Source: Bacteroidales bacterium (GTDB lineage Bacteria > Bacteroidota > Bacteroidia > Bacteroidales > UBA3663). Taken from it: a stretch of 64,000 nt of DNA. The position numbers were made by a program, and so were the translations under genes. Every line of letters starts with the position of its first letter. The stretch's first letter is position 1. The notes under the pieces were generated by a model. It saw nothing but the letters and a program-made list of their open reading frames with translations. It made no database searches and was not told where the DNA came from. Of this stretch, positions 1 through 64,000 are shown in pieces. The stretch lies in NCBI GenBank assembly GCA_017449065.1, contig JAFSKF010000019.1, forward strand, positions 56,952-120,951. The letters run 5' to 3'.

Positions 1-78
1 ATATTTTATTTTTAGTAAAAAATAGGTCTATCGCGCTGTTTTTGTTACTCAAAATAGCCTCTTTTGAATAAAAAGGTG

Positions 79-86
79 TACCTTTG
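79..86 (+). promoter_or_regulatory. candidate Bacteroidetes -7 promoter box TACCTTTG
   Basis: Matches the TAnnTTTG -7 consensus of Bacteroidetes primary-sigma promoters. It lies about 100 nt upstream of the ATG at 185. Confidence 0.35.
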
Positions 87-184
87 TGGCATTAAAACTA
101 AGAAAACAGAGGGACGGTGTATGGACAAGGATTTTTTTTCTGTGTTATCCGTGTTTCTGTGTGACATTAAATCTATTTTTTTTT

Positions 185-1132
185 ATGGAATATCACGAAA
201 TTGGCAAAACAGGAATGAAAGTTTCCGCTCTTTCTTTCGGTGCATCGTCGTTGGGAGGCGTGTTTCATGAGGTGAAGGAATCGTTGGCGATCGATGCCGT
301 CTTTGCTGCTGTGGAAGGAGGCATGAATTTTATCGATGTGTCGCCTTATTACGGTCATTACAAGGCAGAAACGGTGTTGGGTAAGGCACTCAAGCAGATT
401 CCGAGAGACAAGTACTATCTCAGCACGAAGGTCGGACGCTATGGAAAGGATGGTGTCAATACTTGGGATTATTCTGCCAAACGCGCTACTGAAAGTGTCT
501 ATGAAAGTATGGATCGCCTGCATGTCGATTATATCGATCTGATCAATGTGCACGATGTCGAGTTCCAGAAAGATCTGCCCGGCGGTTTGCAGAAAGTGGC
601 AGAAGAGACATTACCTGCTTTGATGGAACTGAAGCGGAAAGGTTTGGTGCGTCATATAGGCATCACCGATTTGCAACCCGAGAACATCCAGTGGGTTATT
701 GAGCATGTGGAACCAGGTACCGTGGAGGCTGCGCTCTGTTTCTGCCACTATTCGCTGAACGACGAACTGCTCAACGATTATTTCGATTTCTTTGAGACTC
801 ATCGGGTGGGAATCATCAATGCTTCACCGCTTTCCATGGGTTTGCTTTCCACTCGGGGAGTGCCAGAGTGGCATCCTGCCCCAAAATCTTTGGTTGAAGC
901 CTGCCGAAAGGCGGTAAATTATTGCAACGGTAAGGGTTATCCGATCGAAAAGTTAGCCATTCAGTACGCCATCAGCAATCCGCGTATCGCCACCACTTTG
1001 TTCAGTTCTGCCAATCCTGACAATGTCAGGAAGAATATCGCTTATGCAGAAGCCCTCATCGATTGGGAGCTTGTGAAAGAAGTGCAGCAGATTATCGGTA
1101 ACCAGATGCGTGTGCGATGGAAAAATTCCTAA
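185..1132 (+). CDS. aldo/keto reductase family oxidoreductase
   Basis: ORF 86..1132. The internal ATG at 185 gives MEYHEIGKTGMKVSALSFG, a typical AKR N-terminus. The upstream part of the ORF overlaps the promoter box. Family-level call only. Confidence 0.85.
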   Translation: MEYHEIGKTGMKVSALSFGASSLGGVFHEVKESLAIDAVFAAVEGGMNFIDVSPYYGHYKAETVLGKALKQIPRDKYYLSTKVGRYGKDGVNTWDYSAKRATESVYESMDRLHVDYIDLINVHDVEFQKDLPGGLQKVAEETLPALMELKRKGLVRHIGITDLQPENIQWVIEHVEPGTVEAALCFCHYSLNDELLNDYFDFFETHRVGIINASPLSMGLLSTRGVPEWHPAPKSLVEACRKAVNYCNGKGYPIEKLAIQYAISNPRIATTLFSSANPDNVRKNIAYAEALIDWELVKEVQQIIGNQMRVRWKNS

Positions 1133-1234
1133 GGGAGGGATAATCCTACTAATCAGAGTTGTCGGAATCATAGGAAAAATTGTAGAAAAAAAAGAAAAAA
1201 CTAAGAAAATTTTGGTTATTTGTCGGAAATGTTG

Positions 1235-1242
1235 TAACTTTG
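1235..1242 (+). promoter_or_regulatory. candidate -7 promoter box TAACTTTG for ileS
   Basis: Matches TAnnTTTG, 57 nt upstream of the ileS ATG. Confidence 0.5.
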
Positions 1243-1298
1243 CGCGCATTAAATCACATTGACCGTGTTTTTAGGTCGCTCAAAGAGGTAAAAAGAAA

Positions 1299-4200
1299 AT
1301 GAAATTTGCAGAATATAACCAGTTCAATCTTTCGGACATCAATAAGGAGGTCCTGAAGAAGTGGGATGAGAATCAGGTATTCGATAAGTCGATGACAACG
1401 AGAGAGGGTCATCCGTCGTTTGTGTTTTATGAGGGTCCTCCGTCAGCCAATGGTATGCCGGGCATTCACCATGTGATGGCACGTTCGATTAAGGATATTT
1501 TCTGCCGTTTCAAAACTATGCAGGGATTCCAGGTGAAGCGCAAGGCCGGCTGGGATACCCATGGCTTGCCGGTGGAACTTGGCGTCGAGAAGATGCTGGG
1601 TATTACCAAAGAAGACATCGGTAAGAAAATTTCTGTAGATGATTACAATGCAGCCTGCCGCAAGGAGGTGATGAAATATACTAAAGAATGGACAGACCTG
1701 ACTCACAAGATGGGTTATTGGGTGGATCTGGAGAATCCTTACATTACTTACGACAACCGATATATCGAAACCCTCTGGTGGTTGCTGAAACAGCTTTACA
1801 ATAAGGGACTGCTTTATAAGGGTTATACCATTCAGCCTTATTCACCGGCTGCAGGTACGGGCCTTTCGAGTCATGAACTGAACCAGCCGGGTTGCTACCG
1901 CGATGTAAAGGATACGACAGTGACAGGCATCTTCAAGATGCTGGATCCGAAACCGGAAATGACCGAATGGGGTCAGCCGGTATTTGTGGCATGGACCACC
2001 ACCCCTTGGACTTTACCTTCGAATACGGCACTTTGCGTCGGTCCTAACATCGACTATGTGGCTGTCCAGACTTTTAATCCTTATAACGGCGACAAACTGA
2101 CCATCGTGATGGCTGAGGCCCGATTGAAGGCTTATTTGGCCGGCGAGGAATTGCAGACGTTGTCTGATATGGAGGCGCTCGATATCAATCAGGTGGATGG
2201 CAAGAAACTGCCTTACCGTATCGTGGGCCACTACAAGGGAACCGATCTGGTGGGTATGAAGTATGAACAGCTGATGAAGTGGGTAAAACCTTGTGAAAAG
2301 GTGGACGACCTGTCAGCTCCATATATAAATAAGTACGCGCAAGAGCACCCAGAGAAGGTGTTCGCATACGGACAGGATAAGTTTGTGGAAATTGCCGATC
2401 AGGCTTTCCGCGTCATTCCTGGCGATTACGTCACGACCGAAGACGGTACCGGTATCGTGCATATTGCACCGACGTTCGGTGCCGACGATGCTAAGGTGGC
2501 TAAGGCTGCTGAAGTGCCGGGGCTCTATATGATCAACCAATTGGGTGAAACTCGCCCAATGGTAGATATGACGGGTAAATACTACAAGCGTGAGGAACTG
2601 GCTCCTGCTTTTTTGGAGAAGTGCGTGGATCTGGATGCCTATAGTGTGCACGAGGGTAACTTTGTGAAGAATGCTTACGCACCGGAGTTCAATCAGAATG
2701 GCAAGTATGATGCTGAAGCTGCGTCGAAAGCCGATGACTTGAACGTAATTATGAGCTTGGAGATGAAGAAGGCTCATGAGGCGTTCAAGATCGAGAAGCA
2801 TGTGCACAACTATCCGCACTGTTGGCGTACTGACAAGCCTGTGCTATACTATCCTTTGGATAGCTGGTTCATCCGTTCAACGGCATGCCGCGAGCGCATG
2901 ATCGAACTCAACAAGACCATCAACTGGAAACCGAAATCGACGGGAACAGGACGTTTCGGTATGTGGTTGGAGAATCTGAACGACTGGAATCTTTCTCGTA
3001 GCCGTTACTGGGGCACTCCGCTTCCTATCTGGCGCAATCGCGACACACGCGAAGAAATCTGCATCGGTAGTGTGGAGGAACTCTACAATGAGATCGAAAA
3101 GTCTGTAGCTGCCGGTTTCATGACCAGTAATCCTTATAAGGATAAGGGATTTGTGCCTGGCAAGATGGAGAAGGAGAACTACGAGAAGATCGACCTTCAC
3201 CGTCCTTATGTGGATGACATCATTCTGGTTTCGCCAACGGGCAAACCAATGAAGCGAGAACTCGATTTGATTGACGTATGGTTTGATTCGGGTGCTATGC
3301 CCTATGCGCAGATTCACTATCCGTTCGAAAACAAGGATGCTTTCGATCAGCGGACCATTTATCCGGCTGACTTCATTGCTGAGGGCGTTGACCAGACGCG
3401 TGGCTGGTTCTTCACCTTGCATGCCTTGGGTACTATGATTTTCGACAGCGTGGCCTATAAGGCGGTTGTTTCGAACGGTCTGGTACTTGATAAGAACGGT
3501 CAGAAGATGTCGAAACGGTTGGGTAATGCCGTTGATCCGTTTGGCGCTATTGAGAAGTATGGTTCCGATCCGCTGCGCTGGTACATGGTAACGAATTCGT
3601 CGCCTTGGGATAACCTGAAGTTTGACCCGGAGGGTGTGGCTGAGGTTTCTCGCAAGTTCTTCGGTACATTGTTCAATACTTACAAGTTGTTTGCCTTGTA
3701 TGCCAATATTGATGGCTTTACAGGACAGGAAGCAGAGGTTGCGGTGGAGAAACGTCCGGAAATCGACCGTTGGATTCTCTCTTCTTTGAGCACCTTGGTG
3801 CAGGAGGTTGAGAAGAACTACGAAAACTACGAGCCGACTATTGCAGGCCGACTGATTGAGACCTTTGTATGCGACAATCTCTCGAATTGGTACGTGCGCC
3901 TGAACCGCAAGCGTTTCTGGGCTGGCACGCTGAACGAGGACAAACTGGCCGCTTATCAGACTTTATATACCTGCTTGGAGACTGTCGCCAAACTGATGGC
4001 TCCGATTGCTCCTTTCTATGCAGATAAACTCTTTACCGATCTGAATGCCGTTAGCGGACGTGATAAGAACGTAAGTGTGCACTTGTCAAACTTCCCGAAG
4101 GTGGGAGCTACCGATGCTGCCCTGGAACGCAAAATGCAGTTGGCACAGACCGTCACTTCGTTGGTGCTCTCCATCCGTAAGACCTCGAAGATCAACGTTC

Positions 4201-4862
4201 GTCAACCATTGCAGACTATCTTATTCCCGGCAGTTGATGCCGAGCAGGAAGCCGATATTCAGGCAGTGAAGGAACTTGTGCTGAGTGAGGTGAACGTGAA
4301 GGAGCTGAAGATTGCCGGCGGCGACCAGCATGTATTGGTGAAGCGAGTGAAACCGAACTTCCGCGAATTGGGCAAGCGCTACGGCAAACTGATGAAGAGC
4401 CTGGCAGCTGCTTTGAATAATCTGGAGCAATCAAGCATTGCCCAGTTGGAGCAGACTGGCGTCTTGGCTCTTGAGGTAGAAGGCACTCCTGTGGAGGTAA
4501 CCGCTACTGATGTGGAAATTATTTCTGAAGATATGCCGGGCTGGAACGTAGCCAGTGAGGGGCGTGTTACTGTGGCATTGGATATTACCATCACCGAGGC
4601 CTTGAAGCGAGAAGGTATCGCCCGAGAGTTGATTAAGCGTATTCAGAACTATCGTAAGACCGCAGGCTTCGAGGTTACCGATCGTATTCAGATAGCGATT
4701 GAAAGCAATGGACAGACCGACGATGTTGTGCGTGAGTACGGCGATTATATTGGCGGACAAGTGCTGGCTACCCGTATTGAAGTGGTGCCGGCTGGCAGCC
4801 TTGCCAATGCAACTGAACTCGATATGGATGACTATATCGTGAAGGCTTCGATCTGGAAATAA
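1299..4862 (+). CDS. ileS: isoleucine--tRNA ligase
   Basis: 1187 aa. It has a class I HIGH-type motif (PGIHHVMAR), a KMSKS motif (KMSKRLGN), and the length and editing-domain layout of IleRS. Confidence 0.97.
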   Translation: MKFAEYNQFNLSDINKEVLKKWDENQVFDKSMTTREGHPSFVFYEGPPSANGMPGIHHVMARSIKDIFCRFKTMQGFQVKRKAGWDTHGLPVELGVEKMLGITKEDIGKKISVDDYNAACRKEVMKYTKEWTDLTHKMGYWVDLENPYITYDNRYIETLWWLLKQLYNKGLLYKGYTIQPYSPAAGTGLSSHELNQPGCYRDVKDTTVTGIFKMLDPKPEMTEWGQPVFVAWTTTPWTLPSNTALCVGPNIDYVAVQTFNPYNGDKLTIVMAEARLKAYLAGEELQTLSDMEALDINQVDGKKLPYRIVGHYKGTDLVGMKYEQLMKWVKPCEKVDDLSAPYINKYAQEHPEKVFAYGQDKFVEIADQAFRVIPGDYVTTEDGTGIVHIAPTFGADDAKVAKAAEVPGLYMINQLGETRPMVDMTGKYYKREELAPAFLEKCVDLDAYSVHEGNFVKNAYAPEFNQNGKYDAEAASKADDLNVIMSLEMKKAHEAFKIEKHVHNYPHCWRTDKPVLYYPLDSWFIRSTACRERMIELNKTINWKPKSTGTGRFGMWLENLNDWNLSRSRYWGTPLPIWRNRDTREEICIGSVEELYNEIEKSVAAGFMTSNPYKDKGFVPGKMEKENYEKIDLHRPYVDDIILVSPTGKPMKRELDLIDVWFDSGAMPYAQIHYPFENKDAFDQRTIYPADFIAEGVDQTRGWFFTLHALGTMIFDSVAYKAVVSNGLVLDKNGQKMSKRLGNAVDPFGAIEKYGSDPLRWYMVTNSSPWDNLKFDPEGVAEVSRKFFGTLFNTYKLFALYANIDGFTGQEAEVAVEKRPEIDRWILSSLSTLVQEVEKNYENYEPTIAGRLIETFVCDNLSNWYVRLNRKRFWAGTLNEDKLAAYQTLYTCLETVAKLMAPIAPFYADKLFTDLNAVSGRDKNVSVHLSNFPKVGATDAALERKMQLAQTVTSLVLSIRKTSKINVRQPLQTILFPAVDAEQEADIQAVKELVLSEVNVKELKIAGGDQHVLVKRVKPNFRELGKRYGKLMKSLAAALNNLEQSSIAQLEQTGVLALEVEGTPVEVTATDVEIISEDMPGWNVASEGRVTVALDITITEALKREGIARELIKRIQNYRKTAGFEVTDRIQIAIESNGQTDDVVREYGDYIGGQVLATRIEVVPAGSLANATELDMDDYIVKASIWK

Positions 4863-4905
4863 GCAGATAAACTATATTTATTCACAATTTAATACTTTAA
4901 GTACC

Positions 4906-5283
4906 ATGGCAGACGATAAAGAAAGATACTCTGACGAGGAGTTGGCCGAGTTCAAAGTTCTCATCGAAGAGAAGTTGGCAAAAGCGCAGAGGGAATATGC
5001 AACTTTGCGTTCTACGATGCGTAACTCCGCCGATAATAGTGACAGGGATACTGCACCTATCTTCAAACTTGAAGAAGGAAACGACACTCTTACTCGTGAA
5101 GAGTTGGGTTTGCAGGCATCCCGTTTGGAGAAGTTTATCAAGGGCTTACAAGGCGCCTTAGTACGCATAGAGAATAAGACCTACGGAGTGGATCGTATCA
5201 CCGGAAAACTGATTCCAAAAGAGCGTCTTCGTGCCGTTCCTCATGCTACTTTGAGCGTTGAGTCGAAAGAGAAACGTCGTTAA
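4906..5283 (+). CDS. DksA/TraR-family regulator-like protein (no Cys4 zinc finger)
   Basis: 125 aa with a coiled-coil N-terminal half and the C-terminal motif LVRIENKTYGVDRITGKLIPKERLRAVPHATL, typical of DksA/TraR. The four zinc-finger cysteines are absent. It sits in the conserved position between ileS and lspA. Confidence 0.75.
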   Translation: MADDKERYSDEELAEFKVLIEEKLAKAQREYATLRSTMRNSADNSDRDTAPIFKLEEGNDTLTREELGLQASRLEKFIKGLQGALVRIENKTYGVDRITGKLIPKERLRAVPHATLSVESKEKRR

Positions 5284-5286
5284 CAC

Positions 5287-5991
5287 TTGATGAGTAAGGC
5301 TAAGAAACAGGCTTGGGTGGCCATCCTCATTATGATGGCACTTATTCTGATTGATCAGTGGATCAAAATATATATCAAGACGCACTTTGTGCTCCATGAG
5401 AGCTACAAGGTGACGTCTTGGTTCTATTTGTCGTTTGTCGAAAATAAAGGCATGGCGTATGGCATGCAGCTGGGTAGCAAGGCATTGTTGACGGGCTTCC
5501 GTATTGCAGCGGTCTTCCTTTTCGGGTGGTACCTGTTCAAGCAGATTGTGCAAAATCAGAGTCCTTGGCTATTCGTGGTGCTAATGTCGATGCTGATCAG
5601 CGGTGCCTTGGGCAATATCATCGATTGTGTCTTTTATGGACAATGGTTCACGTCGAGTGTAGGTAGGGTGGCGCAGTGGGCCGACCCTTCTGTGGGACTC
5701 ATGCCGAACACATCTTGGTTCTTGGGTCCCGTGGTCGATATGTTCTATTTCCCACTCATCCGATTCGACTGGCCGGAGTGGGTGCCTGCAACCGGTGAAA
5801 CGGTGCATTTTATTACCGACTTTGACTGGCCGGACTGGTTGCCTTGTAGCGATGAGCCTTTCCTTTTTTTTAAGCCAGTGTTTAATTTTGCCGATGCCTG
5901 CATTACGGTAAGCACGGTCTCTCTGCTGCTTTATTTCTGTATTAACACTTATCGGACTACAAAAAGCAAAAAACAGCATGCGGATCTTTAA
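5287..5991 (+). CDS. lspA: lipoprotein signal peptidase (signal peptidase II)
   Basis: Multi-TM protein with the LspA boxes GNIIDCVFYG, VVDMFYFP and FNFADACITV. It lies immediately downstream of ileS, as in many bacteria. Confidence 0.9.
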   Translation: MMSKAKKQAWVAILIMMALILIDQWIKIYIKTHFVLHESYKVTSWFYLSFVENKGMAYGMQLGSKALLTGFRIAAVFLFGWYLFKQIVQNQSPWLFVVLMSMLISGALGNIIDCVFYGQWFTSSVGRVAQWADPSVGLMPNTSWFLGPVVDMFYFPLIRFDWPEWVPATGETVHFITDFDWPDWLPCSDEPFLFFKPVFNFADACITVSTVSLLLYFCINTYRTTKSKKQHADL

Positions 5992-6757
5992 GGTTTGTTT
6001 GTTTTCGGTTGCCATTCTTTTGCTGGCAGCGTGCAATTCCCGACCGGATTATGTAGTCGATGAAGACACGATGGCGGGGCTGCTTACTGACATACATATG
6101 GCAGAAGGGCTGATCGAGTTGCAGCAGAAGCAGGCCAAAGAAGATCCGGAATATGGGCAGGAAGTTATGGCGGCGGTACTTTCGAAATACAACCTGACGA
6201 AAGAACAGTATGACACGTCACTGGTGTGGTATTCTCAGAATCTGACGAGCCTGATTCGTGTCTATAAGAAAGTCGATAAGAATCTGGAGAAGAATGTCGG
6301 GTATTGGTCGGAAATGGCAGATGCTTCAGATCTGTTCAAGGGATTTGAGGAAGGTGACAGTGTGAACCTTTGGCGATTACCGCCTCATCTGATGCTCGAC
6401 AACAGGCGTTTGACACATTACAGGTACTGGCCGATTCCTGCCGATAGCACGTTCAGAGTGGGAGATACGATCAAGTGGACGCTGAGGGTGCCGTTCCGTC
6501 ATGAAGGACAAGGCGTGGTGGCATCTTTGTCGTTGATCCGTAATGCAGAGAAAAACAAGCCTTCGGAATGGGTGGACGGCGCATCGACCCCTTTGCTGAA
6601 ACAGGACACTACCGTTACGCTTGTTTGCGTGGGTGATTCTGCTTTATTCGACCAGATTATGGCGACTCTGCATCTGTTGAAAGTTTCGGGAAGTGACAGT
6701 TCGCTGATTCCGACGCCAGTGGATGAGATTCGGATGGTAAGAATTCATAAAAAGTGA
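5978..6757 (+). CDS. lipoprotein, DUF4296-like
   Basis: Lipobox LLLAAC, followed by DEDTMAGLLTDIHMAEGL, which resembles the DUF4296 N-terminal signature. Function unknown. Confidence 0.65.
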   Translation: MRIFKVCLFSVAILLLAACNSRPDYVVDEDTMAGLLTDIHMAEGLIELQQKQAKEDPEYGQEVMAAVLSKYNLTKEQYDTSLVWYSQNLTSLIRVYKKVDKNLEKNVGYWSEMADASDLFKGFEEGDSVNLWRLPPHLMLDNRRLTHYRYWPIPADSTFRVGDTIKWTLRVPFRHEGQGVVASLSLIRNAEKNKPSEWVDGASTPLLKQDTTVTLVCVGDSALFDQIMATLHLLKVSGSDSSLIPTPVDEIRMVRIHKK

Positions 6758-6758
6758 T

Positions 6759-7661
6759 ATGAACTATAGGAAATGGATGATTTGTGCATTGTTCGCGGTT
6801 TTAACAACTATCGGCAATGCACAAATGCGTAGAATGCCACAGGCTTTCGAGCATTGGCTTGAAACGCCCGGAATGCGCCATGCTACAGTGGCACTCGAAA
6901 TTGTTGACTTGGATACCGACGAACTGTGTTATGCCTATGATGAGCAGCGTCTGGTGCAGCCGGCATCGCTGATGAAACTGGTTACTACAGGCGCCGCGGT
7001 GCGTTTGCTGGGAGGTGATTATGTGATTGAAGACACAATTGACTGCGCGGCTGATACGACACTGGTGCCCATGCGCGAACTGCTGGGGTATAATGGCGAT
7101 TGGATGATCGAAGACGTTGGCAGTTCGTACGTAGAACCTCTTACGTGCGTCCCGGATGCCGGTATGACGCTTCGGGAATACATAAAAAAAACCAACGAGA
7201 ACAGCTTGAACTCTAATGCTGAGGCACTCGTGTATTTCCTGACTCAGGAACACACATTACAGGCGGGCTTGGAATCTATTCGTAACTATTGGCAGCAATG
7301 CGGGCTGGATACCGATGGGCTGGTGATGTACGACGGGTGCGGATTGGCTCCCAATGACAGGTTGACCGCCCATTTCCTGTCGCAGCTGTTGCGTGAGATG
7401 AAGGACGATGAGGACTTTCGTTCTTCTCTGGCTGTCGCAGGTATGTCGGGAACCGTTTCCTATTTTCTGAAATCATCATATTTGTCGGGCAGAGCTTTCC
7501 TGAAAACAGGTACAACTAAAAGCGTGACTGCCTACGCCGGATATGTGCGTGGAAGCAATGATCACACTTATAGTGTGGTGTTTATTGTTAATAATTCTTC
7601 TTCGAAATTAACACTTCAGCGGAAAGAGATTGAAAAAATGTTTATTTTGCTCATTCTGTAA
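6759..7661 (+). CDS. serine-type D-Ala-D-Ala carboxypeptidase/endopeptidase (PBP4/S13-like)
   Basis: Signal peptide, SxxK motif (PASLMKLVTTGAA) and KTG motif (FLKTGTTKSV). At 300 aa it is shorter than canonical PBP4. Confidence 0.7.
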   Translation: MNYRKWMICALFAVLTTIGNAQMRRMPQAFEHWLETPGMRHATVALEIVDLDTDELCYAYDEQRLVQPASLMKLVTTGAAVRLLGGDYVIEDTIDCAADTTLVPMRELLGYNGDWMIEDVGSSYVEPLTCVPDAGMTLREYIKKTNENSLNSNAEALVYFLTQEHTLQAGLESIRNYWQQCGLDTDGLVMYDGCGLAPNDRLTAHFLSQLLREMKDDEDFRSSLAVAGMSGTVSYFLKSSYLSGRAFLKTGTTKSVTAYAGYVRGSNDHTYSVVFIVNNSSSKLTLQRKEIEKMFILLIL

Positions 7662-7693
7662 TTCCGTTTTGTCGAAGTTTGGAAAAAAATAAT

Positions 7694-7701
7694 TATCTTT
7701 G
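7694..7701 (+). promoter_or_regulatory. candidate -7 promoter box TATCTTTG for rsmI
   Basis: Matches TAnnTTTG, 23 nt upstream of the ATG at 7724. It lies inside the longer ORF 7679..8443, which supports the downstream start. Confidence 0.5.
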
Positions 7702-7723
7702 CGCACGTTTATCGAAGGCGATT

Positions 7724-8443
7724 ATGAAACTGTATGTTGTTCCGACTCCAGTCGGCAATCTGGAAGATATGACTTTTCGGGCCATCAGGGTGTTGAAGGA
7801 AGTGGATCTGATTTTGGCGGAAGACACACGGACAAGCAGTGTGTTGATGCACCATTATGACATCCATACTCCTATGCAAAGTCACCACAAGTGGAATGAA
7901 CACCAGACCTGCGAGGCAATGGCAGAGAAGATTGCTGGAGGGACAACGGTCGCTTTGGTGAGCGATGCTGGTACGCCTTGCATCAGCGATCCGGGTTTTA
8001 TGCTGGTGCGCGAATGCGTGCGTCGCGGCATTGAGGTGGAGTGTCTTCCGGGTGCAACAGCTTTTGTTCCTGCCTTGGTACAGAGTGGTCTGCCGAACGA
8101 GAAGTTCTGCTTCGAAGGTTTCCTGCCCCAGAAAAAGGGACGTGAGACGCGCTTGAAGGAATTGGCAGAGGATTCTCGTACTACCATCTTCTATGAGTCT
8201 CCATACCGTTTGGTGAAAACTTTGGAACAGATGTCAAAGTTCTTCGGAGGAGATCGTCCGGCGGCTGTTGCCCGCGAGGTGTCGAAGAAGTTTTCGGAGA
8301 CCCAGTATGGAACTCTTGACGAACTGATTGCACATTTTTCGGAAACCGAGCCAAAGGGTGAAATCGTTCTGCTGGTAGGCGGCAAACCGGAGGTTCCAAA
8401 GCCGGAAAAGCAGAACAAGTACAAAAACAACGAGAGCAAATAA
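7724..8443 (+). CDS. rsmI: 16S rRNA (cytidine1402-2'-O)-methyltransferase
   Basis: N-terminus MKLYVVPTPVGNLEDMTFRAIRVLKEVDLILAEDTR is the RsmI/tetrapyrrole-methylase-fold signature. Confidence 0.9.
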   Translation: MKLYVVPTPVGNLEDMTFRAIRVLKEVDLILAEDTRTSSVLMHHYDIHTPMQSHHKWNEHQTCEAMAEKIAGGTTVALVSDAGTPCISDPGFMLVRECVRRGIEVECLPGATAFVPALVQSGLPNEKFCFEGFLPQKKGRETRLKELAEDSRTTIFYESPYRLVKTLEQMSKFFGGDRPAAVAREVSKKFSETQYGTLDELIAHFSETEPKGEIVLLVGGKPEVPKPEKQNKYKNNESK

Positions 8444-8446
8444 ACT

Positions 8447-9364
8447 ATGCCTGTCAAAATTCCCAGTAATCTGCCCGCTATTGAGGCGCTCAAAAGAGAA
8501 AATATCTTCGTAATGGACACGGATCGTGCCAATGCGCAGGAGATTCGTCCGTTGCATATCGGTATTCTGAATCTGATGCCTCTGAAAGAGCGGACGGAAA
8601 CCGATCTGATCCGACTGTTGTCGAACAGTCCCTTGCAGCTTGATATCACCTTCATTAAGATTCCTGATCATGAGACCAAGAATACTTCTTCTTTGCACAT
8701 GGAGCAGTTCTATACCTCGTTTGAGGAGTTGCAGGATCAGAAGTTTGATGGTGTGATTATTACTGGGGCACCCTTGGAGCATCTGGAATTTGAGGACGTG
8801 GACTATTGGCCTTGGATTGAGAAGATTCTCGATTGGACCAAAACGCATGTGCAGTCAACTATGTATATCTGCTGGGCGGCTCAGGCGGCTCTTTATCATT
8901 TCTACAACGTGCCGAAATACCCGTTACCGCAGAAGATGTTCGGAGTCTTCAAGCACCACAGTCTTGTGCCGAGTGCGCCCATTTTCCGCGGGTTCGACGA
9001 TGTTTTCTATATGCCTCAGAGCAGACATAGTGAAGTGAAGGCAGAAGATATTCTGAAACATTCCGAACTGAAGATCATGGCAGAGAGTTGGGAGAGTGGC
9101 GTTTATATGGTGATGGCTCGCGAGGGACGTGAAATATTCCTGACCGGACATTCGGAATACGCTCCAGATACGCTCGATGTAGAGTTTAAGCGCGACTTGG
9201 CAAAGGGGTTGCCTATCCAGCCACCTGCTAACTATTACGAAGATAACGACCCTTCGAAAGATATCATTGTCCGCTGGAGATCGACCGCCAATCTTTTGTT
9301 CCTGAACTGGCTGAACTACTACGTTTACCAACCGACACCTTACAATATCAACGAAATTCATTAA
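8447..9364 (+). CDS. metA: homoserine O-acyltransferase (MetA family)
   Basis: 305 aa. It has MPVKIPSNLPAIEALKRENIFVM, the ILNLMP motif and the catalytic-Cys context YICWAAQ of MetA. Confidence 0.9.
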   Translation: MPVKIPSNLPAIEALKRENIFVMDTDRANAQEIRPLHIGILNLMPLKERTETDLIRLLSNSPLQLDITFIKIPDHETKNTSSLHMEQFYTSFEELQDQKFDGVIITGAPLEHLEFEDVDYWPWIEKILDWTKTHVQSTMYICWAAQAALYHFYNVPKYPLPQKMFGVFKHHSLVPSAPIFRGFDDVFYMPQSRHSEVKAEDILKHSELKIMAESWESGVYMVMAREGREIFLTGHSEYAPDTLDVEFKRDLAKGLPIQPPANYYEDNDPSKDIIVRWRSTANLLFLNWLNYYVYQPTPYNINEIH

Positions 9365-9391
9365 ACGACAAATATTTTAACAACTATAGCA

Positions 9392-10384
9392 ATGGAAAAA
9401 GTAAATATTCGAGAACTCAATGATCTCATCGAAAGCAAGAGCGCATTCGTGAATACCCTGACAATGGGTATGGATCAGGTGATTGTGGGTCAGAAGCATC
9501 TGGTCGAGACGCTTCTGATCGGTTTGCTCGCTGATGGTCACATTCTGTTGGAAGGTGTGCCGGGTTTGGCAAAGACGCTTGCCATCAAGACGCTTGCACT
9601 GTTGATCGATGCCAAGTACAGCCGTATTCAGTTTACGCCCGATTTGTTGCCTGCCGATGTGATCGGTACTATGGTTTACAGTCAGAAGAACGAACAGTTT
9701 ACGGTAAAGAAAGGTCCTGTTTTCGCTAATTTCGTGCTGGCGGACGAAATCAACCGTGCTCCTGCCAAGGTGCAATCGGCACTTCTCGAAGCCATGCAGG
9801 AACGTCAGGTTACCATCGGCAGCGAGACTTTCCAGTTAGACAAGCCGTTTCTGGTAATGGCAACCCAGAACCCGATCGAGCAAGAAGGTACCTATCCGCT
9901 GCCTGAAGCCCAATGTGACCGTTTTATGCTCAAAGTGAAGATCGACTATCCGAAGCAGGAAGAGGAAAAGCAGATTGTTGCCAACCATTTGGCAGGCTTC
10001 AAGACCGACATCAAGCCTTTGATGAAAGTGAATGAAGTGCTGGATGCCCGCGAAGTAGTCAAGCAAGTTTATATCGACGAGAAGATTCAGAAGTATATCG
10101 TCGATATCGTATTTGCCACCCGCTATCCGGAAATGTACAATCTGGAGCATCTGAATGGCATGATCAGTTGCGGCGCTTCTCCTCGTGCATCTATCAACAT
10201 GGCTTTGGCAGCACGTGCATACGCTTTCCTGAAGCATCGTGGATATGTGATTCCAGAGGACGTTCGCGCCATTTGTCCGGATGTGCTCCGTCACCGTATC
10301 GGTCTGAGCTATGAAGCTGAAGCAAACAATCTGACTTCTGAAGAGGTGATTGCCGATATTCTGAACAAGGTCGAGGTACCGTAA
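9392..10384 (+). CDS. MoxR-family AAA+ ATPase
   Basis: Walker A-like LLEGVPGLAKT and Walker B LADEINRA, with MoxR length. It is the first gene of the Bat-type operon. Confidence 0.92.
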   Translation: MEKVNIRELNDLIESKSAFVNTLTMGMDQVIVGQKHLVETLLIGLLADGHILLEGVPGLAKTLAIKTLALLIDAKYSRIQFTPDLLPADVIGTMVYSQKNEQFTVKKGPVFANFVLADEINRAPAKVQSALLEAMQERQVTIGSETFQLDKPFLVMATQNPIEQEGTYPLPEAQCDRFMLKVKIDYPKQEEEKQIVANHLAGFKTDIKPLMKVNEVLDAREVVKQVYIDEKIQKYIVDIVFATRYPEMYNLEHLNGMISCGASPRASINMALAARAYAFLKHRGYVIPEDVRAICPDVLRHRIGLSYEAEANNLTSEEVIADILNKVEVP

Positions 10385-10392
10385 TTTGACCA

Positions 10393-11262
10393 ATGGAAAC
10401 ATCTGATATTATCAAAAAAGTCAGGCAGATTGAGATCAAGTCTCGCGGATTGAGCGCCAATATCTTTGCAGGAAGCTACAAGACGGCGTTCAAGGGACAT
10501 GGTATGTCGTTCGCCGAAGTGCGTGAATACCAGTATGGCGATGATGTCCGCGATATTGATTGGAATGTAACTGCCCGTCAGAATAAGCCTCATATCAAGA
10601 TTTTTGAGGAGGAGCGCGAACTGACGGTAATGCTGCTGATTGACGTGAGCGGAAGCCGGGAATTCGGCACTTCGACACGCACCAAGCAAGAGCAGATTAC
10701 GGAAATTGCCGCGACTTTGGCATTCAGTACTATCCAGAATAACGACAAAATCGGTGTGGTCTTCTTTAGCGACCGTATCGAGAAATATATTCCGCCCCAG
10801 AAAGGAAAGAAACATGTTTTGGCGATCATCAGCGAGATGCTGAAATTCGAGCCGGTGCAGCGAGGCACCAACTTGAACAAAGCAATCCAATATGTGAGCA
10901 ATGCCCAGAAAAAGCGCTGTACGACTTTTCTGATTAGCGATTTTTGCGATGAGAACGACTATCAGCAGGCTTTGACCATTGCCAGCAGTAAGCACGATCT
11001 GGTAGCGATTCAAGTCTATGATCCGCGAGAGAAGGCGCTTCCGAACATTGGCTTGATGCGTGTGGAGGATGCCGAAACCAGGGAAGAACGCTGGATTGAT
11101 ACCAGTTCGCGCCGGGTTCGCCATATGTATTCCGAGTGGTGGAATAGGATGGAACTGAAAATGAGGGATTCTTTCCTTCACAGTCGCGTCGATAATGTCT
11201 CCATCTCTACCGATGAAGATTTTGTACCTGCGCTCTTGTCTTTATTTAAGAAACGTATGTGA
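10393..11262 (+). CDS. DUF58 domain protein (MoxR partner)
   Basis: REYQYGDDVRDIDWNVTAR motif, typical of DUF58, with a VWA-like middle (LLIDVSGS). It is in the canonical position after MoxR. Confidence 0.85.
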   Translation: METSDIIKKVRQIEIKSRGLSANIFAGSYKTAFKGHGMSFAEVREYQYGDDVRDIDWNVTARQNKPHIKIFEEERELTVMLLIDVSGSREFGTSTRTKQEQITEIAATLAFSTIQNNDKIGVVFFSDRIEKYIPPQKGKKHVLAIISEMLKFEPVQRGTNLNKAIQYVSNAQKKRCTTFLISDFCDENDYQQALTIASSKHDLVAIQVYDPREKALPNIGLMRVEDAETREERWIDTSSRRVRHMYSEWWNRMELKMRDSFLHSRVDNVSISTDEDFVPALLSLFKKRM

Positions 11263-12287
11263 TGAAAAAGAAAATAATTCTGTTTCTTGCTCTGTTGGCA
11301 TGTGTGCTCTTGGTACCGGTCAGAACTCAGGCTGATACGGCGGTTGCCTCTATCGATACAGCTTGGGCGATTATCGGTATGCCACGTGTGCTCCATTTGG
11401 AAGTTACGGTGGCTGAGGGTGCCGATGTACAATGGCCAAAAGAGATACAGCGGAATGGTTTTTCAGCCCGCGACTACGATGATCCTTCGATTCGCTATAC
11501 GCTGGAATTCGGTCCGGATGTCGATTTCTCCGTCGATACTGTCCGTCAGGGAAACATGATGACTTTGCAACAGGATCTGCGCTTTTTTGCCTTCGATAGT
11601 GCCGTGATGGTAATCGAGCCGTTCAAGTTCGTAGTGAATGGACGCGATACATTATCAACGCCGATGCTGGGACTTAAATGCAATCATCCTTTTGTGGAAG
11701 TGCCTGACGATCCGCAAGCTATGCAGGGACTGAAGGCTATCATGGAACCGGATTTTGTTATTTGGGACTATGTCTGGTGGATGGTTTGGGTACTTTTGGT
11801 ATTGGCAGTCGGTTGTATCGGCTACTTCCTTTATCGCTTCTACCAGAAGCATTGGAATCATGAAGTTGTGGTGCAGTTTCCGAAAGAAAAGCTGGCGCCG
11901 CCACATGTGGTTGCTCTCGAAGCTTTGCAGCAGCTGGGAGACAAGAAACTGTGGCAGAACGGCCAATACAAGGCTTTCTATACAGAACTGACCGACATCC
12001 TGCGCCGTTATATCGAACGTCGATATCAGGTGTCGGCAATGGAGAGTACCACCGACGAGATTATGGCAGAACTGGTGGAACTGACGGTCAGCCAGCGTTC
12101 GTCGTATAACAATCTTCATGAAGTCTTGCAGTTGGCGGATTTCGTAAAGTTTGCCAAGTACGAACCTTTGCCCGATGAGAATCAGATGGCTTTCATGAAT
12201 TCGCGCCTCTTTGTCGAACAGACTAAGGAGACGGTTGTCGAAAGCGCTGAAAACAATTCAAACCAATCAGAAACAAAAGAAGCATGA
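11259..12287 (+). CDS. Bat-operon membrane protein of unknown function (DUF4381-like C-terminal half)
   Basis: Signal peptide and a central TM segment (WWMVWVLLVLAVGCIGYFLY). It overlaps both neighbours by 4 nt. Confidence 0.6.
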   Translation: MMKKKIILFLALLACVLLVPVRTQADTAVASIDTAWAIIGMPRVLHLEVTVAEGADVQWPKEIQRNGFSARDYDDPSIRYTLEFGPDVDFSVDTVRQGNMMTLQQDLRFFAFDSAVMVIEPFKFVVNGRDTLSTPMLGLKCNHPFVEVPDDPQAMQGLKAIMEPDFVIWDYVWWMVWVLLVLAVGCIGYFLYRFYQKHWNHEVVVQFPKEKLAPPHVVALEALQQLGDKKLWQNGQYKAFYTELTDILRRYIERRYQVSAMESTTDEIMAELVELTVSQRSSYNNLHEVLQLADFVKFAKYEPLPDENQMAFMNSRLFVEQTKETVVESAENNSNQSETKEA

Positions 12288-13279
12288 CATTCGCTAATCC
12301 GGAATATTTGATATTGTTGGTTCTGCTGGTGCCGGCTATATTTTTCTATGTCTGGCGTCAGAAAAAGGCCAATGCTACCCTTCAGGTACCGTCAACCCGT
12401 CCTTTCTGTCAGTTGCCTCGGTCATGGAAAGAATACTTGCGCCATGTAAATTTTGGCTTGCTGCTTGCAGCTTTTGCATCGTGCATTGTAGTGATGGCTC
12501 GTCCGCAAAGCAGTGACAGTTGGAGCCAGAGCAGCACGGAAGGTATTGACATTGTTCTTACGCTCGATGTGAGTTATTCCATGCAGGTGCAGGATTTCAA
12601 ACCCAACCGTTTGGAAGCTGCCAAAGATGTTGCTGCAAACTTTATTTCGGGTCGTCCCAACGATAATATAGGTATGGTGGTTTTCGGTAAGGAAAGTTAC
12701 ACGCTTTGTCCGATGACCAGCGACCACACCGTGCTGGCAAATATGGAGCAGGGCATCGATTTCAATCTGATTGACGGATCGCTGACGGCAATCGGCAACG
12801 GATTGGTGACAGCTTTAAACCGAATCCGGCACGGAGAAGCAAAATCGAAAGTGGTTATTTTGCTGACCGACGGTTCAAACAATGCCGGTGATGTTTCACC
12901 GAATGATGCTGCTTCGGTAGCCCAATCGTTGGGCATCCGTGTCTATACTATCGGTATCGGTAGTGATAAGGAGTTTGAAATGACGACCGGCTATGATATT
13001 TTCGGACGCCCCGTGAAGCAGACGGTCAAACCGGATCTGGATGAGGATCTGCTGAAGAGTATGGCTAAGACAACCGGCGGTAGGTATTTCCGTGCAACCA
13101 GCAAGACCAAGTTGACGGAAATTTTCGAAGAGATCGACCGGATGGAGAAAACCAAACTGAGCGTTCGGGAGTTCAGTCGGAAAGATGAGGAATTTTTGCC
13201 TTTCGCCCTTTTTGCAATCCTTTCGCTTTTGTTGCATGTTCTACTACGCCAGACCGTCTTGAAGAACCTGCCTTGTTGA
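12284..13279 (+). CDS. batA: VWA-domain membrane protein BatA
   Basis: N-terminal TM segments and a VWA MIDAS motif (LTLDVSYSM). The operon position matches the Bacteroides aerotolerance operon. Confidence 0.85.
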   Translation: MTFANPEYLILLVLLVPAIFFYVWRQKKANATLQVPSTRPFCQLPRSWKEYLRHVNFGLLLAAFASCIVVMARPQSSDSWSQSSTEGIDIVLTLDVSYSMQVQDFKPNRLEAAKDVAANFISGRPNDNIGMVVFGKESYTLCPMTSDHTVLANMEQGIDFNLIDGSLTAIGNGLVTALNRIRHGEAKSKVVILLTDGSNNAGDVSPNDAASVAQSLGIRVYTIGIGSDKEFEMTTGYDIFGRPVKQTVKPDLDEDLLKSMAKTTGGRYFRATSKTKLTEIFEEIDRMEKTKLSVREFSRKDEEFLPFALFAILSLLLHVLLRQTVLKNLPC

Positions 13280-13316
13280 TAAGATAATAGAAACTTGATT
13301 TCTGAAACATATAATT

Positions 13317-14348
13317 ATGGAGAATTTCCGATTTGCTAATCCGAATCTGCTTTGGCTGCTTTTAGTGGTCTTTGTGCTGATTGGTTTGTTCTTATGGGCC
13401 AACCATCATTCGGAAATATTGCTTGCCCGCTTTGGTAAAAAAGCCATGCTTCGTCCCTTGATGCATGGAGTGAGCCACAAGAAGCGGAATCTGAAATTTA
13501 CTTTACAGATCATAGCCTTGGTATGCCTGATTGTGGCAGCAGCCCGTCCTCAGTTCGGTTCGAAAATCGAAACTGTCAAGAAGGAGGGCATTGAGGTGGA
13601 GATTTGCCTGGATATATCGAACAGTATGCTGGCGCAGGATATTTCTCCGAGCCGCTTGGGCAAAGCGAAACGTATGCTGACGCGTCTGCTCGACAAAATG
13701 CAGAACGATCAGGTCGGCCTGATAGTTTTTGCCGGCGATGCCGTGGTTCAGTTGCCGATCACCAACGATTATGTATCGGCGAAAATGTTCCTCGAATCGA
13801 TAACGCCCGACAATATTTCCGCACAGGGTACTGCTATCGGCGCAGCTATCAATCTGGCTGTACGCAGTTTTTCTCCTCGTGAGGACAGCAGCAAAGCGAT
13901 TGTCCTGATTACGGATGCCGAAAATCACGAGGATGATGCAGCTGGTGCCGCTGCCTCGGCTTTCGAGAAAGGTATTCCGACGCATGTGATTGGCGTAGGC
14001 TCTACACAGGGTTCCATCATTCCAGACGGAACCGGTCGGGCTAACAGTCCACGCAAAGATGCGCAAGGTAATCCTATCACGACCCGTTTGGACGAGACTA
14101 TCGCACGACAGGTGGCAGAAGCGGGACACGGTGTATATGCTCATGCCGATAACAGTAATTCGGCCATCAATTCCGTGATTGAATCGCTGCATCAGATGCA
14201 GAGTATCGAGTTAGAGAGCCATGTTTATGCCGAATACGACGATCAGTTCTTCTGGTTTGTGTTGGTGGCTATGCTTTGTGTGCTGGCCGATCTGTTTGTG
14301 GTGGATCGTGCTAATGCTTACCTTTCTAAAATCCAATTGTTCCAATGA
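13317..14348 (+). CDS. batB: VWA-domain membrane protein BatB
   Basis: Second VWA protein (CLDISNSM MIDAS motif) with N- and C-terminal TM segments. Confidence 0.85.
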   Translation: MENFRFANPNLLWLLLVVFVLIGLFLWANHHSEILLARFGKKAMLRPLMHGVSHKKRNLKFTLQIIALVCLIVAAARPQFGSKIETVKKEGIEVEICLDISNSMLAQDISPSRLGKAKRMLTRLLDKMQNDQVGLIVFAGDAVVQLPITNDYVSAKMFLESITPDNISAQGTAIGAAINLAVRSFSPREDSSKAIVLITDAENHEDDAAGAAASAFEKGIPTHVIGVGSTQGSIIPDGTGRANSPRKDAQGNPITTRLDETIARQVAEAGHGVYAHADNSNSAINSVIESLHQMQSIELESHVYAEYDDQFFWFVLVAMLCVLADLFVVDRANAYLSKIQLFQ

Positions 14349-15127
14349 AAAGATTTTTGGTAATCCTATCTATATTGATGCTTTTTTCGGTTTTGCCTCT
14401 GTCGGCTCAGGGACAGCGCAAAGTGCGTAGCCTGGACCGTAGTGGTAATGCCCACTATAATGACAGTCTTTATCACGATGCGGAAATGGATTATCGTCGT
14501 GCCTTGGCTATCAATCCCTCCGACAGTGTGGCTCGTTTTAATCTGGCAACTACGCTAATACAACAGCAGGATCAGGCCAAGTTGGCGGAAGCCGACAGTT
14601 TGCTGACTAACCTGATTACGGAAGCCGAGCAGACGGGAAACAGGCAACTGAGTGCACGCAGTTTGTATCAGAAAGGCGAGATTGCCATGATGGCACAGCA
14701 GTATCAGCAGGCAGCGGAGGCTTTCAAGGAGTCGTTGAAGCGTAACCCGACGGACGATGATGCCCGATTCAATTATCTGTTGGCAAAACGTCAGATGGAG
14801 AATCAACAGAATCAGGACCAGCAGAATCAAAACAATCAGGATCAGCAACAGCAGGACCAACAGGAACAGCAGCAGGATCAGAAGGAACAGCAACAACAGC
14901 AAGATCAGCAGCAACAGAATCAGGATCAGCAACAGCAGAACCAACAGGAACAGCAGCAGGAACAGCAACAGATGTCGGAAGACCAGCGTCAGTCGATTCT
15001 CGAACAGAATGAGCGGGAAGAGAAAGAGACGCAGAATAAGGTGATGCGACGTCAGCAGGAGTTGGATAAAGACAAGATGCGGGAGCGCGAAATACAAATC
15101 CAGAATGGTACTTTGAAGGATTGGTAA
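14345..15127 (+). CDS. batC: TPR protein BatC with a Gln-rich tail
   Basis: Signal peptide, TPR-like repeats, then a long Q/N/D/E low-complexity region. It is in the Bat operon position. Confidence 0.8.
   Translation: MKRFLVILSILMLFSVLPLSAQGQRKVRSLDRSGNAHYNDSLYHDAEMDYRRALAINPSDSVARFNLATTLIQQQDQAKLAEADSLLTNLITEAEQTGNRQLSARSLYQKGEIAMMAQQYQQAAEAFKESLKRNPTDDDARFNYLLAKRQMENQQNQDQQNQNNQDQQQQDQQEQQQDQKEQQQQQDQQQQNQDQQQQNQQEQQQEQQQMSEDQRQSILEQNEREEKETQNKVMRRQQELDKDKMREREIQIQNGTLKDW
14800..14990 (+). repeat. CAG/CAA-rich low-complexity coding repeat containing a 44-nt in-frame duplication
   Basis: 14834-14877 and 14918-14961 are identical at 43 of 44 positions and offset by 84 nt. The region encodes a QQNQDQQQQ-type tract. 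Confidence 0.9.
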
Positions 15128-15178
15128 GCAAAGACTCAGGTATCTTCAGTAGTAAGAAATTCAAATGAATATACTTCC

Positions 15179-17020
15179 ATGATGAAGCAGATATTTTCAG
15201 TGATAGTCACCCTTCTTTTTACCACAGGAGCAATTCTTGCTCAAGTGACCTTTAAGGCAAGCGTGCAAGGAGGCGGCAATACGGTGGAGGCCGGAACACG
15301 ATTCCAGTTGGAATATGAACTCAGTGCAACGTGCGACAATTTCGAATGCGATCTGTCGAATTGCGGAGTCCGTGCTATCAGTGGTCCGTTTTCGTCCACT
15401 TATATGTCTCGTTCTATATCGGGTGGCAAATCGGTTGTGTCGAACACCACCACTTATACGTATGTGATGGTGGCAGACAAGGAAGGTACCTACACCATTC
15501 CGGCAGCAAAAGCGGTGTCGGGCGGAAAAACCTATACCAGTAATACTATCGAGTTGAAGGTGTTGGCAGCCGATCCTTCGAAAAAGCAGGCACAAAGCGG
15601 AAACCGCCAGAATCGGAATTCCGCTTCTTCGGCTGGAACGATAGGTAAGGATGATATTGTCCTGTCGATGGATTTGTCGAAGACTACGGTTTACGAGGGA
15701 GAGGCCTTGGTGGCTACCATGAAGTTGTATTTCAGAAATCAGAACATCTCGACGTTGAGCGATGTTAAGTTCCCGGATTTGGAAGGTTTCACAGCGCAGG
15801 AGATGGATCTGGGAGACGTTCAGGCTACTACTGAAGAGTTCCGTGGAAGTGTTTATCGTGCCTATCCGGTGCGTCAGTGGCTTCTGTTTCCACAACATGC
15901 TGGCGACATCTCCATTAAACCGGGTTCTGTGACGGCAATCGTGCAGGTTTATACTGGACGTCACAGTTTCTGGGATGATCCTTTCTCTACCTATCAGAAC
16001 GTACAAGTGCCTGTCACGGGCAAGGAAAGAACCGTTCGTGTCAAGCCGATGCCTGCCGGTAAACCAGCTTCGTATATGAATGCCATCGGCGATTTCTCTA
16101 TCAAAAGCGAACTGACTTCCGATCATGTCAAAGCAAACGATGCTGTTATTTACAGAATAACCGTTGAAGGTACGGGCAACCTGAAATATGTGCGCGAGCC
16201 GCAACCTGAATTTCCTGCAGATTTCGAGGTGTACGATCCGAAAACCGATCTGAAATCTCGTACCGGCAGGAATGGCATTTCCGGTAAAAAGATTATAGAA
16301 TATACCATCATTCCGCGATTTGCAGGAACCTTTACGATTCCTCCAGTTGAATTCGGATACTTCGATACCAAAGCCGGAGCATACAAGACCGCACAGACGC
16401 AAGCCTTTACTCTTGAGGTGGAGAAAGGTGCCGGCGATGCATCCGGAAACGGATCCGGGAGTATCGATTTCTCGGGTTCGAACCAGGAACGTATCAAAGT
16501 CTTGGGCAGCGATATCCGTTATCTGCACAATATCGATACCGACCAGTTGCAGCCTGAAAAAGCACCTATGTTCGGCACCGATTCCTACTGGCTTTGGTTC
16601 CTCGTGCCGACCACTTTGCTCGGTTTTGCCCTTTATTACTATCGCCGCAACCTGAAATTACGGGCAGATATTGTGGGACAGCGTACCCGAAAAGCCAATA
16701 AGGTAGCAACGAAACGTCTTAAGTCGGCTGCCGCTGCCCTGAAACAGCAGGATAAAGCCGCATTCTACGAGTCGGTACACAAGGCAATGTTAGGATATGT
16801 TGCCGACAAACTGAATATTCAGTTGAGTGATCTGACGGGCGATTCCATTCAGGAGGAACTGCTCAAACGAAAGGTGGATCAGGAGATTGTCGATCAGTGT
16901 AAACAGGTGATCGAGACTTGCGAGTTTGCTCGTTATGCACCTTCTACAGATGCTCAGGCTATGGATAAATTGTATGATGAGGCAGCGCGGACGATTGATC
17001 GTCTTGAAAAAGCATTATAA
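15179..17020 (+). CDS. batD: BatD-like oxygen-tolerance protein
   Basis: 613 aa with a signal peptide, a large extracytoplasmic domain and a C-terminal TM segment plus helical tail. It is in the Bat operon position. Confidence 0.8.
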   Translation: MMKQIFSVIVTLLFTTGAILAQVTFKASVQGGGNTVEAGTRFQLEYELSATCDNFECDLSNCGVRAISGPFSSTYMSRSISGGKSVVSNTTTYTYVMVADKEGTYTIPAAKAVSGGKTYTSNTIELKVLAADPSKKQAQSGNRQNRNSASSAGTIGKDDIVLSMDLSKTTVYEGEALVATMKLYFRNQNISTLSDVKFPDLEGFTAQEMDLGDVQATTEEFRGSVYRAYPVRQWLLFPQHAGDISIKPGSVTAIVQVYTGRHSFWDDPFSTYQNVQVPVTGKERTVRVKPMPAGKPASYMNAIGDFSIKSELTSDHVKANDAVIYRITVEGTGNLKYVREPQPEFPADFEVYDPKTDLKSRTGRNGISGKKIIEYTIIPRFAGTFTIPPVEFGYFDTKAGAYKTAQTQAFTLEVEKGAGDASGNGSGSIDFSGSNQERIKVLGSDIRYLHNIDTDQLQPEKAPMFGTDSYWLWFLVPTTLLGFALYYYRRNLKLRADIVGQRTRKANKVATKRLKSAAAALKQQDKAAFYESVHKAMLGYVADKLNIQLSDLTGDSIQEELLKRKVDQEIVDQCKQVIETCEFARYAPSTDAQAMDKLYDEAARTIDRLEKAL

Positions 17021-17033
17021 ATTTCACAAGAAT

Positions 17034-17795
17034 ATGAAAAGATTTGCAATACTGATATGGGCATTAGTAAGCGTATTCGGCTTGCGTGCTGAGATTGTTA
17101 ACCCTTCTGAACTGATTGCTGAGGCAGCTTTTGCCTACGATCAGGGGAACTATGCCGAAGCATCGGTGAAATATGAGGCATTGGTTACGGCCTTTAAGGG
17201 GGCTCCTGATTTGTATTATGCTTTAGGAAACTCCTATTATAAGCAGCAGATGTATGCTAAGGCTATTCTGAATTACGAGCGATGCCTGCAACGTGATCCT
17301 GCAAACAATGATGCTCGTGCCAATTTGGAATTGGCGCAGATGAATTGTGTCGATAAGATTGAAACGATTCAGCCGATTATTTTCGTAACGTGGAGCAATG
17401 CTTTGCGCGATTTGTTCTCGGCCGACCGATGGGGACAGTTCTCCATTTTGTTCTTCCTGCTTTTTCTGGCAGGTGTGGCATGTTATTTCTTTGTCCGGAA
17501 TATTTCTATTCGGAAGACGGGCTTCTATGGAGCCATTGTGATGGTGATCTTGACGGCTATCTGCATGATTTATGCCCACCAGCAGACCGATATTCGTATG
17601 GCTCACGACAAAGCGATCGTGATGGCACCTACTGTGACTGTCCGTTCAACACCTTCCGAAAGTGGCACACAGTTGATGATTATCCACGAGGGTTTGAAGG
17701 TGCGCATTCGTCAGGAACTCTCAGGTTGGTCTGAAATCGAATTATCGGACGGCAATGTCGGTTGGATGCCGACGAATATGCTTGAAGTGATCTGA
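17034..17795 (+). CDS. batE: BatE-like TPR/SH3 protein
   Basis: The ATG at 17034 gives the signal peptide MKRFAILIWALVSVFG. TPR repeats, TM segments and a C-terminal SH3-like end (GWSEIELSDGNVGWMP) follow. Confidence 0.8.
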   Translation: MKRFAILIWALVSVFGLRAEIVNPSELIAEAAFAYDQGNYAEASVKYEALVTAFKGAPDLYYALGNSYYKQQMYAKAILNYERCLQRDPANNDARANLELAQMNCVDKIETIQPIIFVTWSNALRDLFSADRWGQFSILFFLLFLAGVACYFFVRNISIRKTGFYGAIVMVILTAICMIYAHQQTDIRMAHDKAIVMAPTVTVRSTPSESGTQLMIIHEGLKVRIRQELSGWSEIELSDGNVGWMPTNMLEVI

Positions 17796-19162
17796 CTCTC
17801 CTTGCGTTTCCGTTTCCGTTGGGTCCGACGTTTGATGTTCCGGCGGTGATTACGATCCTGTTTGATCTGTTCCGGCGTGCGAGTGTCCGCAGGAGAAGCC
17901 ATCTCTGACTCTTCCTCAAACACTTCACCCGGATCTTTGGTTCCTGTTTTTGGGGCAGAAAAGTTGTGTCTTTTGCGGTTCCGGCGTTCTTCAGGTTTGA
18001 AATCTTTGTCGTAAAAAACCTGATATGGCAGTTGGTAGGGGGGCAGCAGCAAGTGGTTCTCTGCCCGAACCATACGTCGGAACTCGTCCTTATGCACAGA
18101 AATGGCAGTAATGAAACGAGGAAGAGAACGCGGTTTGCCGATGTATTCCCGGTTATCGTAAAAGGAACGGAACCGCTGATACATCTTTATATTATTTATA
18201 ATAGAGGTAACTCTCTCTTTGCCCACCATCGATTTTACCAGAATCTCAGCAACTTTTTCGGTGCCAGCCAAATCCGCTGCATCGAGCAGAAGTACAGTCA
18301 GCTTCATCAATCCGTCGGTGTGCGGATGTTCCCGGCACATTACCGACAGCGCCGTTCGGGTGTGCCTCCAGATAGAAATGCCTTCTTCACAATATGGGTG
18401 CTGTAGTTCGGGATTCATGAATTCTTCGAAGCCAGGCATAACGTAAGGCAGCAAACCGGAATCATATAGGTCGTTGATGCCTTCGCCGAAAGTACGCGAC
18501 TTCAGCATTTTGTTCAACTCATCCCGCAGACGCTTAGGAGTCGAAACACGCATTTCGTCGTGCTGCTGGAGAATAGCCTGCCAGGCTTCATCATCTAAAC
18601 GGAAACCTTTCTGGTGCTTGAAACGGATGCCTCGCAGCATACGAACCGGATCCTGACGAAAAATCAGATTGGGTTCTGCGGGCGTTCTGAGCAGCTTGTT
18701 TTTCAAGTCGTTGATACCCTTTCCGGTAGGATCCAGAATCTCACCGGTCGATAAATTCTTATATAGGGCATTACAGGTATAATCACGGCGCATCGCGTCC
18801 TCTTCTAAAGTGCAGAAACGGGTCTCAAGGAGCGTGACGCCATCTTCGGCATACTCTTCGACGTGAGGCTCTACACATTCCACCAGGGTAGTCGTATTGT
18901 CAATGAACAGATCCATGGCTGTAGTGCCATACCGCTGATAGTAAAAAGGACCTTTGCAGTTTTGGGAATAGTTGGCACACATCCATTCCACAAACTCCTT
19001 TTGTCCGTTAGGTAAGTTAATCAGCAAATCCAGATCCGAATACCTTTCGCCAAGCAACTCATCGCGCACGCACCCGCCGACCAGGAAAATCTTTCCATAG
19101 AACGGCGAACCAGGCAGGATCTTCTCGCTTATGAAGCGTAAGGATTTTTCAAATTTATTCAT
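17711..19162 (-). CDS. tRNA nucleotidyltransferase (CCA-adding)/poly(A) polymerase family protein
   Basis: The start at 19162 (MNKFEKSL) lies downstream of the -7 box. It has the class II nucleotidyltransferase motif GGCVRDELLG...DLDLLI and a very basic C-terminal tail. Confidence 0.8.
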   Translation of the reverse strand: MNKFEKSLRFISEKILPGSPFYGKIFLVGGCVRDELLGERYSDLDLLINLPNGQKEFVEWMCANYSQNCKGPFYYQRYGTTAMDLFIDNTTTLVECVEPHVEEYAEDGVTLLETRFCTLEEDAMRRDYTCNALYKNLSTGEILDPTGKGINDLKNKLLRTPAEPNLIFRQDPVRMLRGIRFKHQKGFRLDDEAWQAILQQHDEMRVSTPKRLRDELNKMLKSRTFGEGINDLYDSGLLPYVMPGFEEFMNPELQHPYCEEGISIWRHTRTALSVMCREHPHTDGLMKLTVLLLDAADLAGTEKVAEILVKSMVGKERVTSIINNIKMYQRFRSFYDNREYIGKPRSLPRFITAISVHKDEFRRMVRAENHLLLPPYQLPYQVFYDKDFKPEERRNRKRHNFSAPKTGTKDPGEVFEEESEMASPADTRTPEQIKQDRNHRRNIKRRTQRKRKRKESQITSSIFVGIQPTLPSDNSISDQPESS

Positions 19163-19182
19163 TGGTTTCGAAATACTGGGCG

Positions 19183-19190
19183 CAAAGGTA
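19183..19190 (-). promoter_or_regulatory. candidate -7 promoter box (TACCTTTG on minus strand)
   Basis: The reverse complement of caaaggta matches TAnnTTTG, 21 nt upstream of the ATG at 19162. Confidence 0.5.
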
Positions 19191-19243
19191 CATTTTTTTT
19201 TACAAAAATACAAGAAAAAATTGCAAATTCTCTTTTTTGTAGT

Positions 19244-19251
19244 TATCTTTG
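19244..19251 (+). promoter_or_regulatory. candidate -7 promoter box TATCTTTG
   Basis: Matches TAnnTTTG, 57 nt upstream of the ATG at 19308. Confidence 0.5.
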
Positions 19252-19307
19252 CAGCCAAACTCAATCTAATTGAACCCAGTTGTCGCAATCTGTAAAGCCT
19301 CATTCCG

Positions 19308-22166
19308 ATGAAAAGACTGTTTCTGATTCTGTGCATATTGCTGCCATTATTGGCAGAAGCCCGCGGTCGGCGTGTTTATACGCTCGATTCGGGGTGGCAG
19401 GCAGTTTGTTTTCCAGAAGAAAAAGCCCGTTACGGCGACAGTATTGTGCAGCATAACGTACAGCTTCCGCATAATTTCGACGATTATTTCGGTGCCCGCC
19501 AATTGCTGCATGGCAATCTGCATGGGGATGCCCGATACGATATAGAGTTTTCCCTGCCGTTGCCTTCCATGGAATATCTGGATCAGATGGGACTCCCGGC
19601 ATTGCACCACCGGCTGCGCATCAACGGAGCCGGTTCCTATCTCACGGTGGTGCTGAATGGCGATACGTTGTGTAGCCATCAACCGGCAGGAAGAGTAGTG
19701 ACCACCTTGCCGATTCGAAAACTCCGCTTTGGAAATAACAAGCTGACTATCATCTGTCACCACCCATCGCGTATCACCGATTTGCCTTGGGTTTGCGGAG
19801 GATGCAGCACGGAATGGGGATTTAGCGAAGGCAGCCAGCCTTTGGGGCTGTTCCGAAGTGTGGAGCTTGAAGAGTTTTCAGACCTCTGTTTCGATCCGTT
19901 TGGTGTCCATGTATGGAGTAATGCCGCGCACGATACATTGTTCGTCGAATCGGAATTGTCGAACGTGGGCGATAAGAATTACCGAAATGTTCAGCTGCTC
20001 GTCAAACTTCAGATGATTTCGCAGCCCGACAGCGTTCTGTCAGGACAGATGATAGAATTCAAATGCAAGCGCGGAACACAGAAGATCATTCGACAGGAGA
20101 TTCCATTACCGTTTAAACCCGAATCTTGGAGTCCCGGGCATCCGGCTCTTTATCAGGTTATCACTGAACTGTGGTGCTTTGATCCTATTAACAACAGACG
20201 CAGCATTTCTGACCGCGAAGTTACCGAGTTCGGTTTCCGCAACATTCAGTGGGGACGGCAGTTGCTGGTGAACGGCGAGTCTGTATTTGTGAACGGAGTC
20301 TGCGAGTACGAGCATGCTTTCGGCCATAGTCATGCGCTGACCGACAAGGAGATCGATGCCCGAATGCTACTCCTCTCTCGATTGGGGTATAATGCACTGC
20401 GCGAGGCGCATCAGCCTCATAACCTCCGGTACGTGCGCGATTGCAATCGCTTGGGTGTTTTGAACTGGACCCAGTTCTCAGCCCATATCTGGTACGATAC
20501 GCCCACATTTCGGGAGAATTTCAAGACCTTACTGCGACAGTGGGTCAAGGAACGCCGCAACAATCCTTCTATTGTTTTGTGGGGCTTGCAGAACGAAAGT
20601 ACGCTTCCTGTCGATTTCGCTCGCGAGTGTGCCGACATTATCCGCGAAATGGATCCCGAATCCGGACGCTTGGTTACGACCTGCAATGGCGGCTCGGGCA
20701 CCGATTGGAATGTGATTCAGAACTGGAGCGGCACCTATGGCGGCGATCTTTATAACTATGCTAACGAACTCAAACAGGATCATCAGCTACTGAATGGCGA
20801 ATACGGAGCATGGCGGACCTTGGGGCTGCATGATACACTGACCGTCTTCAACAGTAAGGCTCCGCATTCCGAAGAAAAATTTGCCCTCCTGTTGGGCAGC
20901 AAGATGCAGCAGGCAGAGTCTGTGAAAGACAGCGTATGCGGACATTTCCAGTGGTTGATGTATTCGCACGATAATCCTGGACGATGGCAACCGGACGAGG
21001 CATTGCGCCTTATCGACAAAGTCGGGCCTTTTAATTATAAGGGACTGTTTTCCCCATGGGGTCAGCCCACCGATTTTGCCAGAAGTCTTTTGCACGATAC
21101 ACTCGAACATTATGAGGTGGGCGAGAAAGCCGGTTGGTTGCTGCGTGGTACACCGGGTATGGTCTATCTGTACCGTTTGAATTGCGGCGGAGATTCGCTG
21201 ACCGACAGCCAAGGGCAGTTCTGGATGGGCGATGATACCCGCATCTCATCATCATGGGCGCAGCGAAAGGAGTTTGCTGCCGACAGCTTGTGTCCGGTGC
21301 TGGCTTCACAAGGTGTTACCGAAGGCCCTGTCGCTGTGGCTTATCCGGGCGAAATGCCATATCGGCTTCCGGATGCCGATCAACCCTTGGTTCGCACCTT
21401 CCGTTGGGGCAGGGGAGATCTGAAGTTTACGTTCCCTATCGATAAGACGGTGCCTTATAATGTCGAAATCTTCAGCGTGGAGCCTTGGTCGAATAGTGTC
21501 GGCCAGCGTTCCTACAACATTACTATCAATGATGTCGATTATGCCCCAGAACTGGATATTTATAGGGTTTGTAAAGGGCGAAACCTGCTGATCAGAAGTA
21601 CTATCAGACTCTCCAATCTCAACCAAGACTCTCTGATCATCAGTTTCCCACATGTGCAAGTGGGACAGGCGGTTGTTTCCGCTATCGCCATTTCCACCAT
21701 GGAAGAACTGGCGGAGCACGTTAATTTGCCCGCTTTGCCCGAAGAACCGGGTTATCCTTACTCGGCAGGACTGACATGGGCGGCTCTTGATACGATGGTG
21801 CTTGCTGTCACTCCGAAAGATTATTTTCCGAACCACGATACAGATCAGAACCAGGCGGTCATTCTGCTTCCCGAAGCGTTGTCCGACGGAAATCAGAAGT
21901 TTGTATTCTCCACCGGACTGGCACACGAATATGTGATGCGCTTCCGTTTCAAGAACGAAACCGGTGCCGATGTTCCTGCCTCTTGGGAACTGCGTAGCAA
22001 TACGGATAATCGTCTTATTGCCGACGGAAAAATCAGTTTCCCCGTTACACCGCCGAAGTTTAAGACCGTCAGCACCACAACGGGCAGTATGATCAATGCC
22101 GGCGACTACACGCTGATTGTAAAACCGGAACAGAAAATAGCATTTGAAAACCTCACGATAGAATAA
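19308..22166 (+). CDS. glycoside hydrolase family 2-like enzyme with a malectin-like domain
   Basis: Signal peptide, GH2 TIM-barrel motifs (WGLQNES, NGEYGAWR) and a later YRLNCGG motif typical of malectin domains. Confidence 0.75.
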   Translation: MKRLFLILCILLPLLAEARGRRVYTLDSGWQAVCFPEEKARYGDSIVQHNVQLPHNFDDYFGARQLLHGNLHGDARYDIEFSLPLPSMEYLDQMGLPALHHRLRINGAGSYLTVVLNGDTLCSHQPAGRVVTTLPIRKLRFGNNKLTIICHHPSRITDLPWVCGGCSTEWGFSEGSQPLGLFRSVELEEFSDLCFDPFGVHVWSNAAHDTLFVESELSNVGDKNYRNVQLLVKLQMISQPDSVLSGQMIEFKCKRGTQKIIRQEIPLPFKPESWSPGHPALYQVITELWCFDPINNRRSISDREVTEFGFRNIQWGRQLLVNGESVFVNGVCEYEHAFGHSHALTDKEIDARMLLLSRLGYNALREAHQPHNLRYVRDCNRLGVLNWTQFSAHIWYDTPTFRENFKTLLRQWVKERRNNPSIVLWGLQNESTLPVDFARECADIIREMDPESGRLVTTCNGGSGTDWNVIQNWSGTYGGDLYNYANELKQDHQLLNGEYGAWRTLGLHDTLTVFNSKAPHSEEKFALLLGSKMQQAESVKDSVCGHFQWLMYSHDNPGRWQPDEALRLIDKVGPFNYKGLFSPWGQPTDFARSLLHDTLEHYEVGEKAGWLLRGTPGMVYLYRLNCGGDSLTDSQGQFWMGDDTRISSSWAQRKEFAADSLCPVLASQGVTEGPVAVAYPGEMPYRLPDADQPLVRTFRWGRGDLKFTFPIDKTVPYNVEIFSVEPWSNSVGQRSYNITINDVDYAPELDIYRVCKGRNLLIRSTIRLSNLNQDSLIISFPHVQVGQAVVSAIAISTMEELAEHVNLPALPEEPGYPYSAGLTWAALDTMVLAVTPKDYFPNHDTDQNQAVILLPEALSDGNQKFVFSTGLAHEYVMRFRFKNETGADVPASWELRSNTDNRLIADGKISFPVTPPKFKTVSTTTGSMINAGDYTLIVKPEQKIAFENLTIE

Positions 22167-25100
22167 TGGAACCATTCGCACATTTACATGTACACACCGA
22201 ATATTCGCTGTTAGACGGACAATGTAAGATTGCCCGACTTTTTTCGAAGGCTGCTGCCGACGGCATGCCCGGCTTCGCCATCACCGATCACGGGAATATG
22301 TTTGGCATCAAGGAGTTTTTCGACATTGCCGCCAAAGAGAACGGTAAGCGCGAGAAAGAGGGACTTCCCCGTGTCAAGCCGATTTTCGGGTGCGAAGTCT
22401 ATGTGGCACGCAGAACCCTCCAACAGAAGGAGGGCAAAACAGATATGTCGGGCTGGCATCTCATCCTTCTGGCCAAAAACAAACACGGTTACCAGAACCT
22501 CATCAAGGCAGTTTCCATCGGTTGGGTGGATGGTTACTACATGCGTCCGCGTATCGACCATGATGTGCTTGAGAAGTATCATGAAGATCTGATTTGCTGT
22601 TCAGCTTGCCTGGGTGGCGAAATTGCAAAGAAGTTTGATTCGGGAGATCTTGAAGCTGCAGAGCAGGCCATCCTGTGGCACAAGGGACTGTTTGGCGACG
22701 ACTACTATCTGGAATTGCAGCGCCACAAGACCACCGATCCGCTTTACAATCCGGAATGCTACGAGAAGCAGGTGCCCTATAACAAGTTCCTGCAGGAAAT
22801 GTCGGCTAAGCACGGAGTGAAACTGATCTGTTCAAATGATGTGCATTTCGTCGATGAAGAGAATGCCGAAGCTCACGACCATTTGATCTGTATGAATACA
22901 GGTAAGGATTTGGACGATCCGACCCGTATGCGTTACACCAAGCAGGAGTGGTTCAAGACCACCGAAGAGATGAACAAACTCTTTGAAGATGTGCCGGAAG
23001 CATTACGCAACACCATCGAAATCGTCGATAAGTGTGAGGAGTATAACATCGAGAATCCGCCCATCATGCCGAACTTCGAGATTCCGGCAGCATTCGGAAA
23101 CGAAGAAGAGTATAGGCAGCGTTTATCCGAGCAGGATCTTTTCGACGAGTTCACCCGCGATGAGAATGGTAATGTAACGATGAGCGAGGAGGAAGCCCAA
23201 AAGAAAATCAAGAAACTGGGCGGTTACGAGAAACTCTATCGCATCAAGTTCGAGGCCGACTACCTGAAGCATCTCACCATGCGGGGTGCCGTGCCTTTGT
23301 ACGGCTCCGAGGAAATGCAGGCACGCTTCAAGGCCGATCCGGAGTCGGTGACAGATTTGGAGATACAGGAAGATCTGAAGCCCGAGGTATGGGAACGTCT
23401 GAAGTTCGAGTTGCACATCATGAAGACGATGGGTTTCCCGGGTTACTTCCTCATTGTGTCAGATTTCATCCGCGCTTGTCGTGAGGAAATCGGTGTTTCG
23501 GTGGGCCCTGGACGTGGATCTGCGGCAGGTTCTGCTGTTGCCTATTGTTTGGGTATTACCAAGATCGACCCCATTAAGTACGACCTCCTTTTCGAACGTT
23601 TCCTGAATCCGGATCGTATTTCTTTGCCGGATATTGATACCGACTTCGATGATGACGGGCGTGCCCGAGTCATCGAGTGGGTGCAGAACAAATACGGCGC
23701 CGATCGTGTGTCGCACATCATTACTTACGGCACAATGGCCACCAAGATGGTGATTAAGGATATGGCACGTGTGGAGAAAGTACCGATTCCTGTGGCTAAC
23801 CATCTGGCAGGACTGGTGCCTGACCGAATGCCCGAAGAGAACGGAAAACCGCTGAAATGTAATCTGAAGAATTGCATCAAGGTGGTCAAGGAGCTGGCCG
23901 ATGCCTGTGAAAGCGACGATCCGGCCGTTCGCAATGTGATGCGTCTTGGACAGATGCTGGAGGGCAATGTACGAGGAACCGGTGTGCATGCCTGTGGTAT
24001 GATTATCGGCCGGGATCCGATTGATACCGTTGTGCCGGTTTCGGTGGTCGATGATCACGGTACTAAGCTGTTGGTAACGCAATACGACGGACACGTCATC
24101 GAATCTACAGGTCTGATCAAGATGGACTTTCTCGGACTGAAAACCCTTGGTATCATCAACGAGGCTTTGGACAACATTAAGGAGACTACAGGCGAAGTTA
24201 TCGACATCGAAAAGATTCCGATTGACGATAAGGCTACTTACGAACTCTTCTCGTCAGGACACACCGTAGGTACTTTCCAGTTCGAGTCGCCGGGTATGCA
24301 GAAATACCTCAAGGAACTGCATCCCGACTGTATCGGCGATATTGTAGCCATGAATGCCCTATACCGACCGGGCCCGATGGATTATATTCCGTCGTTCATT
24401 GCCCGCAAAACCGGACGTGAACCGATCACATACGATATTCCTGTGATGGAAAAATATCTGAAGGATACTTATGGCATTACGGTTTATCAGGAGCAAGTCA
24501 TGCTGTTGTCGCGTCTGTTGGCCGACTTTACCCGAGGTGAATCCGACGCCTTGCGTAAGGCGATGGGTAAGAAGAAGAAGGACATCGTCGATGCCATGAA
24601 GCCGAAGTTCATTGAGGGTGGTGTCAGGAACGGGCATGATCCGAAGATTCTCGAAAAGATTTGGGGCGATTGGGAGAAGTTCGCTTCCTATGCCTTCAAT
24701 AAGAGTCATGCGGTTTGCTATGCTTGGGTTGCCTACCAGACGGCCTATCTGAAGGCACACTATCCGGCGCAGTATATGGCTGCCGTGCTTTCGCGGTCAT
24801 TGAACGACATTACGGAACTGGCGAAGCAGATGGACGAATGTCGGGCGATGGGACTGTCGGTGAAGGGTCCGGATGTGAACCTTTCTCGCGAACGCTACAG
24901 CGTGGATGCTGAGGGTGCTGTCCGATACGGTCTGGCAGGTATCAAGTCGGTAGGAGAGGGTGCTGCCGAAGCGATTGTAAACGAGCGCAAAGCAAATGGT
25001 CCCTATAAGAGTATATTCGACTTTATCGAACGTGTCAATCTCGGAGCCGTCAATCGCAAATGCGTCGAAGCTTTGGTGTATAGCGGCGCTTTCGATGGCT

Positions 25101-26131
25101 TGGGCAATTACCGGCGTGAGCAGTATCTGGCCAAGACCAAAACAGGCGAGTTGTTCCTCGATCAACTGGTGCGCTACGGACAGAAGTTCCGGGCCGAGAA
25201 GCAGAGCAACGAAGTAAGTCTGTTCGATGATCTGGAGGACGTGGTCATCGACATTATGCATCCTGCGGTGCCGGAGGCGGAGCCAATCAGCAGTCTGGAA
25301 CGTCTGAACAACGAAAAGGAGTATGTCGGCCTGTACCTGAGCGGACATCCGCTTGACGACTATAAATTCCAATTACAGTATGCTTGCAACACCACGATGG
25401 CAGAACTCGACAGCATACCGAATCCGCGTCGAGAAGAGATTGCCCAGGTTTTGGCTGCTACTTCCCCGCAGGAGCATGAACGCATCATGCGCCTGATGAG
25501 TAAAGAGATTGTTTGTGGCGGACTGGTCACCAATTGGCGTGAGGGCATGAGTAAGGCTGGCAATCCATACGGTGTCATTACGCTGGAAGACTATTCCGGT
25601 AAACACGAAATAGCCTTGTTTGGGCAGAGTTTCCCGCAATGGAGCGGCTACGGCAGGATCGGTATGTATTTGCTGATTCATGCCAAATATCAGCCGAAGC
25701 GTTTTGTGCGTAATCCGCAGAACTTCCTTGACTATGAATTCGTAATCGGCAAAATAGAGCAGTTGAGTGAGGTCGCAGATCGTCTGATTGAGAACTTTAC
25801 GGTGCTGATAGATCATCGCCATCTGACCGACCAGACGGTAAGAATGCTGAGTGATGAAATTATGCAGCAACAGGATAAACAGGATCAACGCGCGCCTTCC
25901 ACCTTGCTTTATTTCGAAATGTACGATGCCATCAAGAACTATCATGTTCCCCTGTTCTGTCGCGGCAAGAGAGTGCGTGTCAGCAGCGAACTGGTTGATT
26001 ACGTCCGGTCGTTAGACGGCGTGCAAGTCAAAATCAACAATCATTTGGTAGTTGATGAAGTGAAGGAAGAGCAGAATGAAGCCGATGAGACTTCGATGGA
26101 TGCCGATAACATGCCGTTGCCGGATGATTGA
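22166..26131 (+). CDS. dnaE: DNA polymerase III alpha subunit
   Basis: 1321 aa with a PHP-domain N-terminus (FAHLHVHTEYSLLDG), the palm motif PDIDTDF and an OB-fold C-terminal region. Confidence 0.97.
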   Translation: MEPFAHLHVHTEYSLLDGQCKIARLFSKAAADGMPGFAITDHGNMFGIKEFFDIAAKENGKREKEGLPRVKPIFGCEVYVARRTLQQKEGKTDMSGWHLILLAKNKHGYQNLIKAVSIGWVDGYYMRPRIDHDVLEKYHEDLICCSACLGGEIAKKFDSGDLEAAEQAILWHKGLFGDDYYLELQRHKTTDPLYNPECYEKQVPYNKFLQEMSAKHGVKLICSNDVHFVDEENAEAHDHLICMNTGKDLDDPTRMRYTKQEWFKTTEEMNKLFEDVPEALRNTIEIVDKCEEYNIENPPIMPNFEIPAAFGNEEEYRQRLSEQDLFDEFTRDENGNVTMSEEEAQKKIKKLGGYEKLYRIKFEADYLKHLTMRGAVPLYGSEEMQARFKADPESVTDLEIQEDLKPEVWERLKFELHIMKTMGFPGYFLIVSDFIRACREEIGVSVGPGRGSAAGSAVAYCLGITKIDPIKYDLLFERFLNPDRISLPDIDTDFDDDGRARVIEWVQNKYGADRVSHIITYGTMATKMVIKDMARVEKVPIPVANHLAGLVPDRMPEENGKPLKCNLKNCIKVVKELADACESDDPAVRNVMRLGQMLEGNVRGTGVHACGMIIGRDPIDTVVPVSVVDDHGTKLLVTQYDGHVIESTGLIKMDFLGLKTLGIINEALDNIKETTGEVIDIEKIPIDDKATYELFSSGHTVGTFQFESPGMQKYLKELHPDCIGDIVAMNALYRPGPMDYIPSFIARKTGREPITYDIPVMEKYLKDTYGITVYQEQVMLLSRLLADFTRGESDALRKAMGKKKKDIVDAMKPKFIEGGVRNGHDPKILEKIWGDWEKFASYAFNKSHAVCYAWVAYQTAYLKAHYPAQYMAAVLSRSLNDITELAKQMDECRAMGLSVKGPDVNLSRERYSVDAEGAVRYGLAGIKSVGEGAAEAIVNERKANGPYKSIFDFIERVNLGAVNRKCVEALVYSGAFDGLGNYRREQYLAKTKTGELFLDQLVRYGQKFRAEKQSNEVSLFDDLEDVVIDIMHPAVPEAEPISSLERLNNEKEYVGLYLSGHPLDDYKFQLQYACNTTMAELDSIPNPRREEIAQVLAATSPQEHERIMRLMSKEIVCGGLVTNWREGMSKAGNPYGVITLEDYSGKHEIALFGQSFPQWSGYGRIGMYLLIHAKYQPKRFVRNPQNFLDYEFVIGKIEQLSEVADRLIENFTVLIDHRHLTDQTVRMLSDEIMQQQDKQDQRAPSTLLYFEMYDAIKNYHVPLFCRGKRVRVSSELVDYVRSLDGVQVKINNHLVVDEVKEEQNEADETSMDADNMPLPDD

Positions 26132-26142
26132 TGTGAAGATGT

Positions 26143-26817
26143 ATGATGAAAGATAGTTATCTGTTTTGGCATCCTGCCGACTTGGAGCAGAAAGTCTTGG
26201 AGCTGGGTATGCTGCCTTTCTTCGAGAATGGTATTCCCGGCTTCAGTGTGGCCGAACATACGCCCAGCGAATTGTGGTTCAGCGATGAGGCGGACGGTCC
26301 TTGGGAATGGAAGGGACCGCTTATCCAGCTGGGACATTGTGCCTATGGCAAGTTCTTCAATCGGAAAGCCGGCTGGGTGTCGTTGGAGTGGTTGCCCGAC
26401 TTGCTGAATGTGCGTCGCGCTGCCTATCCTTTGCCTTCCGAAGATTCACAGCAGCCGGAGCGTCTGATTTACGAAGTGCTGACGATGGACCACGACGCCC
26501 TTTCGCGTGATTTGAAGCGGGAAGTGGGATTGGGCGGCATGAAACTCAAATCGACGTTCGAGAAATACATGGCAACTTTGCAGATGGGATTGTTTGCCTG
26601 CATTTCCGATTTCGAATATAACATTGACAAGCATGGTAACCGCTATGGTTGGGGCTTGGCACGTTATTCCACACCGGAAATGCTCTATGGAGCCGATTTC
26701 GTCCTCTCTGCCCAACGGGAACGCACGCCTGAAGAATCCTTCCAGCGTATCCTTACTCACATGCATCGGATCTTGCCCAATGCCTCAGAGAAGCAGTTGC
26801 TCAAACTGCTAAAATGA
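26143..26817 (+). CDS. conserved hypothetical protein, possibly AlkZ-related/YcaQ-like winged-helix
   Basis: 224 aa. The assignment rests on recollection of similar Bacteroidales proteins and no diagnostic motif was verified. Confidence 0.45.
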   Translation: MMKDSYLFWHPADLEQKVLELGMLPFFENGIPGFSVAEHTPSELWFSDEADGPWEWKGPLIQLGHCAYGKFFNRKAGWVSLEWLPDLLNVRRAAYPLPSEDSQQPERLIYEVLTMDHDALSRDLKREVGLGGMKLKSTFEKYMATLQMGLFACISDFEYNIDKHGNRYGWGLARYSTPEMLYGADFVLSAQRERTPEESFQRILTHMHRILPNASEKQLLKLLK

Positions 26818-26874
26818 AGGCAATGTGTTTACTCCCATAATGTGCTGTTTTTCGTAGCAAATATTGGCATTTTT

Positions 26875-26948
26875 CCAAAATCCCCAAATTTGCTGACTGA
26901 AGATTCATCTTTTAAGTAGTTTTTCTAATCAAGGGTCGCCGAGTGACT
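26875..26948 (+). repeat. imperfect direct repeat, copy A (upstream flank of the hip module)
   Basis: CCAAAATCCCCAAATTTGCTGACTGAAGATTCA... aligns with 28577-28641 (CCAGAATCACCATATTTGTTGATTGAAGATTCA...). Roughly three quarters of positions are identical by eye over the first 50 nt. Confidence 0.7.
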
Positions 26949-26963
26949 TTTCCTAGTCTTAGG

Positions 26964-27098
26964 CGAAAATGTAATGTTTAAAATTGCAAATTGCATTAGA
27001 AAGCATACAATATAATTAAACTTTTGCAATTTTATATTCGAAACAATGTAATTTGAGAATAATTTTGTATTTTTGCATCCGAAATAATATAATTTAGC
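26964..27098. promoter_or_regulatory. three operator-like direct repeats CGAAA(n)AAT(G/A)TAAT(G/T)TT upstream of the HTH gene
   Basis: Copies are at 26964-26980, 27039-27056 and 27080-27098. The last lies between the -7 box and the ATG. Confidence 0.45.
27068..27075 (+). promoter_or_regulatory. candidate -7 promoter box TATTTTTG for the hip-like operon
   Basis: Matches TAnnTTTG, 24 nt upstream of the ATG at 27099. Confidence 0.45.
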
Positions 27099-27302
27099 AT
27101 GGAAAAAACAAAATTATCGTCAGTTGTTAAAGCTTTGCGCAAGGAATATGGGCTTACCCAAGAAGACCTTGCCATGAAATCGGGAGTCGGGTTGTGCTTT
27201 GTGCGCAATTTGGAACAAGGGAAAGTATCGCTCAGAATGGATAAAGTGAACCAACTCCTCGACTTGTTTAATTACGAACTGACCGCAACGAAAAAGGTAT
27301 GA
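27099..27302 (+). CDS. XRE-family HTH protein (HipB-like)
   Basis: 67 aa with the HTH pattern LRKEYGLTQEDLAMKSGVGLCFVRNLEQGK. Its stop overlaps the next start (ATGA). Confidence 0.85.
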   Translation: MEKTKLSSVVKALRKEYGLTQEDLAMKSGVGLCFVRNLEQGKVSLRMDKVNQLLDLFNYELTATKKV

Positions 27303-27634
27303 GACAAGCCAAGATATACCGCAAAGGCATTTTTGCCGGCATCCTAACAGAAGATGGTGGTGAATATCGCTTCCGTTATGACAGTATGTATCTTGCACAA
27401 GAAGAAGCATTGCCAGTAAGCCTGACTTTTCCGTTGCAAGAAGAAGAGTTCGTGAGTCCTATTCTTTTCCCGTTCTTCGACGGGTTGATACCTGAAGGCT
27501 GGTTGCTTGATGTTGTCTTACGTAATACAGACATCAGTATTCTTGATCGTATGTCTCTTTTACTATTGTGTTGCAAAGAGTGTATCGGCTCCGTCAGTGT
27601 CGTTCCAATAGCTAATATAGAAGGTGAAGCGTAA
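27299..27634 (+). CDS. HipA N-terminal-subdomain protein (HipS-like)
   Basis: 111 aa. AKIYRKGIFAGILTEDGGEYRFRYDSMY...FPFFDGLIPEGW matches the HipA N-terminal 'couple_hipA' pattern, here encoded as a separate gene. Confidence 0.8.
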   Translation: MRQAKIYRKGIFAGILTEDGGEYRFRYDSMYLAQEEALPVSLTFPLQEEEFVSPILFPFFDGLIPEGWLLDVVLRNTDISILDRMSLLLLCCKECIGSVSVVPIANIEGEA

Positions 27635-28572
27635 TGTGTAAGTGTTTGTACTGCTATCAGGAATTGGAAGAAGGTCAAAAGGACTTTCATCCTCAATGTG
27701 TCAAAAAGTTCTTTGGAACAAAAGAACTACCGCTATTGGAATACCGGCAAAAAGAACTCGACCGACTGGCTGAGCAAGTAATCCGCGCTCAGACTTCACT
27801 AACTGGTGTTCAGCCCAAATTATCATTGAATCTCTCCAAACATGAAGGTTGCAGCCGGTTGACGGTCGTAGGTCTATGGGGCGATTTTATCTTCAAACCA
27901 CAGACAGATGACTATCCACAGCTGCCAGAAAATGAAGATTTGACTATGCATTTGGCCGAAGCTGCCAAGATAAATGTCGTGCCTCATAGCCTTATCCGAT
28001 TGGCAGATGGGCAACTTGGTTACATCACCAAGCGAATCGATCGTACGCAAACCGGAGAAAAAATCGATATGGAAGACATGTGCCAACTGACACTACATCC
28101 CACAGAATACAAATATAAAGGTTCATACGAACAGATTGCTAAAACCATCGTTCAGTATTGCAGCACACCGAAACTCAACCTCACAAACTACATGCAGTTG
28201 CTGCTCTTCTGTTTTGTCTCTGGAAATAACGATATGCATCTGAAGAACTTCTCACTCTATCGGCCTTATAAAGATTATCTGCTGACTCCAGCATACAATC
28301 TTCTCAATGTAGCTATTGCCAATCCCAAGGACAAGGAGGAATTAGCTCTTCCGCTTTCAGGGCGGAAGACAAAGCTACGTTTAGAAGATTTCCTAAATGC
28401 AGCCAAAATAATGGGATTGGATGAAAATGTGGTTCTTCATCTCATCGCCGGTCTTCAAAAAGCTCTTCCTAAGTGGCAGGAGCTCATACATGCATCATTC
28501 TTGAGTGAGGATATGAAAAACAGGTATGAAGAGCTCGTCATATCCCGACTGTCGCGCTTGCAAACTCTGTAA
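27634..28572 (+). CDS. HipA-family Ser/Thr kinase-like protein lacking the N-terminal subdomain (HipT-like)
   Basis: 312 aa with the P-loop-like SLTGVQPKLSL and the catalytic loop GNNDMHLKNFSL. The next conserved motif reads LTPAYNLL rather than PxYD. The N-terminus has the Cys/His cluster CKCLYCYQ...HPQC. TAATG start coupling. Confidence 0.8.
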   Translation: MCKCLYCYQELEEGQKDFHPQCVKKFFGTKELPLLEYRQKELDRLAEQVIRAQTSLTGVQPKLSLNLSKHEGCSRLTVVGLWGDFIFKPQTDDYPQLPENEDLTMHLAEAAKINVVPHSLIRLADGQLGYITKRIDRTQTGEKIDMEDMCQLTLHPTEYKYKGSYEQIAKTIVQYCSTPKLNLTNYMQLLLFCFVSGNNDMHLKNFSLYRPYKDYLLTPAYNLLNVAIANPKDKEELALPLSGRKTKLRLEDFLNAAKIMGLDENVVLHLIAGLQKALPKWQELIHASFLSEDMKNRYEELVISRLSRLQTL

Positions 28573-28576
28573 AATT

Positions 28577-28641
28577 CCAGAATCACCATATTTGTTGATT
28601 GAAGATTCAAATTTGAAATAGTTATTTCCTATCGAGTGAGG
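28577..28641 (+). repeat. imperfect direct repeat, copy B (downstream flank of the hip module)
   Basis: See copy A. It starts 5 nt after the hipT-like stop codon. Confidence 0.7.
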
Positions 28642-28697
28642 GTGATAATTTTGTTTGAACAATAGTACTAATTCATTTCTTTTACATAACTGTAATT

Positions 28698-29654
28698 TTA
28701 TCTATATTGAACTTCGTAGTGCCCTCCGTTACCACCACAGATAGTACATTTGCCGTTACCACCACATCTTGGACAGAGTCTGTCGTTATATCCCCATCCT
28801 GAACCATGACAATAGGTACATCTTCCTGGCTCAAACTGGCAACCGCCGCATGCTACCCACACTTGTACTGGGCCATGCTGCTCTACGACGACGGTTGTGG
28901 TTCCTCCGCTCTGTTGCTGTTGTTGTCCTGCATCAAGATTGTTCTGTGCTCCTTGACTCCGCCCTTCTGCCTCTGCCTGTGTCTCATGCCTATTGCCCTC
29001 CAGGGGGTTGTTAGTTGTGGTGAGGCGGCTCATGGCAAGGTCAAAAGCTGTACCGAAATCTTTTTGTTCCGCAGGCACAATGATTCTGCCATTGGCATCG
29101 GCAATACCACGATAGTGTTCTCCATTCTTTTTAACCATGAATGAGATAAAATAATGAACCTTCTCATTGATAATCATGGAACGGATAGAAATAGATAATA
29201 GGCTGTCAGCCTTTACAGAGACGACCTCCTTGCCGGTCCTGTCGCAGATGCCGCCGCCATCGGGTTTCTCAAAGGTGTAATACGTCCCAAACTCGTTATC
29301 ATCCCTTTTCTCAGTCCATGTATATCCCCTGCTATAGGGAATGACACACTTCCCACTTTTGCTGTACCACGCCCTAAATCCACCCTTCAAAGGTCCAAAT
29401 CCCTCCTCCAGCGGGTTTTCAGCAGAGCGATACCATATAAGATCATATTCCGTAGGGACTATCATGTTCCCATTGCGGTCTTCGGCTCCATACTTCTTCT
29501 GTCCATTGACGGTTCGCGTCACTTTATACCATTCAAAGCCGTCGTTCTCGACTATGTATTCTTTCTCTTGGGCAAAGGCCGCAGTGCCACTCATTCCTAA
29601 TGCCAGCACCAATAATAGTAATACTCTCTGTTTCATATTATTATCGGACTGCAA
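28698..29654 (-). CDS. exported WG-type-repeat protein with a C-terminal CxxCxGxG zinc-knuckle tail
   Basis: Signal peptide MKQRVLLLLVLALGMSGTAAFAQ. Three repeats follow (YGAEDRNGNMIVP, GICDRTGKEVVSV, GIADANGRIIVP), then a Q-rich linker and a tail with four CxxC pairs. Confidence 0.75.
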   Translation of the reverse strand: MQSDNNMKQRVLLLLVLALGMSGTAAFAQEKEYIVENDGFEWYKVTRTVNGQKKYGAEDRNGNMIVPTEYDLIWYRSAENPLEEGFGPLKGGFRAWYSKSGKCVIPYSRGYTWTEKRDDNEFGTYYTFEKPDGGGICDRTGKEVVSVKADSLLSISIRSMIINEKVHYFISFMVKKNGEHYRGIADANGRIIVPAEQKDFGTAFDLAMSRLTTTNNPLEGNRHETQAEAEGRSQGAQNNLDAGQQQQQSGGTTTVVVEQHGPVQVWVACGGCQFEPGRCTYCHGSGWGYNDRLCPRCGGNGKCTICGGNGGHYEVQYR

Positions 29655-29704
29655 TAATCATAAATACAAGTTTTGAGCTAAATCCATTTTAAAGATCTAA
29701 CACA

Positions 29705-30070
29705 TTACTTCTTAATGATATTACCACCGCCAAAAATTATGTTGATATTAATAATTGTTTCGGGGCTATGGTGGTTAGGGTCATATGGATTGTCGGAGTC
29801 TTCCGCATCATTTTTATTCTCTTTTTTAGTCTTGAATTTCCAAATTTCTTCTATAACGGCGGATATGATGGTTAGTATTTGTGGTAAATACTCCTTAAGA
29901 TTATCTATAGGAACATTTATACTGCCTTTTTCGACAGAAATTACACCATTGGCGTCTTGTGACGTGGTAATTAATACCTTAGAATCTCTTTCGGAGATTT
30001 CTATAGGCAAATATTTCTTTCCTCTCTTCATCTGTTTGATAACTTTGTTATCCTTTGCTTTTTGTTGCAT
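29705..30070 (-). CDS. hypothetical protein (121 aa, Lys-rich, no signal peptide)
   Basis: Co-oriented with its neighbours in the AT-rich operon. An antisense ORF (29715..30113) is also open, so coding-strand confidence is limited. Confidence 0.5.
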   Translation of the reverse strand: MQQKAKDNKVIKQMKRGKKYLPIEISERDSKVLITTSQDANGVISVEKGSINVPIDNLKEYLPQILTIISAVIEEIWKFKTKKENKNDAEDSDNPYDPNHHSPETIININIIFGGGNIIKK

Positions 30071-30133
30071 AATATTGAGTTTTAAGTTAGTTGAATTATA
30101 TTATACTGTTTGATAACGCAGGAGATGCAACAT

Positions 30134-30898
30134 TTAGTATTCTTGATACCCTCTTCCGTGACAGACGCTGCAAGTTACATGGCGGTGGAATGTTGTACTC
30201 CAGTATTCTGCGCCACATGTAGAGCATCTTTTCATGTAGCCACTGTTACCATAACTAGAGATTGAACCGTCATTTCTGACAATGCTGCCAGTACCGTGAC
30301 AGGCAGAGCAAGTGTGACGGGTTTTCTGTAGTTTGTCTCTTTCTGGACGATATGTGCTGCTGCCTGTGTTTCCACTTTGCCCACCATTATAAGTACCTCC
30401 ACCTGCATATCCACCTTGCGGATAAGTAGGAGGAACTGTATAGGACGGTGTATAACCACTTCCTCCACCACTTCCACCGCTTGATGGCTCTGGCTTGCGT
30501 ATAAGAGAACAAGTGGTTACGCCAGCGGGAGCCGTAGTACGCTTATAGACGTATATCTTCCCTGCATTCGTCTCAATGTTCATCACAGACTTGTCAGCAT
30601 TAAACTTCATATATGCATTCTTGCTCCAGTAGCACGAGCCCCAATAGGTTTTGAGTTGCTTACTGTTCTCCGCATCATACGACATCACTCCATTGCCAAC
30701 ATTATTCCCATACTTATCTGATTCAAAGCACTTATTTCCATCAAAGGTAATGAACTGTCCTCCACTCACATTAGTGTCATGCTTACCTTTGATAATGGAT
30801 TTTGTATACTGATAATAATAGGTTTGGGCATTGATGGTTTGCTCAAATACTATTAACAAAAGTAATGCAATACTAGATTTACTCATACATTGTTCCAC
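30134..30898 (-). CDS. exported protein with a Gly/Ser/Tyr-rich linker and a C-terminal CxxCxGxG zinc-knuckle tail
   Basis: Signal peptide (SSIALLLLIVFEQTINAQ). The N-terminal domain is homologous to the upstream 171-aa product. The tail is CSACHGTGS...CSTCG...CSVCHGRGY. The start may be the ATG at 30886. Confidence 0.75.
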   Translation of the reverse strand: MEQCMSKSSIALLLLIVFEQTINAQTYYYQYTKSIIKGKHDTNVSGGQFITFDGNKCFESDKYGNNVGNGVMSYDAENSKQLKTYWGSCYWSKNAYMKFNADKSVMNIETNAGKIYVYKRTTAPAGVTTCSLIRKPEPSSGGSGGGSGYTPSYTVPPTYPQGGYAGGGTYNGGQSGNTGSSTYRPERDKLQKTRHTCSACHGTGSIVRNDGSISSYGNSGYMKRCSTCGAEYWSTTFHRHVTCSVCHGRGYQEY

Positions 30899-31394
30899 TT
30901 GGGTTTCTTGAACGACCTAATTTGAAAAAACTCTTATCCACTCTTTTATATTTAATTACACCTGTCAAATTCGAAAAATCAAAAGATAAATAATGATACT
31001 CTGTCAGCATATTCCTATCTTTAGAAAATTTCCATATCATATGATTCTTTGAACCAGGAGCCCACTCGTAAGTAACTTCAGTTGAAGTAGATGAAATATA
31101 TTTAACAAGACTATAATCACGGGTTTCTGCATCTTCTACATAAAAATTGGAATTTTGACCGAGTTTCTTTTTTACATCAGTTATATAGTTTTCATACCAC
31201 CATACTCCATTGATTCCATCAAAATTAAGAATAAGGACTTCCGATCCATGATTATGCCCATGAGATTTATAATATCCGTTATCGTTTTCAAGAATATAGA
31301 AGCAGATGTCATCTGCACTGTCATAGAACTGAGCTTTCACTCCACTTGCAAGGCATATCGCCATGACAAGGAACAATAATCTTTTTGCTTTCAT
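30879..31394 (-). CDS. exported protein, paralogous to the N-terminal domain of the next gene
   Basis: Signal peptide MKAKRLLFLVMAICLASGVKAQ. It shares the motifs F(D)G, KF(S/N)xD(R/K) and YKR with the 254-aa product. Confidence 0.7.
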   Translation of the reverse strand: MKAKRLLFLVMAICLASGVKAQFYDSADDICFYILENDNGYYKSHGHNHGSEVLILNFDGINGVWWYENYITDVKKKLGQNSNFYVEDAETRDYSLVKYISSTSTEVTYEWAPGSKNHMIWKFSKDRNMLTEYHYLSFDFSNLTGVIKYKRVDKSFFKLGRSRNPSGTMYE

Positions 31395-31427
31395 AATCGT
31401 AATGTTTTTAAATTGTTAATAATGAGT

Positions 31428-31850
31428 TTATTCTTCCATATTATTATAAAGTTCTTCAAGCTTCTCCAATATAGGAGTGAACTTGTTTTCTATAATTCGA
31501 TTCACCTCGTTGCTCACTGTTTCGGTAAAGAACTTCATAAATTCTGGATCACCCTTTAGTTGTTTAAGAAATTCTTGGTAATCTATTCTTTGCGGTTTAG
31601 GATTATTCCACGTGTACCATGTTACAATAATGGATAACGCTGTCAATATCATCCCCATATTTTCCAGAGTTGCAACAAAATGTTGGTGCATACCTCCAGC
31701 ACCTATGTCTGGTATCACGGGAGGAAGTCCTTCTGAAATTCGGATTTCCATATTCTCCCTTTGCCTATGCGTAGTGGTCTCATACTCGTCAGGGAAAACA
31801 GACTCTGCTATTGTTTCTACTATTTCCCAGTTAATCTCTGATGTTTTCAT
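31428..31850 (-). CDS. hypothetical single-pass membrane protein (140 aa)
   Basis: Central hydrophobic segment MGMILTALSIIVTWYTW. Its start overlaps the stop of the protease gene by 4 nt. Confidence 0.6.
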   Translation of the reverse strand: MKTSEINWEIVETIAESVFPDEYETTTHRQRENMEIRISEGLPPVIPDIGAGGMHQHFVATLENMGMILTALSIIVTWYTWNNPKPQRIDYQEFLKQLKGDPEFMKFFTETVSNEVNRIIENKFTPILEKLEELYNNMEE

Positions 31851-33097
31851 ACCTCAACAAATTTTTTGTTAATGACGTTCTTTATATAGTCTGATTTAGC
31901 GATAACTGTACGTGCAGTTGTCCTCTTTATTATTACAACGAACAGCATCGGTATAATGCAAAGGAAAATGCACCACCATGGGAATTCAACGGCTTGGATT
32001 ACTTTGTCTGTTGCAAACCAAGCTACAAACATAAGTAACGGAAACACCAAATAGTACCAACCTGAGTTCCAAGTTGTAATCTTATCCTTAAAAGACTCTA
32101 TCCTTGGTGAATTCAATACTTGTTTTCTTACAATTTCAATTCTTTTTATTAATACTTTATTATCGGGATTATATTTCCTTTCAGAAACGAGACGCTCATT
32201 AAGTTTCGCAACGTATTTGTTCTTGTCATCTTCGCTCATAAAACGAGAAATGCTATATATCTCGTTCAACAAATAGCTATATTTACCATAATTCCTTAAT
32301 TGCTGGCTATCTAATATTTCAGCGATATACTTTTTGGCAAAAATCCTCGCCATTTTCCTCATTTTCTCTTTTCCGTAAAGGTGTTCAAATATCATGCAAG
32401 CCATTGCATCTGCCCCCATCTCAACTCTGGACTTTACATAGGCAGAGCTACAGATAATCATCAAAGCCATATATAATAGTAAACCCATAAATAGCAACCA
32501 CCATGAGTGGGACAGAACGGAAAAGATGACAATGATTAAGGAGAGAAGAGACGAATGTAATCTTGTAACAATTTGTCTCTGGCCAATTAAACTGTGTCCA
32601 ATGCAATGCGACATTTCGTGGAGCATTGTAAAGCGGTCGTTGTCTTCCTCTCCGTCAAAATCTTTATGAAGTAGAACAACTGATTCGTCATTGAAAAATG
32701 AATAAGATGTTGGCTCTCCACTTATAGCCTTACTAACATATACAGAAATATCTTTTGTTCCACACCTATTTCCCTCGTTATAAACCTTGAATTTTTGCAT
32801 TTCCTGCATATATAATTCTTTCAAGTTAGCATCTACGTCATCCAATTCAGAAAACAACAAGAAGTCGTGCCGCATTTCTGAGAATGTTTGTTTATATTTT
32901 AGCCATGCTGCATATACTAATATTGCGCCATCAAGACCAATACATAGCGGAAGTAGAAATGCGATAGAGTGGTTACTTACGGTCAATACTGCAATTATAA
33001 TAGATATGCAGAAAACGGACAAGACATTGTCCCACAAGGACGATAATTCATATAACATCCATTGAATCCAATTGTGAATAGTCTGTTGCATAATCAT
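31847..33097 (-). CDS. polytopic membrane zinc metalloprotease, M48/HtpX-like
   Basis: 416 aa. HEMSH (HExxH) is followed by two TM segments and then SRVEMGADAMA (an ExxAD third-ligand motif). There are two further hydrophobic segments at each end. Confidence 0.7.
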   Translation of the reverse strand: MIMQQTIHNWIQWMLYELSSLWDNVLSVFCISIIIAVLTVSNHSIAFLLPLCIGLDGAILVYAAWLKYKQTFSEMRHDFLLFSELDDVDANLKELYMQEMQKFKVYNEGNRCGTKDISVYVSKAISGEPTSYSFFNDESVVLLHKDFDGEEDNDRFTMLHEMSHCIGHSLIGQRQIVTRLHSSLLSLIIVIFSVLSHSWWLLFMGLLLYMALMIICSSAYVKSRVEMGADAMACMIFEHLYGKEKMRKMARIFAKKYIAEILDSQQLRNYGKYSYLLNEIYSISRFMSEDDKNKYVAKLNERLVSERKYNPDNKVLIKRIEIVRKQVLNSPRIESFKDKITTWNSGWYYLVFPLLMFVAWFATDKVIQAVEFPWWCIFLCIIPMLFVVIIKRTTARTVIAKSDYIKNVINKKFVEV

Positions 33098-33402
33098 TAG
33101 TTTGTTAAATTATGATATGAATGCAAGTGTAGGGGTACAAAGAATGGCGTGGCCACTCTTATGCACTTACCTAAGGGCATGTATGATATTTGGAATTCCT
33201 ACTACTGTAATAATATTGAAGAATTATGTTTAAGAATAATACCAGCAGACCGTCAACCACGACGAAAGCGCCTTTGCCGCTATTTGCAGCAAAAGAAAAT
33301 GTGAATCCAGTAAACTTTGAGAAGAAAGAGAGAAAAGGAACTACAAAATTTCTTGGAACTATGAAAGTGTCGCTGATTATCTCGCGCGAAGACCACAATT
33401 TA

Positions 33403-33411
33403 CCCCCCCCC
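33403..33411. repeat. homopolymer C9 (G9 on minus strand)
   Basis: Nine consecutive C residues read directly from the sequence. The tract lies between two out-of-frame minus-strand ORFs. Confidence 0.95.
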
Positions 33412-33536
33412 GTTCAGGTTTCGCAACCGAGGTTGCTAAGGGATTCGAAATTCTGAAGTCTGCGTTAATCATTTGTTGACTTGATTTAGGGATTTCACAT
33501 AATGCCGAATGGGATGCATCCTATTCAACATCGGTG

Positions 33537-33544
33537 CAAAAGTA
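33537..33544 (-). promoter_or_regulatory. candidate -7 promoter box (TACTTTTG on minus strand)
   Basis: The reverse complement of caaaagta matches TAnnTTTG. It lies upstream of the short ORFs and the six-gene operon. Confidence 0.35.
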
Positions 33545-33590
33545 TGCCATTATTTTGAATTGACCAAATTTTTAGCCGACTTTTTGCGTG

Positions 33591-33598
33591 CAAATATA
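33591..33598 (-). promoter_or_regulatory. candidate -7 promoter box (TATATTTG on minus strand)
   Basis: The reverse complement of caaatata matches TAnnTTTG. Confidence 0.35.
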
Positions 33599-33622
33599 TG
33601 AAATAATTTCGTTCTTTGCAAG

Positions 33623-33704
33623 AAATCGGGAATTTTTCCCTGTTTTTGACCTCTAAAATCGGGAATTTTTCCGGAATTTTCATGGTAGAAATCGGGAATT
33701 ATTC
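33623..33704. repeat. 3 phased direct repeats AAATCGGGAATT(T/A)TTC with a 33-bp period
   Basis: Copies start at 33623, 33656 and 33689. A conserved core of about 16-17 nt alternates with about 16 nt of variable sequence. Confidence 0.9.
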
Positions 33705-33770
33705 TTAAAAACGAGTTCCGCAAGTTTTTCCTGCTGACGTTCGGAAAAGCATCCCCGGGGCAAGAAAGAT

Positions 33771-33851
33771 TTGCGCGATGCCTATGAAAAGTTTGCGCGA
33801 TGCCTATCAAACAATTGCGCGATGCCTATCAAACAATTGCGCGATGCCTAT
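33771..33851. repeat. 4 phased direct repeats TTGCGCGATGCCTAT with a 22-bp period
   Basis: Copies start at 33771, 33793, 33815 and 33837, each an exact 15-mer. Copies 2-3 are full 22-bp units, TTGCGCGATGCCTATCAAACAA. Confidence 0.95.
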
Positions 33852-33900
33852 GCCGCAAATTTTCCTCTTCTTCGTCCTGTCTTTTCCAGAATAAGACACA

Positions 33901-35115
33901 CTATTTCAGGCGTTGGAAATAGAGGAGGGAGTCGGAGCTGTTTTCGCGAATACATTGCATCTCTTGCAGCATCACATCGGGACGGAAAGGAGTGGTTTCG
34001 AAGTAGTCGCTGATGGCCGTGTTGCAGCCGAAAACATTGCCTCGCTGTGCAGCCCGGAACTGCGCGAAAAGAGGATTCTGACCGATAAATTCCGAGAGTG
34101 TCCAATTCCGGTCGGGAGAGAAATATTTGATGATCCAGACATCGGCGGCTTGTGCCTTTTCGAAAACAGCTTCAGGCGAGAGCGCCAAAGAACCGCTATG
34201 CGTATCATCCGACCAGGGATAGCTGAATCCGGCGTCCTGATATAACCAGCTCATAGTGCTGCGTCCGCCAGGCACATACCAGGTGGCGCCGTAGGGCGAA
34301 TCGGCAAGCAAGGTGGGATGCGCCACCGAATCGGATGCTTCAGACAAACGCAGGTATTGCGTTTCCACCAGTTTGAAAATAGAATCTGCTATCGCTGCCT
34401 TATCCACTAAGCGTCCGTAAAAACGAACCCATTCCGCGCGTCCGAGGGGCGTGTTTTCCATGTAGTCGGCACAATAGATGACAGGCAGGTCGGGCAAAAC
34501 CGCTTGCATGACGGCTTGCGAGCTGCCTTCATACGGAGAAATCCAGATGGCTTGCGTTTGTGCCGCCAGCATCACCTCGACGTTAGGGGCAGTGGCTAAT
34601 CCGCCGTCCAGAATGGCGCCATTATCCAATGCATCCCGTAGCGTGCGCGAACTGATATAATCCGCATCGCACAGAACGCCGATGGTCTCCATGGCATCGA
34701 ACTCCTCCAGCAGGCGGGCGTGACAACAGGCCGTGACGGTTTGCCGCTGCAAAGGTGTGACAAGCACCTGCATTGGGCCGTATTCTTCTACCAGTTCATC
34801 GAGGAAGGCATCGGAAACGGTAGCCGAATCGGCCGCAGGAACCAAAATGTATTGGATAGCCAGCTTTCTGCCTTGCCAGGGATTCTGAATGCGACACAGG
34901 GTAAGGTGGTGGGGCAGATTCTGCATCTGAAGGAGAGAGGCATAGCGGGTGGAGGCTTCTGTGACGGCTAACGGTTCTTCCGGCTGGCGTTTGTGGCAGG
35001 AGACCGTCAGGAAAGCTGACAAAATAAAAGCAACTACGGCATAGAATGGGGTTCTGTGGCGAAAGTTTGCTTTCTTTTTTCTATTATGATTCGAAAAAAA
35101 CATTTTTCTATACAT
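33901..35115 (-). CDS. periplasmic-binding-protein-type ABC substrate-binding lipoprotein (BtuF/iron-siderophore-like)
   Basis: Lipobox FLTVSC. The overall pattern resembles the PBP type 2 (PF01497-like) family. No adjacent permease or ATPase. Confidence 0.6.
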   Translation of the reverse strand: MYRKMFFSNHNRKKKANFRHRTPFYAVVAFILSAFLTVSCHKRQPEEPLAVTEASTRYASLLQMQNLPHHLTLCRIQNPWQGRKLAIQYILVPAADSATVSDAFLDELVEEYGPMQVLVTPLQRQTVTACCHARLLEEFDAMETIGVLCDADYISSRTLRDALDNGAILDGGLATAPNVEVMLAAQTQAIWISPYEGSSQAVMQAVLPDLPVIYCADYMENTPLGRAEWVRFYGRLVDKAAIADSIFKLVETQYLRLSEASDSVAHPTLLADSPYGATWYVPGGRSTMSWLYQDAGFSYPWSDDTHSGSLALSPEAVFEKAQAADVWIIKYFSPDRNWTLSEFIGQNPLFAQFRAAQRGNVFGCNTAISDYFETTPFRPDVMLQEMQCIRENSSDSLLYFQRLK

Positions 35116-35155
35116 TTTGTCCGGATTTTGGGGTAAAATAAAGAAGAATATGCTG

Positions 35156-35163
35156 CAAAGATA
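35156..35163 (-). promoter_or_regulatory. candidate -7 promoter box (TATCTTTG on minus strand)
   Basis: Matches TAnnTTTG, 41 nt upstream of the ATG at 35115. Confidence 0.5.
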
Positions 35164-35267
35164 CTCATTTTTACTGAATTTTGCTTGCTATGAGTCAAAA
35201 TATTGTTATTTTTGACGAAAAATGTAATTTTTTTTGTCTTTTTTCTTGCACGTTCCAAAAATATACG

Positions 35268-35275
35268 TAACTTTG
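35268..35275 (+). promoter_or_regulatory. candidate -7 promoter box TAACTTTG for the trp leader/operon
   Basis: Matches TAnnTTTG, 29 nt upstream of the leader ATG at 35304. Confidence 0.55.
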
Positions 35276-35303
35276 CGCCGTCAAACTTAAAAAGACACAA
35301 AAG

Positions 35304-35345
35304 ATGAATAACAGTCGTGCATATTGGTGGTGGCGGTGCTCATAA
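35304..35345 (+). CDS. trp operon leader peptide MNNSRAYWWWRCS
   Basis: A 13-codon ORF with three consecutive TGG codons (35325-35333). It sits between the promoter box and a terminator hairpin, directly upstream of trpB. Confidence 0.75.
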   Translation: MNNSRAYWWWRCS

Positions 35346-35392
35346 CTTAAACGTTGTGGGTTGCAACCCTATATGCATATAAAAGAGATAAG

Positions 35393-35427
35393 GGCTTGCG
35401 GGACACGACGTCTTGCGAGCCTTTTTT
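35393..35427 (+). terminator. rho-independent attenuator terminator
   Basis: GGCTTGCGGG / CTTGCGAGCC forms a stem of about 10 bp including G-U pairs, with a 9-nt loop, followed by TTTTTT (35422-35427). It lies 34 nt before the trpB ATG. Confidence 0.7.
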
Positions 35428-35460
35428 GAGCGGATTCGAATCAACAAAAACAAAACAGAT

Positions 35461-36660
35461 ATGAAATCGTACAATGTAGATGAAAACGGCTTCTACGGTA
35501 AATTCGGAGGTGCATACATCCCTGAAATCCTGTATAAGACGGTCGAGGACCTGAAGAAGGCCTATCTTCTCATCATTGAAAGCCAGGAATTTCAGGAGGA
35601 ATACCGGGCCTTGCTGAAAGATTATGTCGGACGTCCGTCTCCGCTGTACTTTGCCAAGCGCATGAGTGAGCAATACGGCTGCCAGTTATATCTGAAGCGT
35701 GAAGACCTGAATCATACCGGTGCCCACAAGATCAACAATGCCATCGGCCAGATCCTGATTGCGAAAAAGATGGGCAAGACGCGCATTGTGGCCGAAACCG
35801 GAGCCGGCCAGCACGGAGTCGCCACCGCTACGGTATGCGCCCTGATGAACATGCCTTGCCGCGTGTATATGGGCGCCTTGGATGTGCAGCGCCAGCACGT
35901 GAACGTGGAACGCATGAAGATGCTGGGTGCAGAGGTCTTTCCCGTGGAGAGCGGCAACAAGACGTTGAAGGATGCCACCAACGAAGCCATTCGCGACTGG
36001 TGCTGCCATCCGGCCGATACCTTCTATATCATCGGTTCGACGGTGGGGCCGCACCCTTATCCTGATATGGTGGCTCGTCTGCAGAGCGTTATCAGCGAGG
36101 AAATCAAATGGCAGTTGCAAGAAAAGATCGGACGGGACTATCCCGATTTTCTGATGGCCTGTCTGGGAGGCGGTTCCAATGCTGCCGGTACGATTTACCA
36201 TTATTTGGACGATGAACGCGTGCATATTGTGTTGGGAGAAGCCGGCGGTCTGGGCATTGATACCGATAAAACGGCGGCTTCGATCGAGATCGGCACTACC
36301 GGAATTCTGCATGGCGAACGCATCAAGGTGATGCAGACCGAAGACGGACAGATTATCGAGCCCTATTCCATCAGCGCAGGTTTGGATTATCCGGGCACGG
36401 GTCCGATGCATTGCAACCTGTATGATACGGGTCGTGCCCAGGTGTTGGCGGTGAACGATGATGAGGCATTGCGTGCCGCTTTCGAACTGACGCGTCTGGA
36501 AGGAATCATTCCTGCCCTTGAGAGTGCTCATGCTTTGGCCTTGCTGCCGAGAATCGCCAAGCAGTTCAAGCCCACCGATGTGGTGGTGCTGACGGTCTCG
36601 GGTCGTGGCGATAAGGATTTGGATACATATTTGAAGCACAAAGATGAAATACAGTTATAA
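35461..36660 (+). CDS. trpB: tryptophan synthase beta chain
   Basis: FGGAYIPE, HTGAHKINN and GGGSNA motifs. The start is at the internal ATG 35461, downstream of the attenuator. Confidence 0.95.
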   Translation: MKSYNVDENGFYGKFGGAYIPEILYKTVEDLKKAYLLIIESQEFQEEYRALLKDYVGRPSPLYFAKRMSEQYGCQLYLKREDLNHTGAHKINNAIGQILIAKKMGKTRIVAETGAGQHGVATATVCALMNMPCRVYMGALDVQRQHVNVERMKMLGAEVFPVESGNKTLKDATNEAIRDWCCHPADTFYIIGSTVGPHPYPDMVARLQSVISEEIKWQLQEKIGRDYPDFLMACLGGGSNAAGTIYHYLDDERVHIVLGEAGGLGIDTDKTAASIEIGTTGILHGERIKVMQTEDGQIIEPYSISAGLDYPGTGPMHCNLYDTGRAQVLAVNDDEALRAAFELTRLEGIIPALESAHALALLPRIAKQFKPTDVVVLTVSGRGDKDLDTYLKHKDEIQL

Positions 36661-38059
36661 GGTGAATGCCAAGTCGATGCTGGCCGATATGGTGACTCCG
36701 GTGGGTGCCTATCTGCGTCTGCGCGACCTCTCGACCCAATCCATTCTGATGGAGGGTTCCGACTATCATTCGGGAAAGAACGCCCGTTCGTTCATCGCTC
36801 TGCAGCCCGTGGCGCAAGTCTCCATTTCGCACGGCATCGGCAAGTGCCAGTTTCCCGATGGAAGCACTTACGAGCACGAAATCAGCCAGTCGTACAAGAG
36901 CGATGCCATCATCAATCACTTTATGCAGAGTTTCGACATCGATGCACAGTATGCCGACAAGATGGCATTGTGGGGCTTTACTTCGTTCAACGCGGTGCGA
37001 TATTTTGAACAGATTGCCGTGAAGGATGAGACGCAGGAGAAGAACGATGCTCCCGATATGCTCTATATATTATTTAAATATGTATTGGAGTTCGACCATT
37101 TCAACAATCGGCTGAGTTTGTACGAACTGGTTACGGAAGCAGAAACCGGAAGCGGCATCAATCGGATAGAGCGGGCACTGAACCGGCCCTCGGTCAGCAC
37201 CTATCCGTTCCATCCGGTAGGAGAGGTGAGCAGTCCGCTGACCGATGAAGAGCATAAGGCAAACATCCGTAAGGGCATTGCTCATTGCAAGCGTGGCGAC
37301 GTGTTCCAGATTGTGCTTTCGCGCCGTTTTGTGCAGCACTACGAGGGTGACGATTTCAAACTCTACCGGGCTTTGCGTAGCATCAATCCTTCGCCCTATC
37401 TTTTCTACATGGACTTCGGAGGCTTCCGCATTTTCGGATCGAGCCCAGAGACGCATTGCCGCATTGACCGTCAGGCCGACGGATCGCTCAAGGCTTTTAT
37501 CGACCCGATTGCCGGCACCACGAAGCGAACGGGCGATGCCGTGCAGGATAAGAAGAATGCCAATTATCTGCGCAACGATCCGAAGGAGAATGCCGAGCAC
37601 GTCATGCTGGTCGATTTGGCTCGCAATGACCTCAGTCGCAATTGTCATGGGGTGAAAGTCGATTTCTACAAAGAACTGCAATACTACAGCCATGTGATTC
37701 ATCTGGTGAGCCGGGTGAGCGGCACGCTCAATCCGAAGGCCGATCCTGTCAAGACTTTCATCGATACCTTCCCGGCAGGAACCTTGAGTGGTGCTCCCAA
37801 GGTGAGAGCCATGCAGCTCATCAGCGAGTATGAACCGCACAACCGGGGCGCCTATGGCGGCTGTGTGGGTAACATCGCTTTCAACGGTTCGCTCAATCAG
37901 GCCATCACCATCCGTACATTCGTTTCGCGTAACCAGGAACTCTGGTTTCAGGCCGGTGGCGGTATCGTAGCCAAGAGCGATGAGGAATACGAACTTCAGG
38001 AAGTGAACAATAAACTGGGAGCTTTGCGTAAGGCCATCCTTTTGGCCGAAGACATGTAA
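36644..38059 (+). CDS. trpE: anthranilate synthase component I
   Basis: 471 aa with a chorismate-binding C-terminal domain (GAPKVRAMQLI, GAYGG) and the SPYLFY motif. Confidence 0.93.
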   Translation: MKYSYKVNAKSMLADMVTPVGAYLRLRDLSTQSILMEGSDYHSGKNARSFIALQPVAQVSISHGIGKCQFPDGSTYEHEISQSYKSDAIINHFMQSFDIDAQYADKMALWGFTSFNAVRYFEQIAVKDETQEKNDAPDMLYILFKYVLEFDHFNNRLSLYELVTEAETGSGINRIERALNRPSVSTYPFHPVGEVSSPLTDEEHKANIRKGIAHCKRGDVFQIVLSRRFVQHYEGDDFKLYRALRSINPSPYLFYMDFGGFRIFGSSPETHCRIDRQADGSLKAFIDPIAGTTKRTGDAVQDKKNANYLRNDPKENAEHVMLVDLARNDLSRNCHGVKVDFYKELQYYSHVIHLVSRVSGTLNPKADPVKTFIDTFPAGTLSGAPKVRAMQLISEYEPHNRGAYGGCVGNIAFNGSLNQAITIRTFVSRNQELWFQAGGGIVAKSDEEYELQEVNNKLGALRKAILLAEDM

Positions 38060-38092
38060 CCACTGTAGGTAAAACCTGTAAATGAAGAAACG

Positions 38093-38692
38093 ATGAAAAT
38101 TGTAATGATCGATAATTACGACTCTTTTACCTACAACCTGGTACATCTGGTAAAAGAATTGGGTGCCGACATCACCGTCTATCGCAACGATCAGTTCGAA
38201 CTTTCCGACCTCGAACCTTTCGACAAGATTATGCTCAGTCCGGGGCCCGGTATTCCGTCGGAAGCGGGTAAATTGCTTGACGTGATTCGTGCCTATGCCG
38301 GACAGAAACCTATTCTGGGTATCTGTTTGGGCGAGCAGGCTATCGGCGAAGTGTTTGGCGGAACCTTGATCAACCTGAGCGATGTGTTTCATGGTGTGCA
38401 GACCCCGGCCCATGTGGTGGCATTGCCTGTTCCCGGAAGCGATGCTCACGAGGTGGATTACCTTTTCAAAGGCTTGCATCAGGATTTGCTGGTGGGGCGC
38501 TACCATTCTTGGGTGGTGGATGCCGAGAGTCTGCCGGAATGTCTGGAGATAACGGCGCTTAGCAACGAAGGTCAGGTGATGGCCTTGCGTCATCGGGAGT
38601 ACGATGTGAGAGGCATCCAGTTCCATCCGGAAAGCGTGCTGACGCCCGATGGCCGTAAGATGATCCAGAACTGGCTGCTGCATACCTATTAA
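38093..38692 (+). CDS. trpG: anthranilate synthase component II (glutamine amidotransferase)
   Basis: IDNYDSFTYNL, the catalytic Cys in GICLGEQ, and the FHPES motif. Confidence 0.93.
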   Translation: MKIVMIDNYDSFTYNLVHLVKELGADITVYRNDQFELSDLEPFDKIMLSPGPGIPSEAGKLLDVIRAYAGQKPILGICLGEQAIGEVFGGTLINLSDVFHGVQTPAHVVALPVPGSDAHEVDYLFKGLHQDLLVGRYHSWVVDAESLPECLEITALSNEGQVMALRHREYDVRGIQFHPESVLTPDGRKMIQNWLLHTY

Positions 38693-38711
38693 ATACCCTT
38701 ATAAACCCGAT

Positions 38712-39710
38712 ATGAAAAAGTATTTGACAAAACTGATTGAGGGTGAAGAGCTCACCCGTCAGGACACCCACAATATTATGTTGGGAATTGTGGCCGAGAA
38801 GTATAACGAATGCCAGATTGCTGCTTTACTGATGGCACTACAGACTCGTGGCGTTACGGTTGATGAACTGTTGGGCTTCCGCGACGGCCTGCTCGAAACC
38901 GGTAAGCCTGTCGATCTGAGCGATTACAACACCCTCGATATTGTAGGTACCGGTGGTGACGGAAAGAACACTTTCAACATTTCCACCTGTTCGGCTTTTG
39001 TGATTGCCGGAGCCGGCTATAAGGTCAGCAAGCATGGCAACAGAGCCTCCACGTCGGTGTCGGGAGCCTCGAATGTGCTGCAAGGTCATGGCGTGAAGTT
39101 CACCGACAATACAGACATCATCAAAAAGGCGCTCGACGAGGCAGGCGTATGCTATCTGCATGCTCCGCTGTTTGCCTATGGCATGAAGTTCGTCGGCCCT
39201 ACGCGGAAAGCATTGGGTGTGCCGACTTGCTTCAACCTGTTAGGTCCTTTGGTCAATCCTTGCAAACCGAAGAACAGTCTGCATGGCACCGCTAACCAGC
39301 AGCAGCAGCGCCTCTACGTCAGTGCCCACCAGAAGATAGGCGACAACTATGGTGTCATCACTTCCTACGACGGTTACGACGAAGTATCGCTCACTTCCGG
39401 CTTCAAGTTTGTGACCAACAGCTTCGAGAAAGTCTATACGCCTAAAGATCTTGGCTTCAACTATATCGACCCGCACGAGATTTATGGCGGCACCAGTGCT
39501 GCCGATGCCATGAAGATTTTCGACAGCGTGCTGCAAGGCACTTGCACCCGTGCACAGAAAGAGGTGGTGTTGGCCAACGCAGCCTGCGGTATTGCCGTTA
39601 TGGATCGCAACAAGAGCGTGGAAGAGAGTATCGAAATGTGTCGCGAATCGCTCGAAAGCGGTAAGGCTTTGCAGGCATTCAAGAAGTTTATAGAGATTTA
39701 CAGCAATTAA
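38712..39710 (+). CDS. trpD: anthranilate phosphoribosyltransferase
   Basis: DIVGTGGDGKNTFNIST and KHGNRA motifs. Confidence 0.93.
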   Translation: MKKYLTKLIEGEELTRQDTHNIMLGIVAEKYNECQIAALLMALQTRGVTVDELLGFRDGLLETGKPVDLSDYNTLDIVGTGGDGKNTFNISTCSAFVIAGAGYKVSKHGNRASTSVSGASNVLQGHGVKFTDNTDIIKKALDEAGVCYLHAPLFAYGMKFVGPTRKALGVPTCFNLLGPLVNPCKPKNSLHGTANQQQQRLYVSAHQKIGDNYGVITSYDGYDEVSLTSGFKFVTNSFEKVYTPKDLGFNYIDPHEIYGGTSAADAMKIFDSVLQGTCTRAQKEVVLANAACGIAVMDRNKSVEESIEMCRESLESGKALQAFKKFIEIYSN

Positions 39711-39738
39711 CCTCACACAGCATTATCATCCTATTGCA

Positions 39739-40581
39739 ATGAAAGATATTCTTGAGGAAATCGTTGCCAACAAGCGGGTGGAACTGGCCATTGCCGCCAA
39801 CGAGATGCCTTTGGACGTATTGAAGAGCCTCACCCAGCAGAAGATCCGGCAGGATGGTGCTCTGAAACTGCGTTCCATGAAGCAGAGCTTGGCAAATAGC
39901 AAAAGCGGAATCATTGCCGAGTTTAAGAGGAAGAGTCCTTCGAAGGGTTGGATTCATGCCGATGTCACTCCCGAACAGGTAGTTCCTGTTTATGCCGAAG
40001 GCGGCGCATCGGCATGCAGTATTCTCACCGATGATACCTATTTCGGCGGACGTCTGGAGTTTATTCAGCGAGTTCGTCCTATGGTACAGATTCCATTGTT
40101 GCGTAAGGAGTTCATCATCGACGAATATCAGTTGTGTGAGGCACGTCTGGCGGGAGCCGATGCCGTGCTGCTCATTGCCGCCGATCTCTTTCCGGATCTG
40201 TACGGACAGTTGCTGCAAACGGCACACAGTTTGGGCCTGGAGGTATTGCTCGAAGTGCACGATGCATCGGAGCTTGTTTTCCTGCAATCGGGCATTCCCG
40301 ATATGTTGGGCGTGAACAACCGTTCTTTAGGCACTTTCCATACCGATGTGCAGCATTCGTTCGAGATTGCCGGACAGTTGCAGCGTTCGCTCCGGAGTCT
40401 CACCGTCAGCAGTTCCTCCGAGCTTCCGGTGCTAGTTTCGGAATCAGGCATCAGTTCGCCCGATAAGGTGAAGGAACTGCGTGAGGCAGGTTTCCGAGGC
40501 TTCCTGATTGGCGAATGCTTCATGAAAGAAGCCGATCCCGGCAAGGCTCTCAAGGATTTTATTCAGGCAGTGGAAAACTAA
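39739..40581 (+). CDS. trpC: indole-3-glycerol phosphate synthase
   Basis: IIAEFKRKSPSKG and LLIAA motifs, in the expected operon position. Confidence 0.92.
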   Translation: MKDILEEIVANKRVELAIAANEMPLDVLKSLTQQKIRQDGALKLRSMKQSLANSKSGIIAEFKRKSPSKGWIHADVTPEQVVPVYAEGGASACSILTDDTYFGGRLEFIQRVRPMVQIPLLRKEFIIDEYQLCEARLAGADAVLLIAADLFPDLYGQLLQTAHSLGLEVLLEVHDASELVFLQSGIPDMLGVNNRSLGTFHTDVQHSFEIAGQLQRSLRSLTVSSSSELPVLVSESGISSPDKVKELREAGFRGFLIGECFMKEADPGKALKDFIQAVEN

Positions 40582-40593
40582 ATAAAGAGAGAA

Positions 40594-41214
40594 ATGATAG
40601 TTAAGGTTTGTGGCATGCGCGATGCTGCCAACATTCGAGAAGTGGAGGCATTGGGTATCGATTGGATGGGCTTTATTTTCTATCCGAAATCGGCGCGCTA
40701 TTGTGCGGAGGTTCCGTCCTATCTGCCCACCCGTTGCAAGAGGGTAGGAGTGTTTGTCAATGCCGGAATCGAAGACGTTGTGAAGCATGTCGGGGACTAT
40801 GGCTTGCAGGTAGTTCAGTTGCATGGCGATGAGGATCGTCTCTATGTGATGAATTTGCGTCAGGCATTGGGTGCCGTCGATCACGTCTGCACCATTGTCA
40901 AGGCATTCAGCCTCTCGAAGCCCGAAGACTTGCAGGCATGTGAGCCGTTGGTCGGTTTTGTTGATTACTTCCTTTTCGATACACCAACCGCCGGCTACGG
41001 AGGCAGTGGCAAGCAGTTCGATTGGTCGATGCTCAGCCAGTACCATTGTATGACGCCTTTCCTGTTGAGCGGCGGTATCGGGCCGGACAGTCGTGCTGAC
41101 TTGAGTCGCTTTGAGCATCCTTGCTGCGAAGGCATTGATTTGAATTCCAAGTTCGAAAAGGCTCCAGGTCTGAAGGATGTAGCAGCGCTCCGGAAGTTCT
41201 TGAAAGAAGGATGA
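40594..41214 (+). CDS. trpF: phosphoribosylanthranilate isomerase
   Basis: MIVKVCGM N-terminus, QLHG, and the GGSGKQFDW motif. Confidence 0.92.
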   Translation: MIVKVCGMRDAANIREVEALGIDWMGFIFYPKSARYCAEVPSYLPTRCKRVGVFVNAGIEDVVKHVGDYGLQVVQLHGDEDRLYVMNLRQALGAVDHVCTIVKAFSLSKPEDLQACEPLVGFVDYFLFDTPTAGYGGSGKQFDWSMLSQYHCMTPFLLSGGIGPDSRADLSRFEHPCCEGIDLNSKFEKAPGLKDVAALRKFLKEG

Positions 41215-41260
41215 TCCGATTACTCTGAATACTCCGATTACTCTGATAAAAAATACTATT

Positions 41261-42037
41261 ATGAATAGAATAAACCAACTTTTCCAGCAGAATCCGCAAG
41301 GCTTGCTGAGTTTATATTTCTGTGCCGGAGCACCCACACTCGAAGGAACAGCCGATGTGATCCGTACACTTGAGAAAAACGGAATTTCGATGATTGAGAT
41401 CGGCGTGCCTTTTTCCGATCCGATGGCCGACGGCCCCGTGATTCAGGATGCGGCAACCAAGGCGCTGCGCAACGGAATGACATTACGTAAGCTGTTCGAA
41501 CAGCTGAAAGATATCCGGAAGGATGTGCAGATTCCGCTGATTCTGATGGGTTATCTGAATCCGGTCATCCAGTTCGGATTCGAGAACTTCTGTCAGAAGT
41601 GCGTCGAGGTAGGCATCGATGGCATGATTCTGCCCGACCTGCCTTTCCAGGATTATATGGACGATTTCAAGCCCATCGCCGATAAGTACGACCTGCGTAT
41701 CATCATGCTCATTACGCCCGAGACCAGCGAGGAGCGTATCCGCTTCATCGATGAAAACACCGACGGCTTCATCTATATGGTTTCGTCGGCTGCCATCACA
41801 GGCGCCCAGAAAGAATTTAATGAAGCCAAGCAAGCCTATTTCAACAAAGTGCATGATATGCATCTGAAACATCCGACCATGATCGGTTTCGGCATCAGCA
41901 ACAAGCAGACACTCAGTTCTGCTCAGGCGAATGCCAACGGAGCCATTATCGGTTCGAAGTTTGTACAACTGCTCGATGGCGCCAAGGGTAATGCACAAGT
42001 TGCCATCGACCAATTATTTGCAGCGCTTAACGAATGA
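41261..42037 (+). CDS. trpA: tryptophan synthase alpha chain
   Basis: IEIGVPFSDPMADGPVIQ motif. Confidence 0.93.
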   Translation: MNRINQLFQQNPQGLLSLYFCAGAPTLEGTADVIRTLEKNGISMIEIGVPFSDPMADGPVIQDAATKALRNGMTLRKLFEQLKDIRKDVQIPLILMGYLNPVIQFGFENFCQKCVEVGIDGMILPDLPFQDYMDDFKPIADKYDLRIIMLITPETSEERIRFIDENTDGFIYMVSSAAITGAQKEFNEAKQAYFNKVHDMHLKHPTMIGFGISNKQTLSSAQANANGAIIGSKFVQLLDGAKGNAQVAIDQLFAALNE

Positions 42038-43449
42038 TAGAATATACCGACGAACGCAGTAGGATCCTTGCCACCAAGCCGGTGGGGAGGCTCCTGCTGC
42101 AATTCGCTACTCCCAGTATTATTGCGATGGCTGCCAGCAGTATCTATAATCTCTGCGACAGTATCTTTATTGGCCAGGGTGTGAACTCGATGGCCATAGC
42201 CGGTTTGGCAATCACTTTCCCCGTCATGAACATCAGTCATGCTTTCGGTGCGATGATTGGCGTGGGAGGTGGCGCTCAGACGGCAGTCGCTATGGGAGAA
42301 GCGAACCAGCGCCGTGCATTGGTCATTTTCGGAAATGTCATCCGTCTCGACATCACCATCGGCCTGCTGCTCTGCATCTTCGGCCTCTGGTTTCTCGAGC
42401 CGATCTTGCGTCTGTTCGGCGCCAGCGATGTGACGTTGCCCTATGCCTACGATTATATGCAGATCATCCTTATCGGATGTATCATTTCGCATGCGATGCT
42501 GGGCATGAACGATCAGATGCGATCTACGGGGCATCCCAAAATGGCGATGACGTGCCAGCTGATTGCCGTGGTTGCTAATATCCTGCTCGATGCTCTGTTC
42601 ATTTTCGGGTTCGGGTGGGGCATGCGAGGCGCTGCGTTAGCAACGGTCTTGGGGCAGCTGATTGCGTTTGTTGTCGAAATCCGCTTCTTCCTCAATAAAG
42701 GAAATTTCGTGCATTTTTCCCGTGAGGGACTGATTCTTCGTCTGGACATCATTCGCGACATCATTTCCATCGGCTTGAGTCCGTTCTTCATGAACGTCTG
42801 CGGCTGCATTGTGGTAATGCTTATCAATCGCGACCTGTTGCAACAGGGCGGCGTGAATGGCGATGCCTATGTGGGCGTCTATGGCATTGTGAACCGTGTA
42901 GCCACCGTTGTGTTTATGATGGTGATGGGCATCGGACAGGGTATGGGACCTATTGTCGGCTTCAACTTAGGTGCCCGATTGTTCCATCGCGTGACGGGTG
43001 TGCTGAAGGTGGCATACGCCTGTGCCACGCTGATTATGACATTCGGCTATCTGGTTATGGCAGTATTTGCCGAGACGGTGGCGGGATTCTTTACACGCGA
43101 TCCGCTGATGATCCAGCTCTGTGTGCCTGCCATCCGCATCATGATGTGCATGTTCCCGCTGGTGGGCGGACAAATGATTACCAGCACCTTCTTCCAATCC
43201 ATTCGTCAGGCGAAGAAGTCGATTTTCCTTTCCACCACGCGACAGATGCTTTTCCTGGTGCCTTTCCTGTTGTTCTTGCCCGATTTCTTCGTTGCACAAG
43301 GATGGGAAGGCGTCAATGGCGTATGGGCTTCCCTTCCGTTCTCCGATTTCATCGCCTCGCTTATCGCCGGCATCTTGCTCTATGCGCAGGTCCGCCGCTT
43401 CAATCATTTGACAGAGGTTTCGAAAGGCGTGAAAATTGATACAAAATAA
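42034..43449 (+). CDS. MATE-family efflux transporter
   Basis: 471 aa with about 12 hydrophobic segments and MATE-like N-terminal motifs (PSIIAMAASSIYNLCDSIFIGQGV). Its start overlaps the trpA stop (ATGA). Confidence 0.85.
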   Translation: MIEYTDERSRILATKPVGRLLLQFATPSIIAMAASSIYNLCDSIFIGQGVNSMAIAGLAITFPVMNISHAFGAMIGVGGGAQTAVAMGEANQRRALVIFGNVIRLDITIGLLLCIFGLWFLEPILRLFGASDVTLPYAYDYMQIILIGCIISHAMLGMNDQMRSTGHPKMAMTCQLIAVVANILLDALFIFGFGWGMRGAALATVLGQLIAFVVEIRFFLNKGNFVHFSREGLILRLDIIRDIISIGLSPFFMNVCGCIVVMLINRDLLQQGGVNGDAYVGVYGIVNRVATVVFMMVMGIGQGMGPIVGFNLGARLFHRVTGVLKVAYACATLIMTFGYLVMAVFAETVAGFFTRDPLMIQLCVPAIRIMMCMFPLVGGQMITSTFFQSIRQAKKSIFLSTTRQMLFLVPFLLFLPDFFVAQGWEGVNGVWASLPFSDFIASLIAGILLYAQVRRFNHLTEVSKGVKIDTK

Positions 43450-43532
43450 CATAATTTCTGAAACATTTCTTTTTTGTTTCAAATCTGATAGTTTATAAGA
43501 CATTTTTTATAATTAAAGGGGGAGAAAGTCCT

Positions 43533-43540
43533 TATCTTTG
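43533..43540 (+). promoter_or_regulatory. candidate -7 promoter box TATCTTTG
   Basis: Matches TAnnTTTG, 35 nt upstream of the ATG at 43575. Confidence 0.5.
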
Positions 43541-43574
43541 CGTCGTTTTTCAATCCTAAATTTTCTAAAACGAC

Positions 43575-43742
43575 ATGAAAAAGTATTATCAAAAACCAAA
43601 TTCGCAGGTGGTCACTATCCAGACGAATGGACTGTTGGCTGCCAGTTATGGACCCGGATTGAGCAATACGACTGCTGATCCGAACAGTTCTGTAGATGTT
43701 TCACGCAGTAGAAATACCGATTGGGCTGATTATGAAAATTGA
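43575..43742 (+). CDS. 55-aa peptide (MKKYYQKPNSQVVTIQTNGLLAAS...SRSRNTDWADYEN), paralogue of 50112..50279
   Basis: This ORF is below the track cutoff and I translated it by hand. It follows a promoter box, precedes the large exported protein by 29 nt, and is homologous to a second 55-aa ORF next to the paralogous large protein. Confidence 0.6.
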   Translation: MKKYYQKPNSQVVTIQTNGLLAASYGPGLSNTTADPNSSVDVSRSRNTDWADYEN

Positions 43743-43771
43743 TTTCAAGTAATCCTTTTAATTTTAAAAAT

Positions 43772-45841
43772 ATGAAAAAAATCATACTTTCATTGGTTGT
43801 AGCGCTTTTGGGTATCGGTAGTGCCAGCGCTACGAAGTTGTATGCAACTTACGGCACGCCGGCAAGCGAAGGCAGTTGGAACGCAGAAACTAATACTTAC
43901 ACCTGGACAGCAAGTTATAGCAATTTGATGACCATTTTCTCGTTCGGTAGCGGAGAACTGGCCAATTACACAAGTTTGCATTTGACTACTTCAGATTATA
44001 CAGGTACGTATCGTGTCTGTTTCATGAATGGATCAACGGCAGTGGCTACCATAGCGTTCTATTCTGCAGGACAGAAAGATTTGGTATTTGCAGAACGGAA
44101 TGAAACCAAAGACTTAGATCTGTCTGCAATCACTCATATCAGTTTTGGCGGTGCAAGCGGAAGCGGCTCAATTACACTTTCCGCAACACCATATATGGTA
44201 AAACCCACAACGGTTGACTTCGACGAGACAGGAGTTGCCATTATTGGTTTGACAGATATCACTGCAGACAGCAATTTGACTTATGATGACCAGACAGGCG
44301 AAATGACCAGCAATGGACAAGGCACGTTCTCTGTTTCCCTCAATAACGAAGATTTCAGTAGCGTAACAAAGGTAGAACTGCTTCGTTCCGGCGATGACAT
44401 CGTGCAGACTTTGCAGATAAAGGATGCCGACAATGGTGTATTGAATACTTGGTATGGCAGTAAATATAGCTGCGATTTCACCAGTTACCAGGCCAAGGCC
44501 GGTAAGATTACCCAATTGTCTTGGAACTGCAATACGGCAGGTACGATGACAATTACCGGAATCCGCCTTACAGCCAGCGTCATCTATGCCACCAATCCAC
44601 ATTATACTACGTTTACCAAGGGTATGTTCCACAAATGGACTGGAGTGGATGGCTCTGCAGAGCAGACTTCAGAAACGGTATATCCCTCCTTCGAACTGAA
44701 CACAGCCTTGGCGGCAGGAAGTACTGTTGTGGGTGACGGTAATGTGAGCAATCTGTTCTATGCAGATCTTTCCGATTACGACAAACTTGTCGTCGAGGGT
44801 ACAGCAGGCACCTCTTTGCGCGTGCTCCTCAATCGCCAGGCGGATAATAGCCTTACGGAGCTGAATCCTACTTTCGATAGTAACGGCAAATTTGAGATTG
44901 ACCTCAGTGCTTACAAAACCACGCCAGGCTATGTTCATTTGAATGCTATCAAGCGCCCTTGGGACGGCGGCACCGCTACAATCACCAGCATATTGCTTTA
45001 CAAGGAAACGGTTTCTTCTCCATACGATTATGTCTTCGCAGGAAGTGGAGTGCTGACGGCAAGTGCAACGGCTGCTCTTGCAGATGTTTCTGCTACGAGC
45101 TTTGACGCTACGGGAATCACTAAGGCTACTGCTTTAGATGCTGCTAACCCCAACAGCCTATTTGCAGCTAACACAGGTATGCTGACCAATGCAAGCAACG
45201 TTATCGTGAGCGGAGCTTGTGCAAACTTCTCGCTTACTGACGGCTATGCCTTGAATGTTCCAGCCGCCTTTACGGCAACATCAGCAAGCTATGCACGTAC
45301 ATTGCCTGCATGGAGCACATCGGTATTGCCATACGATTGCGATGTGCCGGAAGGCGTTACGGCTTATAGCGTATCGGCCTCCGCTGGCGACGAATATGTA
45401 ACCTGTACGAAACTTAGCCAGATTACTGCAAACGAGCCGTTCCTGATCAAGGCCGATGCCAACACGGATGCTACCTTTACGGCTTCAGAGGTGTCGGTTC
45501 CTGCCACTCCAAATGATTTGGGCAACGAGGGCCTGACAGGTGTCTTCAAGTCACAGTTGGCTCCAGTGGGCAGCTACGTATTGCAGAGTGGAGAGTTTAA
45601 GAAGGTGGCCGAAGGTAGCCAGCCGACCATTCATCCTTTCCGTGCTTATCTGACGCTTTCTTCGTCGGCTCCTGTATTGCGCGTCGTATTCAGCGAGGAT
45701 AGTGAAACCGCTATCGGCAGATTGGCTGTTGAAGGTGAGATGAAGGAAGGCAAGATCTTCAACCTCCAGGGTCAGGAGGTAGCCGCTCCACAGCGTGGAC
45801 AGGTTTATGTTCAGAACGGACGCAGATTCATTCTGAAGTAA
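43772..45841 (+). CDS. large exported protein, paralogue 1 (shared N- and C-terminal modules with 50315..52411)
   Basis: The ATG at 43772 gives the signal peptide MKKIILSLVVALLGIGSASA. The C-terminus is ...PFRAYLTLS...IFNLQGQEVAAPQRGQVYVQNGRRFILK. Confidence 0.8.
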   Translation: MKKIILSLVVALLGIGSASATKLYATYGTPASEGSWNAETNTYTWTASYSNLMTIFSFGSGELANYTSLHLTTSDYTGTYRVCFMNGSTAVATIAFYSAGQKDLVFAERNETKDLDLSAITHISFGGASGSGSITLSATPYMVKPTTVDFDETGVAIIGLTDITADSNLTYDDQTGEMTSNGQGTFSVSLNNEDFSSVTKVELLRSGDDIVQTLQIKDADNGVLNTWYGSKYSCDFTSYQAKAGKITQLSWNCNTAGTMTITGIRLTASVIYATNPHYTTFTKGMFHKWTGVDGSAEQTSETVYPSFELNTALAAGSTVVGDGNVSNLFYADLSDYDKLVVEGTAGTSLRVLLNRQADNSLTELNPTFDSNGKFEIDLSAYKTTPGYVHLNAIKRPWDGGTATITSILLYKETVSSPYDYVFAGSGVLTASATAALADVSATSFDATGITKATALDAANPNSLFAANTGMLTNASNVIVSGACANFSLTDGYALNVPAAFTATSASYARTLPAWSTSVLPYDCDVPEGVTAYSVSASAGDEYVTCTKLSQITANEPFLIKADANTDATFTASEVSVPATPNDLGNEGLTGVFKSQLAPVGSYVLQSGEFKKVAEGSQPTIHPFRAYLTLSSSAPVLRVVFSEDSETAIGRLAVEGEMKEGKIFNLQGQEVAAPQRGQVYVQNGRRFILK

Positions 45842-45869
45842 TCTTTAACGGATTTAGAGATAAGGGTCG

Positions 45870-45910
45870 TACCCTGAGAAACGTTGGAAGAAACGACGTT
45901 TTTCAGGGTA
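45870..45910. terminator. bidirectional terminator hairpin between convergent genes
   Basis: TACCCTGA...TCAGGGTA outer stem with an inner AAACGT/ACGTTT extension, between the stops at 45841 (+) and 45920 (-). Confidence 0.6.
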
Positions 45911-45919
45911 TGGCATATT

Positions 45920-48900
45920 TCAATGATGGTTACCGGTATGCTTGGCCATATATTCGGACGGAGTGACACCGAAATGTTTCTTGAATACCGAAGTGAAATG
46001 TGCCGGAGAAGAAAAGCCCGTAGCGTAGGTAACCTGCGAAATGGTGATGTCGCCGCTCTCCAAAAGTTTGGCTGCCTGCTGCATGCGAAGATTGCGGATA
46101 AACTCACCCGCCGAAATGCCGGTCAGTTCTTTCATCCTTCGGTGCAACTGGGCGCGGCTCAGGCCTACATCTTCTGCCAATGCCTCTACGTTGTAGTTAC
46201 TGTCGTCGAGCCGGCTGTTAATGGCCTTCATAATCTTTTCCAGTAAGACTTCATCGTTCCCCCTCACTTCAATCTGCCGGACGGTACTTGCCTGTTCCTG
46301 CAATCCGGAGAATTTGCCGCGAATCAGGTTGCGATTGGCAATCAGGCCGGTTATGCGAACCTCCAGTTCTTCCAGGTTGAAAGGTTTGTCCATATAGGCA
46401 TCCGCTTTTTTCTCAAGACCTTTGATTCGCGACTGGTGGTCGGTTTGTGTGGTGAGAAGAATGACGGGAATATGACTGGTTTTCGTATTGCTCTTAACGA
46501 GACGTAGCAGTTCGAAGCCGTCCAAGTTCGGCATTACCACATCGCTGATGACCAGATCGGGTAAGGAATCGGTGATGCACTCCAACGCTTTCTGGCTGTC
46601 GGTGAATGTTTGCACGAAATAGGATTCTCCCAATTCCGTTTGCAGGAAATCGCAGATGTCTTCATCATCGTCCACCACAATAATGCGGTAGGACGTCTTT
46701 TTGCGATTGCTGCGTATTCCCTGATCTTTGTTGTTGGCACCAGACGCTTCGTCGATGAAAGGCTGCACCTGGCGACTGTCTGTCGCAACGAGTTGTTCTT
46801 GCGGCAGATGTTTATTGCCCGTCTTCAGATATACGATGAATTCTGACCCTTTCGCATCGGAGCGGTTCCGGGCAATGATGCTTCCGCCATGCAAGTCGAT
46901 AATCTTGCGGGTCAGATTGAGCCCGATACCGTAGCTCATCTGTCCTGTGGCAGGTCGTGCAGACGCTTGGTAAAAGCGTTCGAAAATCTTTCGTAATTGC
47001 GCTTCATCGATGCCCGGCCCGTTATCGCGCACGCAGAACTCTGCTTGCCCGTCGGACGTCTGACGGAGAGAAATTTCGATTTCTCCGCCATCTTTTGCGT
47101 ATTTGATGGCATTTCCGATAAGGTTATACACCACTTTGTCGAACTGGTCGGGGTCAATCCATACTGTCAGATCCGGAGCCTGATTGCTGAAGTTCAGGTG
47201 CAGTTGTCTCTCTTCCGCCTGATAGTCGAAATCGTGACAGATGTCAGCAATAAAGTCTCCCAGGCGGGTTTCTGCATAGTGCAGCGTCATCTGGCCTTTT
47301 TCGATTTTGCGGATGCTAAGAATCTGGTGCGTCAGCGTGAGCAGTCGGTTTGTGTTTCGCTCCATGTTGCGTAATGCCCGCGTTGTTGCCGCATCGTGGC
47401 TATTGCCCAGTAACTGTTCAAGAGGAGTCTTGATGAGGGTCAGCGGTGAACGCAGTTCGTGGCTGATATCTACAAAGAAGCGGATTTTCTCTTCGTTGGT
47501 TTCAGCTTGGCGCCGGTTCCAGTAGTTGCGCCACCAAAGTGCAATGATGCCGGCAAGCAGCAACAGGTAGAGGGTGTAGGCCATCCACGAACGATACCAG
47601 GGAGGACTGACCAGAATGTAGAGCGTTTTGACGGCGGAGCGGGCTCCATTGTCGTATGCACGAACTTGCAACTGGTGACTTCCTATAGAAAGTCTCGACA
47701 GGAAAATCTCGCTGACACCGTTTGACGTTCTGTGCCACTGGCTTCCGGGTTCTCCGTTGAAGCGATATTCGTAGCAGATATTCTGTGCATCGCGGAAATC
47801 CATCGGAGAGAAAGTCAGGCTGAAGGTGTTGTCCAGATACGATACCTTTATGCTTTCCGTTTCTTCGATAGGAGAGGTGATGACTGCTTTCCCGTTGGAA
47901 AGCGTAGTGGTGTTAACGTCGATGTCTCCTAACCGCATGCCGGTCAGCGTAATGTTTCTGTCGAAATTGCCTATTTCGATGTTTTGAGGAGTGAACCAGG
48001 TGATTCCGTTCTGATGTCCGAAGATGGCTTCACCGTGTGAGGAATTGGCATAGATTCCACGGGAGTACGACCATTCCTGCAAGCCGTTCCCATGGTAGAA
48101 ACTGGTAAAATTTCCTCCGGCCTCCAGTTTCCCCAATCCGCGAAACGTGCTTACCCAAAGAGTGCTGTCGGCGGCAACCACCAGCCCGCAGATGATGTTG
48201 TTAGGCAGGCCGTCGGCGGTTGTGTAGCGCTTCCATTGTCCGTCGTATCGGAAAAGTCCCTTGTTGCTGCCTATCCATACGGCATGATCCGGCGTTTGTG
48301 CAATGGCATAGACAATGGCAGGTCGCAGCGCCGGATGAACTTTCAGATCCATCATGCTGTCTGTGTTCGGATCGTAAACGTCAATGCCGTAGTAGTGCCC
48401 GATCCAAATCCACCCGTTGCTGTCCGTAAAGAGTTTGTTCAGATAAATGTTTTTCAGCTGAGGTTGTCCGTTGCATAACGGCCTTTCGGTTTTGCCGTCG
48501 GGGGTGTAGCTGTGTATTCCATTGCCGAAAACGGCAGTATAGATATTGCCTTGTTTGTCCTGAGCGATGCTACCGATGCGTTGGGTGCCTGTCTGCGCGA
48601 ACCATTCTGGCTCAGGGGTGCGGGTGCCGGATTCTTTGGGATGGCTGATGCGGAATAAGCCGTTCCGATAAGTGCCTACCCAGAGTGAGCCTTCGTTATC
48701 TTCGTGAATCGACATAACCGTATAGTCTTTCATCCACTGGTGCCGGCAGTTTCCTTCCCGGTCGATATCCGCTATGCCGCCTTTCTCCTGACAAATATAC
48801 ACATGTCCCTTCTGGTCGGCAAATACGCTTCGCAGCGGATTTCCGTTGTTGGTTTCAATTTGTCGCAATGGGACATAGTGAAACGGAGTTTCTTTGTCCG

Positions 48901-49879
48901 AAACCATCAGTAATCCCTTTTGGTAGCAGCCGATCCAAAGATTGCCGTCCTGATCTTTCAGGAAGGCACGAACCTTTTCAAGCACCAGATTGGGGAAATC
49001 CGGATTCCTGACCTTTTGGGCGGTGCCTGCGGTAAGGTCCACATTCCATAATCCGTTGCCCGAAGTACCGAACATCAGATTTCCGGAAGAGTCAAAACAC
49101 ATACGATAAACGGTGTTCTGGGTAAAATCTGCCTTTTTTTCGAAGCATAGCTTTCTTTCGTCAAACTGCAAGATGGCATTTGTAGATAGGACAGTCAACA
49201 CTTGATTCCTGTCTTCTGCAATGTCGATGGCCGAAAAGATGCTGTCGGTAAGGGCCTCGAAATACGTGGTTTGTTCCGTCTTTGTGTCAATCATGAGCAG
49301 GCCCCGGCCTTGACTGGCAATCCACAACCGGCGTTTGCTGTCCAGATAGAAGTTGTTGCAGGTGTTATGAATGTATGGGTTGACGAATGCCAGGGGGTGA
49401 GCCTGCAAGTTGTCGTCCACCTCGTACACACCGGATTTTGCACTAAGCAGCCAGATGTTCCCTTCGGGTGTTTGCAGGATGTCGTTGATGTTTGCCGAAG
49501 TGCCTTTTTCGAACTTGATGCTTTCGAACCCGTTGGTCAGCCGGTTGTAGCGTTGCGCACCCCGGTTGGTCAGCACCCAGACTTTTCCGTCCCGGTCGGT
49601 CATCAGTAAGCGTACAATGTCGTCGGAAAGCGACTCCGCTACAGAATCGTCGCTGTAAAACTGCGTCACATGTTCACCGTCGAATCTGTTCAGGCCGTAT
49701 TCTGTGCCAATCCAGAGGTAGCCCTGCCGGTCTTGGCACAGCGCAGTAATGAGGTTCGACGAAAGCAGATGTTCGTCAATCATTCGGGATGCTGCACGTG
49801 CCGGGGTTGCCGTCAGCAGCAAAAGGCATAAACTCCACAGCTTCAGTTTTATTGTCGAGAGGTTCGTATTATTGTTCAT
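45920..49879 (-). CDS. hybrid two-component system sensor kinase/response regulator with AraC-type HTH
   Basis: The start at 49879 gives a signal/TM segment. The protein has a periplasmic beta-propeller-type repeat region, H-box ISHELRSPLT, an ATPase domain (DNGPGI, GIGLNL), a receiver (VVDDDEDI...SDVVMPNLDG) and a C-terminal AraC HTH. Confidence 0.92.
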   Translation of the reverse strand: MNNNTNLSTIKLKLWSLCLLLLTATPARAASRMIDEHLLSSNLITALCQDRQGYLWIGTEYGLNRFDGEHVTQFYSDDSVAESLSDDIVRLLMTDRDGKVWVLTNRGAQRYNRLTNGFESIKFEKGTSANINDILQTPEGNIWLLSAKSGVYEVDDNLQAHPLAFVNPYIHNTCNNFYLDSKRRLWIASQGRGLLMIDTKTEQTTYFEALTDSIFSAIDIAEDRNQVLTVLSTNAILQFDERKLCFEKKADFTQNTVYRMCFDSSGNLMFGTSGNGLWNVDLTAGTAQKVRNPDFPNLVLEKVRAFLKDQDGNLWIGCYQKGLLMVSDKETPFHYVPLRQIETNNGNPLRSVFADQKGHVYICQEKGGIADIDREGNCRHQWMKDYTVMSIHEDNEGSLWVGTYRNGLFRISHPKESGTRTPEPEWFAQTGTQRIGSIAQDKQGNIYTAVFGNGIHSYTPDGKTERPLCNGQPQLKNIYLNKLFTDSNGWIWIGHYYGIDVYDPNTDSMMDLKVHPALRPAIVYAIAQTPDHAVWIGSNKGLFRYDGQWKRYTTADGLPNNIICGLVVAADSTLWVSTFRGLGKLEAGGNFTSFYHGNGLQEWSYSRGIYANSSHGEAIFGHQNGITWFTPQNIEIGNFDRNITLTGMRLGDIDVNTTTLSNGKAVITSPIEETESIKVSYLDNTFSLTFSPMDFRDAQNICYEYRFNGEPGSQWHRTSNGVSEIFLSRLSIGSHQLQVRAYDNGARSAVKTLYILVSPPWYRSWMAYTLYLLLLAGIIALWWRNYWNRRQAETNEEKIRFFVDISHELRSPLTLIKTPLEQLLGNSHDAATTRALRNMERNTNRLLTLTHQILSIRKIEKGQMTLHYAETRLGDFIADICHDFDYQAEERQLHLNFSNQAPDLTVWIDPDQFDKVVYNLIGNAIKYAKDGGEIEISLRQTSDGQAEFCVRDNGPGIDEAQLRKIFERFYQASARPATGQMSYGIGLNLTRKIIDLHGGSIIARNRSDAKGSEFIVYLKTGNKHLPQEQLVATDSRQVQPFIDEASGANNKDQGIRSNRKKTSYRIIVVDDDEDICDFLQTELGESYFVQTFTDSQKALECITDSLPDLVISDVVMPNLDGFELLRLVKSNTKTSHIPVILLTTQTDHQSRIKGLEKKADAYMDKPFNLEELEVRITGLIANRNLIRGKFSGLQEQASTVRQIEVRGNDEVLLEKIMKAINSRLDDSNYNVEALAEDVGLSRAQLHRRMKELTGISAGEFIRNLRMQQAAKLLESGDITISQVTYATGFSSPAHFTSVFKKHFGVTPSEYMAKHTGNHH

Positions 49880-49909
49880 ATTATGAGCCAAAATATGGAA
49901 ATGATGGCG

Positions 49910-49917
49910 CAAATATA
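49910..49917 (-). promoter_or_regulatory. candidate -7 promoter box (TATATTTG on minus strand) for the HTCS
   Basis: Matches TAnnTTTG, 31 nt upstream of the ATG at 49879. Confidence 0.45.
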
Positions 49918-49963
49918 CAACAAAAAATTCAAAAATGCACCAATTCAGGCTCATTTTTTTAAG

Positions 49964-50000
49964 AAAAAAACGAGACAAATGCCTCACGGCGTCTGTCTCG
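49964..50000 (-). terminator. rho-independent terminator after the large-protein/peptide pair
   Basis: On the minus strand, a CGAGACA...TGTCTCG hairpin is followed by TTTTTTT. Confidence 0.6.
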
Positions 50001-50111
50001 CATTTTTGTTACATTTTTTGAAATAATAGTTAACCAATTTTTACTAACAATTGATTGAAGCTACCTTCTTTTCTAACGCATCTTAGTTTTTATTCATCAA
50101 ATCACATTCCT

Positions 50112-50279
50112 TCATTCGTCATCGCCCCAAAGCTTGCTTCTTGAAGAAAGGGTTTCGTATTCGGTTGAAGCCGGACTTTCATTTACAGATGCACCCAGGG
50201 GGCTTGCTGCGATGATTTGGGCACAGCCGATCTTAACCACCTGAAACACTGGTTTTGTATAGTTTTTTAAGCTCTTCAT
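50112..50279 (-). CDS. 55-aa peptide (MKSLKNYTKPVFQVVKIGCAQIIAAS...SRSKLWGDDE), paralogue of 43575..43742
   Basis: The track ORF is 50112..50315. The start at 50279 was chosen by alignment with the other peptide. Both are then exactly 55 aa. Confidence 0.6.
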   Translation of the reverse strand: MKSLKNYTKPVFQVVKIGCAQIIAASPLGASVNESPASTEYETLSSRSKLWGDDE

Positions 50280-50314
50280 ATCATTGCTATTTTTCATAAT
50301 ACTGTTTCCTTTCA

Positions 50315-52411
50315 TTATTTGACAATGTACTTTTTACCATTTTTTACCACCAAGCCCTTGTAGTTCTTGCCTACGCGCTGTCCTGCCAGGTTGTAGCTTT
50401 CGCTGTTTCCGGCCTCAGTTTCGCAAGTTGCCTCCTGAATGCCTGTCTCTTCGTCGGTAAAGGCTATCGAGAGAGAAGGAGCACCTCCGGGTTCCGCTGT
50501 CAGGTAAGCACGGAAGGAAGTAATGCGGATGGTGTTGTCAGTAGCCACCTTATAGAAGCCAAGGCCATCTGCTCCGTTTTGCAGAACGTAGCTGTCGGCG
50601 GGGACATAATAAACAGGATTATAAGCACTTTGGCTCCCTGCCTGCACATAGACACCAGTTAATGCACCGTTTGAGGCAATAGTACCAGGCCAAGTGGGAG
50701 CGGTTGTGGATGGTCCTGTATAGTCAGTTGCCTTAAAGTCATAGCCTCCTGCTTCGGTAACGTTGATAAGCACAGGTGTATTAGCAGAGATTGTACCTGA
50801 GGTAATCTTTGTTGCGGCAACTTGGTCACCACTTATATAATTTAGGGTATAGGCCGTTACATTCTCTGGAATAGTTGCGTCGAAAGGAAGAACCAATGTT
50901 GATGCCAATGCAGAACCAACGGTAAGCTGATACCAATTGGAAATACCGTATAATGTAGCAGTATTATAATCGGAAGGAATAGTCTTTAATGGCGTTCTTG
51001 AAGCAACGGTAGGGTTTGTTGACAACGCAGTATAGCCATAACGTACAGGGTTGGGCAGTGCACCGCCGCGATTGCCGTAAGGCTTATTGCTTACATTCAT
51101 CTGAATTTCATACACCTTTTTACTTTCATCATTCGTCAACGAAGGCATTTTGTCAGCCGTTGACTTATTCAGATTTCCCTGTCCCCAGAAATAAGTGGTG
51201 GCGGGAACAGCAGAACCGTTCAGTTTATATGTCAACTGACCTGAGGCGATTTCGGCATCGCTGACCTGTGTGCCTTGGGTGCTGCTGCCGAATTTGGTTG
51301 TGTAATAACAATTGGTAGGAGTTACGATTGCGGAAGATCCTGTAGTACCAATATTCTGAGTACCATTCGTTACACTTGTTGCAGCAACTAAGCAATTGTT
51401 AGTCGTAGCAGTAACACCAGAACCTCTTACCCAACTGATTAATCCACAGCAATGATTAGCTTGGTCAGAGCTAATACTACCATTGAAGAGACAATCATTG
51501 AATGTAATTGAAGTTCCGTTAAGTACCCCACCAGCATTGTCTGCACATCGCCCTACTAAACCACCGACACGTCCATTATTACTATCGCTACCACTATTTG
51601 CTGTTAACCTCATACTGCTCGAGCAATAGTTCAGTGTGCTGGCACCGCCTGCTGTACCAACGATGCCGCCAAAGATATTTCTGGCGGTTATAGAACCTGC
51701 CGTGGCAAGGTTATTGATTGTCGCATCTTTAATATACTGGAAAGGAGCGACTCCGTCAGATGAGGTATTACTATAGTTGAATGTCAGCGTGTGTCCTGCA
51801 CCATCAAACGTGCCTTGATAAGGATTCGTCGTTGTTCCCACCATCGTGCTACCAGCATCTACATCGGCAGTCATAGACACATTAACCTTAAGCAGACCTG
51901 CACTGACAACGGAACTCAGGGTTTGCCAGTCTTCTGTCGTGCCAACACCATGATTAGCCTCAAGATAGATGCCATCAAGATCAACAACTGTAGAGCCGGT
52001 ACCAGAAGAACTGCCTGAGAATTTAATACTTGTTATGGTAGCAGCCTGCTCTTCCGTGAGATATTCGGAAATGTTCAGATTCTTAGTTCCATCCGAATAT
52101 GGAGAAATGGCTTTGATATTCGTGCTGCCTGCATAGAAAATTACACGATATTTTTCACCAGATGCCAATGTACTACCGGATGATACCCAGTTAATTGTAG
52201 AGAACTTGGACAGTGTGCCAGCCGTAAATGAGAAGATGGTGAGCTGATTGGAAGAAGTTGTCGTCCATGTCCATGTTTTAGATTCCGTGTCGTAGGAAAT
52301 GTTGTCATTCGAACTAGAGATGCCCGTACTGTACGCTCTCATGTTCTCCGCCATCAGGCTGCCGGTTCCTATCAGCAGCGCGGCAATAAATAAGGTAAAT
52401 TTTTTAAGCAT
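50315..52411 (-). CDS. large exported protein, paralogue 2, with GLUG-type repeats
   Basis: The ATG at 52411 lies downstream of the -7 box and gives the signal peptide MLKKFTLFIAALLIGTGSLMA. The middle carries GTFDGAGHTL plus FGGIVG, VGGLVG and CCGLIS repeats. The C-terminus is ...SFRAYLTAE...YNLAGQRVGKNYKGLVVKNGKKYIVK. Confidence 0.8.
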   Translation of the reverse strand: MLKKFTLFIAALLIGTGSLMAENMRAYSTGISSSNDNISYDTESKTWTWTTTSSNQLTIFSFTAGTLSKFSTINWVSSGSTLASGEKYRVIFYAGSTNIKAISPYSDGTKNLNISEYLTEEQAATITSIKFSGSSSGTGSTVVDLDGIYLEANHGVGTTEDWQTLSSVVSAGLLKVNVSMTADVDAGSTMVGTTTNPYQGTFDGAGHTLTFNYSNTSSDGVAPFQYIKDATINNLATAGSITARNIFGGIVGTAGGASTLNYCSSSMRLTANSGSDSNNGRVGGLVGRCADNAGGVLNGTSITFNDCLFNGSISSDQANHCCGLISWVRGSGVTATTNNCLVAATSVTNGTQNIGTTGSSAIVTPTNCYYTTKFGSSTQGTQVSDAEIASGQLTYKLNGSAVPATTYFWGQGNLNKSTADKMPSLTNDESKKVYEIQMNVSNKPYGNRGGALPNPVRYGYTALSTNPTVASRTPLKTIPSDYNTATLYGISNWYQLTVGSALASTLVLPFDATIPENVTAYTLNYISGDQVAATKITSGTISANTPVLINVTEAGGYDFKATDYTGPSTTAPTWPGTIASNGALTGVYVQAGSQSAYNPVYYVPADSYVLQNGADGLGFYKVATDNTIRITSFRAYLTAEPGGAPSLSIAFTDEETGIQEATCETEAGNSESYNLAGQRVGKNYKGLVVKNGKKYIVK

Positions 52412-52450
52412 AATAAAATTTTTTTGATAATAGGTTAAAAATTGATGGTG

Positions 52451-52458
52451 CAAAGGTA
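52451..52458 (-). promoter_or_regulatory. candidate -7 promoter box (TACCTTTG on minus strand)
   Basis: Matches TAnnTTTG, 40 nt upstream of the ATG at 52411. Confidence 0.5.
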
Positions 52459-52489
52459 GGAAGTTTTAGCGGAATAAGTAAAAAAATAT

Positions 52490-52522
52490 GATACACGTAT
52501 CTTCGAAATTGACACGTGTATC
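52490..52522. promoter_or_regulatory. perfect 9-bp inverted repeat GATACACGT-N15-ACGTGTATC
   Basis: Arms at 52490-52498 and 52514-52522, located about 30-70 nt upstream of the -7 box of paralogue 2. Confidence 0.5.
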
Positions 52523-52731
52523 TATAAAAAATATTTCGTTGTTTTGCGAATTTGTATCGCAAATGTTGCTTTGAGGCGGCTGAAATGGATATTGTCGGTT
52601 TTGTTCTGTCCGGGTTTCTCGCTTTCACACTTCAATTTCGTGCCATCTCCCAACTTCACAGCATAGCAAATCGGTCGATGCCAGTGATTTTGGAACTACG
52701 ACTATGGCACTAAAAGTGGAAGCTAAAGAAC

Positions 52732-54897
52732 TTACAATCCGAACTTTTCGTAGAAGTCGCGTTCGGCCATGATTTCGACCCCTAACTGGCGGGCTTTGTC
52801 GATTTTGTTCTGTCCGGGAGCATCGCCGGTAACCACATAGTTCACCTTGCCCGAAACCGAGCCGACGTATTTGGCTCCGTGTCCGATGAAAAACTCTTTG
52901 ATCTCGTCGCGCTTGAAGCGATAGCTCGTTCCCGTAAAGATTATCGTCAATCCGGACAGTGCATCGCCTAACTTTTCGGCCGCCTGGAAGGTCGTATGGA
53001 AGGGGAGGGGAGCGCCGATCCGGTTGGCGCGTTCGTCTCCGCCCCACAGGCAGGCATAATCCGAAAGATCCGCATCCAGGATATTGCGAGCCATGATCTC
53101 GCCGATGCCTTCAATCAGCATCAGTTCCTCTAAGTTCGTGTGGCGGAATGCCTCCAGCGACCCGAAGTGCTGCGCCAGCAGTTTGCCCGTAATCTTGCCG
53201 ACGCCGTCGATGCCCAAACCGCCCAGCATCCGGTCGAGCGTCAGTGTCTGCACGCTTTGCCGAATGCCGTCCAGCATCAGCCGGATGCTTTTCTCGGCAT
53301 AGCCTTCGCCCAACTTGTCTTGCAGATAAGCCGTATAGTCGGTGTGGAAGATGTCGGCTTCATAATGCTCCGCTTCGACCACGAACACGCGATACAGATC
53401 GTTTACGGAAGCAATATCCAAGAGGTCGTACAGATCGGCCAGCACGTTCGGGCCCAATCCCTTGATGTTGGCGCAATCCTTGCCGCACCAGTATTCCAGG
53501 TGCTGGATGGCCTGTTCCTTGCAATGGCGGTTCGGACAAATCCAATACTCACCCTTCTTCTCCAGGTTCGTGCCGCAGCAAGGACAAGCCGTCGGGAAAA
53601 CAATCGGGGACGTGACCACCGCTTCGGCAGCGTTGCGGACATCATCGAGGCCCGTCACCTGCGGAATCACTTCGCCGGCTTTCTGCACAAACACGTAACT
53701 GCCGATGGTGAGGTTCAGCTGTCGGATATAGCTCTCATTATTCAATGTGGCGCGCGCGACGATACTGCCGGAAATGGCAGTCGGATCCAATTCGGCAACG
53801 GGTGTGATGTGTCCGGTCATTCCCACCTGGAAACTGACGCCTCGCACCAGCGTGCTCTGTGCTTCTTGCGGGAACTTGCGTGCCTTGCACCAGTTGGGGA
53901 AGGTGGTGTTCAGGCCCAGAAACTCCTGATGCCGGCGGCTGTTGACTTTCACAACCACTCCGTCGCAGTCGTAGGGCAACTGGTGGCTGGTGCGCACCTC
54001 GTTGAAGCGGTTGATGGCTGCCGACAGCTGATCTGCGTCGTCGAAAGCGCGGCTGTCCGGATAATGACTGAATCCGAGACGGTCGAGCAACGCCAAAGTG
54101 GCTTCCTGCGAAGGCATGTTTTCCTGCTGCCACTTCAGGTCGGTCGAATAGGCAGCATAGGCATTCACAATCAGGCCGCGCCTGGCTGTCACCTTCGGAT
54201 CGAGCTGTTTCAGGCTTCCCGATGCCGCATTGCGCTTGTTGGCAAACGGCTTTTCCCCTTGTGCCGCCTTTTCGGCATTCAGACGGTCGAAGGAGCCTTG
54301 CGGCATCAGCACTTCTCCGCGCACATCGAGCACATGGGGCAGCGAGAGCGAAGGTTCGGCAAACAGGTCTTCAACGGGTGCAGCAGGCACCTGCAGACGA
54401 TGCGGCACATTGATGATGGTCTTCACATTCGCCAGCACCGATTCCCCTTCCAGCTGGTTGCCGCGCGTTACGGCATCGGTCAGCACTCCGTCGGTATAGA
54501 TCAGCGAAATGGAGAGCCCGTCGTATTTCGGCTCGTAGGTGTAGGAAATCGTTTCGTGGGGGAACGCTGCCTTCAGTTGTCTGGTGGTCGATGCCAGCCA
54601 TTCTTGCAGTTCCTCGTCGCTATATACATTCTCGATACTCTGCATCGGAATGATGTGGCGATGTTTCTCGAAGCCGCCCTGAATGTCCGATCCTACGCGT
54701 TGCGTCGGGCTTCCTTCCAAGACGGTTCCGCTTTCGGATTCTAACTTTTGCAGTTGCTTGAACTCCATATCGAACTCGAAGTCCGACATCGGCGGATCGT
54801 TTTCGATATAATATTTCATCGATGCCCACGACAAAGCTGCCGTCAGGCTTGCCTGATTGCTGGTGTCTCTTCGGTTGAAATCCTCAAGGGTGTACAT
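52732..54897 (-). CDS. ligA: NAD-dependent DNA ligase
   Basis: 721 aa with the adenylation motif EPKYDGLSISL, a four-Cys zinc finger (CPCCG...CPNRHC), an HhH region and a C-terminal BRCT domain. Confidence 0.95.
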   Translation of the reverse strand: MYTLEDFNRRDTSNQASLTAALSWASMKYYIENDPPMSDFEFDMEFKQLQKLESESGTVLEGSPTQRVGSDIQGGFEKHRHIIPMQSIENVYSDEELQEWLASTTRQLKAAFPHETISYTYEPKYDGLSISLIYTDGVLTDAVTRGNQLEGESVLANVKTIINVPHRLQVPAAPVEDLFAEPSLSLPHVLDVRGEVLMPQGSFDRLNAEKAAQGEKPFANKRNAASGSLKQLDPKVTARRGLIVNAYAAYSTDLKWQQENMPSQEATLALLDRLGFSHYPDSRAFDDADQLSAAINRFNEVRTSHQLPYDCDGVVVKVNSRRHQEFLGLNTTFPNWCKARKFPQEAQSTLVRGVSFQVGMTGHITPVAELDPTAISGSIVARATLNNESYIRQLNLTIGSYVFVQKAGEVIPQVTGLDDVRNAAEAVVTSPIVFPTACPCCGTNLEKKGEYWICPNRHCKEQAIQHLEYWCGKDCANIKGLGPNVLADLYDLLDIASVNDLYRVFVVEAEHYEADIFHTDYTAYLQDKLGEGYAEKSIRLMLDGIRQSVQTLTLDRMLGGLGIDGVGKITGKLLAQHFGSLEAFRHTNLEELMLIEGIGEIMARNILDADLSDYACLWGGDERANRIGAPLPFHTTFQAAEKLGDALSGLTIIFTGTSYRFKRDEIKEFFIGHGAKYVGSVSGKVNYVVTGDAPGQNKIDKARQLGVEIMAERDFYEKFGL

Positions 54898-54922
54898 GGC
54901 TGTTCTCTACAAAAATGACGTT

Positions 54923-55621
54923 TTATTCTTCTGCAAGCAGGTCGGGACGAAGTCTTTGGGTGCGTTCGACCGCCTGATCGTGCTCCCATTCGCGAATTTT
55001 GCGTTCGTGTCCGGAAAGCAGAATCTCGGGAACCGTCCACTCTTCGCCCGAAACAGAGGTATAGGTGGAAGGACGGGTATAGACAGGAGGAGCCAGCAGA
55101 TCGTCCTGAAACGAGTCGGAAAGGGCGCTCTGTTCGTCGCCGATGGCACCCGGAATGACGCGCACCACGGCATCGGTGATGATGGCAGCCGGGAGTTCGC
55201 CGCCCGTCAGCACATAGTCGCCGATGGTGATTTCTTTCGTAATAAGGTGCTCGCGGATGCGTTGGTCGATGCCCTTGTAGTGTCCGCAAAGGATGATCAG
55301 GTTCTCGCACATCGAGAGATCGTTGGCCATGTGCTGGTTGAAGGTTTCTCCGTCGGGGGTTACGAAAATCACTTCGTCGTAGGTGCGCTGCGACTTGAGT
55401 TCGGAGATGCAGCGGTCGATGGGTTCGCATTGCATCACCATACCGGCCGATCCGCCAAAGGCGTAGTCATCGACGCTGCGGCGCTTCTCGTCGGTGCTCC
55501 AGTCGCGCAGGTTGTGCACATGAATCTCCACCAGTCCTTTGTTCTGTGCACGCTTCAATATACTTTGGTTCAACGGACTTTCCAGCAGTTCCGGTAAGAC
55601 CGTAATAATATCGATTCGCAT
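54923..55621 (-). CDS. trmD: tRNA (guanine37-N1)-methyltransferase
   Basis: [18 protein letters not shown]-terminus and the SPOUT-knot motif GGELPA. Confidence 0.93.
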
Positions 55622-55733
55622 TTTTATTCAGTTCTGGAAAATTATACTACATAACTATGGAAAAAATTTTCTCAGTTGGGGAATTTTTACTCCCCAGTTA
55701 GGAAAAAATATTTTCCCTGTAGGGTCGCAAAAA

Positions 55734-57563
55734 TTACAATGTTTGCATATCGTTCAGCCGCTTGTAATAGCCGCCCTTGGCAATCAGTTCCTCGTGGGTG
55801 CCGCGTTCCACGATTTCGCCCTCAAACAGTACGCATATCTCGTCGGCGTGACGGATGGTTGACAGACGGTGGGCGATGGCGATCGTGGTGCGCGACTTCA
55901 TCAGGCGCTCCAAGGCTTCTTGCACCAGACGCTCCGATTCGGTGTCGAGGGCAGATGTGGCTTCGTCGAGAATCAGAATCGGCGGGTTCTTCAGGATGGC
56001 GCGGGCAATGGAGATGCGCTGGCGCTGACCGCCCGAAAGACGTCCGCCGCGATCGCCGATCATCGTGTCGTAGCCGTGCTCGCTTTCCATAATAAACTCG
56101 TGCGCGTTGGCAATCTTGGCTGCCGCAATCACCTCTTCCATCGTGGCATTCTCTACGCCGAAAGTAATATTATTATAAAAGGTGTCGTTAAACAGGATGG
56201 CTTCCTGGTTCACATTGCCAATCAGGCTGCGCAGGTCGGCGATGCGTACGTCTTTGATGTTCTTGCCATCAATCAGGATTTCGCCTTCGTGCACATCATG
56301 GTAGCGAGGCAAGAGATCGACCAGCGTCGATTTGCCGGAGCCCGACTGTCCGACCAAAGCAATGGTCTTGCCTTTCTCGACCGTCAGGTTCACGTTCTTC
56401 AGGACTTTGCGTCCGTCGCTGCCGGCATAGGCGAAACTTACGTTGCGCACCTCCAAGCTCTTCTCGAAGTTGTCGAGCGGTTGTGGGTTGGCCGGATCGG
56501 CAATCGGGTTCTCGGCTTTCAGGATCATGTCGATGCGATCCATCGAAGCCAGACCTTGCGGCACGTTATAGAACGCCTTGCTGAACTCCTTGATCGGGTT
56601 GATGACCGTATAGAGAATCACCAGATAGTAGATAAACATAGCGGCATCCATGTTGTAGTCGTGCAGGATGAAGAAACCGCCCACCCAAAGCACAAAGACG
56701 ATGATGCAGGTGCCCATGAACTCGCTCATCGGGTGAGCAGATGCCTGACGGGTGGAAACGCTGCTCGAAGCATCGCGATACACATTGTTTGTCTTCACGA
56801 AACGGGCCAGCATCTTGTTTTCGGCGATGAAGGCCTTGATGACACGAAGTCCACCCAAGGTTTCGTCCAGTTCGGTCATAATCTGTCCCCACTGCTCCTG
56901 CACGAACTTCGACTTGCGCTTCAGTTTGCGGGTGACAGTTCCCATTGCCCAAACCATCACGGGTGCGGTGAGCAGCACAACCACCGTCAGCTGCCAGCTG
57001 ATGAAGAACAGCGTGCAGAAGCAAACCAGAATGGCAATAGGGTTCTTGATGAGCATATCGACCGAAGAGGTCAGGCTGTGCTCCACCATCTGCACGTCCG
57101 AACTCATGCGCGCCACGATGTCGCCCTTGCGTTCCTCGCTGAAGAAAGCCATCGGCAGTCGCAACACTTTCTCATACATCTGAATGCGGATGTCGCGAAC
57201 TACGCCCGTACGGAAAGGAATCATAATCGCCGACGAAGCGAAATACGAACCGGTTCGCAGTAGCGTCATTACAATCAGCAGGGCACCCATCATGAGCAGC
57301 ACATAAAACTGACCGTGCTCCACAATCAGCTGCTGGGTGTACCAATAGGCATCGTTGATGATCACATCCTTATCGAGCGCCAGTTCCTGATATTCATAGA
57401 CATTATTATCGACCTTAAACAGAATCTGCAGGATCGGCACAATGGCCGCAAACGAGAATACGCTCAGCCACTGGCTGACGAAGTTCAGAAGAATGGAACC
57501 TGCCAGATATTTTTTATAGGGCTTCACATATCGGCCCATGATGGAGAAAAACTGTTTCAGCAT
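55734..57563 (-). CDS. ABC transporter permease/ATP-binding protein (MsbA-like exporter)
   Basis: An N-terminal six-TM domain, then Walker A GQSGSGKST, signature LSGGQRQR and Walker B ILILDEATSALD. Confidence 0.9.
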   Translation of the reverse strand: MLKQFFSIMGRYVKPYKKYLAGSILLNFVSQWLSVFSFAAIVPILQILFKVDNNVYEYQELALDKDVIINDAYWYTQQLIVEHGQFYVLLMMGALLIVMTLLRTGSYFASSAIMIPFRTGVVRDIRIQMYEKVLRLPMAFFSEERKGDIVARMSSDVQMVEHSLTSSVDMLIKNPIAILVCFCTLFFISWQLTVVVLLTAPVMVWAMGTVTRKLKRKSKFVQEQWGQIMTELDETLGGLRVIKAFIAENKMLARFVKTNNVYRDASSSVSTRQASAHPMSEFMGTCIIVFVLWVGGFFILHDYNMDAAMFIYYLVILYTVINPIKEFSKAFYNVPQGLASMDRIDMILKAENPIADPANPQPLDNFEKSLEVRNVSFAYAGSDGRKVLKNVNLTVEKGKTIALVGQSGSGKSTLVDLLPRYHDVHEGEILIDGKNIKDVRIADLRSLIGNVNQEAILFNDTFYNNITFGVENATMEEVIAAAKIANAHEFIMESEHGYDTMIGDRGGRLSGGQRQRISIARAILKNPPILILDEATSALDTESERLVQEALERLMKSRTTIAIAHRLSTIRHADEICVLFEGEIVERGTHEELIAKGGYYKRLNDMQTL

Positions 57564-57594
57564 AAACGTGATTTATGTTCGAAGAATTTTGTTG

Positions 57595-58527
57595 TCAGAT
57601 TTTGACCCGGTCGAAGTTGGCGATACGGGCCACCAGCAATTCGCGCGGAATGATGCGCTTCACGGCGCCGGTCACGATATTTAGCATACGTTCGCGCATA
57701 TAGTCCTTGCGGATGGCGAGCGTCACCGTGCGGAAGAACTTGCCGGTATTGATGCGTGCGATGCCTGCCTGATATTCCTGCGGCAGACAAAGGGCGAATG
57801 TTTCGGGAATCAGCGTGTAGCCGGCGCTGACCTCCACCGTCTGCAAGAGCGTTTGCAGGCTGCCGCAGTCGAGCGAGTTGTGATAGAGGGAAGGCTGGTG
57901 GGTCACTTCGGTCAGCTGCGGATAGCGGTCGTGAAAAGAGCGGAGCGTCCACATCTGTCCGTCGCGCAAATCTTCGATACGGATGTTTTCTTGCCCGAAA
58001 AGCCGGTTGTTCCGGGAGGCATATACCACAAAGCGTTCCTGCCAAAGGTCAATGGTCAGGAGGTTGGTGTCCGTAACGTCGTTGTTCGAGATGATGGCCA
58101 TATCAATGGCTGAACGTTGCAGCTCCTCAATCAGGTCGAGCGGCATTTTTTCGTACAAGTGGGCTTCCATCGAAGGATTCTCCTGCTGCACGAACTGGCT
58201 GAGTTTCGGGAAAAGGAGGGGGGCGACCGAAGGAATCATGCCGATCAGCAGTTTGCCGCGCTCTTCATCGCGTTCGCTTTCCACCATTTCGCGCAGTTGG
58301 GCAGAGTTGTGCAGAATCACTTCCGCCTGCTGGATGATTTTTTTGCCCATCGGAGTCGGCTCGATCGGATGCTTCGAGCGGTCGAAGATAATCACGTCGA
58401 TTTCCTGTTCCAGTTTGGCAATCGTCGTGCTGAGGGTCGATTGGGTGACTCCGCATTGGGTTGCGGCATTCACAAAATGTCGGGACTTGTCAACGGCTAC
58501 GATATATTCCAACTGCTGGAAGGTCAT
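57595..58527 (-). CDS. LysR-family transcriptional regulator
   Basis: 310 aa starting from the ATG at 58527. The N-terminal HTH is MTFQQLEYIVAVDKSRHFVNAATQCGVTQSTLSTTIAKLE. The rest of track ORF 57595..59751 is antisense to nrdD. Confidence 0.88.
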   Translation of the reverse strand: MTFQQLEYIVAVDKSRHFVNAATQCGVTQSTLSTTIAKLEQEIDVIIFDRSKHPIEPTPMGKKIIQQAEVILHNSAQLREMVESERDEERGKLLIGMIPSVAPLLFPKLSQFVQQENPSMEAHLYEKMPLDLIEELQRSAIDMAIISNNDVTDTNLLTIDLWQERFVVYASRNNRLFGQENIRIEDLRDGQMWTLRSFHDRYPQLTEVTHQPSLYHNSLDCGSLQTLLQTVEVSAGYTLIPETFALCLPQEYQAGIARINTGKFFRTVTLAIRKDYMRERMLNIVTGAVKRIIPRELLVARIANFDRVKI

Positions 58528-58607
58528 AATGGGCTTGAAAAACTTTTTTGGAGCACCGAAAAGAGGGATGGATGCCGCCAAAATGGCATTATTGATTTTT
58601 ATCGATG

Positions 58608-58615
58608 CAAAGATA
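58608..58615 (-). promoter_or_regulatory. candidate -7 promoter box (TATCTTTG on minus strand) for the LysR gene
   Basis: Matches TAnnTTTG, 81 nt upstream of the ATG at 58527. Confidence 0.4.
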
Positions 58616-58650
58616 GATAAAATCTGTTTGAATAGCTCAACAAAAGTCTG

Positions 58651-58658
58651 TAAATTTG
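58651..58658 (+). promoter_or_regulatory. candidate -7 promoter box TAAATTTG for nrdD
   Basis: Matches TAnnTTTG, 65 nt upstream of the ATG at 58723. Confidence 0.45.
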
Positions 58659-58722
58659 CACCCGATTTCCGAAAAATTTGAAAATATTTTAATTTTGTAA
58701 TTCGTAAATATAAAAAACAACC

Positions 58723-60930
58723 ATGATTCAAAAAGTAATCAAACGCGATGGCCGTACCGTTGACTTTAACTTCAATAAAATTGAAGATGCGGTTCGCAAA
58801 GCCATGGAAGCAACAGAGAAAGGGATTGACGCCATTCTGGCAGCCACCATTGCCGATCAGGTAGCCAAGCAGGGCGATGCCTTCATGCACGTCGAGAAGA
58901 TTCAGGACAAGGTCGAGGAGGCGCTGATGAATTCCGATCGCAAGGAAGTTGCCCGTGTCTATATTTCTTATCGTAATGCGCGTAACGTTGCACGTAAGGC
59001 CAAAACCAAGGAAATTTTCGAGTCGATTATCGGTGTGAAGAACAACGATATCACCCGCGAAAATGCCAACATGAACGCAGATACTCCGGCCGGCATGATG
59101 ATGAAGTTCGCGTCCGAATCGACCAAGCCTTTCGTCGATGATTATCTGTTGAGCGAGGATGTGCGCGAAGCCGTCAAGAAATGTTACATCCACATTCACG
59201 ACAAAGACTATTATCCGACCAAGTCGCTGACCTGCGTGCAGCATCCATTGAACACCATTCTGCAGCACGGATTGAAGGCTGCTCATGCCGAAAGCCGTCC
59301 GGCAAAACGTATTGAGACCGCTTCTGTTCAGGCTTGTATTAGCCTCGAAACCGCACAGAACGAGATGCACGGCGGACAGGCTATTCCGGCCCTCGACTTT
59401 TATTTCGCTCCTTATGTGCGTCTTACCTATAAAGAGGAAATTAAGGTGCTGGAGGACTTCGAAGGACAGGATTACACCCGCTTGCTCGATGTCCCCATCA
59501 AAGATTACATCAAGAAACCGCTGACCGATTTGAAGGGCGACGACCGCATTGTGCAGCAAGCCATCAATCGCACCGTAGCCCGTGTGCATCAGGCCATGGA
59601 GGCATTCATCCACAACATGAATACCATTCATAGCCGTGGAGGTAACCAGGTAGTGTTCTCGAGCGTGAACTACGGTACCGATACCAGCGCTGAAGGACGT
59701 TGCGTGATGCGCGAATTGTTGCATTCTACTTACGAAGGCGTCGGCAATCACTCTACCGCCATCTTCCCGATTCAGATCTGGAAAAAGAAGCGCGGTGTGA
59801 ACTACCTGCCAGGCGATCCGAACTACGATCTCTACGAGTTGGCTTGTAAGGTTTCTGCCCGTCGTTTCTTCCCGAACTTCCTAAACCTCGATGCTACCTA
59901 TAACTATCATGAGGATTGGAAAGCCGACGATCCGGAGCGCTATAAGTATGAGGTAGCTACCATGGGTTGCCGCACACGTGTGTTCGAGAACCGTTTCGGT
60001 CCAAAGACTTCCATTGGACGTGGTAATATCTCGTTCACTACCATCAATATCGTGGCATTGGCTATCGAGAGCATGAGCGAGCCAACCGTCGAGAAGCGCG
60101 TCGAAGTCTTCATGCTCCGTCTGAACGAGATGTGCGAACTCGTGGCAAAGCAGCTCGACCAGCGCTTCCAGTTCCAGAAAACCGCATTGGCCAAGCAGTT
60201 CCCATTGGTGATGTCGTGCCTTTGGACGGGAGCCGACAAGTTGGGCCCGAACGACACCATCGAACCGGTCATCAATCAGGGTACCCTGGGCATCGGTTTC
60301 ATCGGTTTGGCAGAAGCCTTGATTGCCCTGACAGGCAAGCATCACGGAGAAAGCGAAGAGAGCCAGAAGTTAGGTTTGAAGATCGTCAGCTTCATGAAGA
60401 AGAAAGTGGGTGAGTTCTGCGACCGCTATCAGCACAACTATTCCGTATTGGCTACTCCTGCAGAGGGTCTTTCGGGCCGATTTACCCGCATCGACAAGAA
60501 GCGTTACGGCATTATTCCGGGTGTCACCGATAAGGATTACTACACCAATTCAAATCACGTTCCGGTATATTACAAGTGCAGCATCAAGCATAAGGCAGAA
60601 GTGGAGGCTCCTTATCACGATCTGACGGGTGGTGGACACATCTTCTATGTGGAGATTGACGGCGATGCCACACACAATCCGGAAACCATCATGAAGGTGG
60701 TCGATCTGATGGATCAGCTCAATATGGGTTACGGATCGGTGAACCACAATCGCAACCGTTGTATGGAATGCGGACATGAGGATGCCATCGAAGGAGAGGA
60801 GTGCTGTCCGGAGTGCGGTTCTACCCATATCGACAAGCTGCAGCGAATCACCGGTTATCTGGTTGGCACCACCGATCGCTGGAACTCCGGCAAACTGGCT
60901 GAGCTGAAGGACCGTGTGCGTCACACCTGA
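58723..60930 (+). CDS. nrdD: anaerobic ribonucleoside-triphosphate reductase
   Basis: ATP-cone N-terminus (VIKRDGRTVDFNFNKIEDAV), a C-terminal Cys cluster (CMECGH...CPECGS) and the glycyl-radical motif RITGYLVG. Confidence 0.95.
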   Translation: MIQKVIKRDGRTVDFNFNKIEDAVRKAMEATEKGIDAILAATIADQVAKQGDAFMHVEKIQDKVEEALMNSDRKEVARVYISYRNARNVARKAKTKEIFESIIGVKNNDITRENANMNADTPAGMMMKFASESTKPFVDDYLLSEDVREAVKKCYIHIHDKDYYPTKSLTCVQHPLNTILQHGLKAAHAESRPAKRIETASVQACISLETAQNEMHGGQAIPALDFYFAPYVRLTYKEEIKVLEDFEGQDYTRLLDVPIKDYIKKPLTDLKGDDRIVQQAINRTVARVHQAMEAFIHNMNTIHSRGGNQVVFSSVNYGTDTSAEGRCVMRELLHSTYEGVGNHSTAIFPIQIWKKKRGVNYLPGDPNYDLYELACKVSARRFFPNFLNLDATYNYHEDWKADDPERYKYEVATMGCRTRVFENRFGPKTSIGRGNISFTTINIVALAIESMSEPTVEKRVEVFMLRLNEMCELVAKQLDQRFQFQKTALAKQFPLVMSCLWTGADKLGPNDTIEPVINQGTLGIGFIGLAEALIALTGKHHGESEESQKLGLKIVSFMKKKVGEFCDRYQHNYSVLATPAEGLSGRFTRIDKKRYGIIPGVTDKDYYTNSNHVPVYYKCSIKHKAEVEAPYHDLTGGGHIFYVEIDGDATHNPETIMKVVDLMDQLNMGYGSVNHNRNRCMECGHEDAIEGEECCPECGSTHIDKLQRITGYLVGTTDRWNSGKLAELKDRVRHT

Positions 60931-60982
60931 TTCTTTTGCGACTGAAAAAATTGCTTATATAAGAGCCCTGTTCTATGAACAG

Positions 60983-61020
60983 AATAAGACGGAGTCCCAT
61001 TTGGTTGACTCCGTCTTATT
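60983..61020. terminator. bidirectional terminator hairpin
   Basis: A perfect 14-bp inverted repeat, AATAAGACGGAGTC-N10-GACTCCGTCTTATT, between convergent nrdD and the kinase gene. Confidence 0.8.
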
Positions 61021-61969
61021 ATTTATGACAAATCCTAAACTCAGGATCTACGTAATTGTAAATGCTTTGACAGACATTAGCCGAGAACTTCTGCCCGATG
61101 GCAACCAGGGTTCGCCAAGTTTCGGAAGATGCCTTGTGCAGTTGTGCTTTGGTTAATTCCCGTTCGACAATACCATAGAGGAATCCGGCATTGAAGTTGT
61201 CGCCGGCTCCGATGGTGCTGACGGTTTGGATGGGAGCAACGGGAATCTGCAAGGTCTGGTCGGGTGTAAATACCCAGGCGGGACGTCCTCCGTCGGTGCA
61301 AATGAAATTCGGACAAAGCGGGCGGATGTACTTTTCATAAACTTCCTGCGGGTCGGTGCTGCCATAAAGGTAGCCGAAATCTTCGGCGGAACCGCGTACC
61401 ACATCGCTTAACCGACAGTTCTCAATAATATTATCGATGGTATCTGGAATGTCGGCAATGTGGCTGGCGCGGAAGTTGATGTCGTAATACAAGATGGCAC
61501 CTGCCCGATGTGCGGCTTGAAGAAGTTGGCGAGTATAATCGCGCAAAACCGGATTGATGGCAAAGAAAGAGCCGAATAGAACTACGTCGTTTGCTGTGAA
61601 ACCGCCTAAACTTTCAATTTTGTCGGCCTGCAAAGAGGCGTGCTTGTGATCTTTGTAGAACTCGTATTGCGCATCGTTACTATCGTTGAGGAAGGCCATC
61701 GAAATGTGGCTTTGTGTGCCCGGATTGCGTGTCACTCCCTGCGTCGAAACATGATTCTCTTGCATGAAGTTCACGATGATGTCGCCAATATGATCATCTC
61801 CTGTTTCGGTTATCATCAGAATCTGTTTTTCCGGATGCTTCACACCGATGGTGCGGCCTAATGAAATCATGGCGTTGAAAGTCGAACCGCCGGGAACTGC
61901 GGCTGTGGGTTGGTCGTTTTTGAAAATAACGTCGAGAACCGTTTCTCCGATACCGATAAGTCTGCGCAT
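61019..61969 (-). CDS. PfkB-family carbohydrate/nucleoside kinase
   Basis: GIGETVLDVIF and PGGSTFN N-terminal motifs and a C-terminal GAGDNFNAG anion hole. The start at 61969 (MRRLIGIG) abuts the pnuC stop. The track ORF extends to 62011. Confidence 0.8.
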   Translation of the reverse strand: MRRLIGIGETVLDVIFKNDQPTAAVPGGSTFNAMISLGRTIGVKHPEKQILMITETGDDHIGDIIVNFMQENHVSTQGVTRNPGTQSHISMAFLNDSNDAQYEFYKDHKHASLQADKIESLGGFTANDVVLFGSFFAINPVLRDYTRQLLQAAHRAGAILYYDINFRASHIADIPDTIDNIIENCRLSDVVRGSAEDFGYLYGSTDPQEVYEKYIRPLCPNFICTDGGRPAWVFTPDQTLQIPVAPIQTVSTIGAGDNFNAGFLYGIVERELTKAQLHKASSETWRTLVAIGQKFSANVCQSIYNYVDPEFRICHK

Positions 61970-61971
61970 TT

Positions 61972-62586
61972 TTAAGGGGTATTTATCTGTTCCTTCATCA
62001 GTTTCAGCCATTTGCGGTAGCCAAACCAGGCGATAATGGTATAGAAACTATAGAGTACGGCATAGAAGGGGATGCCTTTGTAGGTGTAAAGGAAACAGCA
62101 AACCAGATCGACAACCAGCCACACTAACCATTGTTCGGCATGTTTGCGTGCCAGCATCCAATAGGCGATGATGCTGAGGGCTGTGGTGAAAGCATCGGCA
62201 ATCGGAACATTGCTGGGCGTAAAGGTGACCAACAGCCACCAGATGCCTACCCATAGTAACAAAGATGCACACACCAGCGGAAGGATGAGCTTCCGAGGTG
62301 TGTGTATGATAGGGAGTTCTTTTTTTGTCTGTTTCTCTTTTTCGATTCTGTCGTGATTGCCGTATTTCCAGACAATCCAGCCGTAGATGGCAATGGCCAC
62401 GTAGTAGATGTTCATCGCACAGTCGGCATACAGCCCTTTGTTGAAATACAGGCAAAGGCTGATGCTGGGCATGATGATGCTGGCAATCCAAAGGTAGATG
62501 CTGGCCTTCCACTCTAAGTAGAGATAGATAAGCCCGACAATAAATCCGAAGATTTCAAGTCCGTGTCCGATGAAGAATTCCTGCAT
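61972..62586 (-). CDS. pnuC: PnuC-family nicotinamide riboside-type transporter
   Basis: 204 aa with about 7 TM segments, W-rich motifs and a C-terminal WLVWLVVDLV...YSFYTIIAWFGYRKW typical of PnuC. Confidence 0.8.
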   Translation of the reverse strand: MQEFFIGHGLEIFGFIVGLIYLYLEWKASIYLWIASIIMPSISLCLYFNKGLYADCAMNIYYVAIAIYGWIVWKYGNHDRIEKEKQTKKELPIIHTPRKLILPLVCASLLLWVGIWWLLVTFTPSNVPIADAFTTALSIIAYWMLARKHAEQWLVWLVVDLVCCFLYTYKGIPFYAVLYSFYTIIAWFGYRKWLKLMKEQINTP

Positions 62587-62607
62587 GGTCGATGCTTTTA
62601 GTGTGGC

Positions 62608-64000
62608 TTAGAATCGGACTGTGATGCTTCCCAAAGCGGTGGTGCCGGCTTGAGGAATGAATCCGATTTCGGTATAGCGGTTGCTGTTGGGATGTCCGCC
62701 GCTGGGAAAGACGGCCGAATAAACCCAAGCGGAAGCCGCATAGTGCAAATCGAAAATGTTGTTCACCTGGGCGGCAAAGACAATCTCCTTCACGGCCTTG
62801 CGGACAGGCAGCGTGTAGCTGAGGTTGATGTTGCTGGTGCTGTAGCTTGGCAACTTGCGGTCGTTGCTTTCCGTATTGTCAATATACTGCTTCGATACGA
62901 AATTGGTGTGCCACGTGGCTTCAAACCCTTTCTGGTGGAAAGAGATGAAACCGTTCAGGATGGCCGATGGAGAGAAGGCAAGCGTTGAGTTCTTATAGTG
63001 ATATACATCGTATCCGTCGCCGTCGTATGGATTGCCGTTCGCATCGGTATTGCCTGTCCAATCGTCCCAGTTCTCAACGTATTCGTCGAAGTCCTTGATT
63101 ACATTCTTGCTGAGGGCAGCATTTGCCTCGATGGTCAGCCAGCTCAGCGGATTCCAGGCGGCAGCAATCTCGATGCCGGTGCGATAGGATTTGTCGATGT
63201 TGGTGGTGAGCGGTTCGCCGATATCGCTTGCGGCGCCTGTCTGTACGAACTGGTCTTTGTAGTTCATGAAATAGGCAGTAACATCGACGGCCCAAAGCTG
63301 ATGGTCGCCCAAGCTGATGCCGGCTTCATAATCCAGCAGCTGCTCGGCCTTAGGAGCAGGGTAGGAGCCGTTGTCGGTGAAGTTGTTGCGTTCGGGTTCG
63401 CGATGACTCCAGGCAACCGAAGCGAATACGCTCACCTGGTCGGTGTGCCAGGTCAAGCCGCCTTTCGGATTGAAGAAATTGTATTGCTGGTCGATGTCAA
63501 GTTTCTGGTTCTGCCCGTTCACGAACTTGTCGTTGATGCCGTTGGTGGTATATTCTACGTTTCGGATCTGGAAATCGGCAAACGCGCTCCACTGGCGGTT
63601 TATCGTGTAGGTACCCTTCACGAAGGTGTTATGATCAATCTTCCGTGCGTCGCTGTCGTAATACTGATAGTCTTTCCCGTTGCGTACGGCAGCATCGATG
63701 GTGGCATCGGCGATGTAGGTGAGGTATCCGAAGTGATTGGCAGAGAAAGACTGTATGGAACGTCCTGCCACAATGTCCCACTGATCGTCTTTGTAGTTGA
63801 TGTTCCAGATGGCACCTGTGCAGTCTTGCGTCAAGCCTTTCTTGCGGACGAAATCGGTTCTGGAAGCAATGCCGGAGTAGGCATCAAGGCCGTATTTGCT
63901 AAGCTTGTTGTTATAGCGGAACTCTTTGTAGTAACCGTATCCGTGCGTATAGTGCAATGAACCGGAAGTGGTCCAGTGGTCGTTGATCTTCCAGGCCAAA
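62608..64000 (-). CDS. TonB-dependent outer-membrane receptor (C-terminal part; the gene continues beyond the window)
   Basis: Beta-barrel-type alternating pattern with a terminal ...GSITVRF aromatic end. No start codon lies within the window. Confidence 0.85.
   Translation of the reverse strand, partial: LAWKINDHWTTSGSLHYTHGYGYYKEFRYNNKLSKYGLDAYSGIASRTDFVRKKGLTQDCTGAIWNINYKDDQWDIVAGRSIQSFSANHFGYLTYIADATIDAAVRNGKDYQYYDSDARKIDHNTFVKGTYTINRQWSAFADFQIRNVEYTTNGINDKFVNGQNQKLDIDQQYNFFNPKGGLTWHTDQVSVFASVAWSHREPERNNFTDNGSYPAPKAEQLLDYEAGISLGDHQLWAVDVTAYFMNYKDQFVQTGAASDIGEPLTTNIDKSYRTGIEIAAAWNPLSWLTIEANAALSKNVIKDFDEYVENWDDWTGNTDANGNPYDGDGYDVYHYKNSTLAFSPSAILNGFISFHQKGFEATWHTNFVSKQYIDNTESNDRKLPSYSTSNINLSYTLPVRKAVKEIVFAAQVNNIFDLHYAASAWVYSAVFPSGGHPNSNRYTEIGFIPQAGTTALGSITVRF

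Follow-up and report, generated by a model that had tools for sequence, protein, structure and literature searches.

Three short overlapping genes in a Bacteroidales genome raise the question of whether they form a three-component HipBST toxin-antitoxin system, which characterised system they resemble, and whether their kinase can still act as a toxin. They lie in the 64-kb stretch of DNA that was analysed (the window), where they are arranged as follows.

27099–27302, + strand: hipB, 67-aa XRE/HTH protein, putative autorepressor, assigned by profile and PDB matches
27299–27634, + strand: hipS, 111-aa HipA N-subdomain-1 protein, putative antitoxin, assigned by profile and PDB matches
27634–28572, + strand: hipT, 312-aa core kinase of HipA type, lacking N-subdomain 1, assigned by profile, PDB matches and structural model

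Gene layout and relation to characterised Hip systems

The original prediction had described three translationally coupled genes for an XRE-type HTH protein, a detached HipA N-terminal subdomain and a kinase core lacking that subdomain, and both the layout and the assignments were borne out. The genes are adjacent and co-oriented in the order HTH protein, HipS, HipT; the hipB stop and hipS start overlap by 4 nt (ATGA), and the hipS stop and hipT start by 1 nt (TAATG). Each of the domain matches is far above chance expectation. HipB matched HTH_3 (E 5e-9) and, at 84.8 bits, exceeded the 71.65-bit cut-off of TIGR03070 (couple_hipB). Couple_hipA was found in HipS only (E 7.6e-23 over profile positions 2–98 of 99, with no other domain), which also scored 95.4 bits against TIGR03071, and HipT matched HipA_C (E 3.5e-44) with no Couple_hipA match. 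For each of the three proteins the best PDB match was the HipB, HipS or HipT chain of a solved HipBST complex: HipB(Lp) 8ezt_A for HipB (E 5.6e-8), and HipS(Lp) 7vkb_B for HipS (E 2e-14), which was followed by HI_0666 (E 3.6e-13) and E. coli HipS (E 1e-6).

Relatives of the locus were found in at least 590 species-level genomes. The B-S-T order and the tight junctions are kept in all of the approximately 78 related loci with upstream DNA, whose HipT proteins are 56–100% identical to that of the window; a 4-nt overlap joins hipB and hipS in 48 of the 78 loci, and hipS and hipT share 8 nt in 37 loci and a single nucleotide in 20. The single HipA polypeptide of HipBA systems, with N-subdomain 1 and kinase core in one chain, is represented here by two ORFs, and this holds family-wide.

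The 111-aa and 312-aa ORFs might instead be the halves of one hipA pseudogene, separated by a frameshift or an assembly error, a possibility that the original prediction had raised against itself. Uncharacterised single-chain relatives within the same HipT-like clade (for example P0139, P0146 and P0189; 427–457 aa) do carry Couple_hipA fused upstream of a Cys/His knuckle (see below) and HipA_C, with kinase cores 35–46% identical and the CxxC...HxxC pattern kept, so that split and fused states are interconvertible over evolution. However, the split recurs in the related loci across many genera, with junctions that vary and yet are always tight. In addition, HipT has its own ATG and a conserved N-terminal mini-domain homologous to that of the crystallised HipT proteins, and the identical sequence occurs in independent assemblies. 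The comparative data on related loci rule out a single frameshifted hipA, and a broken gene has next to no probability. Judged by architecture and homology, the locus is a genuine HipB-HipS-HipT three-gene toxin-antitoxin module.

The locus had been likened to the HipBST system of enteropathogenic E. coli. The tripartite, split-HipA reading held, with HipBST of Legionella pneumophila (Lpg2368–2370; PDB 7vkb, 7vkc, 7wcf and 8ezr–8ezt; Zhen 2022, Lin 2023) rather than that of E. coli as the nearest characterised relative. HipT matched Legionella HipT at E 4.5e-63 with 39–44% identity, compared with E 6e-18 and 25–27% for E. coli HipT, and its structural model (pLDDT 95.1) superposed on Legionella HipT with a TM score of 0.91 over 313 columns and on E. 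coli HipT with approximately 0.85. Gene order, overlapping genes and a HipT length of 312 aa are also shared with Legionella. By similarity of sequence and modelled structure, the locus is thus closer to Legionella than to E. coli and belongs to the HipBST-Lp subclade. This subclade is widespread in Bacteroidota and the FCB superphylum (Lin et al., 2023), and the locus is a further member of a group already reported to be common in Bacteroidota.

The E. coli O127:H6 system (PDB 7ab3–7ab5; Vang Nielsen 2019, Baerentsen 2023), whose HipT falls in a different subclade, is likewise tripartite, with an N-subdomain-1 HipS bearing a Glu/Trp wedge and a HipT mini-domain with which the N-terminus of the window HipT aligns. 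Its target TrpS is not transferable to the Legionella-type subclade, in which the HipT target is neither TrpS nor GltX (PMC10653801); an aminoacyl-tRNA synthetase target, which the original prediction had suggested looking for, cannot be assumed here. [quoted passage not shown] In HipBA the kinase polypeptide includes N-subdomain 1 and the antitoxin is HipB, whereas here the subdomain is separate and is the expected antitoxin.

In one respect the locus resembles E. coli more than Legionella.

27494–27502, + strand: HipS Glu66-Gly67-Trp68 (in PEGWL), with the E-x-W spacing of E. coli HipS Glu63/Trp65

In E. coli HipS, Glu63 and Trp65 form the wedge that keeps the Gly-rich loop out (PMC10627512). 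Legionella HipS has Ile65/Met66 in place of this E-x-W wedge and neutralises without the Trp, whereas Trp68 is present here and PEGWL is found in all 77 family HipS proteins that were scored. In these residues the family resembles E. coli HipS and not Legionella HipS.

Operator-like boxes upstream of hipB

The region upstream of hipB contains the following elements.

26991–27010, + strand: operator-like box 1, TTGCAT-N8-ATACAA, with palindromic half-sites and a GAAA core
27032–27051, + strand: operator-like box 2, TTATAT-N8-ATGTAA, from pattern match and conservation
27073–27092, + strand: operator-like box 3, TTGCAT-N8-ATATAA, promoter-proximal, its end 7 nt upstream of the hipB ATG
27068–27075, + strand: putative −7 promoter element of Bacteroidetes type, TAnnTTTG (TATTTTTG), which runs into the beginning of box 3

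The box pattern TTRYAT-N8-ATRYAA was derived from the window first and was then tested on other loci. It has three exact matches in the 64 kb, where none is expected, and these are spaced exactly 41 nt apart (20-nt boxes, 21-nt gaps). Among 79 distinct upstream regions from other loci, the 41-nt spacing recurred in 23 of 37 adjacent-box pairs, and box density was 5.7 per kb upstream of the genes versus 0.40 per kb elsewhere in the loci. The half-sites co-vary in these loci, pairing as TTATAT/ATATAA, TTACAT/ATGTAA and TTGTAC/GTATAA. The TAnnTTTG sequence at 27068–27075, which we take to be a −7 element by the Bacteroides promoter consensus, has the same position in almost every related upstream region. 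A scan for sigma-70 promoters and terminators returned fewer matches than shuffled sequences, sigma-70 being the wrong promoter type for Bacteroidetes. A perfect 12-nt inverted repeat, TAAAATTGCAAA / TTTGCAATTTTA (26979–26990 and 27023–27034), was also considered as an operator and was rejected, as it is confined to this species.

Palindromic, N8-spaced operators bound by an HTH repressor are also a feature of HipBA, for which the E. coli operator is TATCC-N8-GGATA. In Legionella, hipBST is preceded by three operators at even spacing, each with 6-nt inverted repeats, and O1 overlaps the promoter. The same arrangement is apparent here in the boxes at 26991, 27032 and 27073: three evenly spaced 6-nt inverted repeats with a conserved spacer, the proximal one lying on the putative promoter. 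The operators are unlike in sequence and dimensions, with 18-nt sites and 53-bp gaps in Legionella. We infer that HipB binds the three boxes as operators. Lin et al. report no Legionella-type operator motifs in the region that precedes E. coli hipBST. The boxes supply the Bacteroidales systems with a conserved architecture of three putative operators.

The active site of HipT and the Asn222 allele

The functional elements of the kinase core, placed by alignment and motif comparison, are listed here.

27793–27819, + strand: Gly-rich (P-) loop T54-S55-L56-T57-G58-V59-Q60-P61-K62, from alignments
28231–28248, + strand: catalytic loop D200-M-H202-L-K204-N205, intact, from motif and alignment comparison
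28297–28299, + strand: codon AAT for Asn222, at the near-invariant Asp that binds Mg2+ and the ATP γ-phosphate (GAT to AAT, one transition)

As expected of a HipBST kinase, both the phosphosite loop TSLTGVQPK and the catalytic D200-M-H-L-K-N205 are present. Ser55 aligns with E. coli Ser57 and Legionella Ser54, which are autophosphorylation sites (PMC10627512, PMC9325769), and Thr57 aligns with E. coli Ser59. The loop has two hydroxyl residues (S-L-T), as in E. coli (S-I-S), and so two possible phosphosites, whereas Legionella has S-V-Q.

In contrast, the Mg2+-binding Asp of HipA (D332), E. coli HipT (D233) and Legionella HipT (D219) is replaced in the window allele: Asn222 aligns with Legionella D219 and with D/Q233 of the E. 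coli crystal constructs. Asp occupies position 222 in 192 of 195 distinct family sequences (33–100% identity) and in 98 of 99 diverse representatives. A sister allele, P0002, in the same dnaE–AlkZ-rel context is 99% identical, differs at three residues and keeps Asp222. The two alleles are separated by six synonymous and three non-synonymous differences, and the other two non-synonymous states are also found elsewhere in the family. Since the Asn222 allele occurs in contigs from at least three samples, it is not a read error.

Mutation of the equivalent Asp in E. coli HipT abolishes toxicity, and D233Q is the inactive form that was crystallised; the published loss-of-toxicity substitutions are Ala and Gln, not Asn. 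By this comparison Asn222 speaks against activity of the window allele, not against homology. Because Asn replaces an essential Mg2+-binding Asp, HipT has probably been switched off, and the encoded kinase is probably catalytically dead, inactive or strongly attenuated; as Asn can still coordinate Mg2+ weakly, some residual activity may persist. The original prediction had proposed a toxicity test; a negative outcome is likely, and it would have nothing to do with the architecture. Neither stop codons nor frameshifts interrupt the genes, hipS and hipB are complete and hipT shows no further decay, so the change is recent or tolerated.

We assign a probability of roughly 0.72 to the reading that this is a chromosomal, Legionella-type HipBST type II toxin-antitoxin cassette whose toxin has been disabled by the Asp222-to-Asn change and whose remnant is still autoregulated. 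Its likely mechanism can be modelled on that of the systems studied in E. coli and Legionella. A single promoter would drive the translationally coupled hipB-hipS-hipT genes, and a HipB HTH dimer on the three palindromic operators, the proximal one over the −7 element, would repress the operon. HipS, as the detached HipA N-subdomain 1, would sit on the kinase N-lobe and keep the Gly-rich loop ejected, preventing ATP binding, here probably through a Glu66/Trp68 wedge as in E. coli. HipS rather than HipB would neutralise the toxin, with HipB augmenting the effect. Active HipT, when free, would stop growth by phosphorylating an essential target. With HipT dead or attenuated by Asn222, what remains would be a harmless module that still regulates itself and whose HipS and HipB could neutralise a homologous HipT that enters the cell.

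The same data bear on a fully functional module, in which Asn222 is tolerated and HipT is a toxic kinase with an ordinary role in addiction, persistence or stress. Such a module would fit the other catalytic motifs (D200, H202, K204, N205 and the Gly-rich loop), the undamaged and overlapping neighbouring genes and the recurrence of the allele in several samples. It is harder to square with the retention of Asp across so broad a range of identities and with the inactivity of the equivalent E. coli mutants, and we regard it as unlikely.

The Cys/His cluster, flanking repeats and possible spread of the cassette

Two further features concern the family as much as the locus.

27643–27699, + strand: C4-x2-C7-x11-H19-x2-C22, putative zinc knuckle of the mini-domain at the HipT N-terminus, from conservation and model
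26873–26924, no strand assigned: left member of an imperfect pair of 52-nt direct repeats, with 81% identity between the two
28575–28626, no strand assigned: right copy of the 52-nt direct repeat, beginning 2 nt past the hipT stop codon

The original prediction had pointed to a Cys/His cluster at the start of the kinase that enterobacterial proteins lack. MCKCLYCYQELEEGQKDFHPQC is indeed present at the HipT N-terminus, and three of the four conserved ligands are missing from E. coli O127 HipT; Cys2, which had been counted in, does not belong, being variable across the family (C/S/N/G/K/D). The C-C-H-C set is complete in 96 of 99 diverse homologs, and the three exceptions each lose two or three ligands together; C4 is invariant and C7, H19 and C22 are at least 90% conserved. 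From its conservation, the cluster is family-wide and not peculiar to this locus, and it is kept as strictly as catalytic residues. E. coli O127 HipT keeps one of the four ligands (position 7 is Leu, as read from a primer sequence, H19 is replaced by Ser and C22 by Gly), and Legionella HipT has C-T-S-G at these positions. Neither crystallised HipT thus has the full motif. The two systems that serve as structural models are atypical in missing a site kept by almost all diverse members.

In the model, CxxC forms a turn and H19 and C22 lie at the N-terminus of a helix (residues 20–27), with pLDDT 94–97 for residues 1–40. This arrangement, CxxC plus HxxC at a helix N-terminus in a treble-clef-like manner, suggests that C4-C7-H19-C22 is probably a zinc knuckle. 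The N-terminal 65 residues returned only an insignificant RING-H2 match from the PDB (E 0.68). No relevant publication on a zinc site in HipA or HipT came up in a literature search, and neither the HipBST papers surveyed nor the Hip phylogeny paper discuss zinc or cysteine for HipT. The motif adjoins the Gly-rich loop on its N-terminal side and, in the fused relatives, separates the HipS-like domain from the kinase.

The direct repeat brackets a 1.7-kb cassette, and eight other loci each have their own locus-specific flanking repeat; in two of these the repeat copies, 94–95 nt long, are near-identical. The locus had been placed in an island, a description that suits its low GC content, flanking repeat and species-specific, strain-variable location, less so the surroundings: no integrase, transposase or tRNA was found in or near the cassette, nor were mobility genes or tRNAs found anywhere in the 64-kb window. 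An empty site was sought in three ways. All contigs with an identical AlkZ-rel protein carry hipBST, and a metagenome scan with a left-flank 21-mer gave one chance match only. AlkZ-rel genes of sister species (75–79% identical) lie in neighbourhoods without hipBST that are rearranged and hence give no clean empty site. Such cassettes may land at gene 3' ends or at a tRNA 3' end and leave target duplications of 24–95 nt.

The genomic setting also invites a different main role, in anti-phage abortive infection or defence or, with a dead toxin, in anti-addiction through neutralisation by HipS and HipB of homologous HipT brought in on mobile elements, rather than as a stress or persistence switch. 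This proposal concerns the biological role and does not conflict with the molecular mechanism just described. It draws on the species-specific, low-GC, strain-variable and repeat-bracketed location, on weak similarity to the PADLOC candidate system PDC-M03A/B, and on speculation about phage defence for some Hip kinases (Gerdes et al., 2021). However, the PADLOC matches are marginal (E 3e-5 to 5e-4) and to an uncharacterised candidate, no phage or defence genes adjoin the cassette, and the HipBST papers surveyed give no experimental link to phage defence. A defence or anti-addiction role appears quite improbable as the main function.

Beyond the disabled-toxin reading, we tentatively consider a two-part proposal, which as a whole is unlikely to be correct: that the HipT mini-domain is a zinc knuckle in most of the family, lost in the two crystallised models and perhaps making HipS binding and release of the toxin sensitive to metal or redox state, and that hipBST spreads as a recombinase-free 1.6–1.9-kb cassette leaving target duplications. 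The HipBST papers surveyed describe neither feature of the family. If true, such spread would imply an unrecognised insertion route for toxin-antitoxin cassettes, and the flanking repeats prompt one to ask by what route minimal toxin-antitoxin units move. The Asp222 and Asn222 alleles, three residues apart, form a natural matched pair that would allow toxin activity to be compared in a Bacteroidales background from gut or rumen. The locus is ordinary in itself; its value is as a pointer to this allele pair, to the Cys/His site, to the operators and to the mobility of the cassette.

A split hipBST module with a Legionella-type kinase

Three genes make up the module, with the coordinates, sizes and strand that the original prediction had given them:

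27099–27302, + strand, hipB-like ORF, 67 aa
27299–27634, + strand, hipS-like ORF, 111 aa
27634–28572, + strand, hipT-like ORF, 312 aa

The gene overlaps can be read directly from the sequence, and both of the junctions proposed earlier, ATGA and TAATG, are present. Profile searches confirmed the expected domain content: HipB matched couple_hipB (TIGR03070, 84.8 bits against a curated cut-off of 71.65), HipS covered the entire Couple_hipA profile (E 7.6e-23) and contained no other domain, and HipT matched HipA_C (E 3.5e-44) without Couple_hipA. Comparison with solved structures bore out the HipBST reading, as HipB, HipS and HipT each had their counterpart in a HipBST complex as top match. HipT was closest to Legionella pneumophila HipT, which is also 312 aa long (E 4.5e-63), ahead of E. 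coli O127 HipT (E 6e-18), with HipA proteins in third place (about 1e-5). HipS matched Legionella HipS (2e-14), H. influenzae HI_0666 (3.6e-13) and E. coli HipS (1e-6), and HipB matched Legionella HipB (5.6e-8). An AlphaFold model of HipT, for which 99 diverse sequences served as input, was very confident (pLDDT 95.1, pTM 0.93) and superposed over its full length on free Legionella HipT (TM 0.91, rmsd 2.1 Å); it fitted E. coli HipT (TM about 0.85) and HipA (TM about 0.7) less well. According to Lin et al. (2023; PMC10653801), Legionella-type HipBST systems form a subclade of their own, apart from the E. coli type. The module belongs to this subclade, which that study had already found to be common in Bacteroidota, and is therefore a further example of a known system. 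Legionella HipT targets neither TrpS nor GltX (Lin et al., 2023), and for this subclade the aminoacyl-tRNA synthetase target suggested in the original prediction is a guess.

HipT relatives are widespread, with more than 8000 database clusters at E <1e-10 and at least 590 species-representative genomes encoding one, among them Segatella albensis DSM 11370 and Bacteroides nordii. The best 120 HipT-related clusters are all 309–328 aa long and carry HipA_C alone. Of 80 fetched loci, every one with upstream DNA shows hipB, hipS and hipT side by side and in this order, down to 56% HipT identity. The junctions are variable, yet always tight: hipS and hipT overlap by 8 nt in 37 loci and by 1 nt in 20, the remainder showing mostly small gaps, and hipB and hipS overlap by 4 nt in 48 loci and by 14 nt in 14. 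A single hipA split by a frameshift, the scenario set against the split-gene claim in the original prediction, is ruled out by this layout and these tight junctions across the fetched loci, so the split-gene claim stands. Fused single-chain relatives of 427–457 aa are a separate, minor state (approximately 12 of 150 representatives); eight of these HipT homologues (P0139, P0146, P0186, P0189, P0208, P0212, P0237 and P0251) were confirmed by Pfam to carry both Couple_hipA and HipA_C.

In E. coli HipS, Glu63 is directed into the active site and Trp65, which is required for neutralisation, lies under the ejected Gly-rich loop (PMC10627512). HipS in the window reads P-E66-G-W68-L, and PEGWL is common to 77/77 scored family members, unlike Legionella HipS, which has Ile65/Met66 at the wedge position. 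In the Bacteroidales systems, a kinase of the Legionella type is thus paired with a wedge of the E. coli type, where the equivalence of W68 and W65 is based on E-x-W spacing and alignment ranges and not on a residue-by-residue alignment.

The Cys/His cluster of HipT

The original prediction had singled out an N-terminal Cys/His cluster in HipT as lacking from the enterobacterial proteins. E. coli HipT indeed retains only C4 (N-terminus M-A-N-C-R-I-L, from primer sequence), with Ser in place of H19 and Gly in place of C22, but the cluster is not a peculiarity of this locus and instead represents the family norm. The pattern in the 80 loci is C-L-[YF]-C-Y-x11-H-x2-C-x-[KR]-[KR]-[FIM]-F-G, with Cys2 variable. 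In representatives that are 33–51% identical to the HipT of the window, C4 never varies, and C7, H19 and C22 are each conserved in at least 90%, as strictly as the catalytic residues. C-C-H-C is present in 96 of 99 HipT sequences; the three exceptions (C-T-S-G, C-T-D-A and C-S-H-G) have each lost two or three ligands together and have the appearance of abandoned metal sites. The Legionella HipT set is C-T-S-G (MKHCPITYEKISDQENYSQRG). Residues 1–40 of the HipT model have pLDDT values of 94–97; a turn flanked by two bridge residues holds the CxxC, and H19/C22 are at the N-terminus of helix 20–27, a placement consistent with a treble-clef arrangement. The family-wide motif is probably a zinc knuckle that is absent from both structural models of HipBST. 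The HipBST papers and the Hip phylogeny paper covered here contain no discussion of zinc or of the N-terminal cysteines of HipT, and a literature search for a zinc site in HipA or HipT gave nothing relevant. In the fused relatives, the motif is located at about residues 130–150, preceded by the HipS-like domain and followed by the kinase. One other homologue (P0263, 1387 aa) starts with a knuckle-bearing HipT-like kinase and also carries NACHT NTPase and FGE-sulfatase domains.

Operator-like boxes, flanking repeats and genomic setting

The cassette is surrounded by the following features:

26143–26817, AlkZ-rel gene (PF24741, E 5e-68) between dnaE and the hipBST cassette
26873–26924 and 28575–28626, 52-nt direct repeat (81% identity) bracketing the cassette, the right copy 2 nt after the hipT stop
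26991, 27032 and 27073, 20-nt operator-like boxes upstream of hipB, TTRYAT-NN-GAAA-NN-ATRYAA, exactly 41 nt apart
27068–27075, putative Bacteroidetes-type −7 element TAnnTTTG, within which the proximal box starts
28698–33097, − strand, low-GC block (0.34–0.40) encoding hypothetical secreted or lipoproteins

The three boxes are the sole exact matches to their pattern in 64 kb (0 expected), the pattern being derived from the window itself; the real test is provided by other loci. A looser palindrome scan of 79 distinct upstream regions gave the 41-nt spacing in 23 of 37 adjacent-box pairs and an 82-nt spacing in four, at a box density approximately 14-fold higher than in the remainder of the loci. 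The half-sites co-vary by lineage (TTATAT/ATATAA, TTACAT/ATGTAA, and TTGTAC or TTATAC/GTATAA). TAnnTTTG is the −7 promoter consensus of Bacteroidetes. Legionella hipBST has three evenly spaced operators, six-nucleotide inverted repeats with a conserved spacer, of which O1 overlaps the promoter, and the three-box array over the −7 element mirrors this layout. HipB would most naturally act as an autorepressor. A perfect 12-nt inverted repeat (TAAAATTGCAAA at 26979–26990 and TTTGCAATTTTA at 27023–27034) is also present, its left arm abutting box 1 and its right arm sharing 3 nt with the beginning of box 2; other hipBST promoters do not conserve this inverted repeat, which is limited to this species.

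Significant flanking direct repeats were detected in 10 of 74 distinct hipBST loci; as both alleles of the locus in the window are among these ten, the number of independent sites is nine. At each site, including the eight further ones (L071, L072, L035, L033, L061, L022, L014 and L049), the repeats are locus-specific in sequence and 24–95 nt long. The enclosed units of 1630–1943 nt contain only hipBST, with no recombinase inside, and it is common for the left copy to reach into the 3′ end of the upstream ORF. In L049, from a Bacteroidales MAG, the repeats (about 3222–3293 and 4991–5062) consist of the 3′ half of a tRNA-Arg(ccg) gene (5023–5099, − strand) plus 34 nt of flank, and only hipBST lies between the copies. 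Repetition of a tRNA 3′ end is a classic signature of integration there. The flanking repeats look like a target duplication around a minimal cassette without its own recombinase. No empty site, the proof of insertion, was found among contigs with an identical AlkZ-rel protein, in a metagenome scan or at the AlkZ-rel genes of sister species, and the likeness to a target duplication therefore remains an observation.

The proposal that the module resides in an island was upheld in part. The cassette has a GC content of 0.41 versus 0.51–0.52 in dnaE and AlkZ-rel, and the low-GC stretch that begins with it extends to about 33.5 kb. The block at 28698–33097 is strain-variable, with a 472-aa gene instead of five genes in three related loci (L084–L086, Asp-allele strains). 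AlkZ-rel, a recently defined family, adjoins hipBST in this species alone; sister species with 75–79% identical AlkZ-rel genes do not share its neighbourhood. There is no integrase, transposase or tRNA in or around the cassette. Two genes in the block (28698–29654 and 30134–30898, − strand) encode C-terminal DnaJ-like CxxCxGxG repeats.

A natural Asn222 allele of the toxin

The kinase of the window departs from its family at one catalytic position:

28297–28299, + strand, AAT codon for Asn222, at the HipT position of the Mg2+-binding Asp

Its PAYNLLN aligns with PAYDLLN of Legionella HipT, in which the Asp is D219 by chain count. In the E. coli crystal constructs, this column is Gln in the D233Q chain 7ab5_C and Asp in 7ab4_C, and substitution of D233 in E. 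coli HipT abolished toxicity (Zhen et al.). Asp occupies position 222 in 76/76 other scored loci, in all scored close homologues except one, in 98/99 diverse representatives and in 192/195 distinct family sequences. The sole other exceptions among the 195 are P0033 and P0067, homologues from a lineage approximately 85% identical to the HipT of the window that read PANNLLN; their loss of the Asp is an independent second event, which suggests recurrent natural inactivation of the toxin.

A sister allele, P0002, retains the Asp and is set apart by just three substitutions (Q39H, N222D and N255K), in the same GH2-dnaE-AlkZ-rel-hipBST context. The two alleles have six synonymous and three non-synonymous differences in hipT, one synonymous difference in hipS and one difference in hipB (T62A). 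The Asn222 allele is present on contigs of at least three samples and is therefore a real variant. The remaining active site is intact (D200, H202, K204, N205 and the Gly-rich loop TSLTGVQPK). We estimate a probability of roughly 70–75% that HipT of this strain is inactive or strongly attenuated; our confidence is limited by the conservative nature of an Asn replacement and by the published substitutions being Ala and Gln only. Inactivation is a frequent fate of chromosomal toxins. Alongside the probable zinc knuckle of the family, the conserved three-operator array and the repeat-bracketed hipBST cassettes, Asp222Asn is a point worth keeping, as a natural variant of the toxin for which a matched sister allele with Asp exists.

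What the first reader, a model, noticed from the sequence alone, without database searches (positions are those of the whole stretch)
33171..33472. G9 homopolymer bridges two out-of-frame short ORFs: possible slipped-strand switch for a small membrane protein
On the minus strand, an ATG at 33472 opens MINADFRISNPLATSVAKPERGGVNCGLRAR*, whose stop is at 33377-33379. The RGG codons are the G9 tract (33403-33411). Adding one G or losing two would shift reading into the 75-aa ORF listed at 33171..33398. That gives a product of about 100 aa with two strongly hydrophobic segments, FVVPFLSFFSKFTGFTFSFAA and AFVVVDGLLVLFLNIILQYYY. The fused ORF would end 74 nt upstream of the protease gene on the same strand. 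A homopolymer sitting exactly at the junction of two frames is the classic signature of a contingency locus. Such a long open frame is also less expected in AT-rich DNA.
Basis: partly seen in the sequence, partly recalled or inferred. Interest (0 to 1): 0.55.

Follow-up and report, generated by a model that had tools for sequence, protein, structure and literature searches.

The report
Hypervariable poly-G tract in operon leader
A run of nine G's in an uncultured gut Bacteroidales genome really does change length (9, 10, 11, 12) between otherwise identical strains, but the "small membrane protein" it would switch looks like non-coding leader sequence, so the tract more likely tunes (or merely decorates) the long untranslated leader of the accessory operon downstream.

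Summary
G9 sits at 33403-33411 (minus strand) inside a 31-codon ATG ORF, and one extra G fuses it to the 75-codon frame, giving 100 aa. The tract is hypervariable. Four near-clonal metagenome contigs (0-4 SNPs in 5-9 kb) carry G9, G10 (twice) and G11. A second strain carries G12, and one contig ends inside the tract. Ten other homopolymers nearby never vary.

The fused "membrane protein" is not supported:
- It has no homologue in 5.8 billion clusters or 1.84 billion representatives.
- Its codon usage looks non-coding.
- The frame crosses a recombination junction (33244/33245). Beyond it the second strain has unrelated DNA and no second hydrophobic segment.

The tract lies about 120 nt downstream of a consensus Bacteroidetes promoter. 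It is in a roughly 430-nt leader fused to a captured cassette that has lost its own promoter and most of its native structured leader.

Best reading (about 0.45): a slipped-strand tract in a leader uORF that sets how far ribosomes travel down the leader. That would gate the downstream operon by polarity or attenuation.

Main rival (about 0.3): a functionless mutational hotspot.

Interest is modest.

The parts
33403..33411 (-). Poly-G tract. G9 here; G10, G11 and G12 in other assemblies.
33377..33472 (-). Leader uORF in the G9 phase (31 aa plus stop). It is 24 aa at G11 and 100 aa at G10. The ATG has an A-rich context (CAACAAATG).
33171..33398 (-). Frame-2 open stretch (75 codons) entered from the uORF at G7/G10/G13. 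It has no internal ATG, and a TGA stop lies just upstream of the tract in this frame.
33537..33568 (-). Promoter P2. Bacteroidetes-type -33 TTTG (33568-33565), a 20-nt gap, then -7 TACTTTTG (33544-33537). The inferred TSS is near 33530, about 58 nt before the uORF ATG.
   Evidence: Conserved in L010. The consensus itself is from general knowledge of Bacteroides promoters.
33591..33598 (-). Promoter P1 -7 box, TATATTTG.
33319..33340 (-). A 22-nt pure pyrimidine run, TTCCTTTTCTCTCTTTCTTCTC, on the mRNA strand. It is the longest Y/R run in the window and a candidate Rho-loading (rut-like) site. It is translated only in the G10 phase.
   Evidence: Identical in L010. The rut role is inference.
33244..33245 (.). 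Recombination junction. Upstream DNA (to the PBP gene) is shared with strain L010. Downstream is a different cassette in each strain.
33098..33225 (-). 3' remnant (about 40%) of the native structured leader of the 416-aa gene family, including the invariant hairpin AAGAGTGGC-CAC-GCCATTCTT at 33160-33140. The native promoter and the 5' helix strands are missing.
31847..33097 (-). First gene of the downstream operon: a 416-aa multi-pass membrane protein with invariant HExxHCxxH, E226 and D230. The family is uncharacterised (11 clusters).
33621..33704 (.). Three GGAAAAATTCCCGATTT-type partly palindromic sites spaced 33 bp apart, directly upstream of P1. Putative regulator operators.
33765..33851 (.). 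22-bp tandem repeat. Four copies here and in L003; three in L001, L011 and L010.
33226..33456 (+). Antisense 76-aa ORF that the public gene calls chose. Its C-terminus changes with tract length (76/84/71/90 aa). Probably spurious.
   Evidence: (no promoter motif on the + strand)

Best explanation
The poly-G run is a slipped-strand hypermutable tract inside a short upstream ORF in the long (about 430 nt) 5' leader of a strain-variable accessory operon. Transcription most likely starts at a consensus Bacteroidetes promoter (P2, -7 box 33544-33537). Ribosomes start at ATG 33472 and meet the tract after 21 codons. Tract length then decides where they stop. At G9 or G11 they stop within 0-8 codons, leaving 279-302 nt of untranslated leader. 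That stretch includes a 22-nt pyrimidine run and a conserved hairpin. At G10 they translate through that stretch and stop 73 nt before the first operon gene, and 10 nt before the hairpin. I infer that the extent of leader translation gates read-through into the operon. The route would be Rho-type polarity, hairpin attenuation or mRNA protection, making the tract a heritable, reversible high/low switch for the operon. On this view the peptide itself is irrelevant. Shown: the hypermutability, the frame arithmetic, the promoter motifs, the loss of the cassette's own promoter and leader, and the absence of any sign of protein coding. Inferred: that the uORF is translated and that downstream expression depends on it.
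For: (1) Hypermutability. L011 versus the window has 0 mismatches in 5,255 nt, and L001 has 4 in 9,251 nt. The only indels are the tract (G10, G11 versus G9) and a 22-bp repeat unit. The allele-specific antisense products P0001, P0003 and P0004 correspond exactly to C9, C10 and C11. Strain L010 has G12. Contig L003 ends inside the tract. Ten other homopolymers of 6-8 nt in the same 9.2 kb never vary.
(2) Leader position. The only two TAnnTTTG boxes in 33000-33950 are on the minus strand, upstream of the uORF. There is none between them and ATG 33097, none on the plus strand, and the same holds in L010.
(3) Lost native control. All five other members of the 416-aa family carry their own -7 box about 300-320 nt upstream plus a covarying structured leader. 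The window copy lacks that promoter and the 5' 60% of that leader, so it probably depends on the upstream promoter.
(4) Frame openness without sequence conservation. Frame 2 stays open across the junction into unrelated DNA in both strains, ending 73 nt and 44 nt before the first cassette gene. By my rough estimate this has about a 0.03 chance. In L010 the frame selected by its G12 is open for 73 codons because two of its few substitutions remove the only two stops. My rough estimate for that is 0.01-0.04.
(5) The peptide is not conserved or protein-like, which fits a uORF whose translation, not product, matters.
(6) The downstream cargo is membrane or secreted in both strains: an HExxH membrane protein plus a signal-peptide protein here, and a BACON lipoprotein, a C10 peptidase and a Big_2/dockerin protein in L010.
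(7) There is precedent for heritable DNA switches in leaders acting through Rho-dependent termination (fim, C. difficile flgB) and for uORF-dependent Rho attenuation (PMC12360218).
Against: There are no expression data of any kind, so TSS, uORF translation and Rho dependence are all inferred. Only two strain backgrounds are available, so the frame-openness statistics are post hoc and weak. In L010 two of the three phases give long uORFs, which blurs a clean ON/OFF picture. The local RNA fold around the tract is no better than shuffles (z = -0.19). This is the only long G/C tract in 64 kb, so the organism shows no sign of a general SSR-based strategy. SSR phase variation is not an established mechanism in Bacteroidales: in the one phase-variation review I read every Bacteroides passage found concerns invertase or DNA-inversion switching (or a 1990 temperature-dependent phase shift), and three literature searches returned no report of SSR switching in this group. 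The cassette may have a non-canonical promoter of its own (ATTCTTTG near 33143). All tract lengths come from short-read metagenome assemblies. L010 has only about 3x coverage.
Confidence: 0.45

Rival explanations
1. Neutral hotspot. The G run is a hypermutable but functionless homopolymer in a non-coding leader or intergenic spacer. The flanking open frames are by-products of composition (the pyrimidine-rich strand has few stops), and tract length has no phenotypic effect.
For: A G9 is not improbable by composition (12% of shuffles). There is no coding signal on either strand and no homologues. The RNA fold is unremarkable. It is the only such tract in 64 kb. The segment after the tract is more diverged between strains (7 of 156 nt) than the PBP gene (7 of 515 nt).
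Against: The tract persists, and is even extended by a T-to-G change, in a second strain. It sits exactly between a consensus promoter plus ATG and a cassette that has lost its own promoter. Frame 2 is open through unrelated DNA in both strains, and stops have been removed in L010's in-phase frame.
Confidence: 0.3
2. First reader's model. The fused 100-aa ORF is a genuine small two-pass membrane protein, switched ON at G10 (G7, G13) and OFF otherwise.
For: The frame arithmetic is right, and a natural G10 allele with the intact 100-aa ORF exists. A promoter and an ATG in good context lie upstream. One segment (residues 66-86) has a transmembrane-like hydropathy of 2.1. Small proteins often lack homologues.
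Against: There are zero homologues in two exhaustive searches. The codon-usage score falls in the lowest 2.3% of real gene chunks. The C-terminal third, including half of the only transmembrane-like segment, is encoded beyond the recombination junction and is replaced by unrelated, non-hydrophobic sequence in L010. In L001, 3 of the 4 SNPs in the frame are radical replacements: Y to D, S to R and H to Q. Between the window and L010, 4 of 7 substitutions in the frame are non-synonymous (read by eye). The frame was never called as a gene.
Confidence: 0.1
3. Sequencing or assembly artefact. The tract exists, but the apparent length differences reflect Illumina homopolymer error or assembler choice rather than biological variation.
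For: All data are short-read metagenome assemblies. L010 has about 3x coverage. Poly-G is error-prone on two-colour chemistry. A contig break at the tract could reflect a quality drop.
Against: Three different lengths appear in long (120-128 kb), otherwise identical contigs, and G10 is seen on two contigs. No other homopolymer in 9.2 kb differs. L001's four T-to-G differences fall in a stretch whose counterpart in L019 and L017 is G-rich (GTAGAGAGGGG, CCAGACTCGCCCC; read by eye), which hints at real alleles rather than errors. That stretch aligns poorly, so this point is weak.
Confidence: 0.07
4. Promoter-spacer switch, or the plus-strand gene. Either the tract lies between -33 and -7 elements of a downstream promoter (porA/opc style), or the plus-strand 76-aa ORF that gene callers chose is real and the tract varies its C-terminus.
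For: A weak GTTG-21 nt-TAAATTGT arrangement brackets the tract. The plus-strand ORF was called in every assembly, with 71/76/84/90-aa variants.
Against: The putative -7 box matches only 4 of 6 defined positions, and its TA is destroyed in L010. No TAnnTTTG occurs on the plus strand. The plus-strand ORF starts in cassette-specific DNA, has a different N-terminus in L010, has non-coding-like codon usage, and has no homologues beyond this locus.
Confidence: 0.05

Closest known systems
Intragenic poly-G/poly-C contingency loci of Campylobacter jejuni, Neisseria meningitidis, Haemophilus influenzae and Helicobacter pylori (SSR phase variation; review PMC11868660)
   Same: A G/C homopolymer of 9 or more. 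Length changes of +/-1 among otherwise identical genomes. The tract lies early in an ATG-initiated ORF, so one of three lengths gives a long product. Surface or secreted genes are nearby.
   Different: Here the ORF is not a recognisable or conserved protein and lies in a leader. The host is an uncultured Bacteroidales, a group in which the phase variation I found described in this library runs through DNA invertases. There is only one such tract in 64 kb.
Heritable leader switches that act through Rho-dependent termination: E. coli fimS (OFF orientation) and the C. difficile flgB switch (cited in PMC12360218)
   Same: A stochastic, reversible DNA change in the 5' leader is proposed to decide whether transcription reaches the operon.
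   Different: Those switches are site-specific inversions that expose a rut site. Here the change would be a homopolymer slip that alters uORF length. Rho involvement is untested.
uORF- or leader-peptide-dependent Rho attenuation (mgtA/mgtCBR leaders, toiL-topAI; PMC12360218)
   Same: The extent of translation of a short leader ORF controls access to downstream untranslated, pyrimidine-rich RNA.
   Different: In the known cases a physiological signal (Mg2+, proline, antibiotics) modulates ribosome progress. Here a mutation-prone tract would hard-wire it.
Promoter-spacer homopolymers (N. meningitidis porA, opc, nspA; e.g. PMC6389960)
   Same: A homopolymer upstream of a surface or membrane protein gene that modulates expression.
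   Different: No conserved promoter elements flank this tract.
Bacteroides invertible promoters (invertons) controlling capsule, SusC/D and other surface loci
   Same: Same bacterial order. Variable expression of accessory surface loci from an upstream switch.
   Different: No inverted repeats flank the promoter and there is no invertase nearby. The mechanism is entirely different.

Membership tests
SSR (slipped-strand) contingency locus | Homopolymer or short repeat long enough to slip (about 8 or more for G/C) | tested here: met
   G9 at 33403-33411, with G10-G12 elsewhere
SSR (slipped-strand) contingency locus | Repeat number varies among closely related genomes far faster than the flanking sequence | tested here: met
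   Three lengths among four contigs with 0-4 SNPs per 5-9 kb. Ten control homopolymers are invariant.
SSR (slipped-strand) contingency locus | Within-population heterogeneity and reversibility of tract length | not testable with these tools
   There is no access to reads. A contig ending inside the tract is only suggestive.
SSR (slipped-strand) contingency locus | Length change alters expression of a functional gene (ON/OFF or graded) | tested here: inconclusive
   Frame changes in the uORF are certain. A functional target is inferred (the operon) or doubtful (the peptide).
Small membrane protein gene | Conservation or homologues of the product | tested here: not met
   0 hits in 5.8e9 clusters and in 1.84e9 representatives. 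The C-terminus is unrelated in L010.
Small membrane protein gene | Host-like codon usage | tested here: not met
   Score -0.035, against 0.19+-0.10 for real genes. This is the lowest 2.3%.
Small membrane protein gene | Transmembrane helices retained across strains | tested here: not met
   Only one segment passes the KD threshold. It spans the junction and is lost in L010.
uORF-dependent transcription attenuation / Rho polarity | uORF inside a long 5' leader downstream of the operon's promoter | tested here: met
   By motif only. P2 and P1 lie upstream, with no other TAnnTTTG before ATG 33097, and the cassette's native promoter is absent.
uORF-dependent transcription attenuation / Rho polarity | C/U-rich, G-poor rut-like stretch or terminator hairpin that is exposed when the uORF is short | tested here: inconclusive
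   A 22-nt pyrimidine run at 33340-33319 and a hairpin at 33160-33140 are present. Their function is unknown.
uORF-dependent transcription attenuation / Rho polarity | Dependence on Rho and on uORF translation | not testable with these tools
   Needs reporters, bicyclomycin or Rho depletion, and start-codon mutants.
Promoter-spacer SSR (porA type) | Tract lies between conserved -33/-35 and -7/-10 elements | tested here: not met
   Only a 4-of-6 match to the -7 box, and it is destroyed in L010.
Known RNA families (Rfam 15) / tRNA-derived att site | Covariance-model or ARAGORN match | tested here: not met
   No tRNA. No Rfam hit at gathering threshold, and only chance-level hits at E of 1.7 or more.

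The most novel reading that the evidence does not exclude
A homopolymer-tuned leader uORF acts as a mutational ON/OFF gate in Bacteroidales, working through translation-coupled Rho-type polarity. It sits at a chromosomal cassette dock, where unrelated surface or secreted gene cassettes are captured behind one shared promoter-uORF-polyG module and lose their native riboswitch-like leader. This would be slipped-strand phase variation in an order for which I found only invertase-based switching described, and a new way of wiring it (uORF length rather than the coding frame of the target).
Probability: 0.3. Interest if true: 0.55.

Novelty: new member of a known kind. Interest (0 to 1): 0.35.

Why it matters
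If the tract gates the operon, gut and rumen Bacteroidales would have a second, invertase-independent route to phase variation. Inverton-focused surveys such as PhaseFinder cannot see it. It would also be an example where a homopolymer acts through a leader uORF rather than through the target's own reading frame. In practice, homopolymer-length calls in metagenome assemblies at such sites carry biological signal. Gene callers also mis-annotate them, here as a spurious antisense ORF whose "protein" changes with the tract. If the tract is functionless, the locus is simply a mutational hotspot of little consequence.

Tried and rejected
- tRNA-derived att site, suggested by TTCGAATCC upstream of the tract: ARAGORN finds no tRNA or tmRNA in the window.
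- Known ncRNA or riboswitch: Rfam gives nothing at gathering threshold, and only chance-level hits on 33000-34000.
- Special RNA structure around the tract: a three-way fold is predicted, but its z-score is -0.19 and tract length barely changes it.
- Repeated or mobile element: the leader is single-copy in the window.
- More alleles by DNA pattern: two JGI metagenome scans and one GTDB-representative scan returned nothing. The nearest GTDB species has only 56% PBP identity and a different downstream gene order (nitroreductase, FecCD, LeuRS).
- Poly-G upstream of homologous 416-aa genes elsewhere: none. The tract therefore belongs to the locus, not to the cassette.
- Defence-island idea for the low-GC cassette next to hipBA: no PADLOC or NCBIfam hits.
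- Promoter-spacer model and plus-strand ORF: rejected (see rival explanations).
- Literature: three searches returned no report of poly-G or SSR phase variation in Bacteroidales.
- One script mis-registered the L001 SNP positions by one base. Those coordinates were instead read from the alignment and the ruler.

Full report
**What is there.** On the minus strand an ATG at 33472 opens MINADFRISNPLATSVAKPERGGVNCGLRAR, with its stop at 33379-33377. The RGG codons are a G9 run at 33411-33403. A 75-codon open frame (33398-33171) lies one frame over. One added G, or two removed, gives a 100- or 99-aa ORF that ends 73 nt before ATG 33097 of a 416-aa gene. The run is the only G/C homopolymer of 7 or more in the 64-kb window. 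Composition alone would still produce a G9 in about 12% of shuffles.

**Source.** The window is part of ENA scaffold XIEF21-1_SAMN15829935_METAG-scaffold_254, which is 120,662 bp. It comes from an uncultured Bacteroidales. The nearest GTDB representative shares only 56% identity in the neighbouring periplasmic-binding protein.

**The tract is hypervariable.**
- Exact-protein look-ups retrieved the same locus from other assemblies.
- L011 (ERZ28018862) has 0 mismatches to the window over 5,255 nt. L001 (ERZ27256811) has 4 mismatches over 9,251 nt.
- In each case the only indels are the tract (G10 and G11 against G9) and one unit of a 22-bp tandem repeat.
- The three "proteins" that gene callers predicted on the opposite strand (P0001, P0003, P0004) are exactly the C9, C10 and C11 translations. 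The G10 form occurs on two contigs.
- A second strain, L010 (98.6% identical in the PBP gene), has G12 because a T-to-G change extends the run.
- Contig L003 is 100% identical to the window up to the tract and terminates inside it.
- Ten other homopolymers of 6-8 nt in the same 9.2 kb show no length change.

The caveat is that all of this rests on short-read assemblies, and L010 has about 3x coverage.

**The fused ORF does not look like a gene.**
- The 100-aa product has no homologue among 5.8 billion clusters.
- The 75-aa part has none among 1.84 billion representatives read in full by phmmer.
- On a codon-usage log-odds score trained on the window's long genes, the fused ORF scores -0.035. 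Real 100-codon chunks score 0.19+-0.10, and only 2.3% score as low. Shadow ORFs score -0.11+-0.13, and 30% score as high.
- The mRNA strand is 38% T and contains the longest pure pyrimidine run in the window, TTCCTTTTCTCTCTTTCTTCTC at 33340-33319. This by itself yields Phe/Leu/Ser/Pro-rich "hydrophobic" translation.
- Only one segment (residues 66-86) passes a transmembrane-like hydropathy threshold.

The frame also crosses a recombination junction. L010 matches the window from the PBP gene through the tract to 33245. It then continues into unrelated DNA encoding a BACON lipoprotein, a C10 peptidase and a Big_2/RCC1/dockerin protein. The last 24-25 codons of the frame, which include half of the only transmembrane-like segment, are therefore strain-specific and non-hydrophobic in L010. 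In L001, three of the four SNPs in the frame are radical replacements. No assembly's gene caller chose this frame, even at G10. The antisense ORF that was called fares no better. It has no promoter motif on its strand, its start lies in cassette-specific DNA, its codon usage looks non-coding, and it has only self hits.

**Context: a leader.** The 800-bp gap between the PBP gene (33901-35115) and the 416-aa gene contains, in order on the minus strand:
1. A 22-bp tandem repeat (33851-33765; 4 or 3 copies).
2. Three partly palindromic GGAAAAATTCCCGATTT sites spaced 33 bp apart (33704-33621).
3. A -7 box TATATTTG (33598-33591).
4. A full Bacteroidetes-type promoter: TTTG, a 20-nt gap, then TACTTTTG (33568-33537).
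5. The uORF ATG, about 58 nt after the inferred start site.
6. The tract, the pyrimidine run and the junction.

These two are the only TAnnTTTG motifs on either strand in 33000-33950. L010 keeps both and likewise has none closer to its first cassette gene.

**The 416-aa gene has lost its own control region.** The protein has an invariant HExxHCxxH motif and belongs to a small uncharacterised family. Elsewhere the gene has its own -7 box about 300-320 nt upstream and a conserved structured leader. The window copy retains only the last 40% or so of that leader (about 33225-33098, including the hairpin at 33160-33140). It has lost the native promoter. None of the other copies has a G tract. The tract therefore belongs to a locus-specific promoter-uORF module onto which different cassettes have been joined.

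**Mechanism (inferred).** Tract length sets uORF length:
- 31 aa at G9 and 24 aa at G11. This leaves 279-302 nt of untranslated leader.
- 100 aa at G10, ending 73 nt from the operon and 10 nt from the conserved hairpin.

I propose that leader translation gates read-through into the operon. It could do so by masking the pyrimidine-rich stretch from Rho, by disturbing the hairpin, or by protecting the RNA. Two observations favour "translation matters, peptide does not":
- Frame 2 remains open through unrelated post-junction DNA in both strains, stopping 73 and 44 nt before the first gene.
- In L010 the frame selected by its own G12 is open for 73 codons, because two of its few substitutions remove the only two stops in that frame.

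Both are post hoc, with rough chance levels of 0.01-0.04 by my estimate. Precedents exist for heritable leader switches acting through Rho (fim, C. difficile flgB) and for uORF-dependent Rho attenuation (PMC12360218). I give this reading about 0.45.

**Rivals.**
- A functionless hotspot (about 0.3). This fits the absence of any coding or RNA-structure signal (z = -0.19), the single occurrence in 64 kb, and the somewhat higher divergence after the tract.
- Assembly or sequencing artefact for the length differences (about 0.07).
- Promoter-spacer or plus-strand-gene models (about 0.05). The candidate -7 box is weak and is destroyed in L010.

**Comparison with known systems.** The tract meets the structural and population criteria of an SSR contingency locus. 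The functional criterion is untested. The one phase-variation review I read (PMC11868660) mentions Bacteroides only in connection with invertase or DNA-inversion switching (plus one 1990 temperature-dependent phase shift). Three searches returned no report of SSR switching in this order. It is best filed as a new, unproven member of a known kind, and interest is modest. The most interesting by-product is the covarying leader RNA of the 416-aa family. It has 70 pairs, 91% of cells paired, and 16 pairs with double compensatory changes, against 6.3+-1.8 in shuffles and 1-5 in slid controls. It has no Rfam match. It looks like an undescribed cis-regulatory RNA.

Noticed in passing
L019:1195-1494, L015:1935-2252, L012:3697-4003, L024:381-687, L026:20-328; remnant in window 33098-33225 (minus strand; hairpin 33140-33160): A conserved leader RNA of about 260-300 nt lies upstream of every other member of the 416-aa HExxH membrane-protein family. 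It starts just after a TAnnTTTG box, and its sequence blocks are near-invariant although the proteins are only 42-96% identical. The consensus has 70 pairs, with 16 pairs showing compensatory double changes (0 of 500 shuffles reach this; slid controls give 1-5). There is no Rfam match. It is a candidate new riboswitch-like cis-regulatory RNA. The window copy has lost its 5' 60%.
   Followed up: partly
window 33244/33245; L010:3516-5077: A strain-variable cassette junction. The same promoter-uORF-polyG segment is joined to the HExxH-protein operon in the window. In a 98.6%-identical strain it is joined to a BACON lipoprotein, C10 peptidase and Big_2/RCC1/dockerin operon. The low-GC block (about 28.6-33.2 kb, 38% against about 50% GC) is the window's cassette.
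   Followed up: partly
window 33765-33851: A 22-bp tandem repeat (unit ATAGGCATCGCGCAATTGTTTG on the minus strand) downstream of the PBP gene varies between 4 copies (window, L003) and 3 copies (L001, L011, L010). One Logan contig ends inside it. It is a second length-polymorphic repeat in the same regulatory region.
   Followed up: partly
window 33621-33704: Three GGAAAAATTCCCGATTT-type sites with a palindromic core (GGGAAAAATTCCC), spaced exactly 33 bp apart. They abut the -33 region of the P1 promoter and look like operator sites for an unknown regulator.
   Followed up: no
window 33215, 33201, 33183, 33174: The only four substitutions between the window and L001 in 9.2 kb are clustered in 42 nt. 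All are T (window) to G (L001) on the minus strand. They fall in a stretch whose counterpart in the L019/L017 native leader is G-rich, although that stretch aligns poorly. This could be a small gene-conversion patch or relaxed decay of the orphaned leader.
   Followed up: partly
window 33319-33340 (minus strand): A 22-nt pure pyrimidine run, TTCCTTTTCTCTCTTTCTTCTC, is the longest purine or pyrimidine run in the 64 kb. It lies 63 nt downstream of the G tract and is identical in strain L010.
   Followed up: partly
window 26873-26924 and 28575-28626: 52-nt direct repeats (81% identical) bracket the hipA-N/hipA toxin module (27299-28572, plus strand). This suggests the module was inserted or duplicated as a unit.
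   Followed up: no
L017:1860-3392, L018:1766-3298, L019:2773-4305, L020:2705-4180: In four contigs carrying a 96%-identical copy of the 416-aa gene, an IS element (DDE_Tnp_1_2 / DUF772 transposase, 510 aa) sits immediately after its stop. In the window this is where the overlapping 140-aa gene follows.
   Followed up: no
L007:9203-9209: A distant relative (47% PBP identity) has a C7/G7 run 57 nt after its PBP homologue, on the opposite strand relative to the window's tract. Probably coincidence.
   Followed up: no
window 33226-33456 (+): Public gene calls annotate a spurious antisense ORF across the tract. Three frame-shift versions of one non-gene (71, 76 and 84 aa) sit together in one 90% protein cluster. 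The 90-aa form in L010 has a different N-terminus and forms its own cluster. This is a small illustration of how hypervariable homopolymers inflate protein catalogues.
   Followed up: yes

What the first reader, a model, noticed from the sequence alone, without database searches (positions are those of the whole stretch)
33623..33851. Two phased direct-repeat arrays (3 x 33 bp and 4 x 22 bp) upstream of the island operon
AAATCGGGAATT(T/A)TTC recurs at 33623, 33656 and 33689, an exact 33-bp period. TTGCGCGATGCCTAT recurs at 33771, 33793, 33815 and 33837, an exact 22-bp period. Spacings of three and two helical turns put all the sites on one DNA face. That is typical of iterons or of cooperative binding sites for a regulator or recombination-directionality protein. 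The arrays lie just upstream, in the minus-strand sense, of two candidate -7 boxes (33591-33598 and 33537-33544). They sit at the island edge next to the core SBP gene, so they could be an upstream activating region for the six-gene operon. They could also be a vestigial replication origin or arm-type site cluster of a mobile element.
Basis: seen in the sequence. Interest (0 to 1): 0.6.

Follow-up and report, generated by a model that had tools for sequence, protein, structure and literature searches.

The report
Orphan defence-gene operator array plus a minisatellite
The three 33-bp-spaced repeats are protein-binding sites of a kind found in front of a very common candidate phage-defence gene (PDC-S01), here joined instead to an unrelated operon; the four 22-bp repeats are a separate, copy-number-variable minisatellite of unknown function.

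Summary
Both arrays are real, at the stated coordinates, and far beyond chance. The 33-bp array consists of three 21-nt sites (consensus CTCGGAATAATTCCCGATTTT, minus strand). They sit 35, 68 and 101 bp upstream of a Bacteroidetes-type promoter (TTG-N20-TATATTTG, 33621-33591) that reads toward the island operon. The same motif, spacing, orientation and promoter register occur upstream of AAA_14-DUF4143 ATPase genes (PADLOC candidate defence gene PDC-S01) in many Bacteroidales contigs. More distant PDC-S01 homologues (43-60% identity) keep three repeats at exactly 33 bp but with clade-specific motifs. This suggests, by inference only, that the ATPase binds its own promoter. The window carries such an array without any PDC-S01 gene in 64 kb. 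It replaces the promoter and the 5' two-thirds of the conserved leader that this operon has in other genomes. The 22-bp array is a separate minisatellite: near-identical strains carry 3 or 4 copies. Its 15-bp core is invariant and its spacers differ, and I found it nowhere else. Nothing supports iterons or integrase arm sites: there is no rep, integrase, tRNA or DnaA box.

The parts
33688..33708 (-). Distal operator site, TTAAGAATAATTCCCGATTTC; 101 bp from its AATTCCCGATTT 12-mer to the P1 -7 box
   Evidence: It scores 24.9 bits with a PWM built only from sites upstream of PDC-S01 genes. It is one of the top 3 hits in the window.
33655..33675 (-). Middle operator site, TCCGGAAAAATTCCCGATTTT; 68 bp to the P1 -7 box
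   Evidence: 27.0 bits, the best hit in the 64-kb window. The next non-array hit scores 12.8 and the maximum over 30 shuffled windows is 19.5.
33622..33642 (-). Proximal operator site, CAGGGAAAAATTCCCGATTTC; 35 bp to the -7 box, directly abutting the -33 TTG
   Evidence: 23.9 bits. The register matches L168/L170, where sites lie at 36/69/101/134.
33591..33621 (-). Promoter P1: TTG (33621-33619), 20 nt, TATATTTG (33598-33591). Bacteroidetes -33/-7 type; also TTGCAA-N17-TATATT
   Evidence: Sequence match only; the transcription start is not mapped.
33537..33568 (-). Promoter P2: TTTG (33568-33565), 20 nt, TACTTTTG (33544-33537). A 77%-identical direct duplicate of the P1 -7 region, 54 bp downstream
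   Evidence: (repeat family D5).
33771..33851 (.). 22-bp minisatellite: 4 invariant 15-bp cores TTGCGCGATGCCTAT with 7-bp spacers GAAAAGT, CAAACAA, CAAACAA. The core holds a GC-rich near-palindrome, ATTGCGCGAT in copies 3 and 4
   Evidence: TRF score 127. Strains carry 3 or 4 copies. No relatives were found.
33763..33866 (.). 13-nt inverted repeat (AGAAAGATTTGCG / CGCAAATTTTCCT, 85% complementary) bracketing the 22-bp array
   Evidence: (pair I7). RNA folding of the region is not significant.
33403..33411 (.). Homopolymer tract in the leader, C9 on the plus strand and G9 on the transcribed strand. L004 has 11, and contigs L001 and L002 end inside it
33101..33212 (-). The retained 3' third of the conserved operon leader, including the terminator-like hairpin GAGTGGCCACGCCATTC + TTTGT (33158-33142). 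Everything upstream of it differs from other copies of the operon
   Evidence: nhmmer E 3.4e-18, model positions 188-308 only. blastn homology to 97.5%-identical copies stops at 33177. Alignments A3 and A5.
28698..33097 (-). Six-ORF operon downstream of the promoters: a 416-aa polytopic HExxH membrane protein, a 140-aa TM protein, and secreted proteins with CxxC tails. No family assignment
33901..35115 (-). Upstream neighbour: lipoprotein-type periplasmic binding protein gene (Peripla_BP_2). Its stop codon lies 50 bp from the 22-bp array

Best explanation
The 33-bp array is an orphan copy of the operator array that normally sits in the promoter of AAA_14-DUF4143 ATPase-nuclease genes (PADLOC candidate defence gene PDC-S01). 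Three 21-nt, partly palindromic sites (consensus CTCGGAATAATTCCCGATTTT) lie 33 bp apart, about three helical turns. They keep a fixed register to a Bacteroidetes -33/-7 promoter (P1), and the proximal site touches the -33 element. A sequence-specific protein is expected to bind the sites cooperatively and set the activity of P1. That protein is most likely a PDC-S01-family ATPase encoded elsewhere in the genome; this step is inferred, not shown. In this species the module, followed by a duplicated promoter P2, has been joined to the 416-aa-gene operon. It replaces that operon's usual promoter and the 5' two-thirds of its conserved leader, so the operon would now be transcribed from a defence-gene-type promoter. 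The direction of control cannot be told. The geometry here, with sites upstream of -33, fits activation or upstream repression. In distant clades the sites overlap the core promoter, which fits autorepression. The 22-bp array is a separate element: a slippage-prone minisatellite between the binding-protein gene and the module. Its invariant GC-rich core may bind another factor, but the only property shown is copy-number variation.
For: (1) A PWM built only from 12 sites upstream of PDC-S01 genes ranks the three window sites first, second and third in 64 kb, at 27.0, 24.9 and 23.9 bits. The next hit scores 12.8 and the shuffle maximum is 19.5. (2) Loci fetched through protein homology, independently of the motif, carry 2-4 such sites in the same orientation and at 33-bp spacing: L166 at 88%, L167 at 84%, and L168-L175 at 78% identity. 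(3) The register to the -7 box is conserved. It is 35/68/101 in the window, 68/101 in L075, 69/102 in L166, 70/103/136 in L167 and 36/69/101/134 in L168 and L170. (4) blastn aligns 33623-33704 over about 82 bp with these arrays and with nothing else. (5) Sixteen distant homologues with the same domain architecture (43-60% identity) also carry three direct repeats at 33 bp, but with clade-specific motifs: TTGAAAAGTCA, TAGAAAAGTGTA and TTGGAAAAwTGTA. The dominant upstream self-similarity spacing is 33, 65 or 66 in 13 of 14 loci. (6) In a control of 2701 windows from 162 kb of Bacteroidales DNA, only this locus has 33 as its dominant spacing. (7) The PDC-S01 gene with its array moves as a 1.5-kb single-gene block into different contexts, so the ATPase is the only protein inherited together with the sites. 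(8) Only two TAnnTTTG boxes exist in the intergenic region. Both are on the minus strand and correctly spaced from a TTG. A/T-tract phasing at 33560-33710 lies in the top 0.1-1% of the window, as at other promoter regions. (9) The operon's usual promoter and leader are missing here.
Against: No PDC-S01 gene or remnant lies in the 64-kb window (tblastn), and the rest of the genome was not available, so a cognate binder in this organism is unproven. No DNA-binding domain was recognised in the ATPase: Pfam finds only AAA_14 and DUF4143, and the AlphaFold model was too poor to use (pLDDT 51.5). No transcription data exist. About 490 nt of leader, a variable homopolymer tract and a terminator-like hairpin lie between P1 and the first ATG, so read-through into the operon is assumed. 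All available strains are about 99.7% identical, so conservation within the species says nothing about function. The array could be an inert relic.
Confidence: 0.55

Rival explanations
1. Inert relic. The array and P1 are what remains of a PDC-S01 cassette that once sat next to the binding-protein gene and lost its coding sequence. They no longer regulate anything, and the operon is driven by P2 or another promoter.
For: The array is orphaned: no ATPase gene or fragment lies nearby. PDC-S01 cassettes insert in many contexts with sharp boundaries. The region is a recombination mosaic, with breakpoints at 33177 and about 33212.
Against: All three sites remain high-scoring (23.9-27.0 bits, within the 17.7-34.6 range of sites in front of intact genes). 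The spacing is exactly 33 bp and the register to an intact consensus -7 box is canonical. A decaying relic should have lost some of this.
Confidence: 0.22
2. Cassette-boundary or homing sites. The repeats are where the ATPase-nuclease, or a recombinase, acts to move the single-gene cassette. The window's array would mark a past insertion junction at the island edge.
For: In L075, L115 and L148 the conserved block starts 7 nt before the distal site and ends at the stop codon, with unrelated flanks. DUF4143 is classed as a PD-(D/E)XK nuclease fold (PMC3424549; weak NERD and Mrr_cat hits). The array lies at the low-GC island border.
Against: No matching sites occur at the 3' end of the cassettes. 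The conserved register to the -7 box, and the overlap with -35/-10 in distant clades, point to transcription. No recombinase is present.
Confidence: 0.1
3. Iterons of a vestigial replication origin, or integrase/RDF arm-type sites of a mobile element.
For: A contiguous 4 x 22-bp array has the classic iteron format (own knowledge of pPS10, R6K and RK2). One phage contig, L029, has CGGGAAT-type arrays next to a cluster of TGTGGAT DnaA-box-like repeats.
Against: No rep, integrase, relaxase or transposase gene lies in or beside the island. The window holds no tRNA, and 33098-33900 holds no DnaA box. Every strain contig shows the same chromosomal arrangement. The 33-bp motif sits in front of chromosomal genes in many genomes.
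Confidence: 0.03
4. For the 22-bp array alone: a neutral slippage minisatellite with no sequence-specific function, as opposed to a second set of binding sites.
For: Near-identical strains carry 3 or 4 copies, and the extra unit is an exact duplicate. No other instance was found in the window, in the fetched loci or in the viral collection. Unrelated intergenic arrays of 21-43 bp are fairly common in related Bacteroidales DNA. The array is absent from other copies of the operon and from PDC-S01 promoters.
Against: All 4 differences between the spacer types fall within the 7-bp spacer, while the 15-bp core is identical in all copies. By my calculation this has a chance of about 0.005 if differences fell uniformly. 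The core holds a near-palindrome, and the 22-bp period keeps the helical phase. A homologous operon in L033 has a 12-copy 22-bp array with a loosely similar core (GAGCAATGCTT versus GCGCGATGCCT).
Confidence: 0.5

Closest known systems
   Same: Same 21-nt motif (Bacteroidales clade), same 33-bp spacing, same orientation and same register to the -7 box.
   Different: No AAA_14-DUF4143 gene follows. A duplicated promoter, a ~490-nt leader and an unrelated six-gene operon follow instead.
Phased multi-site operators or activator arrays, for example BvgA sites at the ptx promoter (PMC7250471) and the directly repeated operators of P2-family phage repressors (PMC1904268); both appeared
   Same: Several similar sites in direct repeat, spaced by whole helical turns, adjacent to or overlapping the core promoter. 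The operator sequence differs between related systems, as in the heteroimmune P2 relatives.
   Different: The period is 33 bp rather than about 10.5, 21 or 22 bp, and it is conserved across phyla. The binder is unidentified, and the presumed binder is an AAA+ ATPase-nuclease rather than a small repressor or response regulator.
Archaeal Orc1/Cdc6 with origin recognition boxes next to its own gene (own knowledge)
   Same: An AAA+ protein gene preceded by several repeats of a long recognition element.
   Different: No evidence of replication function here. The genes are bacterial, chromosomal, single-gene cassettes, and the resemblance is from memory, not tested.
Plasmid iterons (pPS10, R6K, RK2; own knowledge)
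   Same: The 22-bp array consists of contiguous direct repeats with a two-turn period.
   Different: No rep gene, no DnaA boxes and a chromosomal location in all strains. The copy number varies freely.
Bacterial VNTR or contingency loci near promoters; a recent example from M. tuberculosis is PMC12817950, listed (abstract only read)
   Same: An intergenic head-to-tail array whose copy number differs between close strains, and a variable homopolymer tract in the same leader.
   Different: No phenotype or expression link is known. The unit changes do not alter the -33/-7 spacing.

Membership tests
PDC-S01-type promoter operator array (defined here) | Two to four direct repeats at 33-bp spacing | tested here: met
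   Three sites start at 33708, 33675 and 33642, exactly 33 bp apart. 33 is the dominant spacing in 13 of 14 PDC-S01 upstream regions when 65 and 66 are counted with it, and in no control window other than this locus.
PDC-S01-type promoter operator array (defined here) | Motif matches the clade consensus CTCGGAATAATTCCCGATTTT | tested here: met
   23.9-27.0 bits with a PWM that excludes the window sites.
PDC-S01-type promoter operator array (defined here) | Fixed register to the -7 box (about 36 + 33n bp) | tested here: met
   35/68/101 in the window, against 36/69/101/134, 70/103/136, 69/102 and 68/101 elsewhere.
PDC-S01-type promoter operator array (defined here) | Immediately followed by an AAA_14-DUF4143 gene | tested here: not met
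   tblastn of the ATPase against the window finds nothing (best E 5.6). The array is therefore an orphan.
Iteron-type replication origin | Adjacent rep gene | tested here: not met
   No Rep-like family was found in the island ORFs or neighbours.
Iteron-type replication origin | DnaA boxes next to the repeats | tested here: not met
   No TTATCCACA match at up to 1 mismatch between 33098 and 33900.
Iteron-type replication origin | Supports autonomous replication | not testable with these tools
   Needs a replication assay.
Integrase/RDF arm-type site cluster | Tyrosine or serine recombinase gene, and an att core (often in a tRNA) at the element end | tested here: not met
   No integrase family hit, no tRNA in the window, and no strain with an empty site.
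Bacteroidetes primary-sigma promoter (-33 TTTG / -7 TAnnTTTG) | TAnnTTTG with a TTTG or TTG 19-21 nt upstream | tested here: met
   P1 is TTG-N20-TATATTTG and P2 is TTTG-N20-TACTTTTG. These are the only two boxes in the region.
Bacteroidetes primary-sigma promoter (-33 TTTG / -7 TAnnTTTG) | A mapped transcription start | not testable with these tools
   Needs 5'-RACE or dRNA-seq.
VNTR / minisatellite (22-bp array) | Head-to-tail repeats whose copy number differs between close strains | tested here: met
   4 copies in the window and L001, 3 in L004 and L002.
VNTR / minisatellite (22-bp array) | Copy number affects a phenotype (contingency locus) | not testable with these tools
   Needs expression comparison of the 3-copy and 4-copy alleles.
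Structured RNA (Rfam family or new) | Significant fold or covariance-model match over the arrays | tested here: not met
   No Rfam match at E<=1 in 33098-33900. Folding z-scores are -0.48 (minus strand) and -1.89 (plus strand).

The most novel reading that the evidence does not exclude
PDC-S01 AAA+ ATPase-nucleases are sequence-specific DNA binders that assemble on 33-bp-phased sites in their own promoters, with specificity co-evolving clade by clade. Orphan arrays such as this one would then plug other accessory operons into the same control. The most abundant candidate defence gene of gut and rumen Bacteroidales would thus double as, or be wired to, a regulator of unrelated island genes.
Probability: 0.25. 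Interest if true: 0.7.

Novelty: new variant of a known kind. Interest (0 to 1): 0.55.

Why it matters
PDC-S01 is reported as the most frequent single candidate defence locus in rumen genomes, with 10,358 occurrences (PMC13356809), yet nothing is known about how it works or how it is controlled. A conserved 33-bp-phased repeat array in its promoter, with clade-specific motifs, gives a concrete and testable handle on that question. It predicts the DNA sequence the protein or its regulator recognises, and it can be checked by EMSA or DAP-seq. The orphan array in this window shows that the module can be recombined in front of other genes. That would be a simple route by which accessory operons acquire defence-type regulation. 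For genome annotation, it also shows that phased repeats at an island edge need not mean an origin or an att site.

Tried and rejected
1. Viral-collection scan for paired GCGCGATGCCTA. Of the 11 hits, the two I read that have a 30-nt period (L010, L011) are pentapeptide-repeat coding sequence (LRDAYL...), and the ≤2-mismatch scan shows the same CTGCGCGATGCCTAC context in the others. The exceptions are L012 and L016, which are a different high-GC sequence with a 32-nt period. All are unrelated.

2. blastn of 33100-33900 against the plasmid and phage collections: no match.

3. Genome-contig scan with the binding protein: only four distant Bacteroidales MAG loci (47-56% identity), none with either motif.

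4. Search for a strain with an empty site, through exact-protein look-ups of the binding protein, the 416-aa protein and the AlkZ-related neighbour: all contigs show the same arrangement or break at the homopolymer tract.

5. tRNA-fragment idea for TTCGAATCC near 33450: ARAGORN finds no tRNA, and no T-arm can be drawn.

6. RNA reading of the arrays: no Rfam hit and no significant fold.

Most are unrelated repeat families, namely a soil 'TAATCGGGAATT-N10-TAATCGGGAATT...AACCGGGAA' family, GGGAATT microsatellites, 41-bp repeats and a 17-bp satellite in L082 and L096. Only L075, L115, L118 and L148 proved relevant.

8. Phage look-alikes L025, L029 and L128 share the CGGGAAT(T)TTT theme at 22- or 42-bp periods. 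I kept them as leads only.

9. Are arrays an integral part of the 416-aa operon? No. L030, L031, L035, L156 and L158-L162 have none, and L033 has an unrelated 12 x 22-bp array about 600 bp upstream of its promoter. The similarity of its core to the window's core is suggestive but not significant.

10. AlphaFold model of the PDC-S01 ATPase, run to look for a winged helix: pLDDT 51.5, with residues 219-399 below 50, so no fold search was made.

11. Literature search for the motif strings: only a PCR primer and unrelated hits.

12. Upstream regions of other ATPase families (PDDEXK_9 in L030, ATPase_2 in L166): no comparable arrays.

Full report
OBSERVATION

The intergenic region 33098-33900 lies between two minus-strand genes. 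One is a lipoprotein-type periplasmic binding protein gene (33901-35115, Peripla_BP_2). The other is the first gene of a six-ORF operon (31847-33097, a 416-aa polytopic membrane protein with an HExxH motif).

AAATCGGGAATT(T/A)TTC occurs at 33623, 33656 and 33689. TTGCGCGATGCCTAT occurs at 33771, 33793, 33815 and 33837. Neither motif occurs elsewhere in the window at up to 2 mismatches, and no shuffle reaches these counts.

SETTING

The stretch from about 27000 to 33900 has 36-43% G+C, against about 50% around it. It holds a hipB/hipS/hipT-like toxin-antitoxin set (27096-28572, plus strand) and the six minus-strand ORFs, none of which has a family assignment. The window holds no tRNA. The island and its neighbours hold no integrase, transposase or Rep. 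The intergenic region holds no DnaA box.

The only two TAnnTTTG boxes in the intergenic region are on the minus strand. Each has a TTG or TTTG exactly 20 nt upstream:
- P1 is TTG-N20-TATATTTG (33621-33591).
- P2 is TTTG-N20-TACTTTTG (33568-33537).

P2 is a 77% direct duplicate of the P1 -7 region. A/T-tract phasing over 33560-33710 is in the top 0.1-1% of the window, as it is at other promoter regions.

STRAIN COMPARISON

Contigs with identical or near-identical proteins show the same arrangement, with two differences:
- The 22-bp array has 4 copies in the window and L001, but 3 in L004 and L002.
- The homopolymer tract at 33403-33411 has 9 bases here and 11 in L004, and contigs L001 and L002 end inside it.

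The 33-bp array is identical in all of these contigs. I found no strain lacking the island.

THE 33-BP ARRAY HAS RELATIVES

A metagenome scan for two copies of AATCGGGAATT mostly returned unrelated repeat families. Four contigs (L075, L115, L118, L148) were different: they carry AAAATCGGGAATTATTC and AAAATCGGGAATTTTG exactly 33 bp apart.

In all four, the pair lies upstream of an AAA_14 + DUF4143 ATPase gene and in the same orientation to the gene as in the window. This protein matches the PADLOC candidate defence model PDC-S01 at E 1.7e-179. PDC-S01 is reported as the most frequent single candidate defence locus in rumen genomes (PMC13356809).

L075 and L115 share a 1517-bp block at 95.7% identity. 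The block starts 7 nt before the distal site and ends at the stop codon, and its flanks are unrelated. The gene and its upstream sites therefore travel as a single-gene cassette.

INDEPENDENT CONFIRMATION

I fetched orthologues through protein identity alone, without using the motif: L166 (88%), L167 (84%) and L168-L175 (78%, next to dnaE). All of them carry two to four sites at 33-bp spacing.

The aligned sites give the consensus CTCGGAATAATTCCCGATTTT, a partly palindromic element of the form TCGGAAT..ATTCCCGA. I built a PWM from the 12 ATPase-gene sites only and scanned the window with it:
- The three window sites rank first, second and third, at 27.0, 24.9 and 23.9 bits.
- The next hit scores 12.8.
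- The maximum over 30 shuffled windows is 19.5.

The distance from each site to the -7 box is also conserved:
- window: 35/68/101
- L075: 68/101
- L166: 69/102
- L167: 70/103/136
- L168 and L170: 36/69/101/134

blastn aligns 33623-33704 with these arrays. Nothing else in 33178-33900 matches any fetched locus.

A FAMILY-WIDE FEATURE WITH CLADE-SPECIFIC MOTIFS

Sixteen more distant homologues (43-60% identity) have the same AAA_14 + DUF4143 architecture. They lack the window's motif, yet each shows three direct repeats at 33-bp spacing within about 100 bp of the start codon:
- TTGAAAAGTCA in L176-L179
- TTGAAAAGT in L180-L185
- TAGAAAAGTGTA in L186-L189
- TTGGAAAAwTGTA in L190 and L191

In these clades the sites overlap the -35/-10 or the -7 box. 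The L168-type sites (CGGAAAAAGTCCCGA) bridge these motifs and the window's motif.

The dominant self-similarity spacing upstream of 14 homologues is 33 (or 65/66) in 13 of them. In a control of 2701 windows from 162 kb of Bacteroidales DNA, only this locus has 33 as its dominant spacing.

The cassette carries a single gene, and the motif changes with the protein. The simplest reading is therefore that the ATPase binds its own promoter. This is an inference. No DNA-binding domain was recognised, and the structure model was too poor to use.

WHAT THE ARRAY IS DOING HERE

The window has no PDC-S01 gene or remnant. Other copies of the 416-aa-gene operon sit in different genomic contexts:
- L159-L162, at 97.5% DNA identity.
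- L030 at 78%; L033 and L035 at about 73% DNA identity.
- L156 and L158, which are more distant.

These copies share their own -7 box and a leader of about 300 nt. Homology to the window stops at 33177 for the close copies, and at about 33212 for a profile of the leader.

So in this species the operon's own promoter and the 5' two-thirds of its leader are replaced by 33213-33900. That segment carries the 22-bp array, the PDC-S01-type array, P1, P2 and the homopolymer tract.

I conclude that the operon now sits behind a promoter module borrowed from a defence-gene cassette. Whether the module is active, and in which direction it regulates, is not shown.

THE 22-BP ARRAY

This element is distinct from the 33-bp array.
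- Its 15-bp core is identical in all four copies. The 7-bp spacers fall into two types that differ at 4 of 7 positions. By my own calculation this has a chance of about 0.005 if the differences were spread evenly over the unit.
- The extra unit in the 4-copy strains is an exact duplicate.
- The core contains a GC-rich near-palindrome.
- A 13-nt inverted repeat brackets the array.
- RNA folding is not significant.
- I found no relatives.
- Unrelated intergenic arrays of 21-43 bp are fairly common in related genomes.
- A homologous operon in L033 has an unrelated 12 x 22-bp array further upstream.

I treat it as a minisatellite whose function is open, with roughly even odds between a neutral repeat and a second set of binding sites.

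COMPARISON WITH KNOWN SYSTEMS

The 33-bp array works like a phased operator array and passes three of the four features of the PDC-S01 promoter array as I defined it here. It fails the fourth, because the gene is absent.

It is not an iteron origin, an arm-type site cluster or a structured RNA. The defining features of each were tested and not met.

I found no published description of the PDC-S01 upstream arrays, but the literature search covers only open-access text.

VERDICT

The finding is of moderate interest. It is ordinary as a kind of element: binding sites upstream of a promoter, plus a VNTR. It does expose a conserved and apparently undescribed 33-bp-phased promoter architecture in a very abundant candidate defence gene family, together with an orphan copy recombined in front of another operon.

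Noticed in passing
window 33403-33411: A homopolymer tract (C9 on the plus strand, G9 on the transcribed strand) in the operon leader. It has 11 bases in L004, and contigs L001 and L002 end inside it. It may be a slipped-strand phase-variation site or merely a sequencing and assembly trouble spot.
   Followed up: partly
L033 1925-2252, L035 228-555, L030 9690-10003, L161 1185-1494, L156 385-687, L158 62-328; window 33101-33212 keeps only the 3' third: A conserved leader of about 260-300 nt upstream of the 416-aa-gene operon family. RNAalifold predicts 66 pairs, 17 of them with compensatory changes among 6 sequences, and the leader ends in a terminator-like hairpin (GAGTGGCCACGCCATTC + TTTGT). 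There is no Rfam match. It is a candidate new cis-regulatory RNA.
   Followed up: partly
window 27096-28572: A three-gene hipB (HTH_3, 68 aa) / hipS-like (Couple_hipA, 111 aa) / hipT-like (HipA_C, 312 aa) set at the other end of the low-GC island. It has the HipBST-type split-kinase toxin-antitoxin layout.
   Followed up: no
L075 9219-10735 versus L115 5396-6911; also L148 and L118: The PDC-S01 ATPase gene with its upstream sites forms a 1.5-kb block (95.7% identical) inserted in unrelated contexts, with sharp ends 7 nt before the distal site and at the stop codon. L118 has an extra 81-bp insertion right at the 5' boundary. The mobility mechanism is unknown.
   Followed up: partly
L159-L162 (for example L159 1860-3392): In copies of the operon whose first gene is 97.5% identical to the window's, an IS (DDE_Tnp_1_2 / DUF772 transposase, 510 aa) is inserted between the 416-aa gene and the next gene. 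The operon there sits beside an acetyltransferase rather than the binding-protein gene.
   Followed up: no
L033 1069-1327: Twelve copies of a 22-bp tandem repeat (CAGAGCAATGCTTTATATGGCA) lie between a flavodoxin-like gene and a homologous operon. A hairpin-rich stretch of about 600 bp follows before the operon's promoter.
   Followed up: partly
L029 about 1020-1200 (IMGVR_UViG_3300015371_000305); L025 2440-2490 (IMGVR_UViG_3300033149_002731): Phage contigs with CGGGAAT(T)TTT-type arrays. In L029, three 42-bp units lie next to a cluster of TGTGGAT (DnaA-box-like) repeats, which looks like a phage origin. In L025, 22-bp units lie between a phrog_36 transcriptional regulator gene and a TTGCAA-N18-TATAAT promoter, ahead of an HNH endonuclease gene.
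   Followed up: partly
L038, L041, L043, L057, L060, L068, L071, L078, L083, L084, L086, L090, L094 and others: Many soil metagenome contigs (57-66% G+C) share CGTAGC-N6-TAATCGGGAATT-N10-TAATCGGGAATT-N10-GAACCGGGAA, a conserved 22-bp-phased triple site of unknown meaning. It came up only because it shares the 11-mer used in the scan.
   Followed up: no
L082 and L096 (Ga0316610 contigs): Satellite-like DNA: units of about 155-170 bp, each holding 2-5 copies of a 17-bp CAAAATCGGGAATTTTG sub-repeat, filling the whole contigs.
   Followed up: no
window 35281-35400: A sub-threshold match to the Bacteroidete tryptophan peptide leader RNA (RF01692; 33.7 bits against a gathering score of 49) just upstream of the trp operon that starts at 35413. 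It is plausible in context.
   Followed up: no
L008 8407-8691; L007 2411-2500 and 13359-13410: Other intergenic tandem arrays in related Bacteroidales MAGs (43 bp x 6.7, 42 bp x 2.1, 22 bp x 2.4), some directly upstream of genes. All periods are close to multiples of a helical turn.
   Followed up: no
window 14799-14971: Imperfect CAG/CAA-rich tandem repeats (periods 15-36). I did not examine whether they lie in a coding sequence.
   Followed up: no
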